IMG/VR virus record: IMGVR_UViG_3300045988_160236
Coordinates: 95,578 to 159,577 of that record
From: a virus
Length of the DNA: 64,000 bases
Reading direction: 5' to 3' (one strand)
This document shows, one piece after another, positions 1-64,000 of the stretch; within the stretch, counting starts at the first letter, position 1, and every line of letters begins with the position of its first letter. Under the pieces are notes generated by a model that did no database searches, was not told the DNA's origin, and saw only the letters and a program-made list of their open reading frames with translations. Both the position numbers and the translations under genes were made by a program.

Positions 1-10182: not shown

Positions 10183-10635
10183 TTACTTACAATATATACT
10201 TAGATTCTTAAATAGCTTTGAGATCTGTTTATCGAGCCCTTTAGCTTTAGAACTTTTAAATTTGTTTACACAATCATAAATATAATAGATAATTGATTCC
10301 TTACTTTTTGCCAAAATTAAAGAGGAAAGTTCTTCATCAGCAGTAGTCTCTTTAATTGGGTATACAATCGTTTTCATTAGATTAGAATCTAATAGCATCT
10401 TATCTATTAAACCCTGATTACATTTAGGAGCAATAGAGGGATTTACGCTCCAATCTAGATCTTCTTCTAGATAGTCAAACAATACTGAATTATTAATTAT
10501 AATAAATTCATTTAAATCAGCAATAATTGTAACCAAAGGTGGTTCCTTAAAAGATTTTAAGTAAAATAAAACTTGAATAAAAACCTTAACTAAGCTAACT
10601 CTATTATTAAAGTTTTCATTATATTTGAATTCCAC
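10183..10635 (-). CDS. hypothetical protein (150 aa)
   Basis: ORF track. Confidence 0.35.
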   Translation of the reverse strand: MEFKYNENFNNRVSLVKVFIQVLFYLKSFKEPPLVTIIADLNEFIIINNSVLFDYLEEDLDWSVNPSIAPKCNQGLIDKMLLDSNLMKTIVYPIKETTADEELSSLILAKSKESIIYYIYDCVNKFKSSKAKGLDKQISKLFKNLSIYCK

Positions 10636-10879
10636 TAAAACAGGGATCCCCCCCCCAAATAGAAGTATGAATCACAGTTATTTTTCTGTTCAGGAGTAAT
10701 TCCAAACTGTGACTTGAATAAATTATTGTAAACGATAGCTACATCTGATTCTACCTTACAACTTTGTAAATCTGTATATAGTGACATAATATTAAAAATA
10801 AGCCTCAAATTTCGATTATAATTTTAATTGGAACTACCTCTTCAAAATAATAATTTAATCAAAATTTGAGGCATGAAAA

Positions 10880-11296
10880 TTACGAATTTATGTGTTCTAA
10901 GATAATCGAAGACTCAACTTTTTCTCCAAATTCTTCCATACAAGCATCTTGAAAAGCTTTAAAGTTTTTCTTGTCTTTTGTAATAGAAAGCCTATTAAGG
11001 TATTGTAGAACGACATTCTTAGGAACACTTACAGGAAGGAAGGGATGAAGAATAACCATCTCTCGATTTTCAGCTTCAAAGAGTTCCAGGTTCTTATCCT
11101 TGTAAATCTCACAAGTTTCCTTTCGTTTATTAAACATCTTTTTAATAATCTCAGTATCAGTTTCTCCAGATTTCTCCTTCATATAAACATACTCAGATTT
11201 GATGTTTCTAAATGCAATAAGCATTTTGTGATTTTGTTCTTTCATATACTTTTCAATATTTGAATTTACAAAATCAATAAAAGAAATGTTATTCAT
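10880..11296 (-). CDS. hypothetical protein (138 aa)
   Basis: ORF track. Confidence 0.35.
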   Translation of the reverse strand: MNNISFIDFVNSNIEKYMKEQNHKMLIAFRNIKSEYVYMKEKSGETDTEIIKKMFNKRKETCEIYKDKNLELFEAENREMVILHPFLPVSVPKNVVLQYLNRLSITKDKKNFKAFQDACMEEFGEKVESSIILEHINS

Positions 11297-11861
11297 CGAT
11301 TATTTTAAATAATTTTTCAATAATTTTATCTACTTTAAGCATAGCTTCATCATATGCTTCTTTAGCTACTTTCTTCCCATTTATATAATATTCAGGAAGT
11401 TTTTGACATACATCTTTAACAACTTTCTCATCCTTTGTTGCTTCAGATAGTTTCTCCAGTATATCAGACTCTATAACATTTCCTGTCTTTGAATTAACAA
11501 CTTGCCCAGAACCCGATTGACGTAGATAATCTCCAGATTCAATTTTTTCTCTAATAAATTTTTCTTGAGGATTTTCTTCAAGATCTTTTATATCAGGGCG
11601 AATAATTACTTTCTTTTCTGGATATTGTTCACTGAGATATTCAATAAACTCCTTTATAGAACATGTAGGATGCTCTGCATATCTCTGAATCTCTAAAGCC
11701 TTATTCAATCCAACAGAATCAATTACTGCTTGAGTATATAAATTAGACAGAACTTTATGTGCTGCTAATTTAGAAATATCTATACCTGCCTCTTTTAATT
11801 CATTAAGTTCTTTGTAATAATCAATTAGTTGATTAATAGTGTTTTCAATATTTTTATTCAT
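11289..11861 (-). CDS. hypothetical protein (190 aa)
   Basis: ORF track. Confidence 0.35.
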   Translation of the reverse strand: MNKNIENTINQLIDYYKELNELKEAGIDISKLAAHKVLSNLYTQAVIDSVGLNKALEIQRYAEHPTCSIKEFIEYLSEQYPEKKVIIRPDIKDLEENPQEKFIREKIESGDYLRQSGSGQVVNSKTGNVIESDILEKLSEATKDEKVVKDVCQKLPEYYINGKKVAKEAYDEAMLKVDKIIEKLFKIIDE

Positions 11862-13020
11862 AGTTTCGAACTGCTTTAAATACAGGAAGATTTGGCACTG
11901 GTGTATTTGTTTTAGTCATACCAAAATGCTTCACTGTTCCCATTTGACCTTTTAATTCTTCAATATGATCACGATACCATTGTTTCAAAGTTCTATCCCC
12001 CATAGGTTTTGCTTTGAACTGATATCCTTCTTTAGTTTCCATTAAGAAACATAAATCCTCATCTCTAAGGCCATCTACCAGATCTAGAATTTTATATTCA
12101 TGATCTTCAAACATTTTAAGTTTGATCATACGATTGTCTCGTGTTCCAAACTTATATTCTTTATCAGGATTTCTAATTACTAAACCTTCTCAACCATCAT
12201 TAACATATTGATCATGAAGAGCTTTCATATTTAACCATCCAGATACTTTTACATGTTTAACCATTACAATTTTGTCAGAATCAGAAACAGCTTTCTCAAA
12301 ATCCTCTAAAATCTTTAATCTATCCTTAAATTTTACATCAGGGATAGCTAAATCGTAAACATAATACTTTAATTGCTTGTGCTTATCATCTAAGGTTTGA
12401 AGTCTAACAATACCAGAAATATATGATAAGGGCAGTCCATGCACATATAATTCTCCATCTAATCATATATTTGGATTCTCTTTAAGTCACTTCATCACTT
12501 TTGGATCCTTCCTAATATAGTTAGCTGCGACATCATAGTTATTTCCTCCCCTTGAAGAAGTCACAACTTCAGAACCATTCCAATGCATAAGGCATCGTGT
12601 TCCGTCTATTTTTGTTGAGCCATAAAATTCATGCTCAAATGTTGAGGTGGCCACACCATCAAAGCTTTTAGCCAACATTGGTTTGGGAGCACCAGATTGG
12701 TCTGTGGTTATATCTCCAAGTAGTTTTCCTGGATCATCTATATCATCCAGTGATTCGATTTTAAAATCTCGAATATTTTTATATCCTTTATCAAGATATT
12801 TTTTAACATTACTGTTATATTCCAACTTAACTTGTTCTGCAGCTGTACGCTGTGCCTTTCCTCTTTTAACTTCAATAATAGGCTGATTAGTTACTTTGCC
12901 TCCTCATTGAGATGTTTTCCTAATAATTAGAAAGCTATGAGTTGTATCATTTCATTCGTAAGAAATATCAACAACTCTAACCTTTCCTCTAGAATCTCTA
13001 GAAATTAATATATCATGCAT
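11854..13020 (-). CDS. ATP-dependent DNA ligase; four in-frame TGA codons (12190, 12487, and two between 12826 and 13020)
   Basis: Motif I 'STKIDGTRC' (KxDGxR); after the TGA at 12190, motif IV 'EGLVIRNP' and motif V 'YKFGTRDNRMIKLK'. Fragments 13020-12826, 12825-12487, 12444-12190 and 12129-11854 are all in one frame. Confidence 0.75.
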
Positions 13021-14469
13021 TTAAATAAGCATACTAATATTATTACGAGTTCTGGATAAAGCTACATATTGTAGCTGCCTTAACTCTTCTTTATTTTTAC
13101 AGGTAAATAAATTACCCATATCTATTAATATGTTATCATAATTTGAACCCTGAGATTTATGGACAGATAAACAGTAACCATAGTCAAGAGTTTTCTTTCT
13201 TACGGTTCTATTTCCATAGACTAAATCAACAGGGGTAGTAAAAGATTCCATAACTCGAAAATACTCTTTCCATAATTTTGATGCTGCTATTTTTGAACGC
13301 GCTTGAATTGCATCTAAACGCATTAGTTCTATATATGCAGCTAAAGCAGTTAAGTCTTTCTCATTAGTATCTCTTGAAATAATAAATATTTCATCCTCTG
13401 AATATTCTGTGTTAATTGGACGAAGGGTTAAGTAATATCCTTTATATGTAATGTATCCTAATTGACAATGTCCAGGAACTATATTCGTCACGATGTATTC
13501 TGCAGAGTTTATAATCTCAAATTCCATAGATTTGAATACTCGTTTATCTTTGTAACTACAAGTATCATAACCCATTAAAATTTCTCCAACATTATATTCA
13601 GATTCATTCTGAAATATAGCATCTCGAAGAATATGATTAAAAGCTTCTACTCGCTTATTTGTGTAAGCAAGTAATTTCACAATCCCTGGATTACCTAAAT
13701 CTACTGATTTTTTAAATAGATGTGAGGCAGAAGACACAAACTTTCTCCAATGATGGAATATTACAAGATTACCTTCAGGAGAACGAATTTCATAAAATTG
13801 TTTAATTGAATGATCTCTAAGTGTGTTTAAAATATCCAATAGAGGATTATTTTCCTGCTGTCTATAAACTTTACTTAAATAATATTGATGATTGCATTGA
13901 AAAGGTTTAGATAGTTCCTTTTCTTTAACTGGGTATAGTTGTTTATCATCTCCAGTATAAATTACTTTACATTGCTTAATCTTAGCTCTCTCTTTGATAA
14001 ACTCATATAAATCGGAGTTAATCATAGAACACTCATCAATAATTAAAACCCCATTCAATGGAATGCCTGAAGAGATTGAATCAGCATTCCATTGAAGGTC
14101 TTTAAAGTCAAGATTAATTATATCAATAGTAGGTTTTAAAGTTAGAAGTTTATGAAGTGTTACAACGTCACGTTCTGTATAATTATGAAGTACTCCGCAA
14201 GCTTTATTTGTTGGAGTTGCTAAAATGTAAGGAATACATTGCTTCTCAAGGTATAGAACGATTAATTTGGTTATAGCAGATTTTCCACTTCCTCCAGGGC
14301 CAGAAAGAACTAACTCATCAAACCCTTTCTTATGTAAGAAGGCGAAGATTGAAACTAGTACATCTACTTGTTCATCTCCAAGTTCAAAATTAAGAAATTT
14401 ATCTTGTAAATTATAGATAGTTTGCACTAAATCGTCTCGTAGAGTTTGTGTTATTTCTTCTGAGGTCAT
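13021..14469 (-). CDS. SF1 DNA helicase (Dda/RecD-like)
   Basis: Walker A 'LSGPGGSGKS'; motif VI-like 'CLSVHKSQGS'. Confidence 0.7.
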   Translation of the reverse strand: MTSEEITQTLRDDLVQTIYNLQDKFLNFELGDEQVDVLVSIFAFLHKKGFDELVLSGPGGSGKSAITKLIVLYLEKQCIPYILATPTNKACGVLHNYTERDVVTLHKLLTLKPTIDIINLDFKDLQWNADSISSGIPLNGVLIIDECSMINSDLYEFIKERAKIKQCKVIYTGDDKQLYPVKEKELSKPFQCNHQYYLSKVYRQQENNPLLDILNTLRDHSIKQFYEIRSPEGNLVIFHHWRKFVSSASHLFKKSVDLGNPGIVKLLAYTNKRVEAFNHILRDAIFQNESEYNVGEILMGYDTCSYKDKRVFKSMEFEIINSAEYIVTNIVPGHCQLGYITYKGYYLTLRPINTEYSEDEIFIISRDTNEKDLTALAAYIELMRLDAIQARSKIAASKLWKEYFRVMESFTTPVDLVYGNRTVRKKTLDYGYCLSVHKSQGSNYDNILIDMGNLFTCKNKEELRQLQYVALSRTRNNISMLI

Positions 14470-15008
14470 TATTTTCCTGTTGAACCAAACCCACCATCAC
14501 CTCTAACAGTCTCGGATAATTCCTGAACTTCTATAAAGGTAATAAATGGAATTGGCATAATTATAATTTGTCCTACCTTATCTCCGATGCCATAACAAGA
14601 GAAATCCGCTTTTATACGTTGTATAGGCGTATTACTATCTAGTTCTTCTTGTCATTGTACGTCAGTTACTACAAAATTTCTTTTGGGAGTAGGGTTAATA
14701 ATTCTCCGATAACGTAATTTGATTTCTCCTCTATAACCAGAGTCTATTACACCCACTGAATTACAAAGCTGTAAATCTTTTTTACTATTAGAACTTCTAG
14801 GAAAGATCAAACCAACATAGCCTTCAGGGATTTCAACAGCTAACCCAGTTCCATATTCGATATAGTACTCATTACTATAATCAACTGAAGTAGCAACTAA
14901 ATCCATTCCAGCATCCCCCACTTTAGCATATAGTGGAAGTACAGCCTCAGGAACTAATTTTTTTATATTTACTAGCATAAAAGAACTGCAATAAAGAATA
15001 ATATCCAT
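14469..15008 (-). CDS. dut: dUTP pyrophosphatase; in-frame TGA at 14652-14654
   Basis: Motif 'GVIDSGYRGEI'; the frame continues through the TGA to dUTPase motif V 'RGDGGFGSTGK', then a TAA overlapping the helicase ATG. Confidence 0.8.
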
Positions 15009-15169
15009 ACTGCAAGGCTCATTTTGGTTTTAGAACCATTCAGTCTGAAATCTTTTGCAGAATCTTCCAGCATCGTTGCCATTTTATTTCTGAGGTCATC
15101 ATTCCCTAACCCCATTGCACGTGAAAGAATTTCCAACCCTAAAAAGATAAGGATAATAATTTTTAACAT
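14972..15169 (-). CDS. small membrane protein (65 aa)
   Basis: Two hydrophobic segments; ORF track. Confidence 0.3.
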   Translation of the reverse strand: MLKIIILIFLGLEILSRAMGLGNDDLRNKMATMLEDSAKDFRLNGSKTKMSLAVWILFFIAVLLC

Positions 15170-15432
15170 TGTGTCTTATCATTAATTTGAACTACATATG
15201 ATATATCTAAATCATCTTGCAGTTTTCCATCATTAAACTTTAATAAGTTATCTCTTTCTTCTAAGTACCTCTCTAGTACTTCTTGTTCGTTCTCTGCTGT
15301 AATTACAAGATCTAATGATCCATAAACAGGAACGTGTAATGTATATTTAGGCATTCTTGTATAATGTACAATGACAATGTCCTGTATCACGATATTCTTT
15401 ACAAGGGCAGAGATTTTCGTCTTCTTTCCCAA
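15163..15432 (-). CDS. hypothetical protein (89 aa)
   Basis: ORF track. Confidence 0.3.
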   Translation of the reverse strand: MGKKTKISALVKNIVIQDIVIVHYTRMPKYTLHVPVYGSLDLVITAENEQEVLERYLEERDNLLKFNDGKLQDDLDISYVVQINDKTQC

Positions 15433-15697
15433 TTTTACATGGGCAATAGCCGCCTTTCTTTTTAAGCCCAGTGAGAATATTACCTATAACAGTTTTATCA
15501 TCAGTTAGTTTATCTAATAGAATAGTCATAGTATTTAATTCTCTATAGATAGATGAACATTCTGCTAAACCAAGTCCAGTTTCACTACGTAGTAATTTAA
15601 TAATTTGTACTCTAGTTAGCCCTTCAAACTTGCCATCATCTTTTAATTCTTTATACTTGGCAATACCTTGTTGTCTAAAGTACGGATCTATCCACAT
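15347..15697 (-). CDS. ferredoxin:thioredoxin reductase catalytic-subunit-like Cys-rich protein
   Basis: C-terminal 'CPCKIGKEDENLCPCKEYRDTGHCHC', the CPC…CPC…CHC spacing of the FTR catalytic chain; lies beside the RNR gene. Confidence 0.45.
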   Translation of the reverse strand: MWIDPYFRQQGIAKYKELKDDGKFEGLTRVQIIKLLRSETGLGLAECSSIYRELNTMTILLDKLTDDKTVIGNILTGLKKKGGYCPCKIGKEDENLCPCKEYRDTGHCHCTLYKNA

Positions 15698-17931
15698 TTA
15701 CTAAACCCACAATTTTTACATATAGTACATCCCCCTTCGTATATCAAATGCTCACCACAATCTGGGCAAACTTCATGTGAAGCAACTCCATCAACTATAA
15801 AAGTTTTAATAGCACGCTTTACACCATTCTTCCAAGTATTTAGAGTATCTGACTCAAAATGCATTCCATCAATAATCTTAACTACCTTATCTAATTCAAT
15901 ACCACCTCTTAATAAAGCAGATATTAATTTAGCGTAATTCCAGTATTCTTGATTAAAGATGCGAGACAATCCTCCTAAACGGTTAGTATACCCGTATTTA
16001 TCAGTATATTGAAAATCATATCGTTTGCCTAAAGAGTCTTTTACTTTAATAATTTCTCCCTCAGTGATTGAGGTGGGAATTGGAAAATCTTCTATATTGT
16101 TAATACCAGTAAAAATTTCATAAGGCCTTCCATCAATGAGACCTACAAATGCAATCCAATTCTCAAAACCATTCTTAAATCTAATTAGTTTAGCTTCAAC
16201 AGATTCAGGACGTTTTAGGCATTCTTTAATTACGGGATTCTTTGATAAGACTGCACCCCTTTTGCATCCAGAACGATAAACTGTAACACCCTTTAAACCT
16301 TCCTCCCAAGCTAATCTATAAATAGTTTCTACATCATCAACAGTAGCTGACTCTGGAAGATTTATAGTAGAAGAAATAGAAGCATCAATAAACTCCTGTA
16401 AAGTTGCTTGAACCTTAATTCTTTCTCTATATGGAATCTGTTCTGATGTAACCACATACTCGGGTAAAGCTTCTTCAGAAAATCCTTCATCAATAAGCTT
16501 CTTTATAATTGGAGTATATACTTTATAATACTTTTCCTCATTTACTAAAGATTCAGTCTTACGTGTATAAGAGGTTGCAAAAATTGGTTCACAACCTGTA
16601 GACACTCCTAGCATGGTTGCAATACTGCCAGTTGGAGCACAAGTAAGTAATTGAGAATTGCGTAAACCATACTTACATATAACATCGTGCAAACTTTGGA
16701 AACGCAAATCATTCATATCCCCAGAATCTAAATTCTTAAAGAAAGGAGTTTGTATAACACAATCGCGATTAAATTTAGGATATGGTCCATAGTTAGCAGC
16801 TAACATAGAAGAAGTTTCCAGAGCAGTCATGATTAATTCATGTCCAATTGACTCTAAAACGGATCTAGAAGTAGCACTACCGTATTTGACTCTTAATTTG
16901 ATAAGCATATCAGCCAAACCCATAACACCAAGACCAATTTGTCTCCACTCTGCTACGGAATCCCTTTGTTCTTGTAAAGGATGTAAAGGAAGACCCTCAT
17001 CAAGAACTTCATTCAAAGCAATAACTGCAACTCGAATAGTTTCTCTTAAGGAGATAAGATCAAGTTTTCTTTCTTTTGTAACAAATTCTGCAAGGTTTAT
17101 GCTTCCAAGAAGACAGCTCCCTCCAGCTGGCAGAGGTTCTTCAGCACAGGGATTTACTCCTGCATAAGAAAATTCTTTATTATTTGATAATAAGTTCCAG
17201 CTAGTTATTCTATCCCAAAACAATATACCAGGTTCAGCATAATCCCAGTTCATTTGAGCAAGCTTCCTAAAAATAGGATATGCTTCTACCTCTTTAGTAA
17301 TTGTTTCACCAGTATCAGTTACGAATTTCAATATTAAAGTTTCACCTTTAATAACTGCTTCCATAAATTTGTCACTAACTCTAACAGAGATATTAGCTTT
17401 TGTAACTTTATCTAAGTCAGACTTAATCTCAATAAACTCTTCAAGATCTGGATGATCGCAAGAAATAGAAATCATTAGTGCTCCCCTACGACCACTCTGA
17501 CCGATTAGTCCAGTAATATATGAATAGAAATCCATAAAGCTTACAGCCCCAGAAGTAGTTTTTGCAGCATTATTAACTTTTGCTCCAGAAGGTCTCAAAT
17601 TAGAAATATCAATTCCACAACCTCCCCCGTAGCTGAATGTTCTTGCTAACTTTGTCCCACACTCAAAAATAGATTCAAGATTATCTTCAGGAGGAGCAAC
17701 TACATAACAGTTTGAATATGTTATTTTTCTATTTTTATCAGATAACCCTCTATTAGCAAGGATTCTGCCTCCAAAAATAAATTTTTTAGCTCTAATCTGT
17801 TCTTCTACGATTTCATTACCTCCAGAAACTCTTTTGAACCAATCGTCTAGCGATTCATCTTCAAACCTATATTTATTCTTCCAGATAGTAATAGCTAATT
17901 CGTCATTATTTAACCATTGCTCAACTGTCAT
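15688..17931 (-). CDS. ribonucleotide reductase, class II (NrdJ-like, monomeric, C-terminal zinc ribbon)
   Basis: Active-site loop 'VNPCAEEPLP' (NPC[GA]E), 747 aa, C-terminal 'CPDCGEHLIYEGGCTICKNCGFSKCG'; no glycyl-radical motif. Confidence 0.6.
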   Translation of the reverse strand: MTVEQWLNNDELAITIWKNKYRFEDESLDDWFKRVSGGNEIVEEQIRAKKFIFGGRILANRGLSDKNRKITYSNCYVVAPPEDNLESIFECGTKLARTFSYGGGCGIDISNLRPSGAKVNNAAKTTSGAVSFMDFYSYITGLIGQSGRRGALMISISCDHPDLEEFIEIKSDLDKVTKANISVRVSDKFMEAVIKGETLILKFVTDTGETITKEVEAYPIFRKLAQMNWDYAEPGILFWDRITSWNLLSNNKEFSYAGVNPCAEEPLPAGGSCLLGSINLAEFVTKERKLDLISLRETIRVAVIALNEVLDEGLPLHPLQEQRDSVAEWRQIGLGVMGLADMLIKLRVKYGSATSRSVLESIGHELIMTALETSSMLAANYGPYPKFNRDCVIQTPFFKNLDSGDMNDLRFQSLHDVICKYGLRNSQLLTCAPTGSIATMLGVSTGCEPIFATSYTRKTESLVNEEKYYKVYTPIIKKLIDEGFSEEALPEYVVTSEQIPYRERIKVQATLQEFIDASISSTINLPESATVDDVETIYRLAWEEGLKGVTVYRSGCKRGAVLSKNPVIKECLKRPESVEAKLIRFKNGFENWIAFVGLIDGRPYEIFTGINNIEDFPIPTSITEGEIIKVKDSLGKRYDFQYTDKYGYTNRLGGLSRIFNQEYWNYAKLISALLRGGIELDKVVKIIDGMHFESDTLNTWKNGVKRAIKTFIVDGVASHEVCPDCGEHLIYEGGCTICKNCGFSKCG

Positions 17932-18338
17932 TACTTTAATTCTAATAATAAATTAATTAGCATAGTTTTCTCAAACTTATTGCAAATATCTTTTTTATCA
18001 TCTGCAATTAACTGTGCAAATGAATTATATGTATTAATTACAGATGAGTCCTTATCACCAATATAATAATCACTTGATGTATTTATATAAATGTTATTAT
18101 AAGCCTTAACAACATTTGTTGGAGACCATTTAACCTTTCCTCCAAAGTCATTTTGCCATACTGCAAACTGACATTTTTCAATCCAAGAACCTAGTCTTAC
18201 ATAACGATCATTTTCTTTAGTAGATAAAGTATCGTTTTTATATTTCTTGAGTTTAACTTCAAAGTCACTTGTAAAACTCATTAAGTTTTGAATTGGAAGT
18301 GTAAAGGTCTCTGCTGGTTTAATCTCATTAACTACCAA
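17931..18338 (-). CDS. hypothetical protein (135 aa)
   Basis: ORF track. Confidence 0.35.
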   Translation of the reverse strand: MVVNEIKPAETFTLPIQNLMSFTSDFEVKLKKYKNDTLSTKENDRYVRLGSWIEKCQFAVWQNDFGGKVKWSPTNVVKAYNNIYINTSSDYYIGDKDSSVINTYNSFAQLIADDKKDICNKFEKTMLINLLLELK

Positions 18339-18689
18339 TCAATTTGGATCAAATGCAATTATTGAATTAGTAGTATTATTAAACATTGCTTTATATACTT
18401 TATAAATAGGTCTTCTTATGTCTAAAGAATATGCCAAAGTATATATTTCATTATACTCATCTATTTGAGTAGGCATGATTGCCTGCACTAATACCCTGTT
18501 ATAGGTAATATCCTCTCCTTCTTTATCTGTAGTAACTTGAGAGGGAGGGATAGCTTCTATTCTATAAGTAGAAGTGAATTTACTCATTTCTTCAATAAAA
18601 GGCTTTACATAGTCTTCTGTTGAAAGAAAATCTTTTGAATTAATTCGTGTTGATTTGCCACTAAGCAGCTTGTCTAAGGTAACTTCCAT
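18339..18689 (-). CDS. hypothetical protein (116 aa)
   Basis: ORF track. Confidence 0.35.
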   Translation of the reverse strand: MEVTLDKLLSGKSTRINSKDFLSTEDYVKPFIEEMSKFTSTYRIEAIPPSQVTTDKEGEDITYNRVLVQAIMPTQIDEYNEIYTLAYSLDIRRPIYKVYKAMFNNTTNSIIAFDPN

Positions 18690-19222
18690 TAATCTTATGA
18701 CCTCTTATTTTGTTTATTAACTGAAAATCTGGAGTTCTAACATTTCTTAAACCTCTAGGGGATAATGTATAAGAATCCTTCAATGCAGCATCTATTAATA
18801 TTGATTCTAAATCAAAGGCAGACTGTTTGTCTAAGCATGTTGATGGAAAGGTCAATATATAACGATTTGGGTCTAATTTAAGATGGTCACTAAATAAGTC
18901 ATTTTTATGATTTAGTGGACGCTTACCTGTTTTTCCTCACCCTACTGGGTAGGGGCCCATTCCTATATACTTAATAGCATAGGGAAAGGATCATCCACAA
19001 AGGGTTGTATCATGTTTACATCATGAATCTAGTAATACATAAACACAATATTCTCCTCCTAAATGGAATTGATCAATAAAAGAGGAATTATCTCCTGGTC
19101 ATACTCCTAAGAATCCACAAGATGTGAATAATGGATGCTTGAATATATCTACTGTCATAAATCTTAAAAAATAAGCAGGATTGGAATTTAATCCAACCCT
19201 GCTTTCTCTAAATATAGTTTAA

Positions 19223-19765
19223 TTAAAAACCACTCTTTTCGTTACCAAAGACAATGTAACGACCCTTTTGTGCGGACTGCGAAGGTGCATAATCCAGCTC
19301 AAAAGCTGTTTCCTTACCGTCCTTAACATGATAGACAATAACTGCTACCATATCCTGCTTATAGGTAAGCATAAGTTTCTTAGCAAGCTTCTCAGCTTCA
19401 CCCTTGTTCTTAGCAGTACCAACTACTTCATCAGTTGCCTTCAGACGAATCTCAACAACACGCTCCATCTGACGTTTACCCTCATTGGTTACATTCTTGT
19501 ACTTGTAAGGACGCTCGCGAGTATCCTTTGATCCTGGGGTAATTGCAATTACCAGACCAACACCCTCTACGCCAGTCAGACGTTTCTTATCCAGCATGTC
19601 AATGCAGAATCCTTCAAATTCTTTACCTGAAACAGGCGAACCTGCATTCTTCCATGACTGTGATACATTCTGCGTTACTTTGAGACCATACTCACTCAGT
19701 GCAGTTGCTTTTGCTTCCTCAAGGCTATAAGCCGAAACTTCAAATTTCTTCATTTTAAAAAACAT
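19223..19765 (-). CDS. hypothetical protein (180 aa)
   Basis: ORF track; preceded by a 130-nt AT-rich intergenic region. Confidence 0.4.
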   Translation of the reverse strand: MFFKMKKFEVSAYSLEEAKATALSEYGLKVTQNVSQSWKNAGSPVSGKEFEGFCIDMLDKKRLTGVEGVGLVIAITPGSKDTRERPYKYKNVTNEGKRQMERVVEIRLKATDEVVGTAKNKGEAEKLAKKLMLTYKQDMVAVIVYHVKDGKETAFELDYAPSQSAQKGRYIVFGNEKSGF

Positions 19766-19897
19766 TAAAATTAAACATTAGTTCATATTATTCTTCCGAT
19801 TGTGATACAAAGATAATACTAAAATTATGAATCTGCAAATTCTCCATAAAATTTTAAGAAAATAAATTCTAAATTTACTCTTAAAAATATTTGCAGA

Positions 19898-20935
19898 TTA
19901 ACTAAATTTTATATTATCATCGAATCCTTCAATCTGGCAGACACCAACCATCTTCAATAGACGTTGGAATTCTTTTTTGCCAGCAGTAAGCTGACTTTTG
20001 GACACTCTAAATACTCCAGCTCTATTCTCACCTACTGTTTCTACAGCAATGATATTAGACGAAATATTCCAGGTTTTGTCCACGTTAAACTCCTTCTTAC
20101 ATAGATGAAACAACATCCACATATACATACCCATCTGACGGGCATAATGATAATGCACAAATGAACCATAATCTTGCATAAAAAATCCTATTGGTTTTCC
20201 AGTTGTCTTGAGATCATTCAAAACTAACTTTTTAGAATCCTCATCTATAGTCCAGTTGTCTGCTTTCATCTTTAACTTGAGAATTGTACTCTTCCCATTA
20301 TATTCACACTTGACATCCATAAAAATTGCATCTTCATTATAAGAAGCAATAGCATCACCAAATATATCAGTTGGACGTATAAGTTTCATTGCTCCTCTAT
20401 GGGAATTTAAAGAGTTTAGGCAGTTAACACAAACTTCTCTATCTTTACTGGATAATACAATCTTATCTGTATTTCCAGCAATCTTACTCTTTACATAGTA
20501 AGGAAATCCTTTAGAGATAATTTGTTTAACTCTATTAGCGGTTAAACTATTTGCATAGTAACCAATTTCATTGCAAGCTAAAACTATTGAGTCATATATA
20601 CCCTTTCCTTCAGCTCTTTGCTTCATTGCATGATCACATACATCACCAAGTTTAGCAGAAGGCCTTCCCAGATCCTCCTCTAATGAGAAGGATTCTGGTT
20701 GTAAAAAGACCTCATGAATAGCTGAACCTAACTGCAATGACCGTGTAGTTTCTTGTTGTATACCATTTTTATACTTCGAAGGACTACCATCTTGGTCAGG
20801 GTTGATGTATTTTAATCTAGAGTTAGAGATGTATTCTCTATACTTACTTGAAAAATACTCCTCGTCAGAAATCTTTAATCTCTGAACAGTGTGTAGTAAT
20901 GGAGTAAGTTTAACGTCGGCTAGTCTTACTTCCAT
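19898..20935 (-). CDS. hypothetical protein (about 345 aa; start moved to the internal Met 'MEVRLADVK')
   Basis: ORF 19898..21037; its first ~34 codons overlap the upstream ORF in another frame. Confidence 0.35.
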   Translation of the reverse strand: MEVRLADVKLTPLLHTVQRLKISDEEYFSSKYREYISNSRLKYINPDQDGSPSKYKNGIQQETTRSLQLGSAIHEVFLQPESFSLEEDLGRPSAKLGDVCDHAMKQRAEGKGIYDSIVLACNEIGYYANSLTANRVKQIISKGFPYYVKSKIAGNTDKIVLSSKDREVCVNCLNSLNSHRGAMKLIRPTDIFGDAIASYNEDAIFMDVKCEYNGKSTILKLKMKADNWTIDEDSKKLVLNDLKTTGKPIGFFMQDYGSFVHYHYARQMGMYMWMLFHLCKKEFNVDKTWNISSNIIAVETVGENRAGVFRVSKSQLTAGKKEFQRLLKMVGVCQIEGFDDNIKFS

Positions 20936-21407
20936 AGATTCTTTCAAATATAGATTTTGCAATAGGAGTAGAACTTTCAGGAATACTGGTCTGTTTATGT
21001 GTAATCTCTGAATGTTCCTTAGTATAAAACTCTTCAAGTTCTAAAATAAGTGGCTTTATCACAGTAAGTTCTGCAAATGACAATGTACAATAATAGTCAT
21101 CGTATATATTTTCTACATTCTCACCATGATTCGTTTTTACTATAACATCCTTAACAGTAAGAATGTTATCAGAAAATTTAAAATCCTCTCTATCTAATTT
21201 CCTTGCAAATAAATTCTGTAAGAATATCGTTTCTAGAGCCTCTGGTTCAACTCTATCACCATAGATGCAATCAGAAGGATCTAATTCAGCTTCTTCACAC
21301 ATAATAGGAAAACTATCCCCATTGGAATTAAATCTAGTAAATAACCTAAGCAACCAGGTTGCTTCAGAGCGATCCCACCCAAGGATGTCTAATAAAAATT
21401 CTTCCAT
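20910..21407 (-). CDS. hypothetical protein (165 aa)
   Basis: ORF track. Confidence 0.35.
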   Translation of the reverse strand: MEEFLLDILGWDRSEATWLLRLFTRFNSNGDSFPIMCEEAELDPSDCIYGDRVEPEALETIFLQNLFARKLDREDFKFSDNILTVKDVIVKTNHGENVENIYDDYYCTLSFAELTVIKPLILELEEFYTKEHSEITHKQTSIPESSTPIAKSIFERIYGSKTSRR

Positions 21408-22172
21408 CTATTTAATTGGTATATCAAGGTTATAAATTCTCCTATGACCAACATTATAGTATTGATTATGAGGAGCATCCATTAAGTAGCAAAAGATTCC
21501 AGCATCAGTTGCTTCCTTATAATTTTCATATTTATCGTCGATAAATATATCAATTTTTAAATCACGTAAATGTGCCAATTTACTTTGATCCCAAGGGACA
21601 ACATGAACTGGAGCACATGGAAGGCCATTCTTTTGTAAACTTTCTTCAATCCATTCAACTGGAATATTCCGAGCAGTTATATAATAATCTACTTCGAAAC
21701 AAGGTTTATGTAGAATTGGGATATTTACCCAAAAATCCTTATCTTTTTCTAACTGCTTTAAATGCTCTGACATTTCATAATTAGCTTTCCAATAAGGATT
21801 CATTTTAGTGCCAAACTTAGCTTCATATGCACCATTGAAATCAAAGATGACATTATCTAAGTCTAAGGCAACTATTGGTTTTGTTGTGGGAGCCATAATT
21901 CTATCATCCCCTTGGGGATAAATATGATAGAATTCGCATAGAATTAATGCATTATTGGCTACCTCTGCTATATTGAGCAGTCCTTCTTCAGTGTAATCAT
22001 TTCCCATCTCAAATTCGTTGAGATGCTTCTTAAGAGATGAAAGAACTTCTGTCCATTTCATCCCTTTTTTCCACTGATTTTCTTCATATGTGTCCAACTT
22101 TCTAGTTAGGACACGAGATATTTCTTTAATCCCATGTGCTGGAACTAAATCATATCTAATTTTTTCTTTCAT
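21408..22172 (-). CDS. HAD-like hydrolase domain protein
   Basis: 'VALDLDNVIFDFNGA' DxDx(V/T) motif in the C-terminal half. Confidence 0.35.
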   Translation of the reverse strand: MKEKIRYDLVPAHGIKEISRVLTRKLDTYEENQWKKGMKWTEVLSSLKKHLNEFEMGNDYTEEGLLNIAEVANNALILCEFYHIYPQGDDRIMAPTTKPIVALDLDNVIFDFNGAYEAKFGTKMNPYWKANYEMSEHLKQLEKDKDFWVNIPILHKPCFEVDYYITARNIPVEWIEESLQKNGLPCAPVHVVPWDQSKLAHLRDLKIDIFIDDKYENYKEATDAGIFCYLMDAPHNQYYNVGHRRIYNLDIPIK

Positions 22173-22175
22173 TGT

Positions 22176-23489
22176 TTAATATGTTCTAGGATCAAATAAT
22201 ATAATTCCAGATGCTGCAGAAATAGACGAAGTCACACTAAACATATCTGATGAAGTGGATGCTTTATCCAGATGTATAACTACCCAATCCCCATCCTGAT
22301 TTTTACAAATCCCTTTGAATTCTGTTGAGTACCAGGAACCTTCAATATAGACATATTCTTCTGGACACGATGCTAGATATTCACTACAACAAACCTCACC
22401 ATTGTGACATGCGTAATCAGTTTTAACGTAGACAACTTTGCTATCTGGAATCCAATCTTGCATAATTTCTGACCATGACATACAAGAAGTACATCCTGGT
22501 GTATCAAAGTATTCTGAATATACTAACTCATCCTCGTCACTATATTGGCATCCACAATTCTCACATTGATATTCTTCATCCCAATCCTCTGAATCTTCGT
22601 AATTTCCATCTGTAAACGAGCATGTGTAGGTATTACGTCTTCGATATGTTGTTAAGACCTTCTCCTCAAGATCTAAATATCTAAAACTATCAATATAAGG
22701 CCATTCAGGATAAATCTTAACTAAGTTCAAAACAAAGTGTTCAGTTACAGGTTCAGTATAGTTATCCTTTGGAGATAAAAATACTTGATCGTCACCATCA
22801 CTAAGAAGGCAATTACTCTCTCGGATATACCATTTATTTTCTTTAGCATAATTAACGAAGATATTATATAAAGAATCTTCTATGTAATAAACACGATCCA
22901 TAAAGGTTTTATCCCCAATAGTCCATACTAAAGCTCTCGCTGCTAATTTGTCCTTCTTTAATGCGACCAGCATTCGACACTCTGGTTGTGTACAATAGAG
23001 ATCAAAATAACCACTACATTCTTTATGAGACATACATGAATTACCCAAAGTATTAGTAATGGCATAATAATTTTCCGAATCATACCAGTATCTAATGTCT
23101 TCTCCTTCTACCAATTTAATTTCATATCCACCATAAGACCAGAGTGCTTTAAGAGCATATACAAATTTTTCATAATCAGAGTTAGAAAAGACACCAGTTC
23201 CAATTACTTTTTGTATAATTTTACCAGGTTTTCCTGATTGTCTGTTCTTTTTTGCCCATTTACCACTTTTAGTATATTCAGGAGTACAGCCTTTAGGAAG
23301 AAATGAAACTTCGAAAGCATCAGTTTTAAGAGTTAGTTGCCGTCCATAGTCTGACAATTTTTCCTTAATTGCATTTATAAACCCTTCTAAAACAGTATCG
23401 GGAATTGGAAACAAACTTTCAGAGTTCTCTGCTTTTGTCTTAGTATAAATTTTAATTAATTGATTAGCTTCCAGAAGATACTTAGACAC
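22176..23489 (-). CDS. hypothetical protein with Cys-rich C-terminal region (437 aa)
   Basis: ORF track; 'CENCGCQYSDED…CTSCMSWSEIM…CHNGEVCCSEYLASCPEEY'. Confidence 0.35.
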   Translation of the reverse strand: MSKYLLEANQLIKIYTKTKAENSESLFPIPDTVLEGFINAIKEKLSDYGRQLTLKTDAFEVSFLPKGCTPEYTKSGKWAKKNRQSGKPGKIIQKVIGTGVFSNSDYEKFVYALKALWSYGGYEIKLVEGEDIRYWYDSENYYAITNTLGNSCMSHKECSGYFDLYCTQPECRMLVALKKDKLAARALVWTIGDKTFMDRVYYIEDSLYNIFVNYAKENKWYIRESNCLLSDGDDQVFLSPKDNYTEPVTEHFVLNLVKIYPEWPYIDSFRYLDLEEKVLTTYRRRNTYTCSFTDGNYEDSEDWDEEYQCENCGCQYSDEDELVYSEYFDTPGCTSCMSWSEIMQDWIPDSKVVYVKTDYACHNGEVCCSEYLASCPEEYVYIEGSWYSTEFKGICKNQDGDWVVIHLDKASTSSDMFSVTSSISAASGIILFDPRTY

Positions 23490-23576
23490 TTTATCTTCAT
23501 TATTTGCAACTAGTCATGCCAATTTATCCTCAAAACTCTCTGAGAGTAATTGTAATGTAATAAATTCCGATTTCAT

Positions 23577-24674
23577 TTAAAACAAATTTAATGATTCTTT
23601 TCTTATTTCATTCAATATTGATTTGACTAAATCTGGATCTACTGAATGTGGTAAATCACTGTCTTCAAATTTTTGCTTCAACCCTTTAATTTGATTTCTT
23701 GCTGATTCAAGTAATTCTTCTAAAGATACTTTTCCATGTCTAATAGATAGTAAATATTCAGGGTTCTTAACTCTAACATTAATAGTTTTAAGATCTAAGA
23801 TATCATTAGCACATTGTAATAATCTTATACAATGTAACATATTTTTGCCATCGATCTTTTGTCCATGATTTTGAATATCTACATATCTTTGTGTGTTTCT
23901 TTCTTTCAGCCAAGTTTGGTAGGAATTATAGTCTTTACAATGCTCTCCCCAACCATTCCTATTGTAGTAAAGGTTGCACCTACACATAGGAATTTGCCAT
24001 TCTGGAATCTCTGAAAGTAGTAATTCAACATCATTACAAACTCCTTTATATCCAAAATCTTTCCAATCTTTATATCTAGGATTAGACAAGTCTTTGGTCT
24101 TAGACATTTCTTTAATGTCATCATACCACAAAGCATAAAGATTCTCTGAATCATTGACTTTAGCAAGTCCACAGCAATCCTCATGCATCTGATTACGCTT
24201 TAACCATTCAGCAAGAGGATATGTTTTACAGTTATCAATAACTTTTAGAAAATCAATTGGCCTTTTTCTTTTTACTTTATCAGCCTCCCAATTCATTTTC
24301 TTATTTAGCCCTTTAGCCTTTTCTACTTGTTGGTATGCATAACCAGCAAAACTAAAGTAGCATTGTTTAGTTAGAAATGCACTTCTATGTTTCGATATAA
24401 TATCCCACAAAGGGTGCTTTTCTAGAATACAATCTTCAGGAATATACAAAAGTTCCAACATTGTAGGATTTCCACTACAAAGTAGTTGCAAAAATCTTCT
24501 AACTTCATATAAGCAGGCATCCTTATCCAGGTTAATCTGTTCCTTATATTCCATCCCTAAGACTTCCATAGGATCCTGAAGATATACTCCCTTTGTATCA
24601 ATGTCAGAGTCAGGCGTATTTGTTCCATACGCCTGACTTCCAACAATTGCATTTAACAATATGATTTTATTCAT
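23577..24674 (-). CDS. Pol-beta-superfamily nucleotidyltransferase (minimal NTase / KNTase-like)
   Basis: N-terminal 'GSQAYGTNTPDSDIDTKGV' (GS-x-AYG…SDxD). Confidence 0.5.
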   Translation of the reverse strand: MNKIILLNAIVGSQAYGTNTPDSDIDTKGVYLQDPMEVLGMEYKEQINLDKDACLYEVRRFLQLLCSGNPTMLELLYIPEDCILEKHPLWDIISKHRSAFLTKQCYFSFAGYAYQQVEKAKGLNKKMNWEADKVKRKRPIDFLKVIDNCKTYPLAEWLKRNQMHEDCCGLAKVNDSENLYALWYDDIKEMSKTKDLSNPRYKDWKDFGYKGVCNDVELLLSEIPEWQIPMCRCNLYYNRNGWGEHCKDYNSYQTWLKERNTQRYVDIQNHGQKIDGKNMLHCIRLLQCANDILDLKTINVRVKNPEYLLSIRHGKVSLEELLESARNQIKGLKQKFEDSDLPHSVDPDLVKSILNEIRKESLNLF

Positions 24675-24844
24675 CCTTTAAAGCTTTACAGAAACTATAG
24701 CATAACTGTCCAGCTAATGAACCAAGGTCAGAAGTTTCTGTTACTGGAGGATCAAAGTACAATTTAAACTCTAAATCTCCAACATCGTTTAATCAACAAT
24801 CCACGATACTGTCTTGTGCTAAAGTTTCATCTCTAAAAATTACT

Positions 24845-25753
24845 TTACAAGTTTTCATAATTGAAATTAATTTCCTTAATAGGAGTAAGATTAAAGGAAC
24901 TTGGAGTAACCATAATCTTCTCTCCTAAAATAAGGTTTTTAGATAGACTTTCAGGAGGATATAAATAGCATCCTAACTTATTTTGATTACATAAAGAGTC
25001 ATAGAAATGTGCTCCAAATGCAACTTGTTTAAAGTCTATATCTTGTTCAAGAAGATATTCAAATGCTTCTTGCGAGTATTTATTTGATGACCGACCAGAA
25101 GGCATCAAAGGAAGTAGTACAAAGTATAGAACAATATCTTTATATTGATTATAAATTTTAATAAAGTCATCAACAGACTTTTTATCACTAATTATATAAT
25201 GAATATTGATATTAGTGTTCCCAAATTCATGCAGAAGTACTACAGCACTTCTCCAAGCAGAATCTATTTCTGGATTCCATGTATTTGCTGAAACAGCAAC
25301 TCCTCCTACATATTTGGAAGTGGCTGCTAAAATTTCTTCTGCATTACCATCATATTTGGCTATTGAGATTCCATTAGTTGTATAGTTAGGAACGATCCCC
25401 AAACTATATATTGTTTTGAGAAACTCACAAAACTCAGGATGAATTGTAGGTTCTCCTGTAGAACCAATTGCAATCTGAAAAGGTTTCTCATTCTCAGTCA
25501 TGTTGCCAAAGAAAAATTTAGCCTTTTCACATATATGATCATGATTTACTCCTTTAGATGTGGCTCCAACATAACAAAATGGGCATCCTAGATTACAAAG
25601 AGTATTAATTCCAACATCGTAGAATTCTGGGTAATCTAATTCTTTAGCTTGCCCAGAACCTAATCGAACAGTCTTTAAATCATGCCAAATTGCATTATAA
25701 TTCTTATCTGGGAATACTCTTTTCTTAATTCCCCATGCTTTCCAATCTTTCAT
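24845..25753 (-). CDS. radical SAM enzyme
   Basis: CxxxCxxC cluster 'CNLGCPFCY' near residue 55; GGE-like 'GSTGEPT'. Confidence 0.55.
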   Translation of the reverse strand: MKDWKAWGIKKRVFPDKNYNAIWHDLKTVRLGSGQAKELDYPEFYDVGINTLCNLGCPFCYVGATSKGVNHDHICEKAKFFFGNMTENEKPFQIAIGSTGEPTIHPEFCEFLKTIYSLGIVPNYTTNGISIAKYDGNAEEILAATSKYVGGVAVSANTWNPEIDSAWRSAVVLLHEFGNTNINIHYIISDKKSVDDFIKIYNQYKDIVLYFVLLPLMPSGRSSNKYSQEAFEYLLEQDIDFKQVAFGAHFYDSLCNQNKLGCYLYPPESLSKNLILGEKIMVTPSSFNLTPIKEINFNYENL

Positions 25754-25758
25754 TTTTA

Positions 25759-26082
25759 TTAAGAATCAAAAGAAGCATTTTGTTCAAATATATCCATTAT
25801 ATTAGATAAATATTTGGCAGCTTCAGTGTAGTTTTCTTTTTTTGGGATAACTTTATAACCTCTATCATAATAGTTATAGTACTCATCAGGTTCTTCCTCT
25901 AACTCAAAGGTAAATAAGTCATCTGCTGTAAGTGTAGAATCAGCGATTTTTAAGATACTATTAACAATATCTTTTAATCTATCTAAAGTATATTCTGTAC
26001 AAACCGTATAAATCTCTGTACTGCTGTTTGTAATTACATCAGAAACAGATTGTATTTTAATTATAATTCTCTCCATCTTCAA
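25759..26082 (-). CDS. paralog family protein A (107 aa) with conserved N-terminal 'IQSVSDVITNSSTEIY' motif
   Basis: Shares an N-terminal motif with the next two ORFs. Confidence 0.45.
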   Translation of the reverse strand: MKMERIIIKIQSVSDVITNSSTEIYTVCTEYTLDRLKDIVNSILKIADSTLTADDLFTFELEEEPDEYYNYYDRGYKVIPKKENYTEAAKYLSNIMDIFEQNASFDS

Positions 26083-26389
26083 CAGTAAATGAATTATCCC
26101 CTGGAAAATGCTCCTTTAATAATTGTTTTATTAAAGTGTACATCTGTCTTCCAGTCTTTTCATGGTCTTCTGAGTAACTAATCTGAAACGTAATAACATA
26201 TCTAGATTCATCAATTGTAAAGATATCAGAAGGACTTGAATACTTAACACCATCAGGAAGGAATGAATTAAGATATTCCTGAACCATCTTTATTGAATCT
26301 TCAGATAAAGAAGATATAGCACAAAAGATCTCACTAGATGAATTTGTAATTAAATCCGATTCAGATTGTATATTTATTTTTATTTTCAT
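26057..26389 (-). CDS. paralog family protein B (110 aa), 'IQSESDLITNSSSEIF'
   Basis: Tandem paralog. Confidence 0.45.
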   Translation of the reverse strand: MKIKINIQSESDLITNSSSEIFCAISSLSEDSIKMVQEYLNSFLPDGVKYSSPSDIFTIDESRYVITFQISYSEDHEKTGRQMYTLIKQLLKEHFPGDNSFTVEDGENYN

Positions 26390-26390
26390 A

Positions 26391-26897
26391 TTATCCTAAA
26401 TGATAGCGGGAACCAAAGGTCATCATCTTTTCTTGTCGCTCCCAATCTGGATTTTCCCCTTTTGAGAAAACAAAAACTAAGTTTGGATTAAGTTTTTGTT
26501 TAATGAGTTTATCCCAACCTTCTTTGAGTCGTAATCGAGAAATTTCCCATTTTTCAGAATTTGGATCCCACTCTTTATAATTTTTGTAAAGATCATTTGG
26601 GTCAATATTAAATTCTCTAGCCCAACGAGTTTGTCTACTTGTTTCTCTAGTTATTCGTTTATTGTCCCAGTTCCAATCATAATTGTCGTAAGCATAAGAA
26701 AGATACGTTTCTAAAGAGTTGGGACTTAAATCCTGTACTGACTGTGGGTCATCATATTCGTGCTCCCATCCTGGAACATTAGAATCTAACATATCACTTA
26801 CAACTCCAGTGGTTCCAGTAAATACAAACAGCTCACTAGAACTATTTGTAACCACATCAGTAAATGATTGAATTTGAAATACAAATAATGTTTTCAT
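26391..26897 (-). CDS. paralog family protein C (168 aa), 'IQSFTDVVTNSSSELF'
   Basis: Tandem paralog, with a longer W/D/N-rich C-terminus. Confidence 0.45.
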   Translation of the reverse strand: MKTLFVFQIQSFTDVVTNSSSELFVFTGTTGVVSDMLDSNVPGWEHEYDDPQSVQDLSPNSLETYLSYAYDNYDWNWDNKRITRETSRQTRWAREFNIDPNDLYKNYKEWDPNSEKWEISRLRLKEGWDKLIKQKLNPNLVFVFSKGENPDWERQEKMMTFGSRYHLG

Positions 26898-26907
26898 ATA
26901 ACAAAAA

Positions 26908-26933
26908 AGAGTAGAAGATCCCTCTTCTACTCT
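26908..26933 (-). terminator. rho-independent terminator (minus strand)
   Basis: 11-bp perfect hairpin agagtagaaga/tcttctactct with a 4-nt loop, followed on the minus strand by TTTTTTGTT. Confidence 0.55.
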
Positions 26934-27025
26934 TTCAATTTAATTAATTTATAAAATTCTTCTTTAGGAATAATAACAACTTCTCCAGCTGAGCAAATAT
27001 TAGTCTGCTTTTTAACTTGTTTATT

Positions 27026-27322
27026 TCAGATTAAAATAAATGGTTTATCCTTTAATGGACACTCTGCACTTATTTGATGATATGCTGGAGTATTCTGAGT
27101 ACACTTTAACTGAACATAGTAAGGAAACTGGTTTTGAGTATCAATCAAATCTACTTTCTTATCATCAGTAGATTTAGACTCAGACCTGGAGGTAACAATT
27201 CCTTCATATCCTAATTCCCTAAGTTCCTTAGCTATTTTAGTTTCATATGAATGTCCTTTAGTTCTAGAGTATGATTTAGACCTCTTCTTCTTTGGACTTT
27301 CTTCTTCTTTCTTCTTCGGCAT
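27026..27322 (-). CDS. small PD-(D/E)XK-like nuclease with basic N-terminus (98 aa)
   Basis: 'SYETKIAKEL…VDLID…YVQLK' E…D…QxK pattern; lysine-rich N-terminus. Confidence 0.35.
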   Translation of the reverse strand: MPKKKEEESPKKKRSKSYSRTKGHSYETKIAKELRELGYEGIVTSRSESKSTDDKKVDLIDTQNQFPYYVQLKCTQNTPAYHQISAECPLKDKPFILI

Positions 27323-28319
27323 TAACCTTAAGTTTAGCTTGTTCGATTAAGTTCAATGTTTTTTCCCTACCATACTTCTTATAATAGTCAGAAATATCTT
27401 TCGCGCCAAAATGACGGGGGATTCATAACACATAAACATCTGGAAATTGTTTTCTAAACTTATTCATGTGAGTTATTCCAGCAGAGTCATTATCGTAAAA
27501 AAGAATAATTTTTTTAAATTTTTTACTTAGCCTTTCAAATTGAGCCTCTGTAACAAAACAGTTCTCAGAAATTGGGGCTATAGCTGTAATACCACAACTA
27601 TATAAACATGCAACATCTTTTAAAGATTTAGTAATTGCAAGATATTCTCCTCCCTCTTTGGGAAGAGCATGTGCTCCCTGCAACCTAAAAGATTTTCAAT
27701 TAGATATAAATTTATACTTTGTATTGCCAGGAAAATATATTCTCCAGCGTTCAATATCTTCTCGAATACCTCCAAAATACCCAAAAACTAATTGTTTATC
27801 TTTATGAAGATGAAATATGTTTCCATTTAGAAAAACGTTCTTACAGGAAAATATTCTAAATTTCCTTAATATTTTTCTAGTAACTCCAAATTTTAGCCAT
27901 CAATCTAACTCATACTGCTCAAAATCCTTCACTTCTATTTGTATAATAGCTTCTTGTGTTTCCTCAAACTTTTTATTTGTATATTTAATAAGAGGGGGAT
28001 TAACTTGCAGCTTAGGTCGAGAGACTATTCCAAAGTCATTAGCAATAATATTTAAGGCTTTTCCGTAAGAGCATTGAAATTTATACATTACAACCGAAAT
28101 GAAATTACCTGAAAAATCACCACGGAAGTCCTTAAATATAAGATCTCCTTTCTTGTTTCTATAAAAAGCACAAGTGGGTTTATTATCTTGTCTTAACGGA
28201 GATTTTAGGAGCCCCTTTTTCACAGGGACTCCTAAATAATGCTCCATTAAAGTTTCTTCACTTACACTGTTCAGAATTAGTTCTTTAGTAACAGTGGTCG
28301 GTCCTAATGTAAATTGCAT
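27276..28319 (-). CDS. DNA primase (DnaG/TOPRIM type); in-frame TGA at 27423, 27696 and 27900
   Basis: TOPRIM 'ILFYDNDSAGI', Zn-binding N-terminal region; three fragments in one frame; true stop is TAA at 27276-27278. Confidence 0.7.
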
Positions 28320-28333
28320 TTAAACTTCTAAAT

Positions 28334-29023
28334 TTAGAAAGGCAAATCGTCGTCATCAATTGAACTGGAACTCTCTTCTTCCAATTCATCAATATCACGA
28401 CGCATGCTGTCGAGTTCAGAACCAGTATTAGCCATATTAGTAGGCTGAGCAGCGTTTGCTTTATCAATTTGTGCCTTTTCATAGGCAGATAAAGTTAGAT
28501 CCTGCCCAATGAATGAAGTACTCAAGAAGAGATCTCCATTCTTGCTGATTCTTGCAGGAAATCCTGGAAAACCACAGAAACGACCATTAGGCAGAAGTTT
28601 AATCTGAACCTCTGTACCAACTACTGGATCGAGAATCTTCTTAACCAGTTTAATAAGAGTGTCAAAATCACTTGGTGCAAACTTGGCAGTCCCATCCTGA
28701 ATCTTTTTATGTGCAGCAGGATTTAGTGCAGCAATAATATGCATAAGTTTACACATAAACTGTTCTGCCTGAGAAGGATCAGTAATAGCTGAATTGAAAC
28801 GATTAGGCATACGTTCTGAGGACTTAGGCTCGAACATACGCTCATTATGAAGAGCACCTACTTCTCCTTCATCAACACCCTCAAAGGAAAAATCAATTGT
28901 TGAATATTCGCTAGTTCCTTTCTCAACACCAGTGAATCTTACATTGTGAATACCTGCACGCAAATAACTCGCTGCGGGTTTAACCTCAGCACGAGCCGCG
29001 CTGGTAGCATCATACATTCCCAT
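28334..29023 (-). CDS. single-stranded DNA-binding protein
   Basis: Acidic C-terminal tail 'SIDDDDLPF' (SSB DDDIPF-type tip); 229 aa. Confidence 0.55.
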   Translation of the reverse strand: MGMYDATSAARAEVKPAASYLRAGIHNVRFTGVEKGTSEYSTIDFSFEGVDEGEVGALHNERMFEPKSSERMPNRFNSAITDPSQAEQFMCKLMHIIAALNPAAHKKIQDGTAKFAPSDFDTLIKLVKKILDPVVGTEVQIKLLPNGRFCGFPGFPARISKNGDLFLSTSFIGQDLTLSAYEKAQIDKANAAQPTNMANTGSELDSMRRDIDELEEESSSSIDDDDLPF

Positions 29024-29038
29024 ATTATTTATTTTTTA

Positions 29039-29539
29039 TTAAAAAGGTAATTTATCTAATTCTTCAAAATTTGTTATATCTAAATCAAGGGTCTCCTCTT
29101 TTAATTCCTCTGAAGCCAATTCTGTACTAGAATCTTCAGTAACTGCTATCAGGTCAAATACCTGATCTCTAGTACTTTGCTCTAGTTTGAATATAGAACC
29201 ATATTGTAATAGCATAGTTCTTTGCTTACCTTTAAAAGAAACAGTATTTGATTTAGTTAACTTGTTCCCAGCATCTTTATCCGCAAACATTTCAGATTTG
29301 CCAATAAGAGGAATAGTTACCTCATTAGATTTTTGAGAATAAGCAATTGAGATTCTATCTCCAGCAGTTGCTCCGATTAGAGCGGCTGCTTCAGGGGAAA
29401 TAATTAACTTATTTTCTCCTACTTCAATGATTGGTTGTCCATTAGAGTTAACCTTTGGTTTTGAAGATTTAATTTCTTCACACTTTAAGTTACTAATAGA
29501 CTTGGTTGTTTCATCAAATTCAAATGTTACTTTAAACAT
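29039..29539 (-). CDS. hypothetical protein with acidic C-terminus ending '…EELDKLPF' (possible second SSB-like or mediator protein)
   Basis: C-terminal tail similar to the SSB tip. Confidence 0.3.
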   Translation of the reverse strand: MFKVTFEFDETTKSISNLKCEEIKSSKPKVNSNGQPIIEVGENKLIISPEAAALIGATAGDRISIAYSQKSNEVTIPLIGKSEMFADKDAGNKLTKSNTVSFKGKQRTMLLQYGSIFKLEQSTRDQVFDLIAVTEDSSTELASEELKEETLDLDITNFEELDKLPF

Positions 29540-29544
29540 ATGAT

Positions 29545-30282
29545 TTATTTAGACAGAGAGGGATAGATTCTCTCCCAATGAGATACAAATGTACCATCTT
29601 CTTGATACTCAGCTACAATGATATCTTTATTTGCCAAATGAGCAGGACGAGCACCACAAAGTACTTCTCCATTCATACCAAAATTGATACACAAATTAGA
29701 CTCTTCATCACGATGAACAAATCCAATTGCATCAGATTTAGCAGATAATACTCTTTTAGTTTTACCTACAAGATCAAGATCTTTTACAGATCCATCAAGA
29801 CCTTCAGATAATGCTGTATCTTTAACGTGACCACAAATAATTAAGTTAGGAGCAGCAGAGGCAATTAAGTCAATAACTGCTTCCAGTGCCTGTCTCCAAA
29901 AACTATATCCAGTTCCATTGGGAATTTGTGTAACGTCCTTAATTTCATACTTTGTAGTAAACTGAGGAGAATTTTGCCACATTTTAAGAGCCATATCTTT
30001 GGTCATTTCTTCTAAGGCTGTGATTGTATCAATTGTAATATAAGTATATGGCTTTCCTGCATCCTTGATAGCTTTAATAACCTCTTTCAGCTCTTTTAAA
30101 CTAGAAACCTTAACTTTAAGAGCATCTACATATGTAGAACCATTTTCAAAGTCAAGAATAAGATTATTTTCCAGTGTACTAAGAATGGTAGTTTTTCCTA
30201 CTTTAGGAAGTCCAAATAGAATTAAGTTTTTAGGATCCTGAGTTTCAGCGGGAACCTTCGCTGTTGGTAATACAATAGACAT
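29545..30282 (-). CDS. RecA-fold ATPase (Sak4-like recombination ATPase)
   Basis: Walker A 'GLPKVGKTT'; 245 aa; lies within the replication module. Confidence 0.5.
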   Translation of the reverse strand: MSIVLPTAKVPAETQDPKNLILFGLPKVGKTTILSTLENNLILDFENGSTYVDALKVKVSSLKELKEVIKAIKDAGKPYTYITIDTITALEEMTKDMALKMWQNSPQFTTKYEIKDVTQIPNGTGYSFWRQALEAVIDLIASAAPNLIICGHVKDTALSEGLDGSVKDLDLVGKTKRVLSAKSDAIGFVHRDEESNLCINFGMNGEVLCGARPAHLANKDIIVAEYQEDGTFVSHWERIYPSLSK

Positions 30283-30283
30283 A

Positions 30284-31378
30284 TTATGATAAACTATATA
30301 CGATGTTGTTCTTATCTATTTCTACTGTACCTACTACAGTTGTATCTATACCTCTAATGTTAGCGTTAATGTCCAAATATTTTGTGAAGTCAGTAATATC
30401 TCTTCCTAGTGGAAGCTCTTTAAACCACCCAACTTCTCCATAAAATCCACATCCTATTACTCTGTCTGCAATACCATATCTATTCTTAGATACAATAATA
30501 CTTCTAAATCTTCCAGCTAAACTATGAGGTCCGAGAATTTTATACTCTCGGTATGTTGGAATTTTGTCTCTTGCAGGATAATATAGTTGAAGAACTACAT
30601 CACTATCTTGAACAGGTCCTCCTGAATCCTTTACGTCATTTAAACCTGGTTCATTAAGTTCTGCTTTTCTTCTATCCATAGAAGAAGATTCTCTATTCTG
30701 CTGCATTAAAGCCATTCAAGAAAGATAAAACTTACGTTTTAGTGTAACCATAAAAGACGAAGTTAAATCAATTTCAGCTTTTAAGGTTCTTCCTTCTTCT
30801 GGTCTAATTAATGACATATGATCAATAACTCCAATTACTCTTTGCCTAGGATGTTTTGGAACATAAACTTCTTTATTTCCTACATTTTCTATAGAACCTA
30901 ATTTCTTCATAAGCTCACAGATCTCTTTATATAGAATGCGAGCATTAAGACCCTTATCAAGAATAATTAACCTGGAACCAAGAGTTGCAATCCAGTCTCT
31001 TGCCTTCTTTAGATACTGATAATCAGAATCACTGAGAATAGAATCAAAGGAAAGGATATCATTTATAGTAAGATATACTCCAAATTCTTCTGCACAATAC
31101 AAAGCCATAAGCTTCGCTAGTAGCACTTCAGAACCAATCTCCAAACTAAAATAAACAAGATATATAGGTTCTTTAGGATAATCCTTAAAAAGCCGATATA
31201 TAAAATACAGAACTAAAGCAGTTTTACCTGCAGAAGATGCTCCAGATATACAATAGTATCTTGAGGGTTGTATTCCACCTATAATCTTGTCTAATTTAGG
31301 TAATCCTACAGACAAACCTTTATTTTCCCCTTTTCTACCTTGCTCAATTAAATGCCAAAGTAAATTTAGATCCTCCAT
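30284..31378 (-). CDS. DnaB-like replicative helicase (RecA-like C-terminal domain); in-frame TGA at 30716-30718
   Basis: Walker A 'GASSAGKTALVL'; ORFs 30716..31378 and 30284..30715 share a frame and are separated only by TGA. Confidence 0.55.
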
Positions 31379-31815
31379 TAAAAATCCTGATAAACATCAA
31401 AAGAAGTACCAACATCAGGACTAAATCCTTCAGCCTTCATCTGTGCAAATTCATTCCATTTATGAGAAGCAACGAACTCAAGAATAGAAACCTTACAAAG
31501 CTTGTTTTCACGAGCCCATCGTAAAATTTCCATCACCTCTTTATGCTTTTCTGGATTATGCCCTATTTGAGAAGAATAATAAAAGTAAAATTCCTCTAAA
31601 GTATAAAATTTCTTAGCAATATTCCTAAGACTAGCCATCTTTCCATTAATTTGGATAAATGGTTCATAGTTATCAAATAGTTCCTTTCCAAGAACTCCTG
31701 ATTGTTTATAATACTTCTTTAGAAAATTTTTATTAAATTCGATATCATTAGGAACATAAGATTCTGGATTATAATTTTTCTTGATTATGGATTTTTCTTT
31801 TAGGCTCTCAAACAT
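31378..31815 (-). CDS. hypothetical protein (145 aa)
   Basis: ORF track. Confidence 0.35.
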   Translation of the reverse strand: MFESLKEKSIIKKNYNPESYVPNDIEFNKNFLKKYYKQSGVLGKELFDNYEPFIQINGKMASLRNIAKKFYTLEEFYFYYSSQIGHNPEKHKEVMEILRWARENKLCKVSILEFVASHKWNEFAQMKAEGFSPDVGTSFDVYQDF

Positions 31816-32042
31816 GGTTTTCAGTTTCTGTTTTCCCTCACAATCTGTCCACCACTTTAAGAAAAGCTCAGAATGGCCTTCTTCATCCCGAGCATAGAGA
31901 GTTAATCATATTAGTAACAGTTCGTCTGCACTAATATGATATTCAGCCATTATGTTAAGTATGGTATTTAACTCCATTTATATAGTTTTGGAAGTTAAAT
32001 TCAAATCTAAGTACCTACGGTTATTACGATACTTAGTACTGT

Positions 32043-33253
32043 TTAAAATCTATAGTTAGTAATTACATCATCTCGTTTTCTTGTGATTACTTCTTCTCCT
32101 TTTAAAACTAAGTCAAGTTGATCTTCAGTGATAGTAATATATGAAATTCCTTGATGGGCCTTATTAAACCAGGATTCTTCGTTAGTGCCTTTAACAACCA
32201 AAGTAAAAACTTCAGTTATCTTATTATTAACATAACGCAATCCCCTTCCCAAAATCTGCCTTGCATCAATTCCAGAACTAGTTCCACTAATTCTAATCTC
32301 ACAATTTATATCAGGGCAATCTAATCCTGCATTAGCTGCTTTAGATGTATTAAGAACCCCTGAAGATTGAGACTTAAACAATGCAATAGTTTCTGAGTTT
32401 TCTTGTTTTTTCTTTTTGCTATGAAGAGTATATCCAACTTTTAAAGATTCCGCATCCTTAATAGTGGCTGAAAAAGTAATAATTTTTTTATCTTTTCTTG
32501 CTTCTATAATTTTTTTCGCTATTTCAAACTTTTTAGGGTGAGACATAACAAATTTTTTGCGCTTCTGCATTAATTGCATCCACGCCATAGCAGCATTTAA
32601 AACCTGCTTTCTATCATATCCCATCTTATAAGCATAATTATTACGGAACTTTCAATCAGTTGCACATTTCATTGCAGAATTGAAATCAAAATTAAAGAAC
32701 GCAAAGACTGAATTAAACTTTTGGTTCATTACATAATAAGTATCCATGTCATCAACCTCCACAAGAACTTTGTAATACCTAAATGGCGATAATCATCCAT
32801 TTTTTATTGCTTCTTCAGTTGTAATGACATCGATTACTTTAGTATATAAAGATAGTAATTCCTCTCTTCCATCAAGTCTTTCTAAAGTAGCTGTAAGCCC
32901 CAGAAAGAAATCATATTTAACTTGATCAAATATTTTTATCGACTGCTCCGATACCGCAGTATGAAGCTCATCAATTATTAGAAAATCAACTTCTCAAGAT
33001 TTTTTTAAAATAGAATTAATAACCTCAACAGTAACATTTCCAAAGAATTTAGTTTTAGCTACGTCCCTTAGTCATTGTTCCTTGAGAATTGTTGTAGGTA
33101 CAGAAATTAGAATTTTAGCATCTGGTCTAATTTTTAGTAATTTCACACAAGCCATTAAAGCTCCAAATGATTTACCAACACCAGTACTTCAAACCCAAAT
33201 CCCATTTCCTTTATTATTAATTCATTTTTGAACGCCTAATCGTTGACGTTGAG
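32043..33253 (-). CDS. UvsW/SF2-like DNA helicase; about six in-frame TGA codons
   Basis: Walker A 'STGVGKS', DExH 'LIIDELH' and the helicase C-domain (ORF 32043..32624) all in one frame from ATG 33253. The region 32625-33253 is broken in the ORF track only by TGA. Confidence 0.65.
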
Positions 33254-33271
33254 TTTTGTCCATTAGTCACG

Positions 33272-34201
33272 TCAATAGTAACCGCACTCATCACATCTAT
33301 AAGTCTTACAGTTGGAACACTTATCTGCAAGATTTTCATAGAAAGCTTCATCAGAATCTTGGTAAGCATAAACATGCTTAGATTCTCCAGGAGGCCAATC
33401 AAAATCTGAATACCTTGCATATGATCCAGAAAGATCAGCTGTATGTTCATAAACTTTATCATTAAGCCTAATAATCTCTAAGATAAAATTTAAACAATTA
33501 TTTAACTCCGTTAAATTTCCATATTCTTTGTGTGTATGAGCACAATAATATCCACACGAAATATTAACTGCAGACAGATTAATGTTTTCTTTTAAAGTTC
33601 CAACATCTGTCATTGTACCTCGTGCCTCTTTGTACTTATATTTTTCTAAAAGACTATCTATATCTTCTAGAAACTCATCTGAAGTAATGTCTATGCCATT
33701 AGTATGTGTAATCAAATCTTGACCTCCCATTCTATCAGCTTGTAACAGGAATCTGCAATTATCAAAGAAATCAATATTTAAACCTGCAATTTCTGCTCCT
33801 ATACAACCCATTTCTTCTTGAGTTGTGAAACAAACCTTTAGGTCTGGCAGACAATATAAACAATGTAGACAAATATAGATACCAAAACAGTCATCTAATC
33901 CAAGTCCACATTGTTTTCCTGTCTTCTTATAATAGCCATAAATTTTATTCCCTTTAATTTTTGCACATTTTACACCTGTATAATGTAAGATTTCATCAAG
34001 ATGTGCTACTAGACAAGGATATACTGCTGGATTAGTAGTATTTTTTGTAATAAAAAGATTATTTTCATCATCCATTTCAAATTGTATACCTTCTATTGTA
34101 TAACAGAAGTTAAGTATATAAGTTATCATGGACTGTTCCTGTCTAGAAGGATGTACTATTTCGCATAGAGCTTTTAATAGTGTTGTATTTACTTGTTCCA
34201 A
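33272..34201 (-). CDS. hypothetical protein with C-terminal Cys cluster (309 aa)
   Basis: ORF track; 'CSNCKTYRCDECGYY'. Confidence 0.35.
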   Translation of the reverse strand: MEQVNTTLLKALCEIVHPSRQEQSMITYILNFCYTIEGIQFEMDDENNLFITKNTTNPAVYPCLVAHLDEILHYTGVKCAKIKGNKIYGYYKKTGKQCGLGLDDCFGIYICLHCLYCLPDLKVCFTTQEEMGCIGAEIAGLNIDFFDNCRFLLQADRMGGQDLITHTNGIDITSDEFLEDIDSLLEKYKYKEARGTMTDVGTLKENINLSAVNISCGYYCAHTHKEYGNLTELNNCLNFILEIIRLNDKVYEHTADLSGSYARYSDFDWPPGESKHVYAYQDSDEAFYENLADKCSNCKTYRCDECGYY

Positions 34202-34226
34202 AATTACTAAAATTAATTTTCAGAAC

Positions 34227-34496
34227 CTAATCTAAATTCCAATTTTTATATTCTGCTACTCGTTCAATATCCTTCTTAATTTTCATCCATTTATTGATAT
34301 GATAATCAAGATCATTGTCCAAAAGTAGTAAAACTTTGTCTCTAAGAGTTTTAAGAGCAATTGTAGACAAGGAAGATATTTTAGGGAGATCAGAAAGTTG
34401 AATTAAAGCTCTAAACTCAGCAAATGAAAGTCCTGTAGGACTTACACGCAGTCTAATATCAGGATTAAGACAAAGTCTTTCCTTGATAACTTCCAT
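34227..34496 (-). CDS. hypothetical protein (89 aa)
   Basis: ORF track. Confidence 0.3.
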   Translation of the reverse strand: MEVIKERLCLNPDIRLRVSPTGLSFAEFRALIQLSDLPKISSLSTIALKTLRDKVLLLLDNDLDYHINKWMKIKKDIERVAEYKNWNLD

Positions 34497-34559
34497 TCGA
34501 TTTCTAATTTTACCTCCTGTTTCTAATTCTGTAAGCTCTTGTTTTTCTTCGTCTGTGAG

Positions 34560-34814
34560 TCAGATTCCCTGCGCAATAATAAACTTGTCTGTAATCATCT
34601 TTTTGTTAAGTACATCAAGCTTATCAAAACATACATCCATTAACTTCCCTACAGTAACTTTCTCATAGATAGGAGGAAGTCCAGTAAATAAAACTGAAAT
34701 ACTGTCTTCCACATCTACGTTATTTGCTTTTCTTTGGACATTGATAAAGTCAAGTAGATCTTTATTAGTTTTAATATCTATCTCACAATCATGCATTAAA
34801 TATCTTGCAAACAA
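34560..34814 (-). CDS. hypothetical protein (84 aa)
   Basis: ORF track; likely extends upstream through TGA. Confidence 0.3.
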   Translation of the reverse strand: MFARYLMHDCEIDIKTNKDLLDFINVQRKANNVDVEDSISVLFTGLPPIYEKVTVGKLMDVCFDKLDVLNKKMITDKFIIAQGI

Positions 34815-35363
34815 TTCAGCATTACAAGAATCTCAACATTTTTGGATGTTTTCGCGAATTACTAATTTACCAGGTTTGTAAATGTCCCTGTTAGTTAGCA
34901 TTTGTTCGCAATGACGATGATATCGCTTTAGTTCATTCTGGGAAATATCCATTAAACGAATGTTTACACCAGTTTTGTCTTTTCATACCAAGCTATTAAT
35001 ATCATTGTCTTTAGCCGTTATAGCTTCCTTTAACTTAGCTCCAAATTCTGTATCCATATTTAATCAAACTTAAATTCTTTCATATTATTTATCTCTTTGT
35101 GTTTAATGAAGTTTATAAAATAATTAGCATTAAATTTATAAACTGCAAAATCTTGTATTTCTCTATTATATCACTGAGTTTCTCCAGCTTTCACACTTTC
35201 AAATTGCAGATATCCAGTATCTCCAATTTTGAGAGTGTCTTTATAGTCTCAATTTGGAAGCATTACAACAGTGACATATTTTAAATCATCGCAAGGATCT
35301 CTATTAAGGTCCTCAAACACCAATTTAGAATATTGTCCAGTCTGAACTGCAACTAAACAACAT

Positions 35364-36119
35364 TTAATTGTAATCATTATAACAATATCTAGAAAGGTAA
35401 TTAATACCAAGTAAATGAAACCTCGTATTATCTACAGTAGTATCCATAGTACTATGGTAATGCCCATAATACCAATCTTCTACTGGTCCTTTTTTAGACA
35501 TTTCTTCGTAGCAAGTTTGAAGATAATTTCTCTCCCAAAGTAATTCTTCCAGTAATGAATCATCTCCATCACAAAATTCCATTACTAACTTTCCTATTCC
35601 ATAAGGGTATGCACAGGTAGGAGCACAATGGGACGCAATAATTTGACAATATGGAATTGAATCAAAATTGTCCAACTCAACAATCTTTTCATCTTCCCAA
35701 TATCCCCATTTATTATTTTTTCTATAGATTCTATCTATAGAAGTTCCACCTCCAATACACAAGATATTTTTATCTTTATATTGAATTACAGAATAATCTT
35801 CAACCGCTTTGAATCTCTTGTTATAAAGGTTTTTAAACTGTTGAGGATCATCGTGATTCCCTCTTATGGCGATAATATAATTATTAGTTTTTTCGCAGAG
35901 CTTATTTAAGAAAGAGATCTTCATACTTTCAAGATCAGGAGAAAATCCTAATCCTACATCTCCACATAAAACAATACAGGAGTTAGATATCTTTTGTGAG
36001 AATCCAACTCCTGTATTTATAAAATACTTTAAATAATCTAAATTACCATGAATATCACCACAGAAATATAGATCATTAATGTCTTCGGGTAACTTAATCA
36101 ACATCTCCTTTATAAGCAT
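35364..36119 (-). CDS. PPP-family Ser/Thr protein phosphatase (lambda PPase-like)
   Basis: Motifs 'GDIHGN', 'GNHD', 'GHYH'. Confidence 0.65.
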   Translation of the reverse strand: MLIKEMLIKLPEDINDLYFCGDIHGNLDYLKYFINTGVGFSQKISNSCIVLCGDVGLGFSPDLESMKISFLNKLCEKTNNYIIAIRGNHDDPQQFKNLYNKRFKAVEDYSVIQYKDKNILCIGGGTSIDRIYRKNNKWGYWEDEKIVELDNFDSIPYCQIIASHCAPTCAYPYGIGKLVMEFCDGDDSLLEELLWERNYLQTCYEEMSKKGPVEDWYYGHYHSTMDTTVDNTRFHLLGINYLSRYCYNDYN

Positions 36120-36669
36120 TCATAATGGATTTCTCCTTACGAAGCCAAGAACCTTCCTCCATAGCAATATCTAGAGCAGTACGTGAAATTGATTCTTCTT
36201 CAACTTGTTCTTGAACAAGTCGTCCAGTTTCATCGTTATCTCCATTTAGCCAATTAAAAGTGGCCCAGTCCCCCTCTTCAAGAGCTGCATCCACAATTTC
36301 ATAAATAAGTTGAGTTGTTTGAATCTCCTTATCTACAGTTAACTTAAATGGCGTTACATTATCTTCAAAAGTTTCACTAATGGCAGGAATATCAGGGTAA
36401 ATATATGCTGCATCATTCTCATTCATATATGTACGAATCCATGAATGATGATGATATTCTTCATCTGCACGTTCTTTATAATACTGTTCTAGAACAGCTA
36501 ATCCTTGCACTCCATAAAAGTTAGAAAAACTCATATAGAGATTATGATTATACAGTTCGTGCTTTAATTGCCGCAGTAAAAGTTTTTGAATATTCTCAGA
36601 TAAAGTACACTTCCTTCTCTTAATATCTAATTTCTCTGTTGATTCCTGTGCCTCAGTTTTTAATTTCAT
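36094..36669 (-). CDS. ferritin-like di-iron-fold protein (191 aa)
   Basis: 'ADEEYHHHSWI', 'LEQYYKE'; helical, acidic. Confidence 0.3.
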   Translation of the reverse strand: MKLKTEAQESTEKLDIKRRKCTLSENIQKLLLRQLKHELYNHNLYMSFSNFYGVQGLAVLEQYYKERADEEYHHHSWIRTYMNENDAAYIYPDIPAISETFEDNVTPFKLTVDKEIQTTQLIYEIVDAALEEGDWATFNWLNGDNDETGRLVQEQVEEESISRTALDIAMEEGSWLRKEKSIMNAYKGDVD

Positions 36670-36816
36670 TGTCTTTGCATTCCTTTGTCATGAAACAGCG
36701 TAATTTCTTATTATACGCTGTCATCTCTTTAATTTCCTCATCGGTTTCACAATCTTTAGCATATACTAAACAACAACCATTGGGAGTAATCTGCACTATT
36801 CTGATTTCATATTTCA

Positions 36817-37182
36817 TTACCAGATATGTAATTTATAGAGATTTTCATGGAAATTTAAATTGAATTGCAATTCAAAGCATCCAAATAAATATGCATCAAT
36901 CTCAAATTCATGGTCATTGATTTCAAACCTAAGATTGAAATCGTCATCAGTAGTATAATATCTTGTAATATCAGACTCGTTAAAGAAGATTAAGTTAATA
37001 TCTTCTGTTATCATTGGAATCTCTTCCAACTCTATTGTAACTTCATCCACATATCCAGATTTTACAGAGTAGTTATTGAGATATTTCTCAATTTTTGGAT
37101 CCAACGATATGTCACTGTCATATTCATGATTAACACATGGATACCAGTGATTTCCGACTTTTTTAATCTTAAAATGAACCAT
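36817..37182 (-). CDS. hypothetical protein (121 aa)
   Basis: ORF track. Confidence 0.35.
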   Translation of the reverse strand: MVHFKIKKVGNHWYPCVNHEYDSDISLDPKIEKYLNNYSVKSGYVDEVTIELEEIPMITEDINLIFFNESDITRYYTTDDDFNLRFEINDHEFEIDAYLFGCFELQFNLNFHENLYKLHIW

Positions 37183-37610
37183 TATCTTCTGGTAGATCTA
37201 AACAATCACTTGCATGAGTTGCAAATAAATCCGCTAACTCATTAAATTTGTTATTATTGTGGCCTTTTACTCACACAAAAGTAACCGTATGAAACTTCAA
37301 TAATTCATAAATCGGATATCACAAATCAAGATTCTTTTTGGATTGATCATTGTCTTCAACCCACTTGGTAAGATGCTTGTTGTTAATACTCGATACTACA
37401 TATTGAGAATCCGAATATATGGTTATTTGTTCAGGATTTGTAAAATATCTAAGACATTCTAAAACCCCTAGAAGCTCCATACGGTTGTTAGTAGTGTTTT
37501 TATAACCCCTGTAAAGCTTTTTTATAACTTCACCATTTTGAGTTATTATTGCGGAGTATCCTCCGCAGTTAATGGATGGTTTGTAACTACCATCAGTTCA
37601 GCATTCAAAC
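37169..37610 (-). CDS. rnhA: ribonuclease H; three in-frame TGA codons (about 37596, 37321, 37271)
   Basis: 'MFEC*TDGSYKPSINCGGYSAII…TTNNRMELLGV…SDSQYV…KNLDL*YPIYELL…VTFV*VKGHNNNKFNELADLFA'. It aligns with E. coli RNase HI 'TDGSC…GGYGAIL', 'TTNNRMELMA', 'TDSQYV', 'KNVDLWQRLD', 'WEWVKGH…NERCDELA'. Confidence 0.8.
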
Positions 37611-37959
37611 ATTTAAATACCTCGTTAATTAAGAATCCCTGCAAATAACATAGAAACTCTTCATCTAACTCAACTCCTCTGAAAGTGCAAATTTTATGAG
37701 CAGCATGAAGACATTCATGTATAACGTTATATGCAGAATCTTTTATATCTGTATCATCGTATAATGCAATATACAAAAACTCATCAGCATCTGATTCAGT
37801 AGAATAAAAGGTTTCTGCAACTACATTTGGTGCACTATGTCCGAATACTTTGTTATGAACATCCTGAAGGTAACTTTCTACGGATAGTGGACTTCCAATT
37901 AGGATTGACACTTTAACATTAAGAATAGGAACAGTAAATTCCCTAGCTTTCTGTATCAT
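37546..37959 (-). CDS. hypothetical protein (137 aa)
   Basis: ORF track. Confidence 0.35.
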   Translation of the reverse strand: MIQKAREFTVPILNVKVSILIGSPLSVESYLQDVHNKVFGHSAPNVVAETFYSTESDADEFLYIALYDDTDIKDSAYNVIHECLHAAHKICTFRGVELDEEFLCYLQGFLINEVFKCLNAELMVVTNHPLTAEDTPQ

Positions 37960-38109
37960 CTTTTACCTCTTCGTATTCTGTAAATTCATAGATATAAGTA
38001 TTCCCCCTAAAGGTGGATTCACTATCTGTTAATGCTTTGAAAAAGCATTCTTTAAATTTATCTACATTTTTAGTAGAAACTTTACCATGAATTATAACTT
38101 CGTACTCTA

Positions 38110-38475
38110 TTAGAATTTCTTAGGATTCATTGCCCATATTTCTTCTTCAATAGCCTGAGATACATTCATTCGTACTTCACGAATATTATCTTTAGTAACT
38201 TCAGCTACTTTGAAAGGATGTTCAAGGGCTCTTTTGTAAGCTAACTCACGACCAACCTTCTTTACGAAACGATCTTTAGCTGAACATACAGCTACTCCAA
38301 AAGATAATTTTGTACGATCCTCGTTAAGCAGACTACAAATAGTAATTCGAGGCATAGGCTGAATTGAAGATTTGTAAAAACCAACAACATCATCAAGAGT
38401 AAAATCTTGAGTTCCTACAACTAAAGCCTTTACAGTGCTCAGCGGAACACTGTAATAAAAACGTGCATTTTTCAT
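38110..38475 (-). CDS. hypothetical protein (121 aa)
   Basis: ORF track. Confidence 0.35.
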   Translation of the reverse strand: MKNARFYYSVPLSTVKALVVGTQDFTLDDVVGFYKSSIQPMPRITICSLLNEDRTKLSFGVAVCSAKDRFVKKVGRELAYKRALEHPFKVAEVTKDNIREVRMNVSQAIEEEIWAMNPKKF

Positions 38476-38476
38476 A

Positions 38477-39853
38477 TTATATATGTATTAAATTTCCTTC
38501 GGTAGTTTGAAGTTTAAAAATTTTTGCATCGGTCAATAGTTCTCCACAAGTAGAATCAAATATATAGAAAGTATCTACATAGGGAACCAATCCTTCATAA
38601 TTTATTAACTTCGGTCTAAATAATCTATAAACTGGCATTTCTACTTCAGTGAGAGTCTTTATACTGTATATAGTTCTATCTACTTTATAAAAGTCTATAG
38701 GAACCTTACTTGCAACAGCTTTTGCAAACTTTACATAGTAAAAAGGACTAATTGAGTAAATCCTGTCCAGAAAGTATAAAGAATCATTAATTTGCCAAAG
38801 TATTGCTCTGGCACAAACTTTACCTTTTTCATCAAGTGCTACAGCAATCTTTGCATCAGCTTTTTCATAAAACTCAAAAAAATCTTGACACTCAGCATGT
38901 CGCATACAAGAATTATGCAATGTAGATTTTATACATCTTAGTTCTTCTGCATAATTATCTTCTAAATATGCTATACGTATTTTTTCAGGTTCCCAAATTT
39001 CTACACTAAGAGTTTCTCCACATCCAGAAACAAAATTGGATATCCTTTCGATATCACATCTATCCAGATAAGGGGCCCAATTGAACTTATTGAGTAATCG
39101 TCCTATAGTAGTTGTTTTCCTATTACTATCTATATATGCACGTGTGGGCTCAAAATCCTTTTTAAGAGTTTTCTCTATAGGAAGATAAGAAACTTTGCCT
39201 GTATTATAGTCAATATCTAGATAATTGACCTTTTTAGAAGGATTTAGTTCTAGAATGGCAGATAATCCAGCTGGGAATGCTTTCATAATAGATGCAAACT
39301 TATCAGACATTCTAATAATGTTCTTTCCTAAGTCATACTCCTTATATTCAACAACACCCTTATACTTAGTTACCATTTTTAATGCCCACATGGACATATT
39401 TGAAATAATATGTACACCTTTTGGGCATCCATTTTTTACGTCTACTTGTTCTGCATCTTTAACTCTTACTGGAATTAACTGATCTGCATAGTATAACTGC
39501 CTAATATGATCGGAAACATAGTCTAAATAATCATATCCTTCATACTTAAAGTAGTATACTGGAAATGATTCAAATACTTTTGATTTCTTCTTGAAGCTAT
39601 TTTCTATCTCTACACTTTTTTCTACCCAAAGATCATGAATTTCTCTCCATGAATGCGATTTTGGGGTGGGAGTCTCTGCCCAATGTAAAGAGTAATTAAA
39701 TATTTCTGGAGATAACCTAGATAAAATAAAGGGTTTACAGCTTAACTCGTAAGGAAAACCTTTTATCTGCAACCCTTTATTAAATTGTTCCACTAGATCA
39801 TACTTATTGCAAAATGCAACAAACTCATCATAAAAAAAATCTAATGCAGTCAT
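38477..39853 (-). CDS. hypothetical protein (458 aa)
   Basis: ORF track. Confidence 0.4.
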   Translation of the reverse strand: MTALDFFYDEFVAFCNKYDLVEQFNKGLQIKGFPYELSCKPFILSRLSPEIFNYSLHWAETPTPKSHSWREIHDLWVEKSVEIENSFKKKSKVFESFPVYYFKYEGYDYLDYVSDHIRQLYYADQLIPVRVKDAEQVDVKNGCPKGVHIISNMSMWALKMVTKYKGVVEYKEYDLGKNIIRMSDKFASIMKAFPAGLSAILELNPSKKVNYLDIDYNTGKVSYLPIEKTLKKDFEPTRAYIDSNRKTTTIGRLLNKFNWAPYLDRCDIERISNFVSGCGETLSVEIWEPEKIRIAYLEDNYAEELRCIKSTLHNSCMRHAECQDFFEFYEKADAKIAVALDEKGKVCARAILWQINDSLYFLDRIYSISPFYYVKFAKAVASKVPIDFYKVDRTIYSIKTLTEVEMPVYRLFRPKLINYEGLVPYVDTFYIFDSTCGELLTDAKIFKLQTTEGNLIHI

Positions 39854-39979
39854 TTTTTATTTCTCTTATATATCTTTTTTGATTCTTTAATCTTAGTTTT
39901 AGGAAGAGGCTTTCCATACAATTGGATCTCCTCTTCCCTTGATTTTTTCCTTACAGCCTTTATGTAATCTAAGATACGT

Positions 39980-40237
39980 TTATTTTCTAGAGAATTTAGC
40001 TTTCCACTCTTCTCCCCATCTTTTACCTTTTTCATAACGTAAATCGATTGTATAATCGCTATAATTGTAGTCGCTAACTATTGTTTTAGGATTTGGAATA
40101 TTACAATCAAAATCCTCATCTTGTAATCTTAAAAAATTACTCTTTAAATAATTTTTTATTCTCCTTTTAACGATTCTGTGATAAATGCCTTTAAGACCTT
40201 TATCTTTAAAAATTGGAAGTTTGCGACTTTTTGACAT
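39980..40237 (-). CDS. small basic protein (85 aa)
   Basis: ORF track; K/R-rich. Confidence 0.3.
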   Translation of the reverse strand: MSKSRKLPIFKDKGLKGIYHRIVKRRIKNYLKSNFLRLQDEDFDCNIPNPKTIVSDYNYSDYTIDLRYEKGKRWGEEWKAKFSRK

Positions 40238-40239
40238 AA

Positions 40240-40728
40240 CTAAAGTTTGCGATTTAAATAACTACTAAAATCTGCTTTTACAGGACAATATTCTTCATTC
40301 GCAAATAATGACGAAGTAAGAATCATGTCTGCTGTAGTTCTATTTGTTGCAAATGCAATATTATATAAGGATGCCAATCGAGTTAATGCAGAAATATCTG
40401 TTTGATGTCCTTGTGTAATAAGATTATCACAGAAGAAGATTAATACATCAATTTGACCTTGTGCAATCATTGCACCAATCATTTGATCTCCTCCAAGAGG
40501 TCCAGAAAGAACAGAGGTTACATTTAAATATTTATTTACAAAATATTCATTTCCTTTCCAGTCTGTTTCTGCAACTTGTTTAACCATGATATTGCCAAGT
40601 AACTTACCTGTAGTACCTGTAGCAATAATATGATGATTATATAATGACTGTTTATTGAATTTAACCCAATCAATTAATTCTTGTTTTCGTGCATCATGTG
40701 CAACGAGTGCTATATTTAGTTTTTTCAT
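40240..40728 (-). CDS. mgsA: methylglyoxal synthase homolog
   Basis: 'IALVAHDARKQELIDWV…ATGTTG…GPLGGDQMIGAMIAQGQIDVLIFF' closely parallels MgsA 'IALVAHDHCKQ…ATGTTG…GPMGGDQQVGALI…IDVLIFF'. Confidence 0.6.
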   Translation of the reverse strand: MKKLNIALVAHDARKQELIDWVKFNKQSLYNHHIIATGTTGKLLGNIMVKQVAETDWKGNEYFVNKYLNVTSVLSGPLGGDQMIGAMIAQGQIDVLIFFCDNLITQGHQTDISALTRLASLYNIAFATNRTTADMILTSSLFANEEYCPVKADFSSYLNRKL

Positions 40729-41012
40729 ACGTTTTTAGCTACATTTTCTCTTAGTACTCTTACCATTAAGGCAGTCATACTTTCTCTATAACTTACTCCT
40801 CCTTTAAGAAATTTAAACATATCATCAGATGATATATAAAGCTGTTTCAGCATATTCCAATAGATAAGATTACATTTTCGAAGTGAAAATTGCATCTTGT
40901 AATTCAAACATTTTAAGATATTTGGCTCTATTATTGAATTATTACAAGGATGAGAAATAACACCCAATTTATTATTGGGAATAAGTTTTTTAAACTCAGT
41001 AAATGTCTTCAT
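40725..41012 (-). CDS. hypothetical protein (95 aa)
   Basis: ORF track. Confidence 0.3.
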   Translation of the reverse strand: MKTFTEFKKLIPNNKLGVISHPCNNSIIEPNILKCLNYKMQFSLRKCNLIYWNMLKQLYISSDDMFKFLKGGVSYRESMTALMVRVLRENVAKNV

Positions 41013-41025
41013 AAAAATAATTTAA

Positions 41026-41102
41026 GGGTGCATAACCGAATTCGAATCGGTGACCTCCAGAGTCACAATCTGGCGCTCTAAACCAACTGAGCTATACGCA
41101 CC
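41026..41102 (-). tRNA. tRNA-His (anticodon GTG) with encoded G-1
   Basis: Hand-folded cloverleaf: acceptor GTGCGTA/TATGCAC, G-1:C73, D-stem GCTC/GAGC, anticodon arm CCAGA-TTGTGAC-TCTGG, T-arm ACCGA-TTCGAAT-TCGGT. Confidence 0.7.
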
Positions 41103-41299
41103 ATATAGGAAGATTACTCTTCCTTATATACCTTGTGTTCCCTTAAATGTTTACCAATATAAACTCCTACACTTAAAGGAGCATAAATACCTGCAAACAA
41201 TAAAAGTATATAATCTGAAAACTTCCAAGGTTTTCCGTCATCAGAACCAAAAATAATACCTGCACAAATCAAGTAATACACTAAAGAGAAAATCATAGT

Positions 41300-51289: not shown

Positions 51290-52179
51290 TATCGTCGATG
51301 TATGTCAAATATATTAGGTTTTGATTCTGTATTTTCTACAGTTCCTTCTGCAGAAATCTCTTCAATTACTGAAGAGCTACCTTTTAGAGTTTTACCCATA
51401 GCTTCACAAATGGCTTCTACAACTTCATCAGGCTTGCACACAATAAAGTTTTCTCTAAGAATTTCTTTCATTTGTTTAGCTACTACCTCATCATAATGTT
51501 CACTTCCATGTCGAACATGGATATGAAACACATGATACTTTTCACAAGCGAGTTCATAAGCCTCTTGCCAGGTATAATCACGCTCATACTCCATTCCAGT
51601 GAGAGCTGCCAAAGTTCCCCTACTTATTCTTGTTAAAGTAGGCTCATCACCAACTGTAAAGAGGAATCCTTTTTGCTTTCGCTTTTCCCAACTATCAATT
51701 GACGTATGATTTCCTGCAATAATCCAAGGAAGTAAGTAGGATTCTCCACTATTACCTCCACCACGACCCTCCAAATAAATTTTAGAGAGACACTGATTAA
51801 TTGCAACAGTTGAAGATTCGAATTGACCTACCTGACACGGGTAGTAATCACATTCATGATCTCCCACTCCCATAAAAAGAATTTGAGGGTGTTTAACTCC
51901 AATAGAATCAATAATAGAATCCATTAACTTCGGAAGATAATCCCTGATCATCTTATCAGGAATTGAACCCATTGAACCAGTTTCATCTAATGCAATGAAA
52001 ACTGGAAGAGATTCTGGGTGTTCCTCAGAATCTCTAGATTCTCGAATATGTGTCTTACTTTTTGTAAGATCCATTTCTTCGTGTAGAGATCTTTGATGAA
52101 AGATTTCTTCTCTGGATTTTTTAGTATAGCTATCAGCAAAAGCTTTATATGTGTTAGAACTCCATGATCCGCTTCCCAT
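51289..52179 (-). CDS. von Willebrand factor A (vWA) domain protein
   Basis: MIDAS 'IALDETGSMGS'. Confidence 0.5.
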   Translation of the reverse strand: MGSGSWSSNTYKAFADSYTKKSREEIFHQRSLHEEMDLTKSKTHIRESRDSEEHPESLPVFIALDETGSMGSIPDKMIRDYLPKLMDSIIDSIGVKHPQILFMGVGDHECDYYPCQVGQFESSTVAINQCLSKIYLEGRGGGNSGESYLLPWIIAGNHTSIDSWEKRKQKGFLFTVGDEPTLTRISRGTLAALTGMEYERDYTWQEAYELACEKYHVFHIHVRHGSEHYDEVVAKQMKEILRENFIVCKPDEVVEAICEAMGKTLKGSSSVIEEISAEGTVENTESKPNIFDIHRR

Positions 52180-52180
52180 A

Positions 52181-52969
52181 TTAATAATGTATTTTAATTA
52201 CATGATCTTTGTGATACGCAGCTTCATGTAATTTTAAGATTTTTAATTCTTGTTCAGTAAAAGCACATTGTATTCTACCTGTGCAAGTAAGATTTCGCTG
52301 CTTTACAATAAGAGTGTCAAGCTCTTTATATGTAAAACCAAAATTTTCTTCATCAGACTTTCCTGTTAATCCATCTGCAGGAGTCTTACGTATAAGATCA
52401 TATGGGAGCCCCATATAGTCTCCTAAAGAAATAACTTCAGAACATGTTAATTGAGAAATAGGATTAATATCAGATGCCAAATCTCCCCATTTAGTTCCCC
52501 AACCAATAAATAATTCTGAAGCATTACTAGTCCCAGCTACTCGATATCCTACAGACTGAGCTATAGTATATAGAATAGTCATACGAATACGAGGAGGAAC
52601 ATTAGTAAGAGCCTTTTTCGTTACTGGAATGTTTTCTTCATTCCCTTCCACTGTAGTTATTTTCGAAACATCAATTTGATGAATAAGTTCATCAAATGCA
52701 TTCTCTATATTAACAACAGTATAGTTAATACCAAGAAAGTCACATACTGTATAACTATCCTCAATATCAGCTTGCTTACCATTAGGCATTAGCACACCTA
52801 ATACATTTTCCTTACCTATAGAATCTACCAATAATTTGGCCACTACAGTAGAATCCTTTCCTCCAGAAATACCAAGAACATACCCTTTCACATGGGTACG
52901 TTCTTGATAATTCTTAAGAAAGGAAACTATTCCTTCATATACTTCTTTCATTAGAATTTCCCGTTCCAA
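52181..52969 (-). CDS. nadE: NAD+ synthetase (NadE, PP-loop ATPase)
   Basis: PP-loop 'VLGISGGKDSTVVAKL'. Confidence 0.6.
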   Translation of the reverse strand: MEREILMKEVYEGIVSFLKNYQERTHVKGYVLGISGGKDSTVVAKLLVDSIGKENVLGVLMPNGKQADIEDSYTVCDFLGINYTVVNIENAFDELIHQIDVSKITTVEGNEENIPVTKKALTNVPPRIRMTILYTIAQSVGYRVAGTSNASELFIGWGTKWGDLASDINPISQLTCSEVISLGDYMGLPYDLIRKTPADGLTGKSDEENFGFTYKELDTLIVKQRNLTCTGRIQCAFTEQELKILKLHEAAYHKDHVIKIHY

Positions 52970-54435
52970 AGAGTTCTACGAATTTCTGTGAGAGTAGTTT
53001 GCTCCCTCATTTTTCCATCTGAAAAGATAGGACGAAGTAAATTGAAAGGCTCATTATGAGCTTCTTTCAGTGTCATACCTTCATCACAATCAAACTCACC
53101 AGTTACATGGTTGTAGAAGACAGCACAACATCCTTTGTGGGATTTCTTCATTCCTGAATCCGTTTTAGGATCTTTGTAGACCATGATAGATTTAGTTTTT
53201 CCATCAATGGTTTGTTCTACATAGCTGCACTTAATTGCTACATTAAATGTATCGCGAGAGAACATATCCACATTCCCAAACTCATCCATGTAAGAAAGCA
53301 TGGAAAATCCTCCTGCACCAAGTGCAACATTCTCTGCAGAGAATCCTTTATCATACAAAATCTGATAAATCTGTTTTGCACGTAACTGAGTGATGCCATC
53401 ACCATATAAAGCTCGAACATGAGGATCTAAGACTTTATACCCTTTAGAGTTGACAGTACCTCCAAAAGTCTCCCAAAGAGAGAAAACTGTCTCAGTTACA
53501 ATTTCTACAGGATCCCCAGAGTCACCACGAACATACAAAGTGCCGTTTCTACTGAGAATTTCTTCCTTAAGAGATGGAAGAATCTCATCGACAACATTCC
53601 AGTAATCATAGGAATCACTTACCATAGAGAATGATCCATTCGGGTAGACCTCAGTAAGGAGGCGTCGAATCATAACTTTTTCATCCCCATCAATGGCAGC
53701 AGAACTACACATTACGGAGTGCTCAGTAGAAGCCATACCTCCACCTACTACAGACATTGGGGTATGATAATACTTTGAAGCATACATAATGCCAGGAATA
53801 GTCGCAGTCTTATTAAAAGAGAGCAAAAATCCACACGAAGCTTTAATAGCGCCATGAAGTCCAACTAAACTTCTAAATCCGAACTCAGAAATAGCAGAAC
53901 GACCAGAAATATCAGAAGTTTTAGAATAAAAATCATTTACGATACTACGATATTTAGTTACAGCAGTTGCAACACACATTGGATACCAAAGCTCAGAGAG
54001 CATCAAGGTTTCAATGAAATTAGTACACCATGCAAATTCTGGATTAGTATTAGAAATCTCGATACAGGGGACATTCATTCCTACTTTATATCCCTCAGGA
54101 AGTGCCCAGATCTCGATAGGAAGATATCCTAACTCATGAAGCTTTTTAATTTTATCCGAATTAACACGGTCTGCTCCCATAGTAGAAGAAATTACAAATT
54201 CATATTCTGCAATAACTTCTTCTAAAGAACGACTAAAGAAAGTTTCATTCATGTATTCAATCAGATACTCCTCAATAAATGCTTGAATACCAAAAACTAC
54301 TACCTTATCAAATTCAGGAATCCTAGTTTTACGAGGTACATAGTAAGAAACTACCTTAGTGATGCTAGGGTCATATTGCTCTGCATGACATTGTTTATAA
54401 AAATCAGTCAGTAGAGCTCCACAAGGTTTAAACAT
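52951..54435 (-). CDS. nadV: nicotinamide phosphoribosyltransferase (NadV/NAMPT)
   Basis: 494-aa type II PRTase; length and context are typical of phage NadV. Confidence 0.55.
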   Translation of the reverse strand: MFKPCGALLTDFYKQCHAEQYDPSITKVVSYYVPRKTRIPEFDKVVVFGIQAFIEEYLIEYMNETFFSRSLEEVIAEYEFVISSTMGADRVNSDKIKKLHELGYLPIEIWALPEGYKVGMNVPCIEISNTNPEFAWCTNFIETLMLSELWYPMCVATAVTKYRSIVNDFYSKTSDISGRSAISEFGFRSLVGLHGAIKASCGFLLSFNKTATIPGIMYASKYYHTPMSVVGGGMASTEHSVMCSSAAIDGDEKVMIRRLLTEVYPNGSFSMVSDSYDYWNVVDEILPSLKEEILSRNGTLYVRGDSGDPVEIVTETVFSLWETFGGTVNSKGYKVLDPHVRALYGDGITQLRAKQIYQILYDKGFSAENVALGAGGFSMLSYMDEFGNVDMFSRDTFNVAIKCSYVEQTIDGKTKSIMVYKDPKTDSGMKKSHKGCCAVFYNHVTGEFDCDEGMTLKEAHNEPFNLLRPIFSDGKMREQTTLTEIRRTLWNGKF

Positions 54436-54436
54436 A

Positions 54437-55018
54437 TTAATAACGATTAATTATAGTCATTTGTAAACCCTCCATAACATCTAAAGCTTTGTTATGAAGT
54501 TCATTATTATTAGAACGACAGCAGGAAGCATCTATGATGATATCTGCATCAGGGAATGTTTGCTGAAAACTTACAGCACATGAAATAACACAAAGATTAG
54601 TTACTACACCAACCAAAGTAATTTCTGTAATGCAATCAGCGATCTCGAATAAATATTCTCCATCACCTGTCTTAGCATCATTAAACTCATCCTGGATAAA
54701 TCCAAACCTATTTAGTTTATCCATTACATAGCAGGAACGAAGATAAGGCTTAAACTCCTTAATAAGCTTATGACCTTCAGTTCCACAAACACAATGAAGA
54801 ATTGGAAGATTTCTACCTTCACGAGTCATAGCATAGCCAAATCCCCTAGTATCACTATGCTCATAATGAGTATCCCGAGTAAAAAGAACAGCATCATCTG
54901 CTGTTATATACTCTTTAACTAATCTCTCTATAGGAGAAATTATTTCTTCAGCACCAGGAACCGTTAATGCACCTCTGATGAAGTCTTCTTGCATATCAAC
55001 TACTACAAGTAATCGCAT
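54437..55018 (-). CDS. isochorismatase-family hydrolase (nicotinamidase PncA-like)
   Basis: 'LLVVVDMQEDF' isochorismatase N-terminal motif; catalytic Cys context '…VGVVTNLCVISCA'. Confidence 0.5.
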   Translation of the reverse strand: MRLLVVVDMQEDFIRGALTVPGAEEIISPIERLVKEYITADDAVLFTRDTHYEHSDTRGFGYAMTREGRNLPILHCVCGTEGHKLIKEFKPYLRSCYVMDKLNRFGFIQDEFNDAKTGDGEYLFEIADCITEITLVGVVTNLCVISCAVSFQQTFPDADIIIDASCCRSNNNELHNKALDVMEGLQMTIINRY

Positions 55019-55451
55019 ATATCTTTTTTATTTATAATTAAATAGCTATCCTTGCCAAAAGGAATAACACTAGAATTAGCTTGTCCAATTGTATTTATAA
55101 TTACCTCCTTTTTAGACTCCCAAATAAAAATCTGTAGAAGTCTACTGGTTCTTTTCATAACCCAGGCCTTATATACCTTTTTATTAGTAATTATAAATAC
55201 ATCGTCAAATTGTTCTAAGTCAATTACTTTTTTAGGAAATTCTTTTGAACTATCAGTTGATGGTTCATTAAACCTTCTAAATATTCTTAAGAATCATCTC
55301 TTCATCGCTTGAACTTTTTCTTTACTAAAGGTTTTCCTCCCTCTTGGTCTTTAAACTTCTTAGGCCGTTTTGGCATTCTAGGTTTATCCTCCTCACAATA
55401 ATCAGGAATTTGATAATCTTTAAGGTACTTACCCATAATTAGATTATTAAT

Positions 55452-55477
55452 AAAAAGGCTCTAGTATTTCTACTAGA
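55452..55477 (-). terminator. rho-independent terminator (minus strand) after gene 55489..57180
   Basis: Perfect 11-bp hairpin aggctctagta-tttc-tactagagcct, followed on the minus strand by TTTTTATT. Confidence 0.6.
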
Positions 55478-55488
55478 GCCTATTGAGT

Positions 55489-57180
55489 TTACATCTTAAT
55501 GAGAGACAGAATCTCTTGATTCATAGCCTCATCAAACAGATCCCGTGTAGTCTGTACCTTTCCATTTAAGAAAGATACAATCTGTGCTGAATATCCAGAC
55601 ATGTAGTAGACATTCTTGACATCACCATAAGTTTGGAATGGAGTGCGATTCTGCGCATTATCTCCGTAGTAATCATTTCTCAAATTCCAAAGGCAAATGA
55701 CAAAATTGTCAATATACTCTTTAGAAAATCCTGCAGCTGTCAATGTATCATGGACTCTTTCAACTGAAGTCTTATTCAGACTTGAAGCATCAAACTCACA
55801 ATCACTGATACAAAGAATTCCTTTAGGAAATTCCTCTTCTGGAACACCTTCAAGCTTCAACTGAGCAAAGAGGTTAATAACACCCTCAAAGTTTGTACTT
55901 CCATAGTACCCCGAATGGTCATTAAACCATTTCTCCAGAGGAGTTTCTCCTTTCCACTCATGCATCATAGCTTTTGAGTTAAACTCAATCCATGCATTTT
56001 GGAATCTCCCTCTTAAGAAATAAGAGAAATACAGAGCAATTGCCTTACCTACATTGTAGCAAGACATGGAAGTTCCAGTTGCTTCTGCACCCATTGAACC
56101 AGAAGTATCACGTACTACGATAAGATCTGTAGTATTGCCCTCTTCCTTACACTTATTAACAAGGGTCATAAATTGCTTGTTAATAGTATCTTTGATATGC
56201 TGCTCTATATTACGAGGAACAGTGTTACAAATAGGTTTAAAGAGCTCATGTACGAAACCTGTGTACTTCACCTCCTTTGTCTCTGGAGCTCCTATCCATT
56301 CCTGATACTTCTCTTTGAGATTATGATTCTCTAAGAACTTGGAATGTACAAGAAGGTTTAAGGCACGACCATGAATCTTATCAAAGTCAATCTCCGTATA
56401 TCGTTGCTTTGAAATAAGCTGTTGCCAGCTATGTGCTGTTCCTGCAGCTTTCATCCTTGCATAAGAACGATATACTTGATACTTTTCAGCATCTGTCTTT
56501 GCTCCTGACGCGCCGTAAAGTTCTGAACACAGCCATTTTGCAATCATACAATTTGCTTGTGCCTCTACTGTAGTACACTTGGAACGTGCCTTGATCTGAG
56601 GAAGATACTTACGAGTGAGATTCGTTTGAGAATCAGAGCCAAGACCTGCAGTAATCAGATCTGCAAAACGACGCCAATCCAGAACTCGGTGTTCCCAGCC
56701 GTTATAAACTAAGTCATAACGAAGCATAACGAAGAGATCTTTCCAAGAACCCACCAAGGGAATCAGCCAAGCATTCTTCCAGAATACTTCTTTATCTTTG
56801 GTATGTAGCCAGATGAGACGCATAATACCTTCATGACGAAGTTCAGAACCCTTTTGTGCTTCTTTGGTACCATACTTTTTATCATTAATCTTACGACAAA
56901 TCATTCGCAAGAAAAAGATAAATTTAACAGTATCTTCTTTATTTTCTGCCCAGAGAATTTCACAGTCTTTTGCAATTTCTGCAAATGGGCGGATCTCTCT
57001 GTACTTAGATGTACTGCCAAACTGGTCAACGAAGGGATCCCCTGTACTGGAATAGGCTTTGCCACCGTTACCTGTAGTGGTTTCTGCTGCAGTTTTTAAT
57101 CCTGCCTGAATAAAGGCTGATTTAGATGCCGATTTACTGTTATCAACAGCAAATAATGTTTTCTTTTTTGCTTCAAACAT
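55489..57180 (-). CDS. vWA-domain protein with Ro60-like (TROVE + vWA) architecture
   Basis: 563 aa; MIDAS 'VVRDTSGSMG' at about residue 350, preceded by about 340 aa of helical-repeat N-terminal domain. This is the Ro60/Rsr domain order. Confidence 0.35.
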   Translation of the reverse strand: MFEAKKKTLFAVDNSKSASKSAFIQAGLKTAAETTTGNGGKAYSSTGDPFVDQFGSTSKYREIRPFAEIAKDCEILWAENKEDTVKFIFFLRMICRKINDKKYGTKEAQKGSELRHEGIMRLIWLHTKDKEVFWKNAWLIPLVGSWKDLFVMLRYDLVYNGWEHRVLDWRRFADLITAGLGSDSQTNLTRKYLPQIKARSKCTTVEAQANCMIAKWLCSELYGASGAKTDAEKYQVYRSYARMKAAGTAHSWQQLISKQRYTEIDFDKIHGRALNLLVHSKFLENHNLKEKYQEWIGAPETKEVKYTGFVHELFKPICNTVPRNIEQHIKDTINKQFMTLVNKCKEEGNTTDLIVVRDTSGSMGAEATGTSMSCYNVGKAIALYFSYFLRGRFQNAWIEFNSKAMMHEWKGETPLEKWFNDHSGYYGSTNFEGVINLFAQLKLEGVPEEEFPKGILCISDCEFDASSLNKTSVERVHDTLTAAGFSKEYIDNFVICLWNLRNDYYGDNAQNRTPFQTYGDVKNVYYMSGYSAQIVSFLNGKVQTTRDLFDEAMNQEILSLIKM

Positions 57181-57237
57181 CTTATTAAGTTTTAAAAATA
57201 AAGCGGATATTGAACGATGTCAATATCCGCAAATTGT

Positions 57238-57708
57238 TTATAAAGATCCTCTGTAAAAGGTAAGAGTCTTACCAAGTAGATTTTCTCCCCAATTTGATTG
57301 GTTTTGAAGTGCATGATCTTGATCATAGCCTATACCCCAGATTCTATCAAAGGGAGATGCTTCAACAAAGAATTTCCCGTCTAATGCTGGGTCTTTAAGT
57401 TTATCCATTAAGTCTTTATTTTGGCTAAACTTACCTTCCAAGGCAAGATACATTTTCTGAATCTTAACCTCATTCCAGGATTTCTCATCAAAGTTTCTAA
57501 CCTCCCTACCAAGGTTTTTAGCTTCCTTTGGAGTCTCTGCTAATAGAATCTTCTCTGCTGTTTCTACATCACCAAAATGTAAAGCTTTAAGATACATAAA
57601 AAGCTGTTCAGATGATTTAAAAACTTTAGAGCCAAATACTATTCTACAAGGATGAAAGTTACTTAACCAACCTCCCCAGAAGAATATAAAATTATCTACA
57701 ATTTTCAT
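57238..57708 (-). CDS. NADAR (YbiA-like) domain protein
   Basis: 'FIFFWGGWLSNF…SEQLFMYLKA…'; start trimmed to the internal Met because the ORF's 5' end overlaps tRNA-Tyr. Confidence 0.5.
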   Translation of the reverse strand: MKIVDNFIFFWGGWLSNFHPCRIVFGSKVFKSSEQLFMYLKALHFGDVETAEKILLAETPKEAKNLGREVRNFDEKSWNEVKIQKMYLALEGKFSQNKDLMDKLKDPALDGKFFVEASPFDRIWGIGYDQDHALQNQSNWGENLLGKTLTFYRGSL

Positions 57709-57723
57709 GTCAATATAAATTAG

Positions 57724-57809
57724 TCCCGCCGTGAGGATTCGAACCTCATGAGTTTCTGATGTACAGCATTTACAGTGCTGCGCCACTCCACCATCGTAGC
57801 CGCGTCGGG
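57724..57809 (-). tRNA. tRNA-Tyr (anticodon GTA), type II
   Basis: T-arm TGAGG-TTCGAAT-CCTCA; perfect anticodon arm CAGCA-CTGTAAA-TGCTG; long variable arm; acceptor CCCGACG/CGGCGGG (one A·G mismatch), A73. Confidence 0.55.
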
Positions 57810-57812
57810 ATA

Positions 57813-57841
57813 AAAGAGCTGCATATTAACTATACAGCTCA
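57813..57841 (-). terminator. rho-independent terminator (minus strand) after the SPFH/NfeD operon
   Basis: Hairpin gagctg…cagctc, followed on the minus strand by TTTTATCCC. Confidence 0.4.
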
Positions 57842-57853
57842 TAAAGAAATTAA

Positions 57854-59467
57854 TTACTTAACTTCAGGAAATTTAGCATCCTCAGTTTTCTCTTCCAATG
57901 CCTTTGATACTCCAGGAATTTTCATTTCTTTCATAACATTCAGCATGGGGGATACTTGAGACAGAAGGCTCTGCATCACATTTGTGAGGCCTCCACCCTT
58001 CGTAGTGTCCATGATGGTCACATTACCGAAGTTCATGTGCTTGTAAGCCTCAACCTGTTGCTTAGCAATGTTTTCGTAGGTTCCTTCTTGAACCATCTTG
58101 AACTGAATTGCAATCGCAGGATCAGTTTTGGCAGCTTCGATCATCTCACGGAAACCATCTGCCTGAGCCTTAAGAGAAGCTTTCTCTGCTTCTGCCTGAG
58201 CCAAACCTTTCTGACGAACAACCTCTGCTTCAGCAAGACCTTTAGCAGTAATGGCTTTAGCCTCACCTTCACCCTTGAGAGCTTCAGCTTGCGCTTTACC
58301 ATCAGCTTCGATTTTAGTCTTATTAGCATTGGTTTCTGCGATTTTTTCCTGTTCCAGCTGATAAGCTTCAGCACGCAGCAGACTCTCTTTCTTAGAAATT
58401 TCTGCAGGTACAATCTTATCAGCACGTAAGGCTGCTTCTTGACGCTGAGCACGAGCTTCTTCTGCAGTCTTCTGAGCGAGTTCCTGCTCTTGCAGCACTT
58501 TTGCTTCAGCCTTAACGACCTCTACCTGAGCAAGCTCTTTCTCCTTAGCGACTTCAGCGTCTGCCTTTACACGAGCTGTGTTTGCAGCCTTTTCAGCATC
58601 TGCTCGCACAACTTCCAACTCAGCATTCTTGTTTGTTACAGTCTTCTCAGCTTCGATTTTACCAATCTCACCTTCTGCTTTAGCAGTTGCCACATTGATA
58701 TCACGAGTACGCTGAGTTTCTGCAACCTTGGAATCTCGCTCAGCATTTGCCACTGCGACCGCAACTGCTTCCTCACGTTGAGTTGCAGCAACTTCAGAGT
58801 TCTTAATTTTGTTCTGCTCTGCAGTTTGAGTTGCACCGTCCTTTTCAGCCTTAGCGATTTCAACATTTGCCTTATTAAGAGCAATTGCTTTGTCCTTCTG
58901 GCCTAATGCGATGATATAACCTGCTTCATCCCTGATATCAGTGATGTTGACGTTGATAAGATGCAGGCCAATCTTACGGAGCTCTCCACCAACAACATTC
59001 TTCACTTCTTCCAGGAACTTGTCTCGTTCAGAGTTCAGCTCTTCAATGGTCATATTAGACACAATTAGACGCATCTGACCATATACAATATCCTTAACGA
59101 GATCTTCAATCTGGTCAGTAGTCAATCCAAGCAATCGCTCTGCAGCCATTTGCATTACTTCAGGTTCTGTAGAAATACCTACAGTCACAGTAGTTGGAAC
59201 ATCTACTCGGATATTCTGTGAAGACAGAGCTTTCTGAAGATTACACTCAAACTGCAAAGGTTTAAGTGACATGAAACTGTAACCCTGTACGATAGGCACC
59301 ACGAAAGCCGCTCCTCCATGGATGCACTTAGCAGATTTTCCGCCCCCCGTCTTACCAAAGATTACAAGAATCTTGTCAGAAGGACATTTTCTGTACCGTG
59401 AGAGAATTCCCACTACTGAGAGCAACACTAACAGTAGTGCTGCACCGAGAATGATAAATAAAGTCAT
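57854..59467 (-). CDS. SPFH/band-7 (flotillin-like) protein with long A/E/K-rich coiled-coil
   Basis: N-terminal TM segment plus an SPFH domain; about 250 aa of 'AEKAA/AKAEAE' heptad-like repeats. Confidence 0.55.
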   Translation of the reverse strand: MTLFIILGAALLLVLLSVVGILSRYRKCPSDKILVIFGKTGGGKSAKCIHGGAAFVVPIVQGYSFMSLKPLQFECNLQKALSSQNIRVDVPTTVTVGISTEPEVMQMAAERLLGLTTDQIEDLVKDIVYGQMRLIVSNMTIEELNSERDKFLEEVKNVVGGELRKIGLHLINVNITDIRDEAGYIIALGQKDKAIALNKANVEIAKAEKDGATQTAEQNKIKNSEVAATQREEAVAVAVANAERDSKVAETQRTRDINVATAKAEGEIGKIEAEKTVTNKNAELEVVRADAEKAANTARVKADAEVAKEKELAQVEVVKAEAKVLQEQELAQKTAEEARAQRQEAALRADKIVPAEISKKESLLRAEAYQLEQEKIAETNANKTKIEADGKAQAEALKGEGEAKAITAKGLAEAEVVRQKGLAQAEAEKASLKAQADGFREMIEAAKTDPAIAIQFKMVQEGTYENIAKQQVEAYKHMNFGNVTIMDTTKGGGLTNVMQSLLSQVSPMLNVMKEMKIPGVSKALEEKTEDAKFPEVK

Positions 59468-59474
59468 CTTTTAA

Positions 59475-59963
59475 TTATTTAATTGTTACTTGATGTCGTG
59501 TACCTTCCACCATAACTGATTCTCCAGGTTGATAGTTAACATTCTTTGTGGATGTTGCATCCACATATACTAACCTTCCTTCCAGCTTCACTACTACCTC
59601 TCCTTTATTTAATTCGGAGTCCCAATAATAAACCTGTGCGGGAGTATCCTTAATTTCATCTTGATAGATGATTTCTTGACGAAGATGTTTATATATGTAT
59701 CTGTAAAGATAGAACAGAATCACAGTAAATAACAATCCCACCAAAACAGCTACGAAAGTAGATAGTACTGAAACTCCTCCCATTGTAGTTAATGTTAGAG
59801 AAAATCCAAATACAAAGTGAACAATACCCTTAAAAGATAACATGTCACTCGAATCTAAGTCTGCATCCATATCAACATCAATCTCTCCTCCAATAAAGGA
59901 TAAGACTGTCTGTCCAATTAAGACACAAGCAGAGATTACTAATAAAATTAAATACCAAGTCAT
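59475..59963 (-). CDS. NfeD-like membrane protein (SPFH partner)
   Basis: Three or four TM helices plus a C-terminal OB-like beta domain 'VVVKLEGRLVYVDAT…VMVEGTRHQVTIK'; lies immediately upstream of the SPFH gene. Confidence 0.5.
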   Translation of the reverse strand: MTWYLILLVISACVLIGQTVLSFIGGEIDVDMDADLDSSDMLSFKGIVHFVFGFSLTLTTMGGVSVLSTFVAVLVGLLFTVILFYLYRYIYKHLRQEIIYQDEIKDTPAQVYYWDSELNKGEVVVKLEGRLVYVDATSTKNVNYQPGESVMVEGTRHQVTIK

Positions 59964-60051
59964 ATTTTGTAATAATTAATTTCAAAGAAAGGCTACGCTA
60001 TCATCCAAAAAATATACATTAAGAAGATAATTGCTGTATGTAGCCTATTAG

Positions 60052-60124
60052 TGGGACTGGAACGAGTCGAACGTTCACCTTTGGATTTTCAGTCCAACGA
60101 GCGCACCACGCACACCGCAGTCCC
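60052..60124 (-). tRNA. tRNA-Phe (anticodon GAA)
   Basis: Perfect acceptor GGGACTG/CAGTCCC, A73; anticodon arm TTGGA-CTGAAAA-TCCAA; T-arm GAACG-TTCGACT-CGTTC. Confidence 0.65.
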
Positions 60125-60269
60125 AACAAAAAATTCCAGTATTTCTACTGGAATTGAGTGCATCGCAGGGCTCTTCAGCCCCGATACTTTTTTGATTTAA
60201 CGTCGGATTCTTAAAGTCTTAACCGATTACAGTACTTTCTTATATAGCTCTCAATCTATAAGAAATTGC

Positions 60270-60342
60270 GGGAAACAATAGGGTTCGAACCTACAATCAC
60301 TAGCAACACACCTAGTTGCTTTACCAATTAAGCTATGTCCCC
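60270..60342 (-). tRNA. tRNA with apparent 8-nt anticodon loop (GTGTGTTG); identity uncertain
   Basis: Acceptor GGGGACA/TGTTTCC; U8; D-stem GCTT/AAGC with AATTGGTA loop; stem ACTAG/CTAGT closes an 8-nt loop; 4-nt variable; T-arm GTAGG-TTCGAAC-CCTAT. Confidence 0.4.
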
Positions 60343-60517
60343 GTAATAATAGATGCTCTACATACCATCTCGTAGAATTACAGCTTTCTGAAGTTTTACA
60401 TGTGCATGGCTGGGGAACTACGCCTTATTGCTCTTCATTAAAGGAGCGACCTTTAACTTGGCCAATGATTTTTTGCAAAACAAATCATAAAGGTTCGTAC
60501 ATCTATTATATTTAAAG

Positions 60518-60591
60518 TGGACACATGTGGGGATTCGAACCCCTCTATTTCCTTGCAAAGGAAATGTGCTCGCCTTTACACTACATGGCCC
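60518..60591 (-). tRNA. tRNA-like (anticodon loop TTTGCAA, Ala-TGC type) with imperfect acceptor stem; possible pseudogene
   Basis: Anticodon arm TTTCC-TTTGCAA-GGAAA perfect; D-stem GTGT/GCAC; T-arm (A)GGGG-TTCGAAT-CCCC(A); 5' GGCCATG pairs only partly with 3' CATGTGT. Confidence 0.35.
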
Positions 60592-60777
60592 AAAATACTT
60601 AAAGTTTAATACGAAATTGCCTTATTTTATTACATATTTTACAACGCTGTATATAAACTTTTTTAACCTTAACTGGACGACTTTGATGATCATCTTCAAA
60701 TACTCTTGTTAAGCTTTCTTCAACTGTCTCCCAATTATGAACATGAAATTTAGCTTTTAACCATTCTTTTATAATCT

Positions 60778-61116
60778 TTAACATAATTTAGAAAATTGTT
60801 TTAAATAAAATCCAGAATCTGGAAGCATAGAAGTATTTATTTTATTTATGCTAATTTCTTTTCCACTGAGTATTTTTGAAGATCTAGACTTAAGTTTAGC
60901 AATAAAATAATTAGATTTATTTGTTAAAACGCTTAATAAATCTATTTCCCCACATTTAAGTTGTTCTAAATCCTGATTTTCAATTTTTACAAATAAGTAG
61001 TCTTGTCCATTAGACTGTAGAACACCAATATATTTAATATTATTCTTATCTTTTGCTAAAATAATTTGTGGAATATCATAGAAACCTAAAATTTCGATTA
61101 ATTTTAACTGTAACAT
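60778..61116 (-). CDS. hypothetical protein (about 112 aa, start trimmed to an internal Met to avoid tRNA overlap)
   Basis: ORF 60778..61272 overlaps the tRNA at 61132-61213. Confidence 0.25.
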   Translation of the reverse strand: MLQLKLIEILGFYDIPQIILAKDKNNIKYIGVLQSNGQDYLFVKIENQDLEQLKCGEIDLLSVLTNKSNYFIAKLKSRSSKILSGKEISINKINTSMLPDSGFYLKQFSKLC

Positions 61117-61131
61117 AATATAAATTTTTAG

Positions 61132-61213
61132 AGCCCCCTGTCGGACTCGAACCGACGCGTTCAAATGAAGACGGATTACAAAACCGTTGCAGTCGCCGCT
61201 GTGCCAAGGAGGC
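61132..61213 (-). tRNA. type II (long-variable-arm) tRNA with anticodon TGT (would read ACA); Ser/Tyr-like D-loop
   Basis: Acceptor GCCTCCT/AGGGGGC; D region TGGCACAGCGGCGACTGC; anticodon arm ACGG(T)-TTTGTAA-(T)CCGT; variable hairpin TTC-ATTT-GAA; T-arm GTCGG-TTCGAGT-CCGAC. Confidence 0.45.
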
Positions 61214-61438
61214 TTACAAACACTATCGTAGTTTACACGTCTGATTTTTATTGCCACAGAAACTCCATACAAATGATCAATTTATATGCTAAGAGTTATT
61301 ACGCCGCTAAAATTGCTGAGTGAAACTAACTTGTTTCTTTATTGTCTATCAGCATCGACTTTACCCTAACATTTAGGGAGTGCTCATTACCTTGTACTTC
61401 GGTAGTTTGTTCGAATAGGCTTTGAGCTAGCCTATAAA

Positions 61439-62172
61439 CTATTTATTTTTAGAGTATCGATATCGTCTAGTACTATTTTTATTCCTTGATCCAAAATGTT
61501 CAGTCATTGCATGATGATTTGGACACAAAACCTGGAGATTTTCTTCTTTATTGTTAGTTGCATCTCCATCAATATGATGTATCTGAAGAATGGATAAATT
61601 AGTATAAGGATTAATGAAATTACATCCACATCCTGGAATTTCACAGGTATAATTAGCCTTCTCTAATAAATATCGTCGAATATGTGCAGATAATCCATCT
61701 TCACCTGCCATTCCTAATTCTTTACCTTCTTTTCAGCGTTTGATAAATTCCTTGTAGGCATATTCAGCTTGGCATTTGTGATTACAATATTGATTTCTTG
61801 CAGGTACTACATTTCCACAATTTACACAGATAGAAGTAGCACCACGAACATACTTACCACTTGACTTAGCGCCTCTTTTTAAATTTATATATGTAGCACT
61901 GCATGAATGGGAACAAAAGTCATTGGCTCTCTTACTTCATGAAATTGCACTTCCGCATTGTTTACATAGTTTAGGATTCTTTTCATAACTATCTTTTGTA
62001 AGTATGTTAGTAACAGGAATCTCCACTTTATTTTTAACTGCCCATTCTTTTAATTTATTTCTATTAGAAATATTATCATGAATTTCTAACTTTTTACAAA
62101 TTTCAAACAAACTTTTACTGTTATTTCACACAGTTCTGATTATATCATCTGAAAGTTCTTTAAAACGTTTCA
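61439..62172 (-). CDS. HNH homing endonuclease; three in-frame TGA codons
   Basis: C-terminal 'HHIDGDATNNKEENLQVLCPNHHA' HNH motif; N-terminal CxxC pairs; continuous frame from ATG 62172 through TGAs to the TAA at 61439. Confidence 0.65.
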
Positions 62173-62207
62173 TTAATTTAGTTTATTAATAATTATTAGT
62201 TACAATT

Positions 62208-62280
62208 GAGAGGTATAAGAGATTCAAACTCTCCCCTTGTGATTGGAAGTCACATATGCTATCACTAACACCAATACCTC
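62208..62280 (-). tRNA. tRNA-Gly (anticodon TCC)
   Basis: Perfect acceptor GAGGTAT/ATACCTC; perfect anticodon arm TGTGA-CTTCCAA-TCACA; T-arm GAGAG-TTTGAAT-CTCTT. Confidence 0.65.
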
Positions 62281-62493
62281 ATAAAAGGTCTCTATAAAGC
62301 TCCGTAGATTAAAAGTCTATTGCTAAATAAAGGTTGCTGTAAGAGACCTTGTAAAACACAACTGTGAAATTTTCGCTTTGAATCATTTCTGATCTCTGGA
62401 CTAATACTGATAGATTAGAGTGCCTTCATATCAGAGCCTGCAATGTCCATACCGCACTCTCGGCTTTACATTTCACTACAAATCCTAGTTGTG

Positions 62494-62979
62494 TTATTTC
62501 TGCTCTACTATCCAAGCATTCAATCCTCTGGAAGAAGGCCTTTCATTATCAAGTAAATTCTTCAGATCTATCTTACCAATATCTGAGAATTTAATATTGT
62601 AGTAGCATCCAGTAACAGGCATGATACTTGCTACATTACTTGTATCAACATGAGCAACGATACAAGTAATATCGTGTGCAAATGCCAAACCTAACTCCCA
62701 GGCAGTACCACTGTCAGAATAATGACCATGATAGATTGCAAGTACACAATCTGCATTTCTAATCTGTTCTACATCATAGTCAAACACTTCACGTGCCCAC
62801 TCTTCATTAGTTAACTTTTCACCATTTTCAATGAAGTGTTCCATAGGAACTATAACTTCATATCCTTGATTACGCAGAATGAGTGCTGCAGTTTCTACAA
62901 GATGCCGTTCTTTTTCATTGAAAAACGGACCTGCAAGATAAATCTTTATCATTTTATTATGCTTTACATACTTTTTCAA
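62494..62979 (-). CDS. nucleoside 2-deoxyribosyltransferase-family protein
   Basis: N-terminal 'KIYLAGPFFNEKER' NDT-family signature; 161 aa. Confidence 0.5.
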   Translation of the reverse strand: MKKYVKHNKMIKIYLAGPFFNEKERHLVETAALILRNQGYEVIVPMEHFIENGEKLTNEEWAREVFDYDVEQIRNADCVLAIYHGHYSDSGTAWELGLAFAHDITCIVAHVDTSNVASIMPVTGCYYNIKFSDIGKIDLKNLLDNERPSSRGLNAWIVEQK

Positions 62980-62992
62980 AAGTATAATCTTC

Positions 62993-63395
62993 TCAATTAA
63001 TTCTCTTATATTGATTTTTACCTACGTTAACGTAAGGGTGTCTTATTGTAATCATAGTTTGTCCCTCAACAACTTCGATAGGTAATAAAAATAATACATT
63101 ACTTTGTAGGTTATAACACGCAAAATAATCTATTTCTTCATGAGTATATTTGTGCTTCTCCCCAGAGTTCCTGTGCATTGTTGAACTAACCAGGCTAATA
63201 ACAAATTTCTCTGAATCAATTCACTCTTCAAAGGTTTTTACCTGAACTTTATTTAATTTTCCATTAAAGTCAGCAATTAAATCTGACTTTTCATTATCTC
63301 CAAATGGAATATATACAGGTATTTGAAGTTCAACAAATTTAGCAAGGGCTTTCGCCTCACCTATATTTCCCAATTGTTTAGTAGTCATTTTTATT
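62993..63395 (-). CDS. PD-(D/E)XK nuclease (Hjc/restriction-endonuclease-like fold); in-frame TGA at about 63221-63223
   Basis: 'GNIGEAKALAKFVELQIPVYIPFGDNEKSDLIADFNGKLNKVQVKT' (E…PxGD…DLIA…VQVK) in frame with ORF 62993..63178. Confidence 0.5.
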
Positions 63396-63404
63396 CTTTT
63401 TAAG

Positions 63405-63477
63405 CGGGAGCACCAAGATTCGAACTTGGAATCTATCGGTTAACAGCCGATTGCGTTAGCCATTGCGCCATACTCCC
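63405..63477 (-). tRNA. tRNA-Asn (anticodon GTT)
   Basis: Acceptor GGGAGTA/TGCTCCC, G73; D-stem GCGC/(A)CGC, AATGGCTA loop; perfect anticodon arm ATCGG-CTGTTAA-CCGAT; T-arm CCAAG-TTCGAAT-CTTGG. Confidence 0.65.
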
Positions 63478-63544
63478 AAAGTGGGCTAGGTTACTCTAAT
63501 TTACATCCTACCATTAGACGACTATAGTACTTCTCAGCCCTGAA

Positions 63545-63590
63545 GTTTCCTATAACTGGGACTCGAACCCAGATCGCTGTTCAACAAAAT
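63545..63590 (-). pseudogene. tRNA 3'-half remnant (T-arm CTGGG-TTCGAGT-CCCAG only)
   Basis: Canonical T-arm, but no matching acceptor 5' strand or anticodon arm found within 120 nt. Confidence 0.3.
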
Positions 63591-63665
63591 ACAATTCAGT
63601 AGAAGAAGCTTGCTGAAGTAACCTTGTGTTTACAAAAATAATAACTTTATTTTACATATGCAAGA

Positions 63666-64000
63666 TTAATCATCCATGCCGTGATCCTGCCGATATCATT
63701 TAAGAATAGTTCTGCCACTAACTCCAAACTTCTTACCTAGTGCTGTTTTAGAATTAGTCTTTAGAAGTTCCTCTAATTCTTCTTTAGAAGGTCGTACAGG
63801 ATTCTTTAAAGATTTACGTAAACAAGTTATACATAATCCAGTCATAGAAGCGGAATTTAGAACTTTACCACATTCTGAACATGCATAGGTTTTCTTATTG
63901 ATTTGCCGATTTTTGCTTTTATAGTTATCTGTTTTAGCATGACAATTAGGACAAAGAAGCATTAAATTAGAATCCACATTGTTATCTGGATTTCCATCAA
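63666..64000 (-). CDS. HNH endonuclease, 3' part (gene continues beyond the window); in-frame TGA at 63696-63698
   Basis: 'LLCPNCHAKTDNYKSKN' HNH motif; the frame continues upstream past 64000 ('HHIDGNPDNN…'); true stop is TAA at 63666. Confidence 0.55.

Follow-up and report, generated by a model that had tools for sequence, protein, structure and literature searches.

A stand-alone radical SAM enzyme paired with a recombining array of small proteins with conserved termini in Zeta-group crAss-like and other large gut phages

Closest described systems

Multi-precursor RiPP systems, such as the prochlorosins with ProcM and the Nif11- and NHLP-leader precursors with radical SAM (rSAM) maturases, have tandem paralogs with a conserved N-terminus, a divergent remainder and one adjoining enzyme. 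We observed a module of the same layout in the 64-kb stretch of phage DNA analyzed here (the window): one rSAM gene, its core weakly akin to peptide-maturase rSAMs, next to three paralogous genes. Unlike multi-precursor RiPPs, the phage module has no SPASM or twitch domain, no RRE/PqqD domain, no leader protease and no exporter. Its products are 95-280 aa long, with a predicted folded domain; their conservation is highest at the extreme N-terminus, in an invariant polar peptide, with a second motif at the C-terminus, and they are exclusively viral. An initial sequence-only reading of the window had called the layout RiPP-like; membership in a RiPP family had to be given up: SPASM/twitch cysteines and an RRE are absent, and the partners are proteins of this size with a predicted domain, not short peptides.

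The combination of a compact rSAM with a short motif on a folded protein is known from PFL-AE and NrdG with glycyl-radical proteins (GrcA/YfiD), GrcA being a small acidic protein of ~127 aa, and from anSME with sulfatases. In contrast to these systems, the phage paralogs contain neither RVxG[FWY] nor (C/S)xPxR, and the phage rSAM is devoid of the SPASM clusters that anSME needs. In the MftA/MftC and PqqA/PqqE pairs, an rSAM is likewise encoded beside a ribosomal product with a conserved Tyr at or near the C-terminus, and the phage enzyme has a weak match to MftC (27 bits). The phage module differs from these pairs in having no MftB/PqqD chaperone and no SPASM domain, as well as in its multiple variable copies of proteins that are not 20-30 aa peptides.

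Among phage loci, those of the T-even internal proteins come to mind. The T4 internal proteins (IPI, IPII and IPIII) are small, variable and often acidic, have only an N-terminal signal in common and recombine at this signal; the capsid-targeting sequence is cleaved by the prohead protease. Fast-evolving small phage proteins, a common short N-terminal signal and recombination-driven strain variation are features of both kinds of locus; however, the T-even loci are not known to have an associated rSAM, whereas the array described here is near-absolutely linked to one.

The closest rSAMs in deposited phage genomes belong to phrog_7293 (E = 2e-10; 26-28% identity), e.g. those of Vibrio phage D479 and Enterobacter phage phi5 (ORF73). 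They differ from the enzyme of the window in being ~100 aa longer, in carrying a Cys-rich C-terminal extension and in having no array of the small-protein (TNSS) family beside them; no motif proteins were found at the phi5 rSAM locus. A 132-aa protein of phage D479 starting MKIRNGFVSNSSSSSFVI, encoded 1.4 kb upstream of the related rSAM, was considered as an analogue and rejected as an orphan, with no homologues found among 5.8 billion proteins and the phage collection. Literature searches on phage rSAMs (including those of crAss-like phages), phage RiPPs and the motif strings gave no description of a phage module of such composition, in line with what the sequence-only reading had stated.

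Organization of the locus

The source phage of the window is a Zeta-group crAss-like phage, a large gut phage, in which TGA is evidently read as Trp: in the window, in-frame TGA codons occur in the primase gene (three) and in the PDDEXK nuclease gene (one). There is no in-frame TGA in the rSAM gene or in any of the three paralog genes, and for this reason the boundaries of these four genes stand. The module is located in the replication/early block of the phage, outside the structural block. Its features, together with those of the adjoining genes, are as follows, in transcription order.

26905..26936, minus strand: terminator-like hairpin (14 bp stem and T-run; consensus scan) between the PDDEXK nuclease gene and paralog A
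26391..26897, minus strand: paralog A, 168 aa, pI 4.9, class A (N-terminal motif and C-terminal R-Y-H-L-G-COOH)
26832..26870, minus strand: motif-coding segment of paralog A, QSFTDVVTNSSSE, residues 10-22
26057..26389, minus strand: paralog B, 110 aa, pI 4.5, C-terminus ...GENYN
26330..26368, minus strand: motif-coding segment of paralog B, QSESDLITNSSSE, residues 8-20
25759..26076, minus strand: paralog C, 105 aa from the ATG at 26076, pI 4.2
26014..26052, minus strand: motif-coding segment of paralog C, QSVSDVITNSSTE, residues 9-21
24845..25753, minus strand: rSAM enzyme, 302 aa, with one CxxxCxxC site, GSTGEP, NYTTNG and a conserved 45-aa N-terminal extension
25574..25597, minus strand: CNLGCPFC codons, residues 53-60, with putative [4Fe-4S] cluster ligands C53, C57 and C60
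24667..24858, minus strand: small ORF, 63 aa, one in-frame TGA, overlapping the rSAM stop and the nucleotidyltransferase start
23577..24674, minus strand: RlaP/phrog_388 Pol-beta-type nucleotidyltransferase (NTase), 365 aa (PF10127, phrog_388)

All genes of the module, as well as the NTase gene, are on the minus strand. Transcription thus proceeds from the paralogs of 168, 110 and 105 aa to the rSAM gene, the 63-aa ORF and the RlaP-type NTase gene; the sequence-only reading had this order reversed, placing the rSAM directly upstream of the paralogs and the NTase just upstream of the module, while both are in fact downstream. The module genes are closely spaced or overlapping, and the layout is consistent with a single operon downstream of the hairpin, which, as judged from the consensus scan, likely marks the start of a new transcription unit. 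No match was seen in an Rfam scan of the window around the module. In related strains the rSAM gene is split by an insertion; a search of this insertion against Rfam produced no intron family.

The rest of the initial gene description held with one correction. The 302-aa rSAM with CNLGCPFC was recovered as an ORF, and the three paralogs with a common N-terminal block were corroborated by the ORFs, by residues invariant across A, B and C (Q, S, D, T, N, S, S and E) and by pairwise BLASTP (E = 2e-8 for C versus B and 5e-5 for B versus A). The sizes of 110 and 168 aa stand. The third, 107 aa, corresponds to the mechanical ORF of paralog C (25759-26082) with a TTG start at 26082; orthologues begin at the position of the ATG at 26076, which gives 105 aa. 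There are three motif copies in the window and no more.

Classification of the rSAM enzyme

By its CxxxCxxC motif and a match above the gathering threshold (33.1 bits versus a cutoff of 29.5; E = 8e-8; residues 52-169), the enzyme is assigned to the radical SAM superfamily (PF04055). All 36 homologues compared, with identities as low as 37%, have the three cysteines C53, C57 and C60, and no other cysteine is conserved; the GSTGEP sequence at residues 97-102, a putative SAM-binding motif, is also conserved among homologues. No SPASM Pfam match and no SPASM/twitch cysteine set was found in the protein, and a RRE/PqqD-like domain was detected neither in the rSAM nor in the scanned window neighbors. 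At distant loci, for which ORFs were compared without a scan for PqqD-like domains, no constant third gene was found.

Searches with NCBIfam maturase models gave 12-33 bits at cutoffs of 170-650. The best of these weak matches, far below cutoff, were mostly to SPASM-type maturases of peptides and cofactors (tungsten-cofactor maturase, TrsS, NirJ, MftC and WgkB), along with the lipid synthase Tes. A profile of the rSAM compared with PDB sequences matched the generic core only, e.g. of Tes, SPL, CteB, TYW1 and viperin; the TYW1-like match was weak (residues 86-230, E = 0.06-0.08).

Several known identities were considered and rejected. A standard NrdG or QueE, either of which would have undermined the initial proposal, does not describe the enzyme: for NrdG/PFL-AE the TIGR02495 score was 20 bits versus a cutoff of 131, with no conserved RVxG[FWY] in the paralogs, and for QueE the phrog_2076 match had E = 0.03 (14.8 bits), QueE being absent among the best 25 of 27 NCBIfam matches. 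For viperin/pVip, NF038283 gave 25.8 bits versus a cutoff of 180, and the PADLOC pVip match covered positions 6-107 of 257, a partial match confined to the cluster-binding part. For MftC, TIGR03962 gave 27 bits versus a cutoff of 265; there is no MftB, and the tails of the small proteins are Y-[ND]-G or HLG, not GVY. Curated cutoffs were not reached for MoaA or for SPASM maturases. The protein is best explained as a stand-alone rSAM with a single predicted [4Fe-4S] cluster, representing an undescribed subfamily.

Conserved termini of the small proteins

The paralogs belong to a family of 2567 clusters at 50% identity, defined by the N-terminal peptide [HQ]-S-x2-D-x-[IV]-T-N-S-S-x-E together with a conserved C-terminal tail with Tyr near its end. 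The fuller N-terminal consensus is I-x-[IV]-[HQ]-S-x-x-D-x-I-T-N-S-S-[ST]-E-h-[FY]. In 141 representatives (50% clustering), there is little or no variation at S, D, T, N, S, S and E, and in every case the motif lies 5-10 residues from the N-terminus. The C-terminal motif, which the sequence-only reading had missed, is S-N-L-x-x-L-F-x-I-E-A-x-Y-[ND]-(G)-COOH, or R-Y-H-L-G-COOH in class A. A Tyr is present within the last five residues in 114 of the 141 members, versus a background of 23%, and is missing in some, e.g. in two of the four L001 paralogs.

Family members are small acidic proteins of 95-280 aa. The predicted architecture is an invariant N-terminal peptide, a compact domain of helices and strands that contains a variable acidic insert, and the conserved C-terminal tail. 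In AlphaFold2 models of a paralog (alignments of 31 and 111 sequences), residues 25-100 had pLDDT >90, while in both cases the 22 N-terminal residues, the most conserved ones, had pLDDT 50-60 and no secondary structure; the motif was still disordered when the alignment was extended from 31 to 111 sequences. A disordered and yet conserved N-terminus would be the expected look of a peptide that folds on a partner. However, the low pLDDT may merely stem from missing covariation in invariant columns.

No known family was matched by the paralogs, and so the alternative that they belong to a described structural family unrelated to the rSAM has not materialized. Searches against Pfam, NCBIfam, PHROGs and PADLOC produced noise only (for Pfam this includes the class A members of 243-281 aa), and a paralog profile had no match among PDB sequences, nor to a known carrier or binding fold. 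The family had no match in 50 697 deposited phage genomes and was absent from isolate genomes; in bacterial and archaeal genomes overall, 10 short MAG contigs were matched and nothing else. Apparently, the family is confined to uncultivated viruses, and the pairing of rSAM with small proteins was seen in viruses only.

Co-occurrence and array dynamics

We observed the linkage in both directions. A protein search with the rSAM gave 25 loci, all 25 with two to five motif ORFs directly upstream of the rSAM gene; in a profile search, 79 of 79 loci had two to seven motif ORFs adjoining it. Conversely, in a search with the motif only, an rSAM (37-100% identity) was found beside the array in 75 of 79 loci, or 75 of the 76 evaluable ones: of the four loci without it, three are contig ends and one (L105) has a five-copy array with no rSAM within 6 kb downstream. 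At 17 of the rSAM-carrying loci we detected no other similarity to the neighbors in the window. Adjacency is retained even in L149 and L154, where the gene order is reversed (rSAM first). This near-perfect two-way co-occurrence strongly supports, at the level of sequence comparison, the view that the rSAM and the motif paralogs form one functional unit, consisting of an enzyme with either several substrates or partner subunits. This core of the initial proposal stands, without the RiPP-family label.

The arrays are dynamic. They comprise from one to seven small proteins, the copy number differs among near-identical strains, and evolution is faster in the paralogs than in the rSAM and the primase. 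In comparison with strain L008, the window has lost 286 nt across a ~35-nt repeat that contains the motif segment of paralog C. Paralog C is, on this strain comparison, a recombinant that has the body of C, joined at the motif to the beginning of another paralog, D, the fourth one in four-copy strains (101 aa). Recombination across the motif-coding repeat adds and removes array copies.

One could speculate that the N-terminal block has nothing to do with the rSAM and serves as a signal for sorting, processing or assembly, such as a capsid-targeting sequence or an oligomerization strand, with adjacency as mere inherited synteny. Such copy-number dynamics fit this idea, as would a resemblance to the polymorphic T4 internal-protein loci. 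Still, adjacency is kept down to 37% rSAM identity, in the 17 dissimilar contexts and in reversed order, and inherited synteny is therefore no explanation for it; also, the module lies in the replication/early block, not in the structural one, and the invariance of S/D/T/N/S/S/E exceeds the usual needs of a targeting signal. We consider this explanation very unlikely.

The same linkage data could be explained if the small proteins were partner or adaptor subunits, the N-terminal peptide docking on the rSAM and the variable body regulating the enzyme or recruiting a different target for its radical chemistry, which could be a host protein, a nucleic acid or a metabolite. Variable bodies behind an invariant, docking-like terminus fit such a role, and so does the absence of a substrate-recognition domain in the rSAM itself, save for its conserved 45-aa N-terminal extension. 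On the other hand, one to seven interchangeable subunits per enzyme would be unusual, the free copy-number variation among near-identical strains fits dispensable substrates or effectors better, and the conserved C-terminal Tyr tail has no obvious adaptor role. An adaptor function thus appears rather unlikely.

Genes next to the module

The 63-aa ORF has conserved counterparts in Zeta-group relatives (48% identity in L063-L067), and none was detected in distant loci; it is probably outside the core module. The family assignment of the NTase is clear (PF10127, 79.6 bits versus a cutoff of 23; phrog_388, E = 1.7e-54), but we do not count it as part of the core, since in most lineages no such gene adjoins the module, a point that the sequence-only reading had missed; an RlaP gene was seen after the rSAM gene once more, in the unrelated locus L108, a single independent recurrence. 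RNA ligase genes are directly upstream of the arrays in L068, L105 and L109, and an ADP-ribosylglycohydrolase is encoded near the module in L001. None of these neighbors is constant across loci.

Such neighbors invite another interpretation, in which the rSAM never touches the small proteins and the two merely take part in one pathway: the rSAM would modify a nucleotide, tRNA or DNA, or make a small molecule, and the TNSS proteins would bind or carry the product, or bear a Ser-linked prosthetic group provided by a neighboring nucleotidyltransferase. The RNA ligase, RlaP and ADP-ribosylglycohydrolase genes, the weak TYW1-like match and the resemblance of the invariant polar residues to a ligand-binding site are in agreement with it. 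Nevertheless, the inconstancy of every one of the cited neighbors tells against it, as do the small proteins themselves, hypervariable, multi-copy and acidic, unlike carriers or enzymes, with no similarity found to a known carrier or binding fold. We regard a shared pathway of this kind as unlikely.

A model for the action of the enzyme

The reading we prefer, with moderate confidence, is that the conserved termini of the fast-evolving small proteins serve as docking sites for the rSAM or are modified by it; the logic is similar to that of RiPPs, but the module is not a member of a RiPP family. We infer that the two partners interact physically and that the small proteins are substrates. The conserved N-terminal peptide would be bound by the rSAM as a leader or docking element, and the enzyme would use a 5'-deoxyadenosyl radical to introduce a post-translational modification on a conserved terminus, the candidate sites being the Tyr close to the C-terminal end and the T-N-S-S stretch, which is invariant. 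A single enzyme could in this way mature an entire set of rapidly diversifying small phage proteins, which presumably act as effectors directed at the host and are expressed together with the replication genes.

Several features speak against this reading: the rSAM is without the SPASM/twitch and RRE domains used by most peptide-modifying rSAMs, the putative substrates are, according to the structure models, folded proteins of 95-280 aa rather than peptides, the L105 array has no rSAM in the 6 kb downstream of it, and some family members lack the C-terminal Tyr. The invariant polar residues (S, D, T, N, S, S, E) might just as well make up a site for ligand binding or catalysis in the small proteins themselves, and the nearby RNA ligase and RlaP NTase genes could point to a function of the rSAM directed to nucleic acids.

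A bolder version of the enzyme-substrate reading, and a fairly unlikely one, is that large phages possess a protein-level analogue of RiPPs, in which a minimal rSAM without SPASM or RRE modifies a recombining repertoire of acidic effectors, each aimed at a different host target (e.g. defense or takeover factors). The modification might then be a cross-link from T-N-S-S to the near-C-terminal Tyr, or a reactive or cofactor-like group. If this version were true, both the rSAM chemistry and the phage effectors would represent new classes.

Implications

A large family of small proteins without annotation in Pfam, NCBIfam and PHROGs is thus delineated, and its near-obligate pairing with a minimal rSAM leads to a hypothesis on both proteins that can be tested directly. 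If the rSAM does not modify the paralogs, the pairing would still serve as an annotation anchor for thousands of hypothetical proteins. If it does, the module would show how an rSAM can recognize protein substrates without SPASM or RRE, the radical chemistry, on Ser, Thr, Asn or Tyr, would probably be new, and Zeta-group crAss-like and other large phages of the human gut would possess a diversifying repertoire of effectors.

Organization of the module

The 302-aa radical SAM gene (rSAM) and the genes of three small proteins, paralogs A, B and C, all occupy the minus strand of a window with leftward transcription throughout. As the paralogs are transcribed before rSAM, the directions given in the sequence-only reading, with rSAM upstream of the paralogs and a nucleotidyltransferase just upstream, have to be reversed. 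Transcription runs from a terminator-like hairpin through paralogs A, B and C to rSAM, a 63-aa ORF and the RlaP/phrog_388 nucleotidyltransferase, with start and stop codons of the module genes overlapping or almost abutting throughout. ORF limits are from a mechanical listing.

24845-25753, minus strand: rSAM ORF, 302 aa
25759-26082, minus strand: paralog C ORF, 105 aa if counted from the ATG at 26076
26057-26389, minus strand: paralog B ORF, 110 aa
26391-26897, minus strand: paralog A ORF, 168 aa
26936-26905: terminator-like hairpin ahead of paralog A
26927-27322: PDDEXK nuclease, in which one in-frame TGA must be read through
27276-28319: primase, intact only with read-through of three in-frame TGA codons

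TGA is a sense codon in the window: it occurs in frame in ~40 minus-strand ORFs (code-4 listing), and the residues surrounding the in-frame TGAs of the primase and the nuclease fit Trp. Neither rSAM nor any of the three paralogs contains TGA, thus the limits of these four genes are unaffected by recoding.

Linkage of rSAM and the paralog array

The linkage of rSAM with a tandem array of motif-bearing ORFs is the strongest result of the analysis. With the rSAM protein as query, two to five motif ORFs were found directly upstream in all 25 IMG/VR loci (25/25); with an rSAM profile, two to seven adjacent motif ORFs were found in 79 of 79 loci. Conversely, a search with the motif alone recovered an rSAM homologue (37-100% identity) beside the array in 75 of 79 loci. 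Three of the four loci without rSAM are cut by a contig edge; the remaining exception is L105, a five-copy array without rSAM in the 6 kb downstream. In 21 of the motif-found loci, of which 17 carry rSAM, no similarity was detected to the twelve genes that flank the module in the window. The order is the opposite in two loci, L149 and L154, where rSAM precedes the paralogs. Since the adjacency is kept in 17 unrelated contexts and in reversed order, inherited synteny cannot explain it.

No third gene was constant across the module loci, thus we define the core module as rSAM plus the array. The nucleotidyltransferase (23577-24674, minus strand) accompanies the module in close relatives of the window only and, independently, in L108; it is replaced in the L001 lineage by an ADP-ribosylglycohydrolase two genes downstream. 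An RNA ligase lies directly upstream of the array in three unrelated loci; together with the L108 nucleotidyltransferase this makes an RNA-repair-type neighbourhood that recurs.

L068:4045-5073: RNA ligase (PF09414)
L105:3809-4825: RNA ligase (PF09414)
L109:4658-5338: RNA ligase (PF09414)
L108:8504-9478: RlaP nucleotidyltransferase after rSAM, unrelated locus

The small-protein family

The analysis confirmed the N-terminal block that had been described as common to the paralogs: all three share Q, S, D, T, N, S, S and E, pairwise BLASTP between paralogs gave E-values of 2e-8 and 5e-5, and the 64-kb window has no further copy of the motif. The paralogs had no match in Pfam, NCBIfam, PHROGs or PADLOC, nor did their profile among PDB sequences. 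Among 1.84 billion cluster representatives, a search with the family profile returned 2567 clusters at E <= 1e-3 (752 at E <= 1e-10), nearly all of 95-200 aa. The consensus of 141 representatives is I-[PKN]-[IV]-[HQ]-S-[FIV]-[VIS]-D-[LVI]-I-T-N-S-S-[ST]-E-[IVL]-[FY], with N-S-S invariant, S, D, I, T and E almost so, and T-N-S-S at residues 12-20 in almost every member. Conservation runs on past the motif into a helix and a 'GS..x.ADDLF.FEL' strand.

A second conserved element, missed in the sequence-only reading, is the C-terminal tail S-N-L-x-x-L-F-[DE]-I-[ED]-A-x-Y-[ND]-(G)-COOH; 114 of the 141 members have Tyr in the last five residues, against 23% for windows of equal size elsewhere in the same proteins. 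A subclass to which paralog A and the members of 243-281 aa belong (class A) invariably ends in R-[YH]-H-L-G-COOH, after h-h-h-h-S-x-x-[DE]-N; in a profile-profile comparison, class A and the main class align with 99.3% probability across the first 57 columns. Array members are acidic (median pI 4.5 for 273 distinct proteins; 4.2-4.9 for paralogs A-C of the window). As alternatives to a role as rSAM substrates, the small proteins may be adaptor subunits, or may bind or carry a product of rSAM through a site built from the conserved termini.

Paralog C was modelled by AlphaFold2 twice, with alignments of 31 and then 111 sequences. Both models have a confident helix-strand-strand-helix domain at residues 25-100 (pLDDT mostly >90), preceded by 22 invariant residues without secondary structure (pLDDT 50-60); the final residues are of lower confidence too. 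A peptide that becomes ordered only when bound to a partner would give such a result; however, invariant columns provide no covariation signal, so the result is suggestive, not proof. Of the alternatives to rSAM substrates, we consider a sorting or assembly signal unconnected with rSAM the least likely role of the N-terminal block. Foldseek with the paralog C model found no fold match in PDB (best E = 0.58), and a BFVD search found two uncharacterised phage proteins only, which are probably members of the family.

By tblastn, the family was not detected in any of 50 697 deposited phage genomes; in bacterial and archaeal genomes, one for each of 185 579 species, matches were confined to 10 short MAG contigs. 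The family therefore appears to be confined to uncultivated viruses. Separately, Vibrio phage D479 has a distantly related rSAM and, 1.4 kb upstream of that gene, encodes an acidic 132-aa orphan beginning MKIRNGFVSNSSSSSFVI (L030:3140-3538). The N-terminus of the orphan is similar to the motif core h-h-[ST]-N-S-S-S-x-x-F-V and matches the first 19 positions of phrog_7397 only; a search for homologues of the orphan found none.

The radical SAM enzyme

In Pfam, rSAM exceeded the gathering threshold only for the generic PF04055 (33.1 versus 29.5 bits). Specific identities were rejected: NrdG (20 bits versus a cutoff of 131), viperin (26 versus 180), MftC (27 versus 265), NirJ, TrsS, tungsten-cofactor maturase and SPASM maturase (12-33 versus 250-650) and QueE (E = 0.03). 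Against PDB sequences the match was limited to the cluster-binding third of the protein, the best being tetraether synthase Tes (E = 1e-5; 3e-9 with a profile). In an alignment of 36 homologues (identity down to 37%) only cysteines C53, C57 and C60 are conserved, thus the enzyme is without an auxiliary cluster and without a SPASM or twitch domain. Also conserved are a 45-residue N-terminal extension (R12, N18-Y19, T28, R30, E43-F44-D46), GSTGEP, PNYTTNG and, near the C-terminus, YPPESxSKN...ITPSSF. The family has >1500 members in a 5.8-billion-protein collection, mostly on contigs of 100-250 kb and none with an informative name; among deposited phage genomes, the nearest rSAMs have 26-28% identity and are uncharacterised.

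One homologue, P0060 (325 aa, one member), turns Flavodoxin_4-like (PF12682) beyond residue ~235; either a real fusion with a reductase partner or an assembly chimera could account for this. In several related strains an insertion of 0.6-1.5 kb with short ORF remnants interrupts rSAM behind codon 96, within the SAM-binding GSTGEP motif (L038:7620-8850; likewise L020, L021, L039, L061, L064, L066, L067 and L097). The insertion looks like an intron carrying a degraded homing endonuclease, but Rfam detected neither a group I nor a group II intron in it.

Array dynamics

Strains with rSAM at least 97% identical carry two, three or four paralogs. Compared with four-copy strain L008 (L008:5391-5952), 286 nt are missing from the window between two copies of a ~35-nt motif-coding repeat, a deletion that removed the fourth paralog (D) as a separate gene and fused its start to the body of C. 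Judged by sequence, paralog C of the window (25759-26076) is a D/C hybrid; B/C and A/C fusions with the junction at the motif were seen in other strains. The paralogs diverge faster than rSAM and the primase; for instance, between locus L063 and the window, identity is 40-45% for paralogs, 70% for rSAM and 66% for primase. Closely related orthologues of paralog B (P0128-P0138) vary through numerous short in-frame deletions immediately past the motif (variants include AISSLSEDSIKMV, AISEDSIKMV and AIMVQEYL); this may be genuine hypervariability or may stem from assembly errors in Logan contigs.

Genome context

DNA polymerase identity is 65% with uncultured crAss-like phage cr111_1 and 55% with crAss001, and IMG/VR contigs near-identical to the window reach 178 kb. 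The window shares genome size, TGA-to-Trp recoding and intron-like gene interruptions in relatives with the crAss-like Zeta group of Yutin et al. (PMC7886860) and with phage Lera, of 179.6 kb (PMC12386605). By polymerase similarity and genome size we place it in the Zeta group, as a phage similar to Lera. Neither paper mentions rSAM or the small proteins.

Of the 12 tRNA genes predicted by ARAGORN, in a cluster at 41-64 kb, one (60270-60342) was assigned a four-base anticodon (gtgt); no suppressor tRNA was found within the window. Translations judged by eye suggest a block of nucleotide and NAD-salvage genes at 49398-55018.

52181-52951: putative NAD synthetase-like protein
52951-54435: putative nicotinamide phosphoribosyltransferase-like protein
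54437-55018: putative isochorismatase/nicotinamidase-like protein

Possible function of the module

A full-text literature search of partial coverage, on the motif, on phage, crAss-like or anti-defence rSAMs and on phage RiPPs, found no description of the module (subscription journals may hold one). The proposed working logic is similar to that of multi-precursor RiPP systems and of rSAM activases with protein substrates; however, the module has no SPASM or twitch domain, no RRE and no glycyl-radical or formylglycine motif, and the partners are protein-sized, so membership in either group was rejected.

We regard rSAM plus the array as an established two-component, virus-specific module. The most economical mechanism would be that rSAM recognises the invariant N-terminal peptide of the small proteins and modifies one of their two conserved termini, with a single enzyme serving the whole diversifying repertoire. 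Position in the early/replication block, acidity, copy-number flux and fast evolution are compatible with a putative role of the small proteins as host-directed effectors.

Follow-up and report, generated by a model that had tools for sequence, protein, structure and literature searches.

Textbook accounts limit bacterial class II tRNAs to those for leucine, serine, tyrosine and selenocysteine. In the window (the whole 64,000-nucleotide stretch of viral DNA analysed here), a sequence-only reading had pointed to an 82-nt tRNA at 61132–61213 that joins a long variable arm to UGU, an anticodon for the threonine codon ACA. Is this a working gene, which amino acid would it carry, and what might the arm be for?

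The gene and its fold

ARAGORN calls a minus-strand tRNA-Thr(tgt) at 61131..61213 of the window, and Rfam model RF00005 matches 61132..61213 on the same strand with 46.8 bits (gathering score 29, E = 2.9e-7), covering the full model (1–71) and placing 11 extra nucleotides in the variable region. The 82-nt tRNA(UGU) proposed earlier, which runs from position 1 to discriminator U73, was therefore right in its extent; its strand, left unstated at the time, is minus. We conclude that the locus is a real tRNA gene and more than a chance match. Minimum free energy folding of the single sequence did not return the cloverleaf (z = -0.63), which is usual for tRNAs and is no evidence against the gene. 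An alternative fold presenting a serine, leucine or tyrosine anticodon was rejected, the register of stems and loops being unique and kept across the family described below.

Read 5' to 3' on the minus strand, the acceptor stem pairs GCCUCCU (61207..61213) with AGGGGGC (61133..61139) and includes G1-C72, C2-G71 and U4·G69, the last being U4-A69 in most relatives. After the linker UG comes the D arm, GCA(C)AGCGGCGA(C)UGC (61189..61204), in which C13·C22, a mismatch, closes a 3-bp stem that carries a loop of class II style; the AGCGG, Ser/Tyr-like D loop read earlier is present. A single A leads into the anticodon arm ACGGU-UUUGUAA-UCCGU (61171..61187), where both the loop UUUGUAA and the U·U mismatch (U31·U39) can be read as previously described, and where the sequence, ARAGORN and Rfam agree on the anticodon UGU (61178..61180, aca on the plus strand), which decodes ACA. 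The variable region, C-UUC-AUUU-GAA-CGC (61157..61170), is 14 nt long and keeps the same register across the family. It consists of one nucleotide, the 3-bp UUC/GAA stem anticipated by the earlier reading, a 4-nt AUUU loop and three further nucleotides, the last of which (C, N48) pairs with G15. The T arm GUCGG-UUCGAGU-CCGAC (61140..61156) and discriminator U73 (61132) complete the molecule; CCA is not encoded. Its class II character lies in a variable region of more than 10 nt that forms a stem-loop, together with a 3-bp D stem, a non-Watson-Crick 13·22 and an extended D loop. The arm stem, three A-U/G-C pairs with an MFE of 0 when folded alone, is the weakest of the family, and this copy additionally has one G·U pair and two mismatches.

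A widespread long-arm family under selection

The gene is found in 15 related viral contigs (L001–L015) and is near-identical among them apart from the divergent L002, whose copy carries compensatory changes in the acceptor stem, the D stem and the variable-arm stem. A scan of viral contigs yielded at least 113 long tRNA(UGU) genes, with at least ~70 distinct sequences, from at least 64 sample ids and from contigs of 4–578 kb. Further to that, an 87-nt homologue, ACA-reading and annotated tRNA-Thr, occurs in Salmonella phage 5 and ~100 GenBank T5-like phages (Demerecviridae). The tRNA is thus no peculiarity of one phage, and such long-arm sequences have been in GenBank as plain "tRNA-Thr" for ~20 years. 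Phage 5 tRNA-Thr is ~60–65% identical to the window copy and shares with it G1-C72, C2-G71, the 3-bp D stem, the UUUGUAA loop and a variable arm of the same architecture (1 nt, 3 bp, GUAA loop, 4 nt), but has A73, an encoded CCA, a stronger arm stem and a fully paired anticodon stem that equals host thrU (E. coli) at 28–31 and 39–42. T5-like phages infect enterobacteria, whereas the window phage, about 175 kb in size, is one of the human gut.

Searching 5,426 complete E. coli genomes for the phage 5 long-arm tRNA gave no match. A narrow-pattern scan of genome contigs returned only a Balneolales MAG carrying a normal tRNA-Thr, plus two 3'-half duplicates; the pattern being narrow, this says little about cellular genomes beyond the absence of the window's sub-family there.

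The RNAalifold consensus of the family is a cloverleaf plus a variable arm. In a 40-sequence alignment, standard pairs fill 97.8% of cells compared to 68.3% in shuffles, with none of 500 shuffles reaching the observed value, and pairing in the variable-arm helix reaches 100%, each of its 3 pairs showing compensatory changes, with both sides altered in 16–21 of the 40 sequences. Across the family, the variable region folds with a mean MFE of -1.98, as against -0.39±0.09 in shuffles. Tertiary contacts covary as well: C9 goes with U13·U22 (30 sequences), G9 with G13·A22 (15) or C13·C22 (13), and the 15-48 pair is either G-C (58) or A-U (12). We conclude that the fold of the family is under selection.

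Long arms are not confined to tRNA-Thr(UGU). The window also encodes, on the minus strand at 47006..47091, an 86-nt class II tRNA-Arg(UCU) with A73 (ARAGORN; Rfam, 52.0 bits), whose variable region is laid out as 1 nt, a 4-bp stem, a 4-nt loop and 3 nt, and close relatives of the window phage carry long-arm Lys(UUU), Asn(GUU), Pro(UGG) and His(GUG) tRNAs. Across 128 phage loci, long arms were seen in 14 of 40 Ile(UAU), 13 of 59 Asn(GUU), 9 of 41 Lys(UUU), 8 of 51 Pro(UGG) and 7 of 42 Cys(GCA) tRNAs, and never in those for Glu, Val, Asp, Thr(GGU) or Thr(CGU). Long-arm phage tRNAs other than those for Thr keep their cognate marks as well: G73 in 10/10 Asn, U73 in 5/5 Cys, and C1-G72 with A73 in 5/5 Pro. 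The "set of chimeric tRNAs" suggested by the sequence-only reading stands as a matter of architecture, with Thr(UGU) and Arg(UCU) in the window and further long-arm tRNAs in its relatives, and finds no support as regards an amino-acid identity mismatched to the anticodon. In the window, several tRNAs neighbouring the 82-nt gene appear degenerate.

Amino-acid identity and the reading of ACA

Among 71 distinct members of the family, 70 have G1-C72 and as many have C2-G71, the 3-70 pair is C-G or U-A, and the discriminator is U73 in 60 and A73 in 11, never G73. The identical acceptor-end pattern is seen in the short-arm tRNA-Thr(CGU/GGU/UGU) encoded in those phage loci. Studies in E. coli and T. 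thermophilus have established G1-C72, C2-G71, G35 and U36 as specific threonine elements, and the window tRNA has all of these ThrRS identity elements. Threonine identity resides in acceptor-stem pairs and the anticodon, N73 being of little weight (PMC9976931). The tRNA-Ser of the same loci look different: they have G2-C71, A3-U70 and G73 (in 54 sequences of the GCU, GGA and UGA groups, G73 occurs in 48 and G2-C71 in 48), and their variable arm is 5–6 bp followed by 1 unpaired nucleotide. The tRNA-Tyr have G2-C71, G3-C70 and A73, and A73 is found in all long-arm and nearly all short-arm tRNA-Leu, while the window copy has U73. Neither the Ser-type G73 and G2-C71 nor a 5–7 bp arm with ~1 unpaired nucleotide was seen in the window tRNA, the family arm of 3 bp followed by 3–4 unpaired nucleotides not being Ser-like; the Tyr markers A73 and GUA (U35) are likewise absent, their places being taken by U73 and UGU.

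The use of ACA at conserved threonine sites, a check to which the sequence-only reading had pointed, gave a concordant picture. ACA accounts for 32% of Thr codons, with a frequency of 17.3 per 1000 codons, and the test covered the 11 ACA sites of one protein, the phage ribonucleotide reductase. Homologues came from an exhaustive representative search; a word-index search gave only relatives with at least 95% identity, which at that level are useless for judging conservation. In 49 distant homologues, the 11 sites hold Thr in 44% and Ser in 10%, and one ACA lies at a position with Thr in 96% of homologues. The alignment of these sites with threonine suggests that ACA has its standard meaning in the window phage.

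A long variable arm invites the thought of a mistranslating chimera, in which SerRS would read the arm, ignore the anticodon and attach serine, so that ACA would partly be read as Ser. The arm and the Ser/Tyr-like D arm are present, C11-G24 is nearly invariant across the family, and SerRS recognises a long arm and G73 (PMC7609411). Moreover, the Söll laboratory took a long V-arm with G73 or U73 as a sign of Ser identity in allo-tRNAs, U73 being deemed compatible (PMC5389517), and for this reason U73 alone does not exclude SerRS. According to a GenBank note for Salmonella phage 5, an anticodon-replaced form of the long-arm tRNA-Thr is an effective amber suppressor, whereas the short-arm tRNA-Thr of T5 does not become one; this implies that charging of the long-arm scaffold can be independent of the anticodon. 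Alternatively, the CUA derivative, with A73, a Tyr-type arm, U35 and A36, resembles the supF tRNA-Tyr. Against serine charging stand C2-G71 in 70/71 members, the lack of G73 and the 3-bp arm with its 3–4 unpaired nucleotides. C2-G71 is strict while positions 3–7 vary freely, a pattern sensible only if ThrRS selects. In addition, Ser-tRNA-Thr is edited by ThrRS, as is well established (see PMC11415595), and the ACA sites align with Thr, not Ser, so that we regard serine charging as quite improbable. Charging by TyrRS or LeuRS through the Tyr-type arm, with ACA read as Tyr or Leu, seems the remotest of the alternatives. Its appeal is the likeness to bacterial tRNA-Tyr, which extends to the long arm, the 3-bp D stem with a 13·22 mismatch and the AGCGG/AGUGG D loop; the arm layout (1 nt, 3 bp, then 3 unpaired nucleotides in the window tRNA and 3–4 in the family) is that of the tRNA-Tyr of the same loci, the D arm of some members (L035) is almost identical to that of tRNA-Tyr, A73 occurs in 11/71 members, and nematode nev-tRNAs (PMC3333845) offer a precedent for Leu. 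However, the window tRNA has UGU rather than GUA, lacking the U35 and A36 of tRNA-Tyr, and C2-G71 rather than G2-C71; the window copy and 60/71 members have U73 where tRNA-Tyr and nearly all tRNA-Leu have A73; and the ACA sites align with neither Tyr nor Leu.

Two other readings deny the tRNA an ordinary part in translation. Decay of the gene into a non-functional one might be read from the variable-loop insertion and the mismatches, since the window copy joins a weak arm stem (MFE 0) to C13·C22, U31·U39 and U4·G69, with degenerate-looking tRNAs in its neighbourhood. Yet at least ~70 divergent sequences repeat these features, with covariation both compensatory and tertiary, the 15 related genomes hardly differ in the gene, class II tRNAs as a rule have a 13·22 mismatch, and in phage tRNA-Thr a mismatch at 31·39 is common. 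As 31·39 is non-pairing in ~35% of the long-arm family, the U·U mismatch is no defect, and we consider decay very improbable. Somewhat less far-fetched, though still unlikely, is a decoy or competitive inhibitor of tRNA-targeting defence nucleases, or another regulatory tRNA-like RNA. Belukhina et al. raise competition from over-expressed viral tRNAs as a possible means of inhibiting AriB (PMC12409363), host-type cleavage motifs are retained in the window tRNA, and the tRNA regions of T5-like phages harbour several stable RNAs that resemble tRNAs. What such a decoy would leave unexplained is the conservation of translation features (the 7/5 acceptor/T domain, T loop, G18G19, U33, A37 and ThrRS pairs), the position of this tRNA as the sole tRNA-Thr that the closest relatives have in their tRNA clusters, and the ability of the phage 5 homologue to work as a suppressor on the ribosome.

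The reading we favour, with a probability of about 0.8, is that of a functional phage tRNA that accepts threonine and decodes ACA on a class II body, charged by the host ThrRS. The gene would be transcribed together with the surrounding minus-strand genes, and the transcript trimmed and given its CCA by cellular enzymes, an addition that is required because CCA is not encoded. Host threonyl-tRNA synthetase would then charge it with threonine, and it would supply ACA decoding in infection and possibly that of further ACN codons via U34 wobble. The scaffold would combine a 3-bp D stem and 13·22 mismatch with a short arm hairpin laid out like that of bacterial tRNA-Tyr. The gene, its fold, the conservation of that fold in the family and the acceptor-end and anticodon nucleotides common to tRNA-Thr are shown; threonine charging and use in translation are predictions.

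Related systems and a possible role in counter-defence

Phages are known to encode rescue tRNA-Thr(UGU) (T4, T5, phage 21, Thr6) that stand in for host thrU once P2 Old or PARIS AriB has cut it, their presumed role being to maintain ACA decoding (PMC12445682, PMC12409363); recent work makes host tRNA-Thr(UGU) a main target of anti-phage nucleases. The window tRNA resembles them in being phage-encoded, in its UGU anticodon and in a shortened anticodon stem, where U31·U39 leaves 4 pairs; in the published rescue tRNAs, the unpaired position is 27·43 (PMC12445682). Those compared here are, however, short-arm tRNAs with an altered stem (GUUGC/GCAUC in T5, CCUCA/UGAGG in T4), and Thr6 is described as only 12 bases different from thrU, whereas in the window tRNA the CNG motifs and UAAUC are retained and a variable arm is added. 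Such an arm goes unmentioned in PMC12445682 and PMC12409363, and in the literature searched, including the work on anti-phage nucleases, we found no discussion of the architecture of long-arm phage tRNA-Thr. We considered whether the T5 tRNA-Thr of the PARIS paper might be of the long-arm type and rejected this, as the T5 record has a 75-nt short-arm gene; rescue experiments in that paper therefore do not test the long-arm form.

Class II bodies with unexpected anticodons are known elsewhere. Nematode nev-tRNAs place a Gly or Ile anticodon, outside the Leu/Ser/Tyr set, on a class II body, and are described as decoding an alternative code for leucine (PMC3333845), their identity following the body; they are eukaryotic, not viral, and in the window tRNA it is the anticodon that acceptor identity follows. 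The allo-tRNAs of Mukai et al. 2017 also combine a long V-arm with many anticodons, some of them in phages, but are built with 8/4 or 9/3 acceptor/T domains and Sec-like D arms and have Ser or Ala identity (PMC5389517), unlike the window tRNA with its 7-bp acceptor stem, 5-bp T stem and Thr-type acceptor end.

As to what the arm might do, our preferred hypothesis is that the extra arm and the remodelled D arm would make the tRNA a poor substrate for the nucleases that destroy host tRNA-Thr(UGU). The arm emerges beside positions 40–43 of the anticodon stem, where it could block PARIS AriB, P2 Old and their relatives, and other tRNA nucleases, with the synthetase identity elements left intact, and would let the phage tRNA keep a host-like anticodon stem yet survive. 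More broadly, class II arms and D arms on tRNAs that are normally class I might be a structural phage counter-defence, a proposal that we hold tentatively and consider doubtful on the present comparisons. Consistent with it, the long-arm Thr(UGU), Lys(UUU) and Asn(GUU) of the relatives are exactly the three AriB targets (PMC12409363), although the long-arm Pro(UGG) and His(GUG) of the same relatives are not; and at one syntenic locus T5 has a short arm with a scrambled anticodon stem, where phage 5 has a long arm with a thrU-like stem. The uneven spread of long arms over anticodons in the 128 phage loci fits the proposal as well. Speaking against evasion, the window tRNA keeps the paired CNG motifs (C28-G29-G30 / C40-C41-G42) as well as UAAUC, sequences that are cut in E. 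coli by the two Toprim nucleases AriB and Old, and its 3' anticodon strand UAAUC|C has the form of E. coli tRNA-Asn, a secondary AriB target; the altered CNG motifs or altered UAAUC|A site that characterise nuclease-resistant rescue tRNAs are not seen in it.

The long-arm phage family breaks the class II rule for threonine while keeping the threonine identity marks, and related phages break it likewise for Lys, Asn, Arg, Pro, Cys and Ile. Should the arm protect against nucleases, it would represent a new kind of immune evasion; should it not, these phages would offer natural class II scaffolds that look orthogonal and carry class I identities, useful for tRNA engineering. The family is also a caution against deducing mistranslation solely from the shape of a tRNA.

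Around the gene, a scan for promoters and terminators gave no promoter signal above shuffle expectation, and the 225-nt spacer upstream shows no significant structure (z = -1.68); a match to EGFOA-assoc-1 in this spacer was dismissed as noise (Rfam, 20.9 bits, the gathering score being 224.5). BLAST of window positions 60000–64000 against GenBank phages found no match, which leaves the window phage without a sequenced isolate relative. An ORF at 55489..57180, considered as a candidate Ro/TROVE protein, was rejected as such, Pfam giving DUF7788 and DUF2828. The window also contains an RNA-repair kit, composed of PNKP, an RNA ligase and RlaP.

The long-arm tRNA(UGU) gene and its family

The minus strand at 61132..61213 encodes an 82-nt tRNA, called by ARAGORN as tRNA-Thr with anticodon tgt. 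It matches the Rfam tRNA model end to end (46.8 bits, gathering score 29, E = 2.9e-7), its variable region having 11 nt inserted relative to the model. The gene reads GCCUCCU / UG / GCA(C)-AGCGGCGA-(C)UGC / A / ACGGU-UUUGUAA-UCCGU in its 5' part and C-UUC-AUUU-GAA-CGC / GUCGG-UUCGAGU-CCGAC / AGGGGGC / U in its 3' part; CCA is not encoded. The sequence-only reading, which had named ARAGORN as a check, was accurate in its description of an AGCGG D loop, a variable region of 14 nt containing a UUC/GAA hairpin, the anticodon loop UUUGUAA and a U·U mismatch in the anticodon stem, which lies at 31·39. An ORF drawn across the tRNA (60778..61272) was rejected as an artefact, the real gene start being the ATG at 61116, just downstream of the tRNA. 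In this genome of ~32% G+C, with every gene on one strand, the tRNA belongs to a run of 13 minus-strand tRNA genes, between which lie small ORFs and small HNH-type endonuclease genes (61439..61711 and 63696..63977, minus strand). HNH-type genes lie likewise among the tRNA genes of T5, and those of the window could drive the swapping of tRNA genes between phages.

The search for homologues in related phages that had been proposed was productive: an exact-pattern scan found the gene in 15 viral contigs of 35–178 kb, 14 of the copies differing from that of the window at no more than two positions. The copy in contig L002 differs in its acceptor stem (GCUGGUG/CACCAGC), D stem (CCC/GGG) and arm stem (GAG/CUC), with pairing kept. 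A looser pattern (TTTGTAANCC, 13–30 nt, GGTTCRANYCC) hit at least 120 viral loci, where ARAGORN identified, among the matches listed, 113 tRNA(UGU) genes of 79–90 nt (~70 distinct sequences). The contigs that carry them are between 4 and 578 kb long and represent 64 or more sample ids. An 87-nt version is present in ~100 T5-like isolates (phages of Salmonella, Escherichia, Klebsiella, Citrobacter and Shigella) and more distant versions in Pseudomonas, Erwinia and Aeromonas phages; where annotated in isolates, the gene is labelled tRNA-Thr. The type carried by Salmonella phage 5 had no match in 5,426 complete E. coli genomes, and a narrow-pattern scan of representative genomes of 185,579 prokaryotic species returned no full-length window-type copy. 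The window gene is one of many family members and no oddity.

The fold of this family is under selection. RNAalifold on 40 diverse members recovered a cloverleaf plus a variable-arm helix, and 97.8% of pairs in the canonical structure are standard, compared with 68.3% in column shuffles (0/500) and at most 47% in slid registers. All three variable-arm pairs are formed in 40/40 members, with both sides changed in 16, 21 and 16 sequences. The consensus variable region consists of 1 nt, a 3-bp stem, a tetraloop (GAAA in 18 sequences, GUAA and GCAA in 6 each) and 3 or 4 unpaired nt; its mean folding energy across the family is −1.98 kcal/mol versus −0.39±0.09 for shuffles. Tertiary positions also covary, C9 occurring with U13·U22 (30 sequences) and G9 with G13·A22 (15) or C13·C22 (13), while 15-48 is G-C (58) or A-U (12). 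The window copy (G9, C13·C22, G15-C48) is consistent with this pattern, and its arm stem, the weakest of the set, keeps the same register.

Probable threonine identity and the meaning of ACA

Specific threonine identity elements are G1-C72, C2-G71, G35 and U36. We compared the long-arm tRNA(UGU) with all other ARAGORN tRNAs in 128 listed phage loci (1,239 genes). Among the matches listed, the 71 distinct long-arm sequences carry G-C at 1-72 and C-G at 2-71 (70/71 each), C-G or U-A at 3-70, U73 (60) or A73 (11), and a variable region of 12–17 nt in which a 3-bp stem is followed by 3–4 nt. Short-arm tRNA-Thr (CGU, GGU, UGU) has G-C at 1-72 throughout, C-G at 2-71 in ~94%, C-G or U-A at 3-70, U73 or A73, and a variable region of 4–6 nt. 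In tRNA-Ser, 1-72 is mostly G-C, 2-71 G-C, 3-70 A-U and N73 G, with 16–21 variable nt (5–6 bp stem, then 1 nt); tRNA-Tyr has mostly G-C, then G-C, G-C and A73 (3-bp stem, then 3 nt), and tRNA-Leu G-C or G·U, mostly C-G, C-G or G-C, and A73 (stem, then 2 nt). The tested marks of these three groups are absent from the window tRNA. From this comparison, the long-arm body has a tRNA-Tyr-like build, with a D arm akin to that of Ser or Tyr, and both ends read by ThrRS are, judged by sequence, those of tRNA-Thr.

Acceptor positions 3–7 vary freely while 1-72 and 2-71 are fixed, which is the signature of ThrRS selection. An ordinary bacterial tRNA-Thr(UGU), the copy in a Balneolales MAG (L016), has exactly the acceptor stem and discriminator of L002 (GCUGGUG...CACCAGC-U). 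In the listed loci, other long-arm tRNAs keep marks of their own: G73 in Asn (10/10), U73 in Cys (5/5), and C1-G72 with A73 in Pro (5/5). For threonine identity, the acceptor-stem pairs and the anticodon are what counts, the discriminator having little weight (PMC9976931). By its identity marks, the window gene would encode a tRNA-Thr that is class II in architecture. Our best explanation is a working tRNA-Thr(UGU) built on a class II scaffold, to which we give a probability of about 0.8.

Among the Thr codons of the window genes ACA ranks second (32% of them, 17.3 per 1000 codons). The sequence-only reading had suggested a check of ACA usage at conserved Thr sites; we examined the ACA sites of the ribonucleotide reductase large subunit, aligned with 49 homologues of 35–59% identity from an exhaustive profile search. 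At its 11 ACA sites the homologues have Thr in 44% and Ser in 10%, and at one of them Thr in 96%; AGA sites in the same alignment have Arg in 43%. In this small sample (11 sites of one protein, 49 homologues) there is no sign of ACA reassignment. The chimeric reading first proposed stands for the architecture, a class II body with Thr ends; the analysis gave no evidence of mis-decoding.

The rival that we keep alive is charging of the long-arm tRNA(UGU) with Ser, Tyr or Leu. A GenBank note on the phage 5 gene reports that an anticodon swap to CUA yields an effective amber suppressor, so that the scaffold can be charged without a Thr anticodon; the syntenic T5 gene, a 75-nt short-arm tRNA-Thr between tRNA-Gly and promoter P11, gave no suppressor with the same replacement (GenBank). 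On a simple alternative reading, A73 and the Tyr-type arm of the phage 5 tRNA, together with the U35 and A36 restored by CUA, would make its derivative resemble a classical tRNA-Tyr suppressor. The result has little bearing on the native UGU species or on the U73 form of the window. Unlike the window tRNA, the nematode nev-tRNAs are described as having an identity that follows the body (PMC3333845). An allo-tRNA identity was ruled out because the configuration is 7/5 rather than 8/4 or 9/3.

The ribonucleotide reductase gene (15688..17931, minus strand) has TGG (Trp) at codon 700, and a database protein has W at this position. Relatives with a 96% identical gene (L131–L135) have TGA there in many independent assemblies; it may be read through or recoded in part of the lineage, or the last 47 residues may be dispensable. 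An 81-nt CUA-anticodon tRNA labelled 'Pyl' by ARAGORN, a candidate amber suppressor, occurs in close relatives (L009:6627-6707, L010:5773-5853, L011:7323-7403); none lies within the window.

A possible nuclease context of the class II body

The main target of P2 Old is host tRNA-Thr(UGU), in which it cuts paired CNG motifs of the anticodon stem, and a phage tRNA-Thr(UGU) combining an altered CNG motif with a shortened stem rescues ACA decoding (PMC12445682). The word "variable" occurs neither in that paper, nor in an eLife paper on phage tRNAs and anticodon nucleases, nor in the PARIS AriB paper (PMC12409363). In phages closely related to that of the window, long arms are found on Thr(UGU), Lys(UUU) and Asn(GUU), precisely the three AriB targets (PMC12409363). 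They occur there on Pro and His tRNAs too, which are not AriB targets, and the window adds Arg(UCU). In the 128 listed loci, which were picked for long-arm Thr(UGU) and are therefore unbiased only in comparison among other tRNAs, long arms are frequent in Ile(UAU) 14/40, Asn(GUU) 13/59, Lys(UUU) 9/41, Pro(UGG) 8/51 and Cys 7/42, whereas the tRNAs for Glu, Val, Asp, Thr(GGU), Thr(CGU) and Arg(ACG) have none.

Compared with E. coli thrU (ACUGA-CUUGUAA-UCAGU), the short-arm tRNAs of T5 (GUUGC/GCAUC) and T4 (CCUCA/UGAGG) have a changed anticodon arm, whereas the phage 5 long-arm tRNA (CCUGA/UCAGG) keeps thrU positions 28–31 and 39–42, both nuclease sites included. The context as a whole is suggestive of a nuclease link for the class II body, and this T5-type comparison agrees with it. 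We tentatively propose, as a possibility on the unlikely side, two routes to one end: the cut site is altered, or it is shielded by the arm emerging at position 44. Positions 31·39 do not pair in 25/71 long-arm and 10/35 short-arm phage tRNA-Thr, compared with only 0–9% in tRNA-Ser, tRNA-Leu and tRNA-Tyr (listed loci); the U31·U39 of the window copy fits the shortened-stem theme, and four-base-pair anticodon stems are common among bacterial tRNAs generally (PMC13092985).

The window also encodes an RNA-repair set (6224..9010 and 23577..24674, minus strand) comprising a polynucleotide kinase-phosphatase (PF25109, 5e-45), an adjoining RNA ligase (phrog_968, 7e-52) and an RlaP nucleotidyltransferase (PF10127, 4e-22). 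This is the kit expected of a phage under tRNA-nuclease attack, and suggests that the window phage faces tRNA-cleaving defences. An NAD/nucleotide-related block (49398..55018, 57238..57711 and 62494..62979, minus strand) may counter NAD-depleting defences; translations indicate NadV-like nicotinamide phosphoribosyltransferase, NAD synthetase, and PRPP-synthase-like, nicotinamidase-like and adenylosuccinate-synthase-like proteins, and Pfam supports a NADAR domain protein and a nucleoside 2-deoxyribosyltransferase.

The long-arm family is already in public databases under the label tRNA-Thr, and for one member there is a note on function. The full-text literature searched yielded nothing on the architecture of the family, on how widespread it is or on the parallel long arms of other tRNA specificities, all of which appear undescribed. 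There is nothing unusual in the function of the window gene. The family to which it points departs from a textbook rule and has been neglected, and its link to anti-phage tRNA nucleases can be tested directly.

Other tRNAs of the window and its relatives

A second class II tRNA is tRNA-Arg(UCU) (47006..47091, minus strand; A73, G1·U72). Its variable arm (1 nt, 4-bp stem, 4-nt loop, 3 nt) shows the Tyr-type layout also seen in the window tRNA-Thr; the related contigs L001 and L014 have a 73-nt short-arm form in its place. In relatives of the window phage (L004, L008, L009–L011, L013) and at many other loci, the phage tRNA clusters include long-arm Lys(UUU), Asn(GUU), Pro(UGG), His(GUG), Cys(GCA), Met(CAU) and Ile(UAU), and these keep their cognate discriminators. 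The long arms of tRNA-Ile(UAU) (21–27 nt) have a recurrent hairpin loop of the form CUAGAUUAG with GAU, the standard Ile anticodon, inside, and this loop may be an anticodon-loop mimic. The converse is common in the 128 listed loci: Leu-anticodon tRNAs (CAA, UAA, UAG) with A73 and only a 5-nt variable loop.

The 87-nt tRNA-Tyr(GUA) (57723..57809, minus strand), called by ARAGORN and not among Rfam matches at E≤1, has an A5·G68 mismatch and C1-G72, an archaeal/eukaryal Tyr mark; the mechanical ORF of the NADAR-domain gene overlaps it. The tRNA-Ser(GCU) (45361..45446, minus strand) has an apparent 8-bp acceptor stem (GGAGAGUA/UGCUCUCC) and 4-bp T stem (GUGG/CCAC) and appears to be of the 8/4 'allo-tRNA-like' phage type described by Mukai et al. 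(PMC5389517). This layout would explain its best match, to the tRNA-Sec model (41.9 bits, under the gathering score of 47). At 60270..60342 (minus strand) lies a tRNA whose anticodon loop, GUGUGUUG, has 8 nt; it has no ARAGORN assignment and is kept in relatives (L005:4474-4546 and L008:3458-3530, the latter with loop GUGCGUUG); with G3·U70 and G4·U69 in its acceptor stem, it could be an AlaRS substrate. The tRNA-Ala(UGC) (60518..60589, minus strand) has a poorly paired acceptor end and matches Rfam only at model positions 4–67, and tRNA-Gly(UCC) (62209..62280, minus strand; Rfam 49.7 bits) was missed by ARAGORN. In the Balneolales MAG (L016:3774-4210), a normal tRNA-Thr(UGU) precedes two tandem duplicates of its own 3' half. 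Both duplicates contain a small inserted hairpin, placed after the anticodon stem, and they look like scars of element integration into the tRNA gene.
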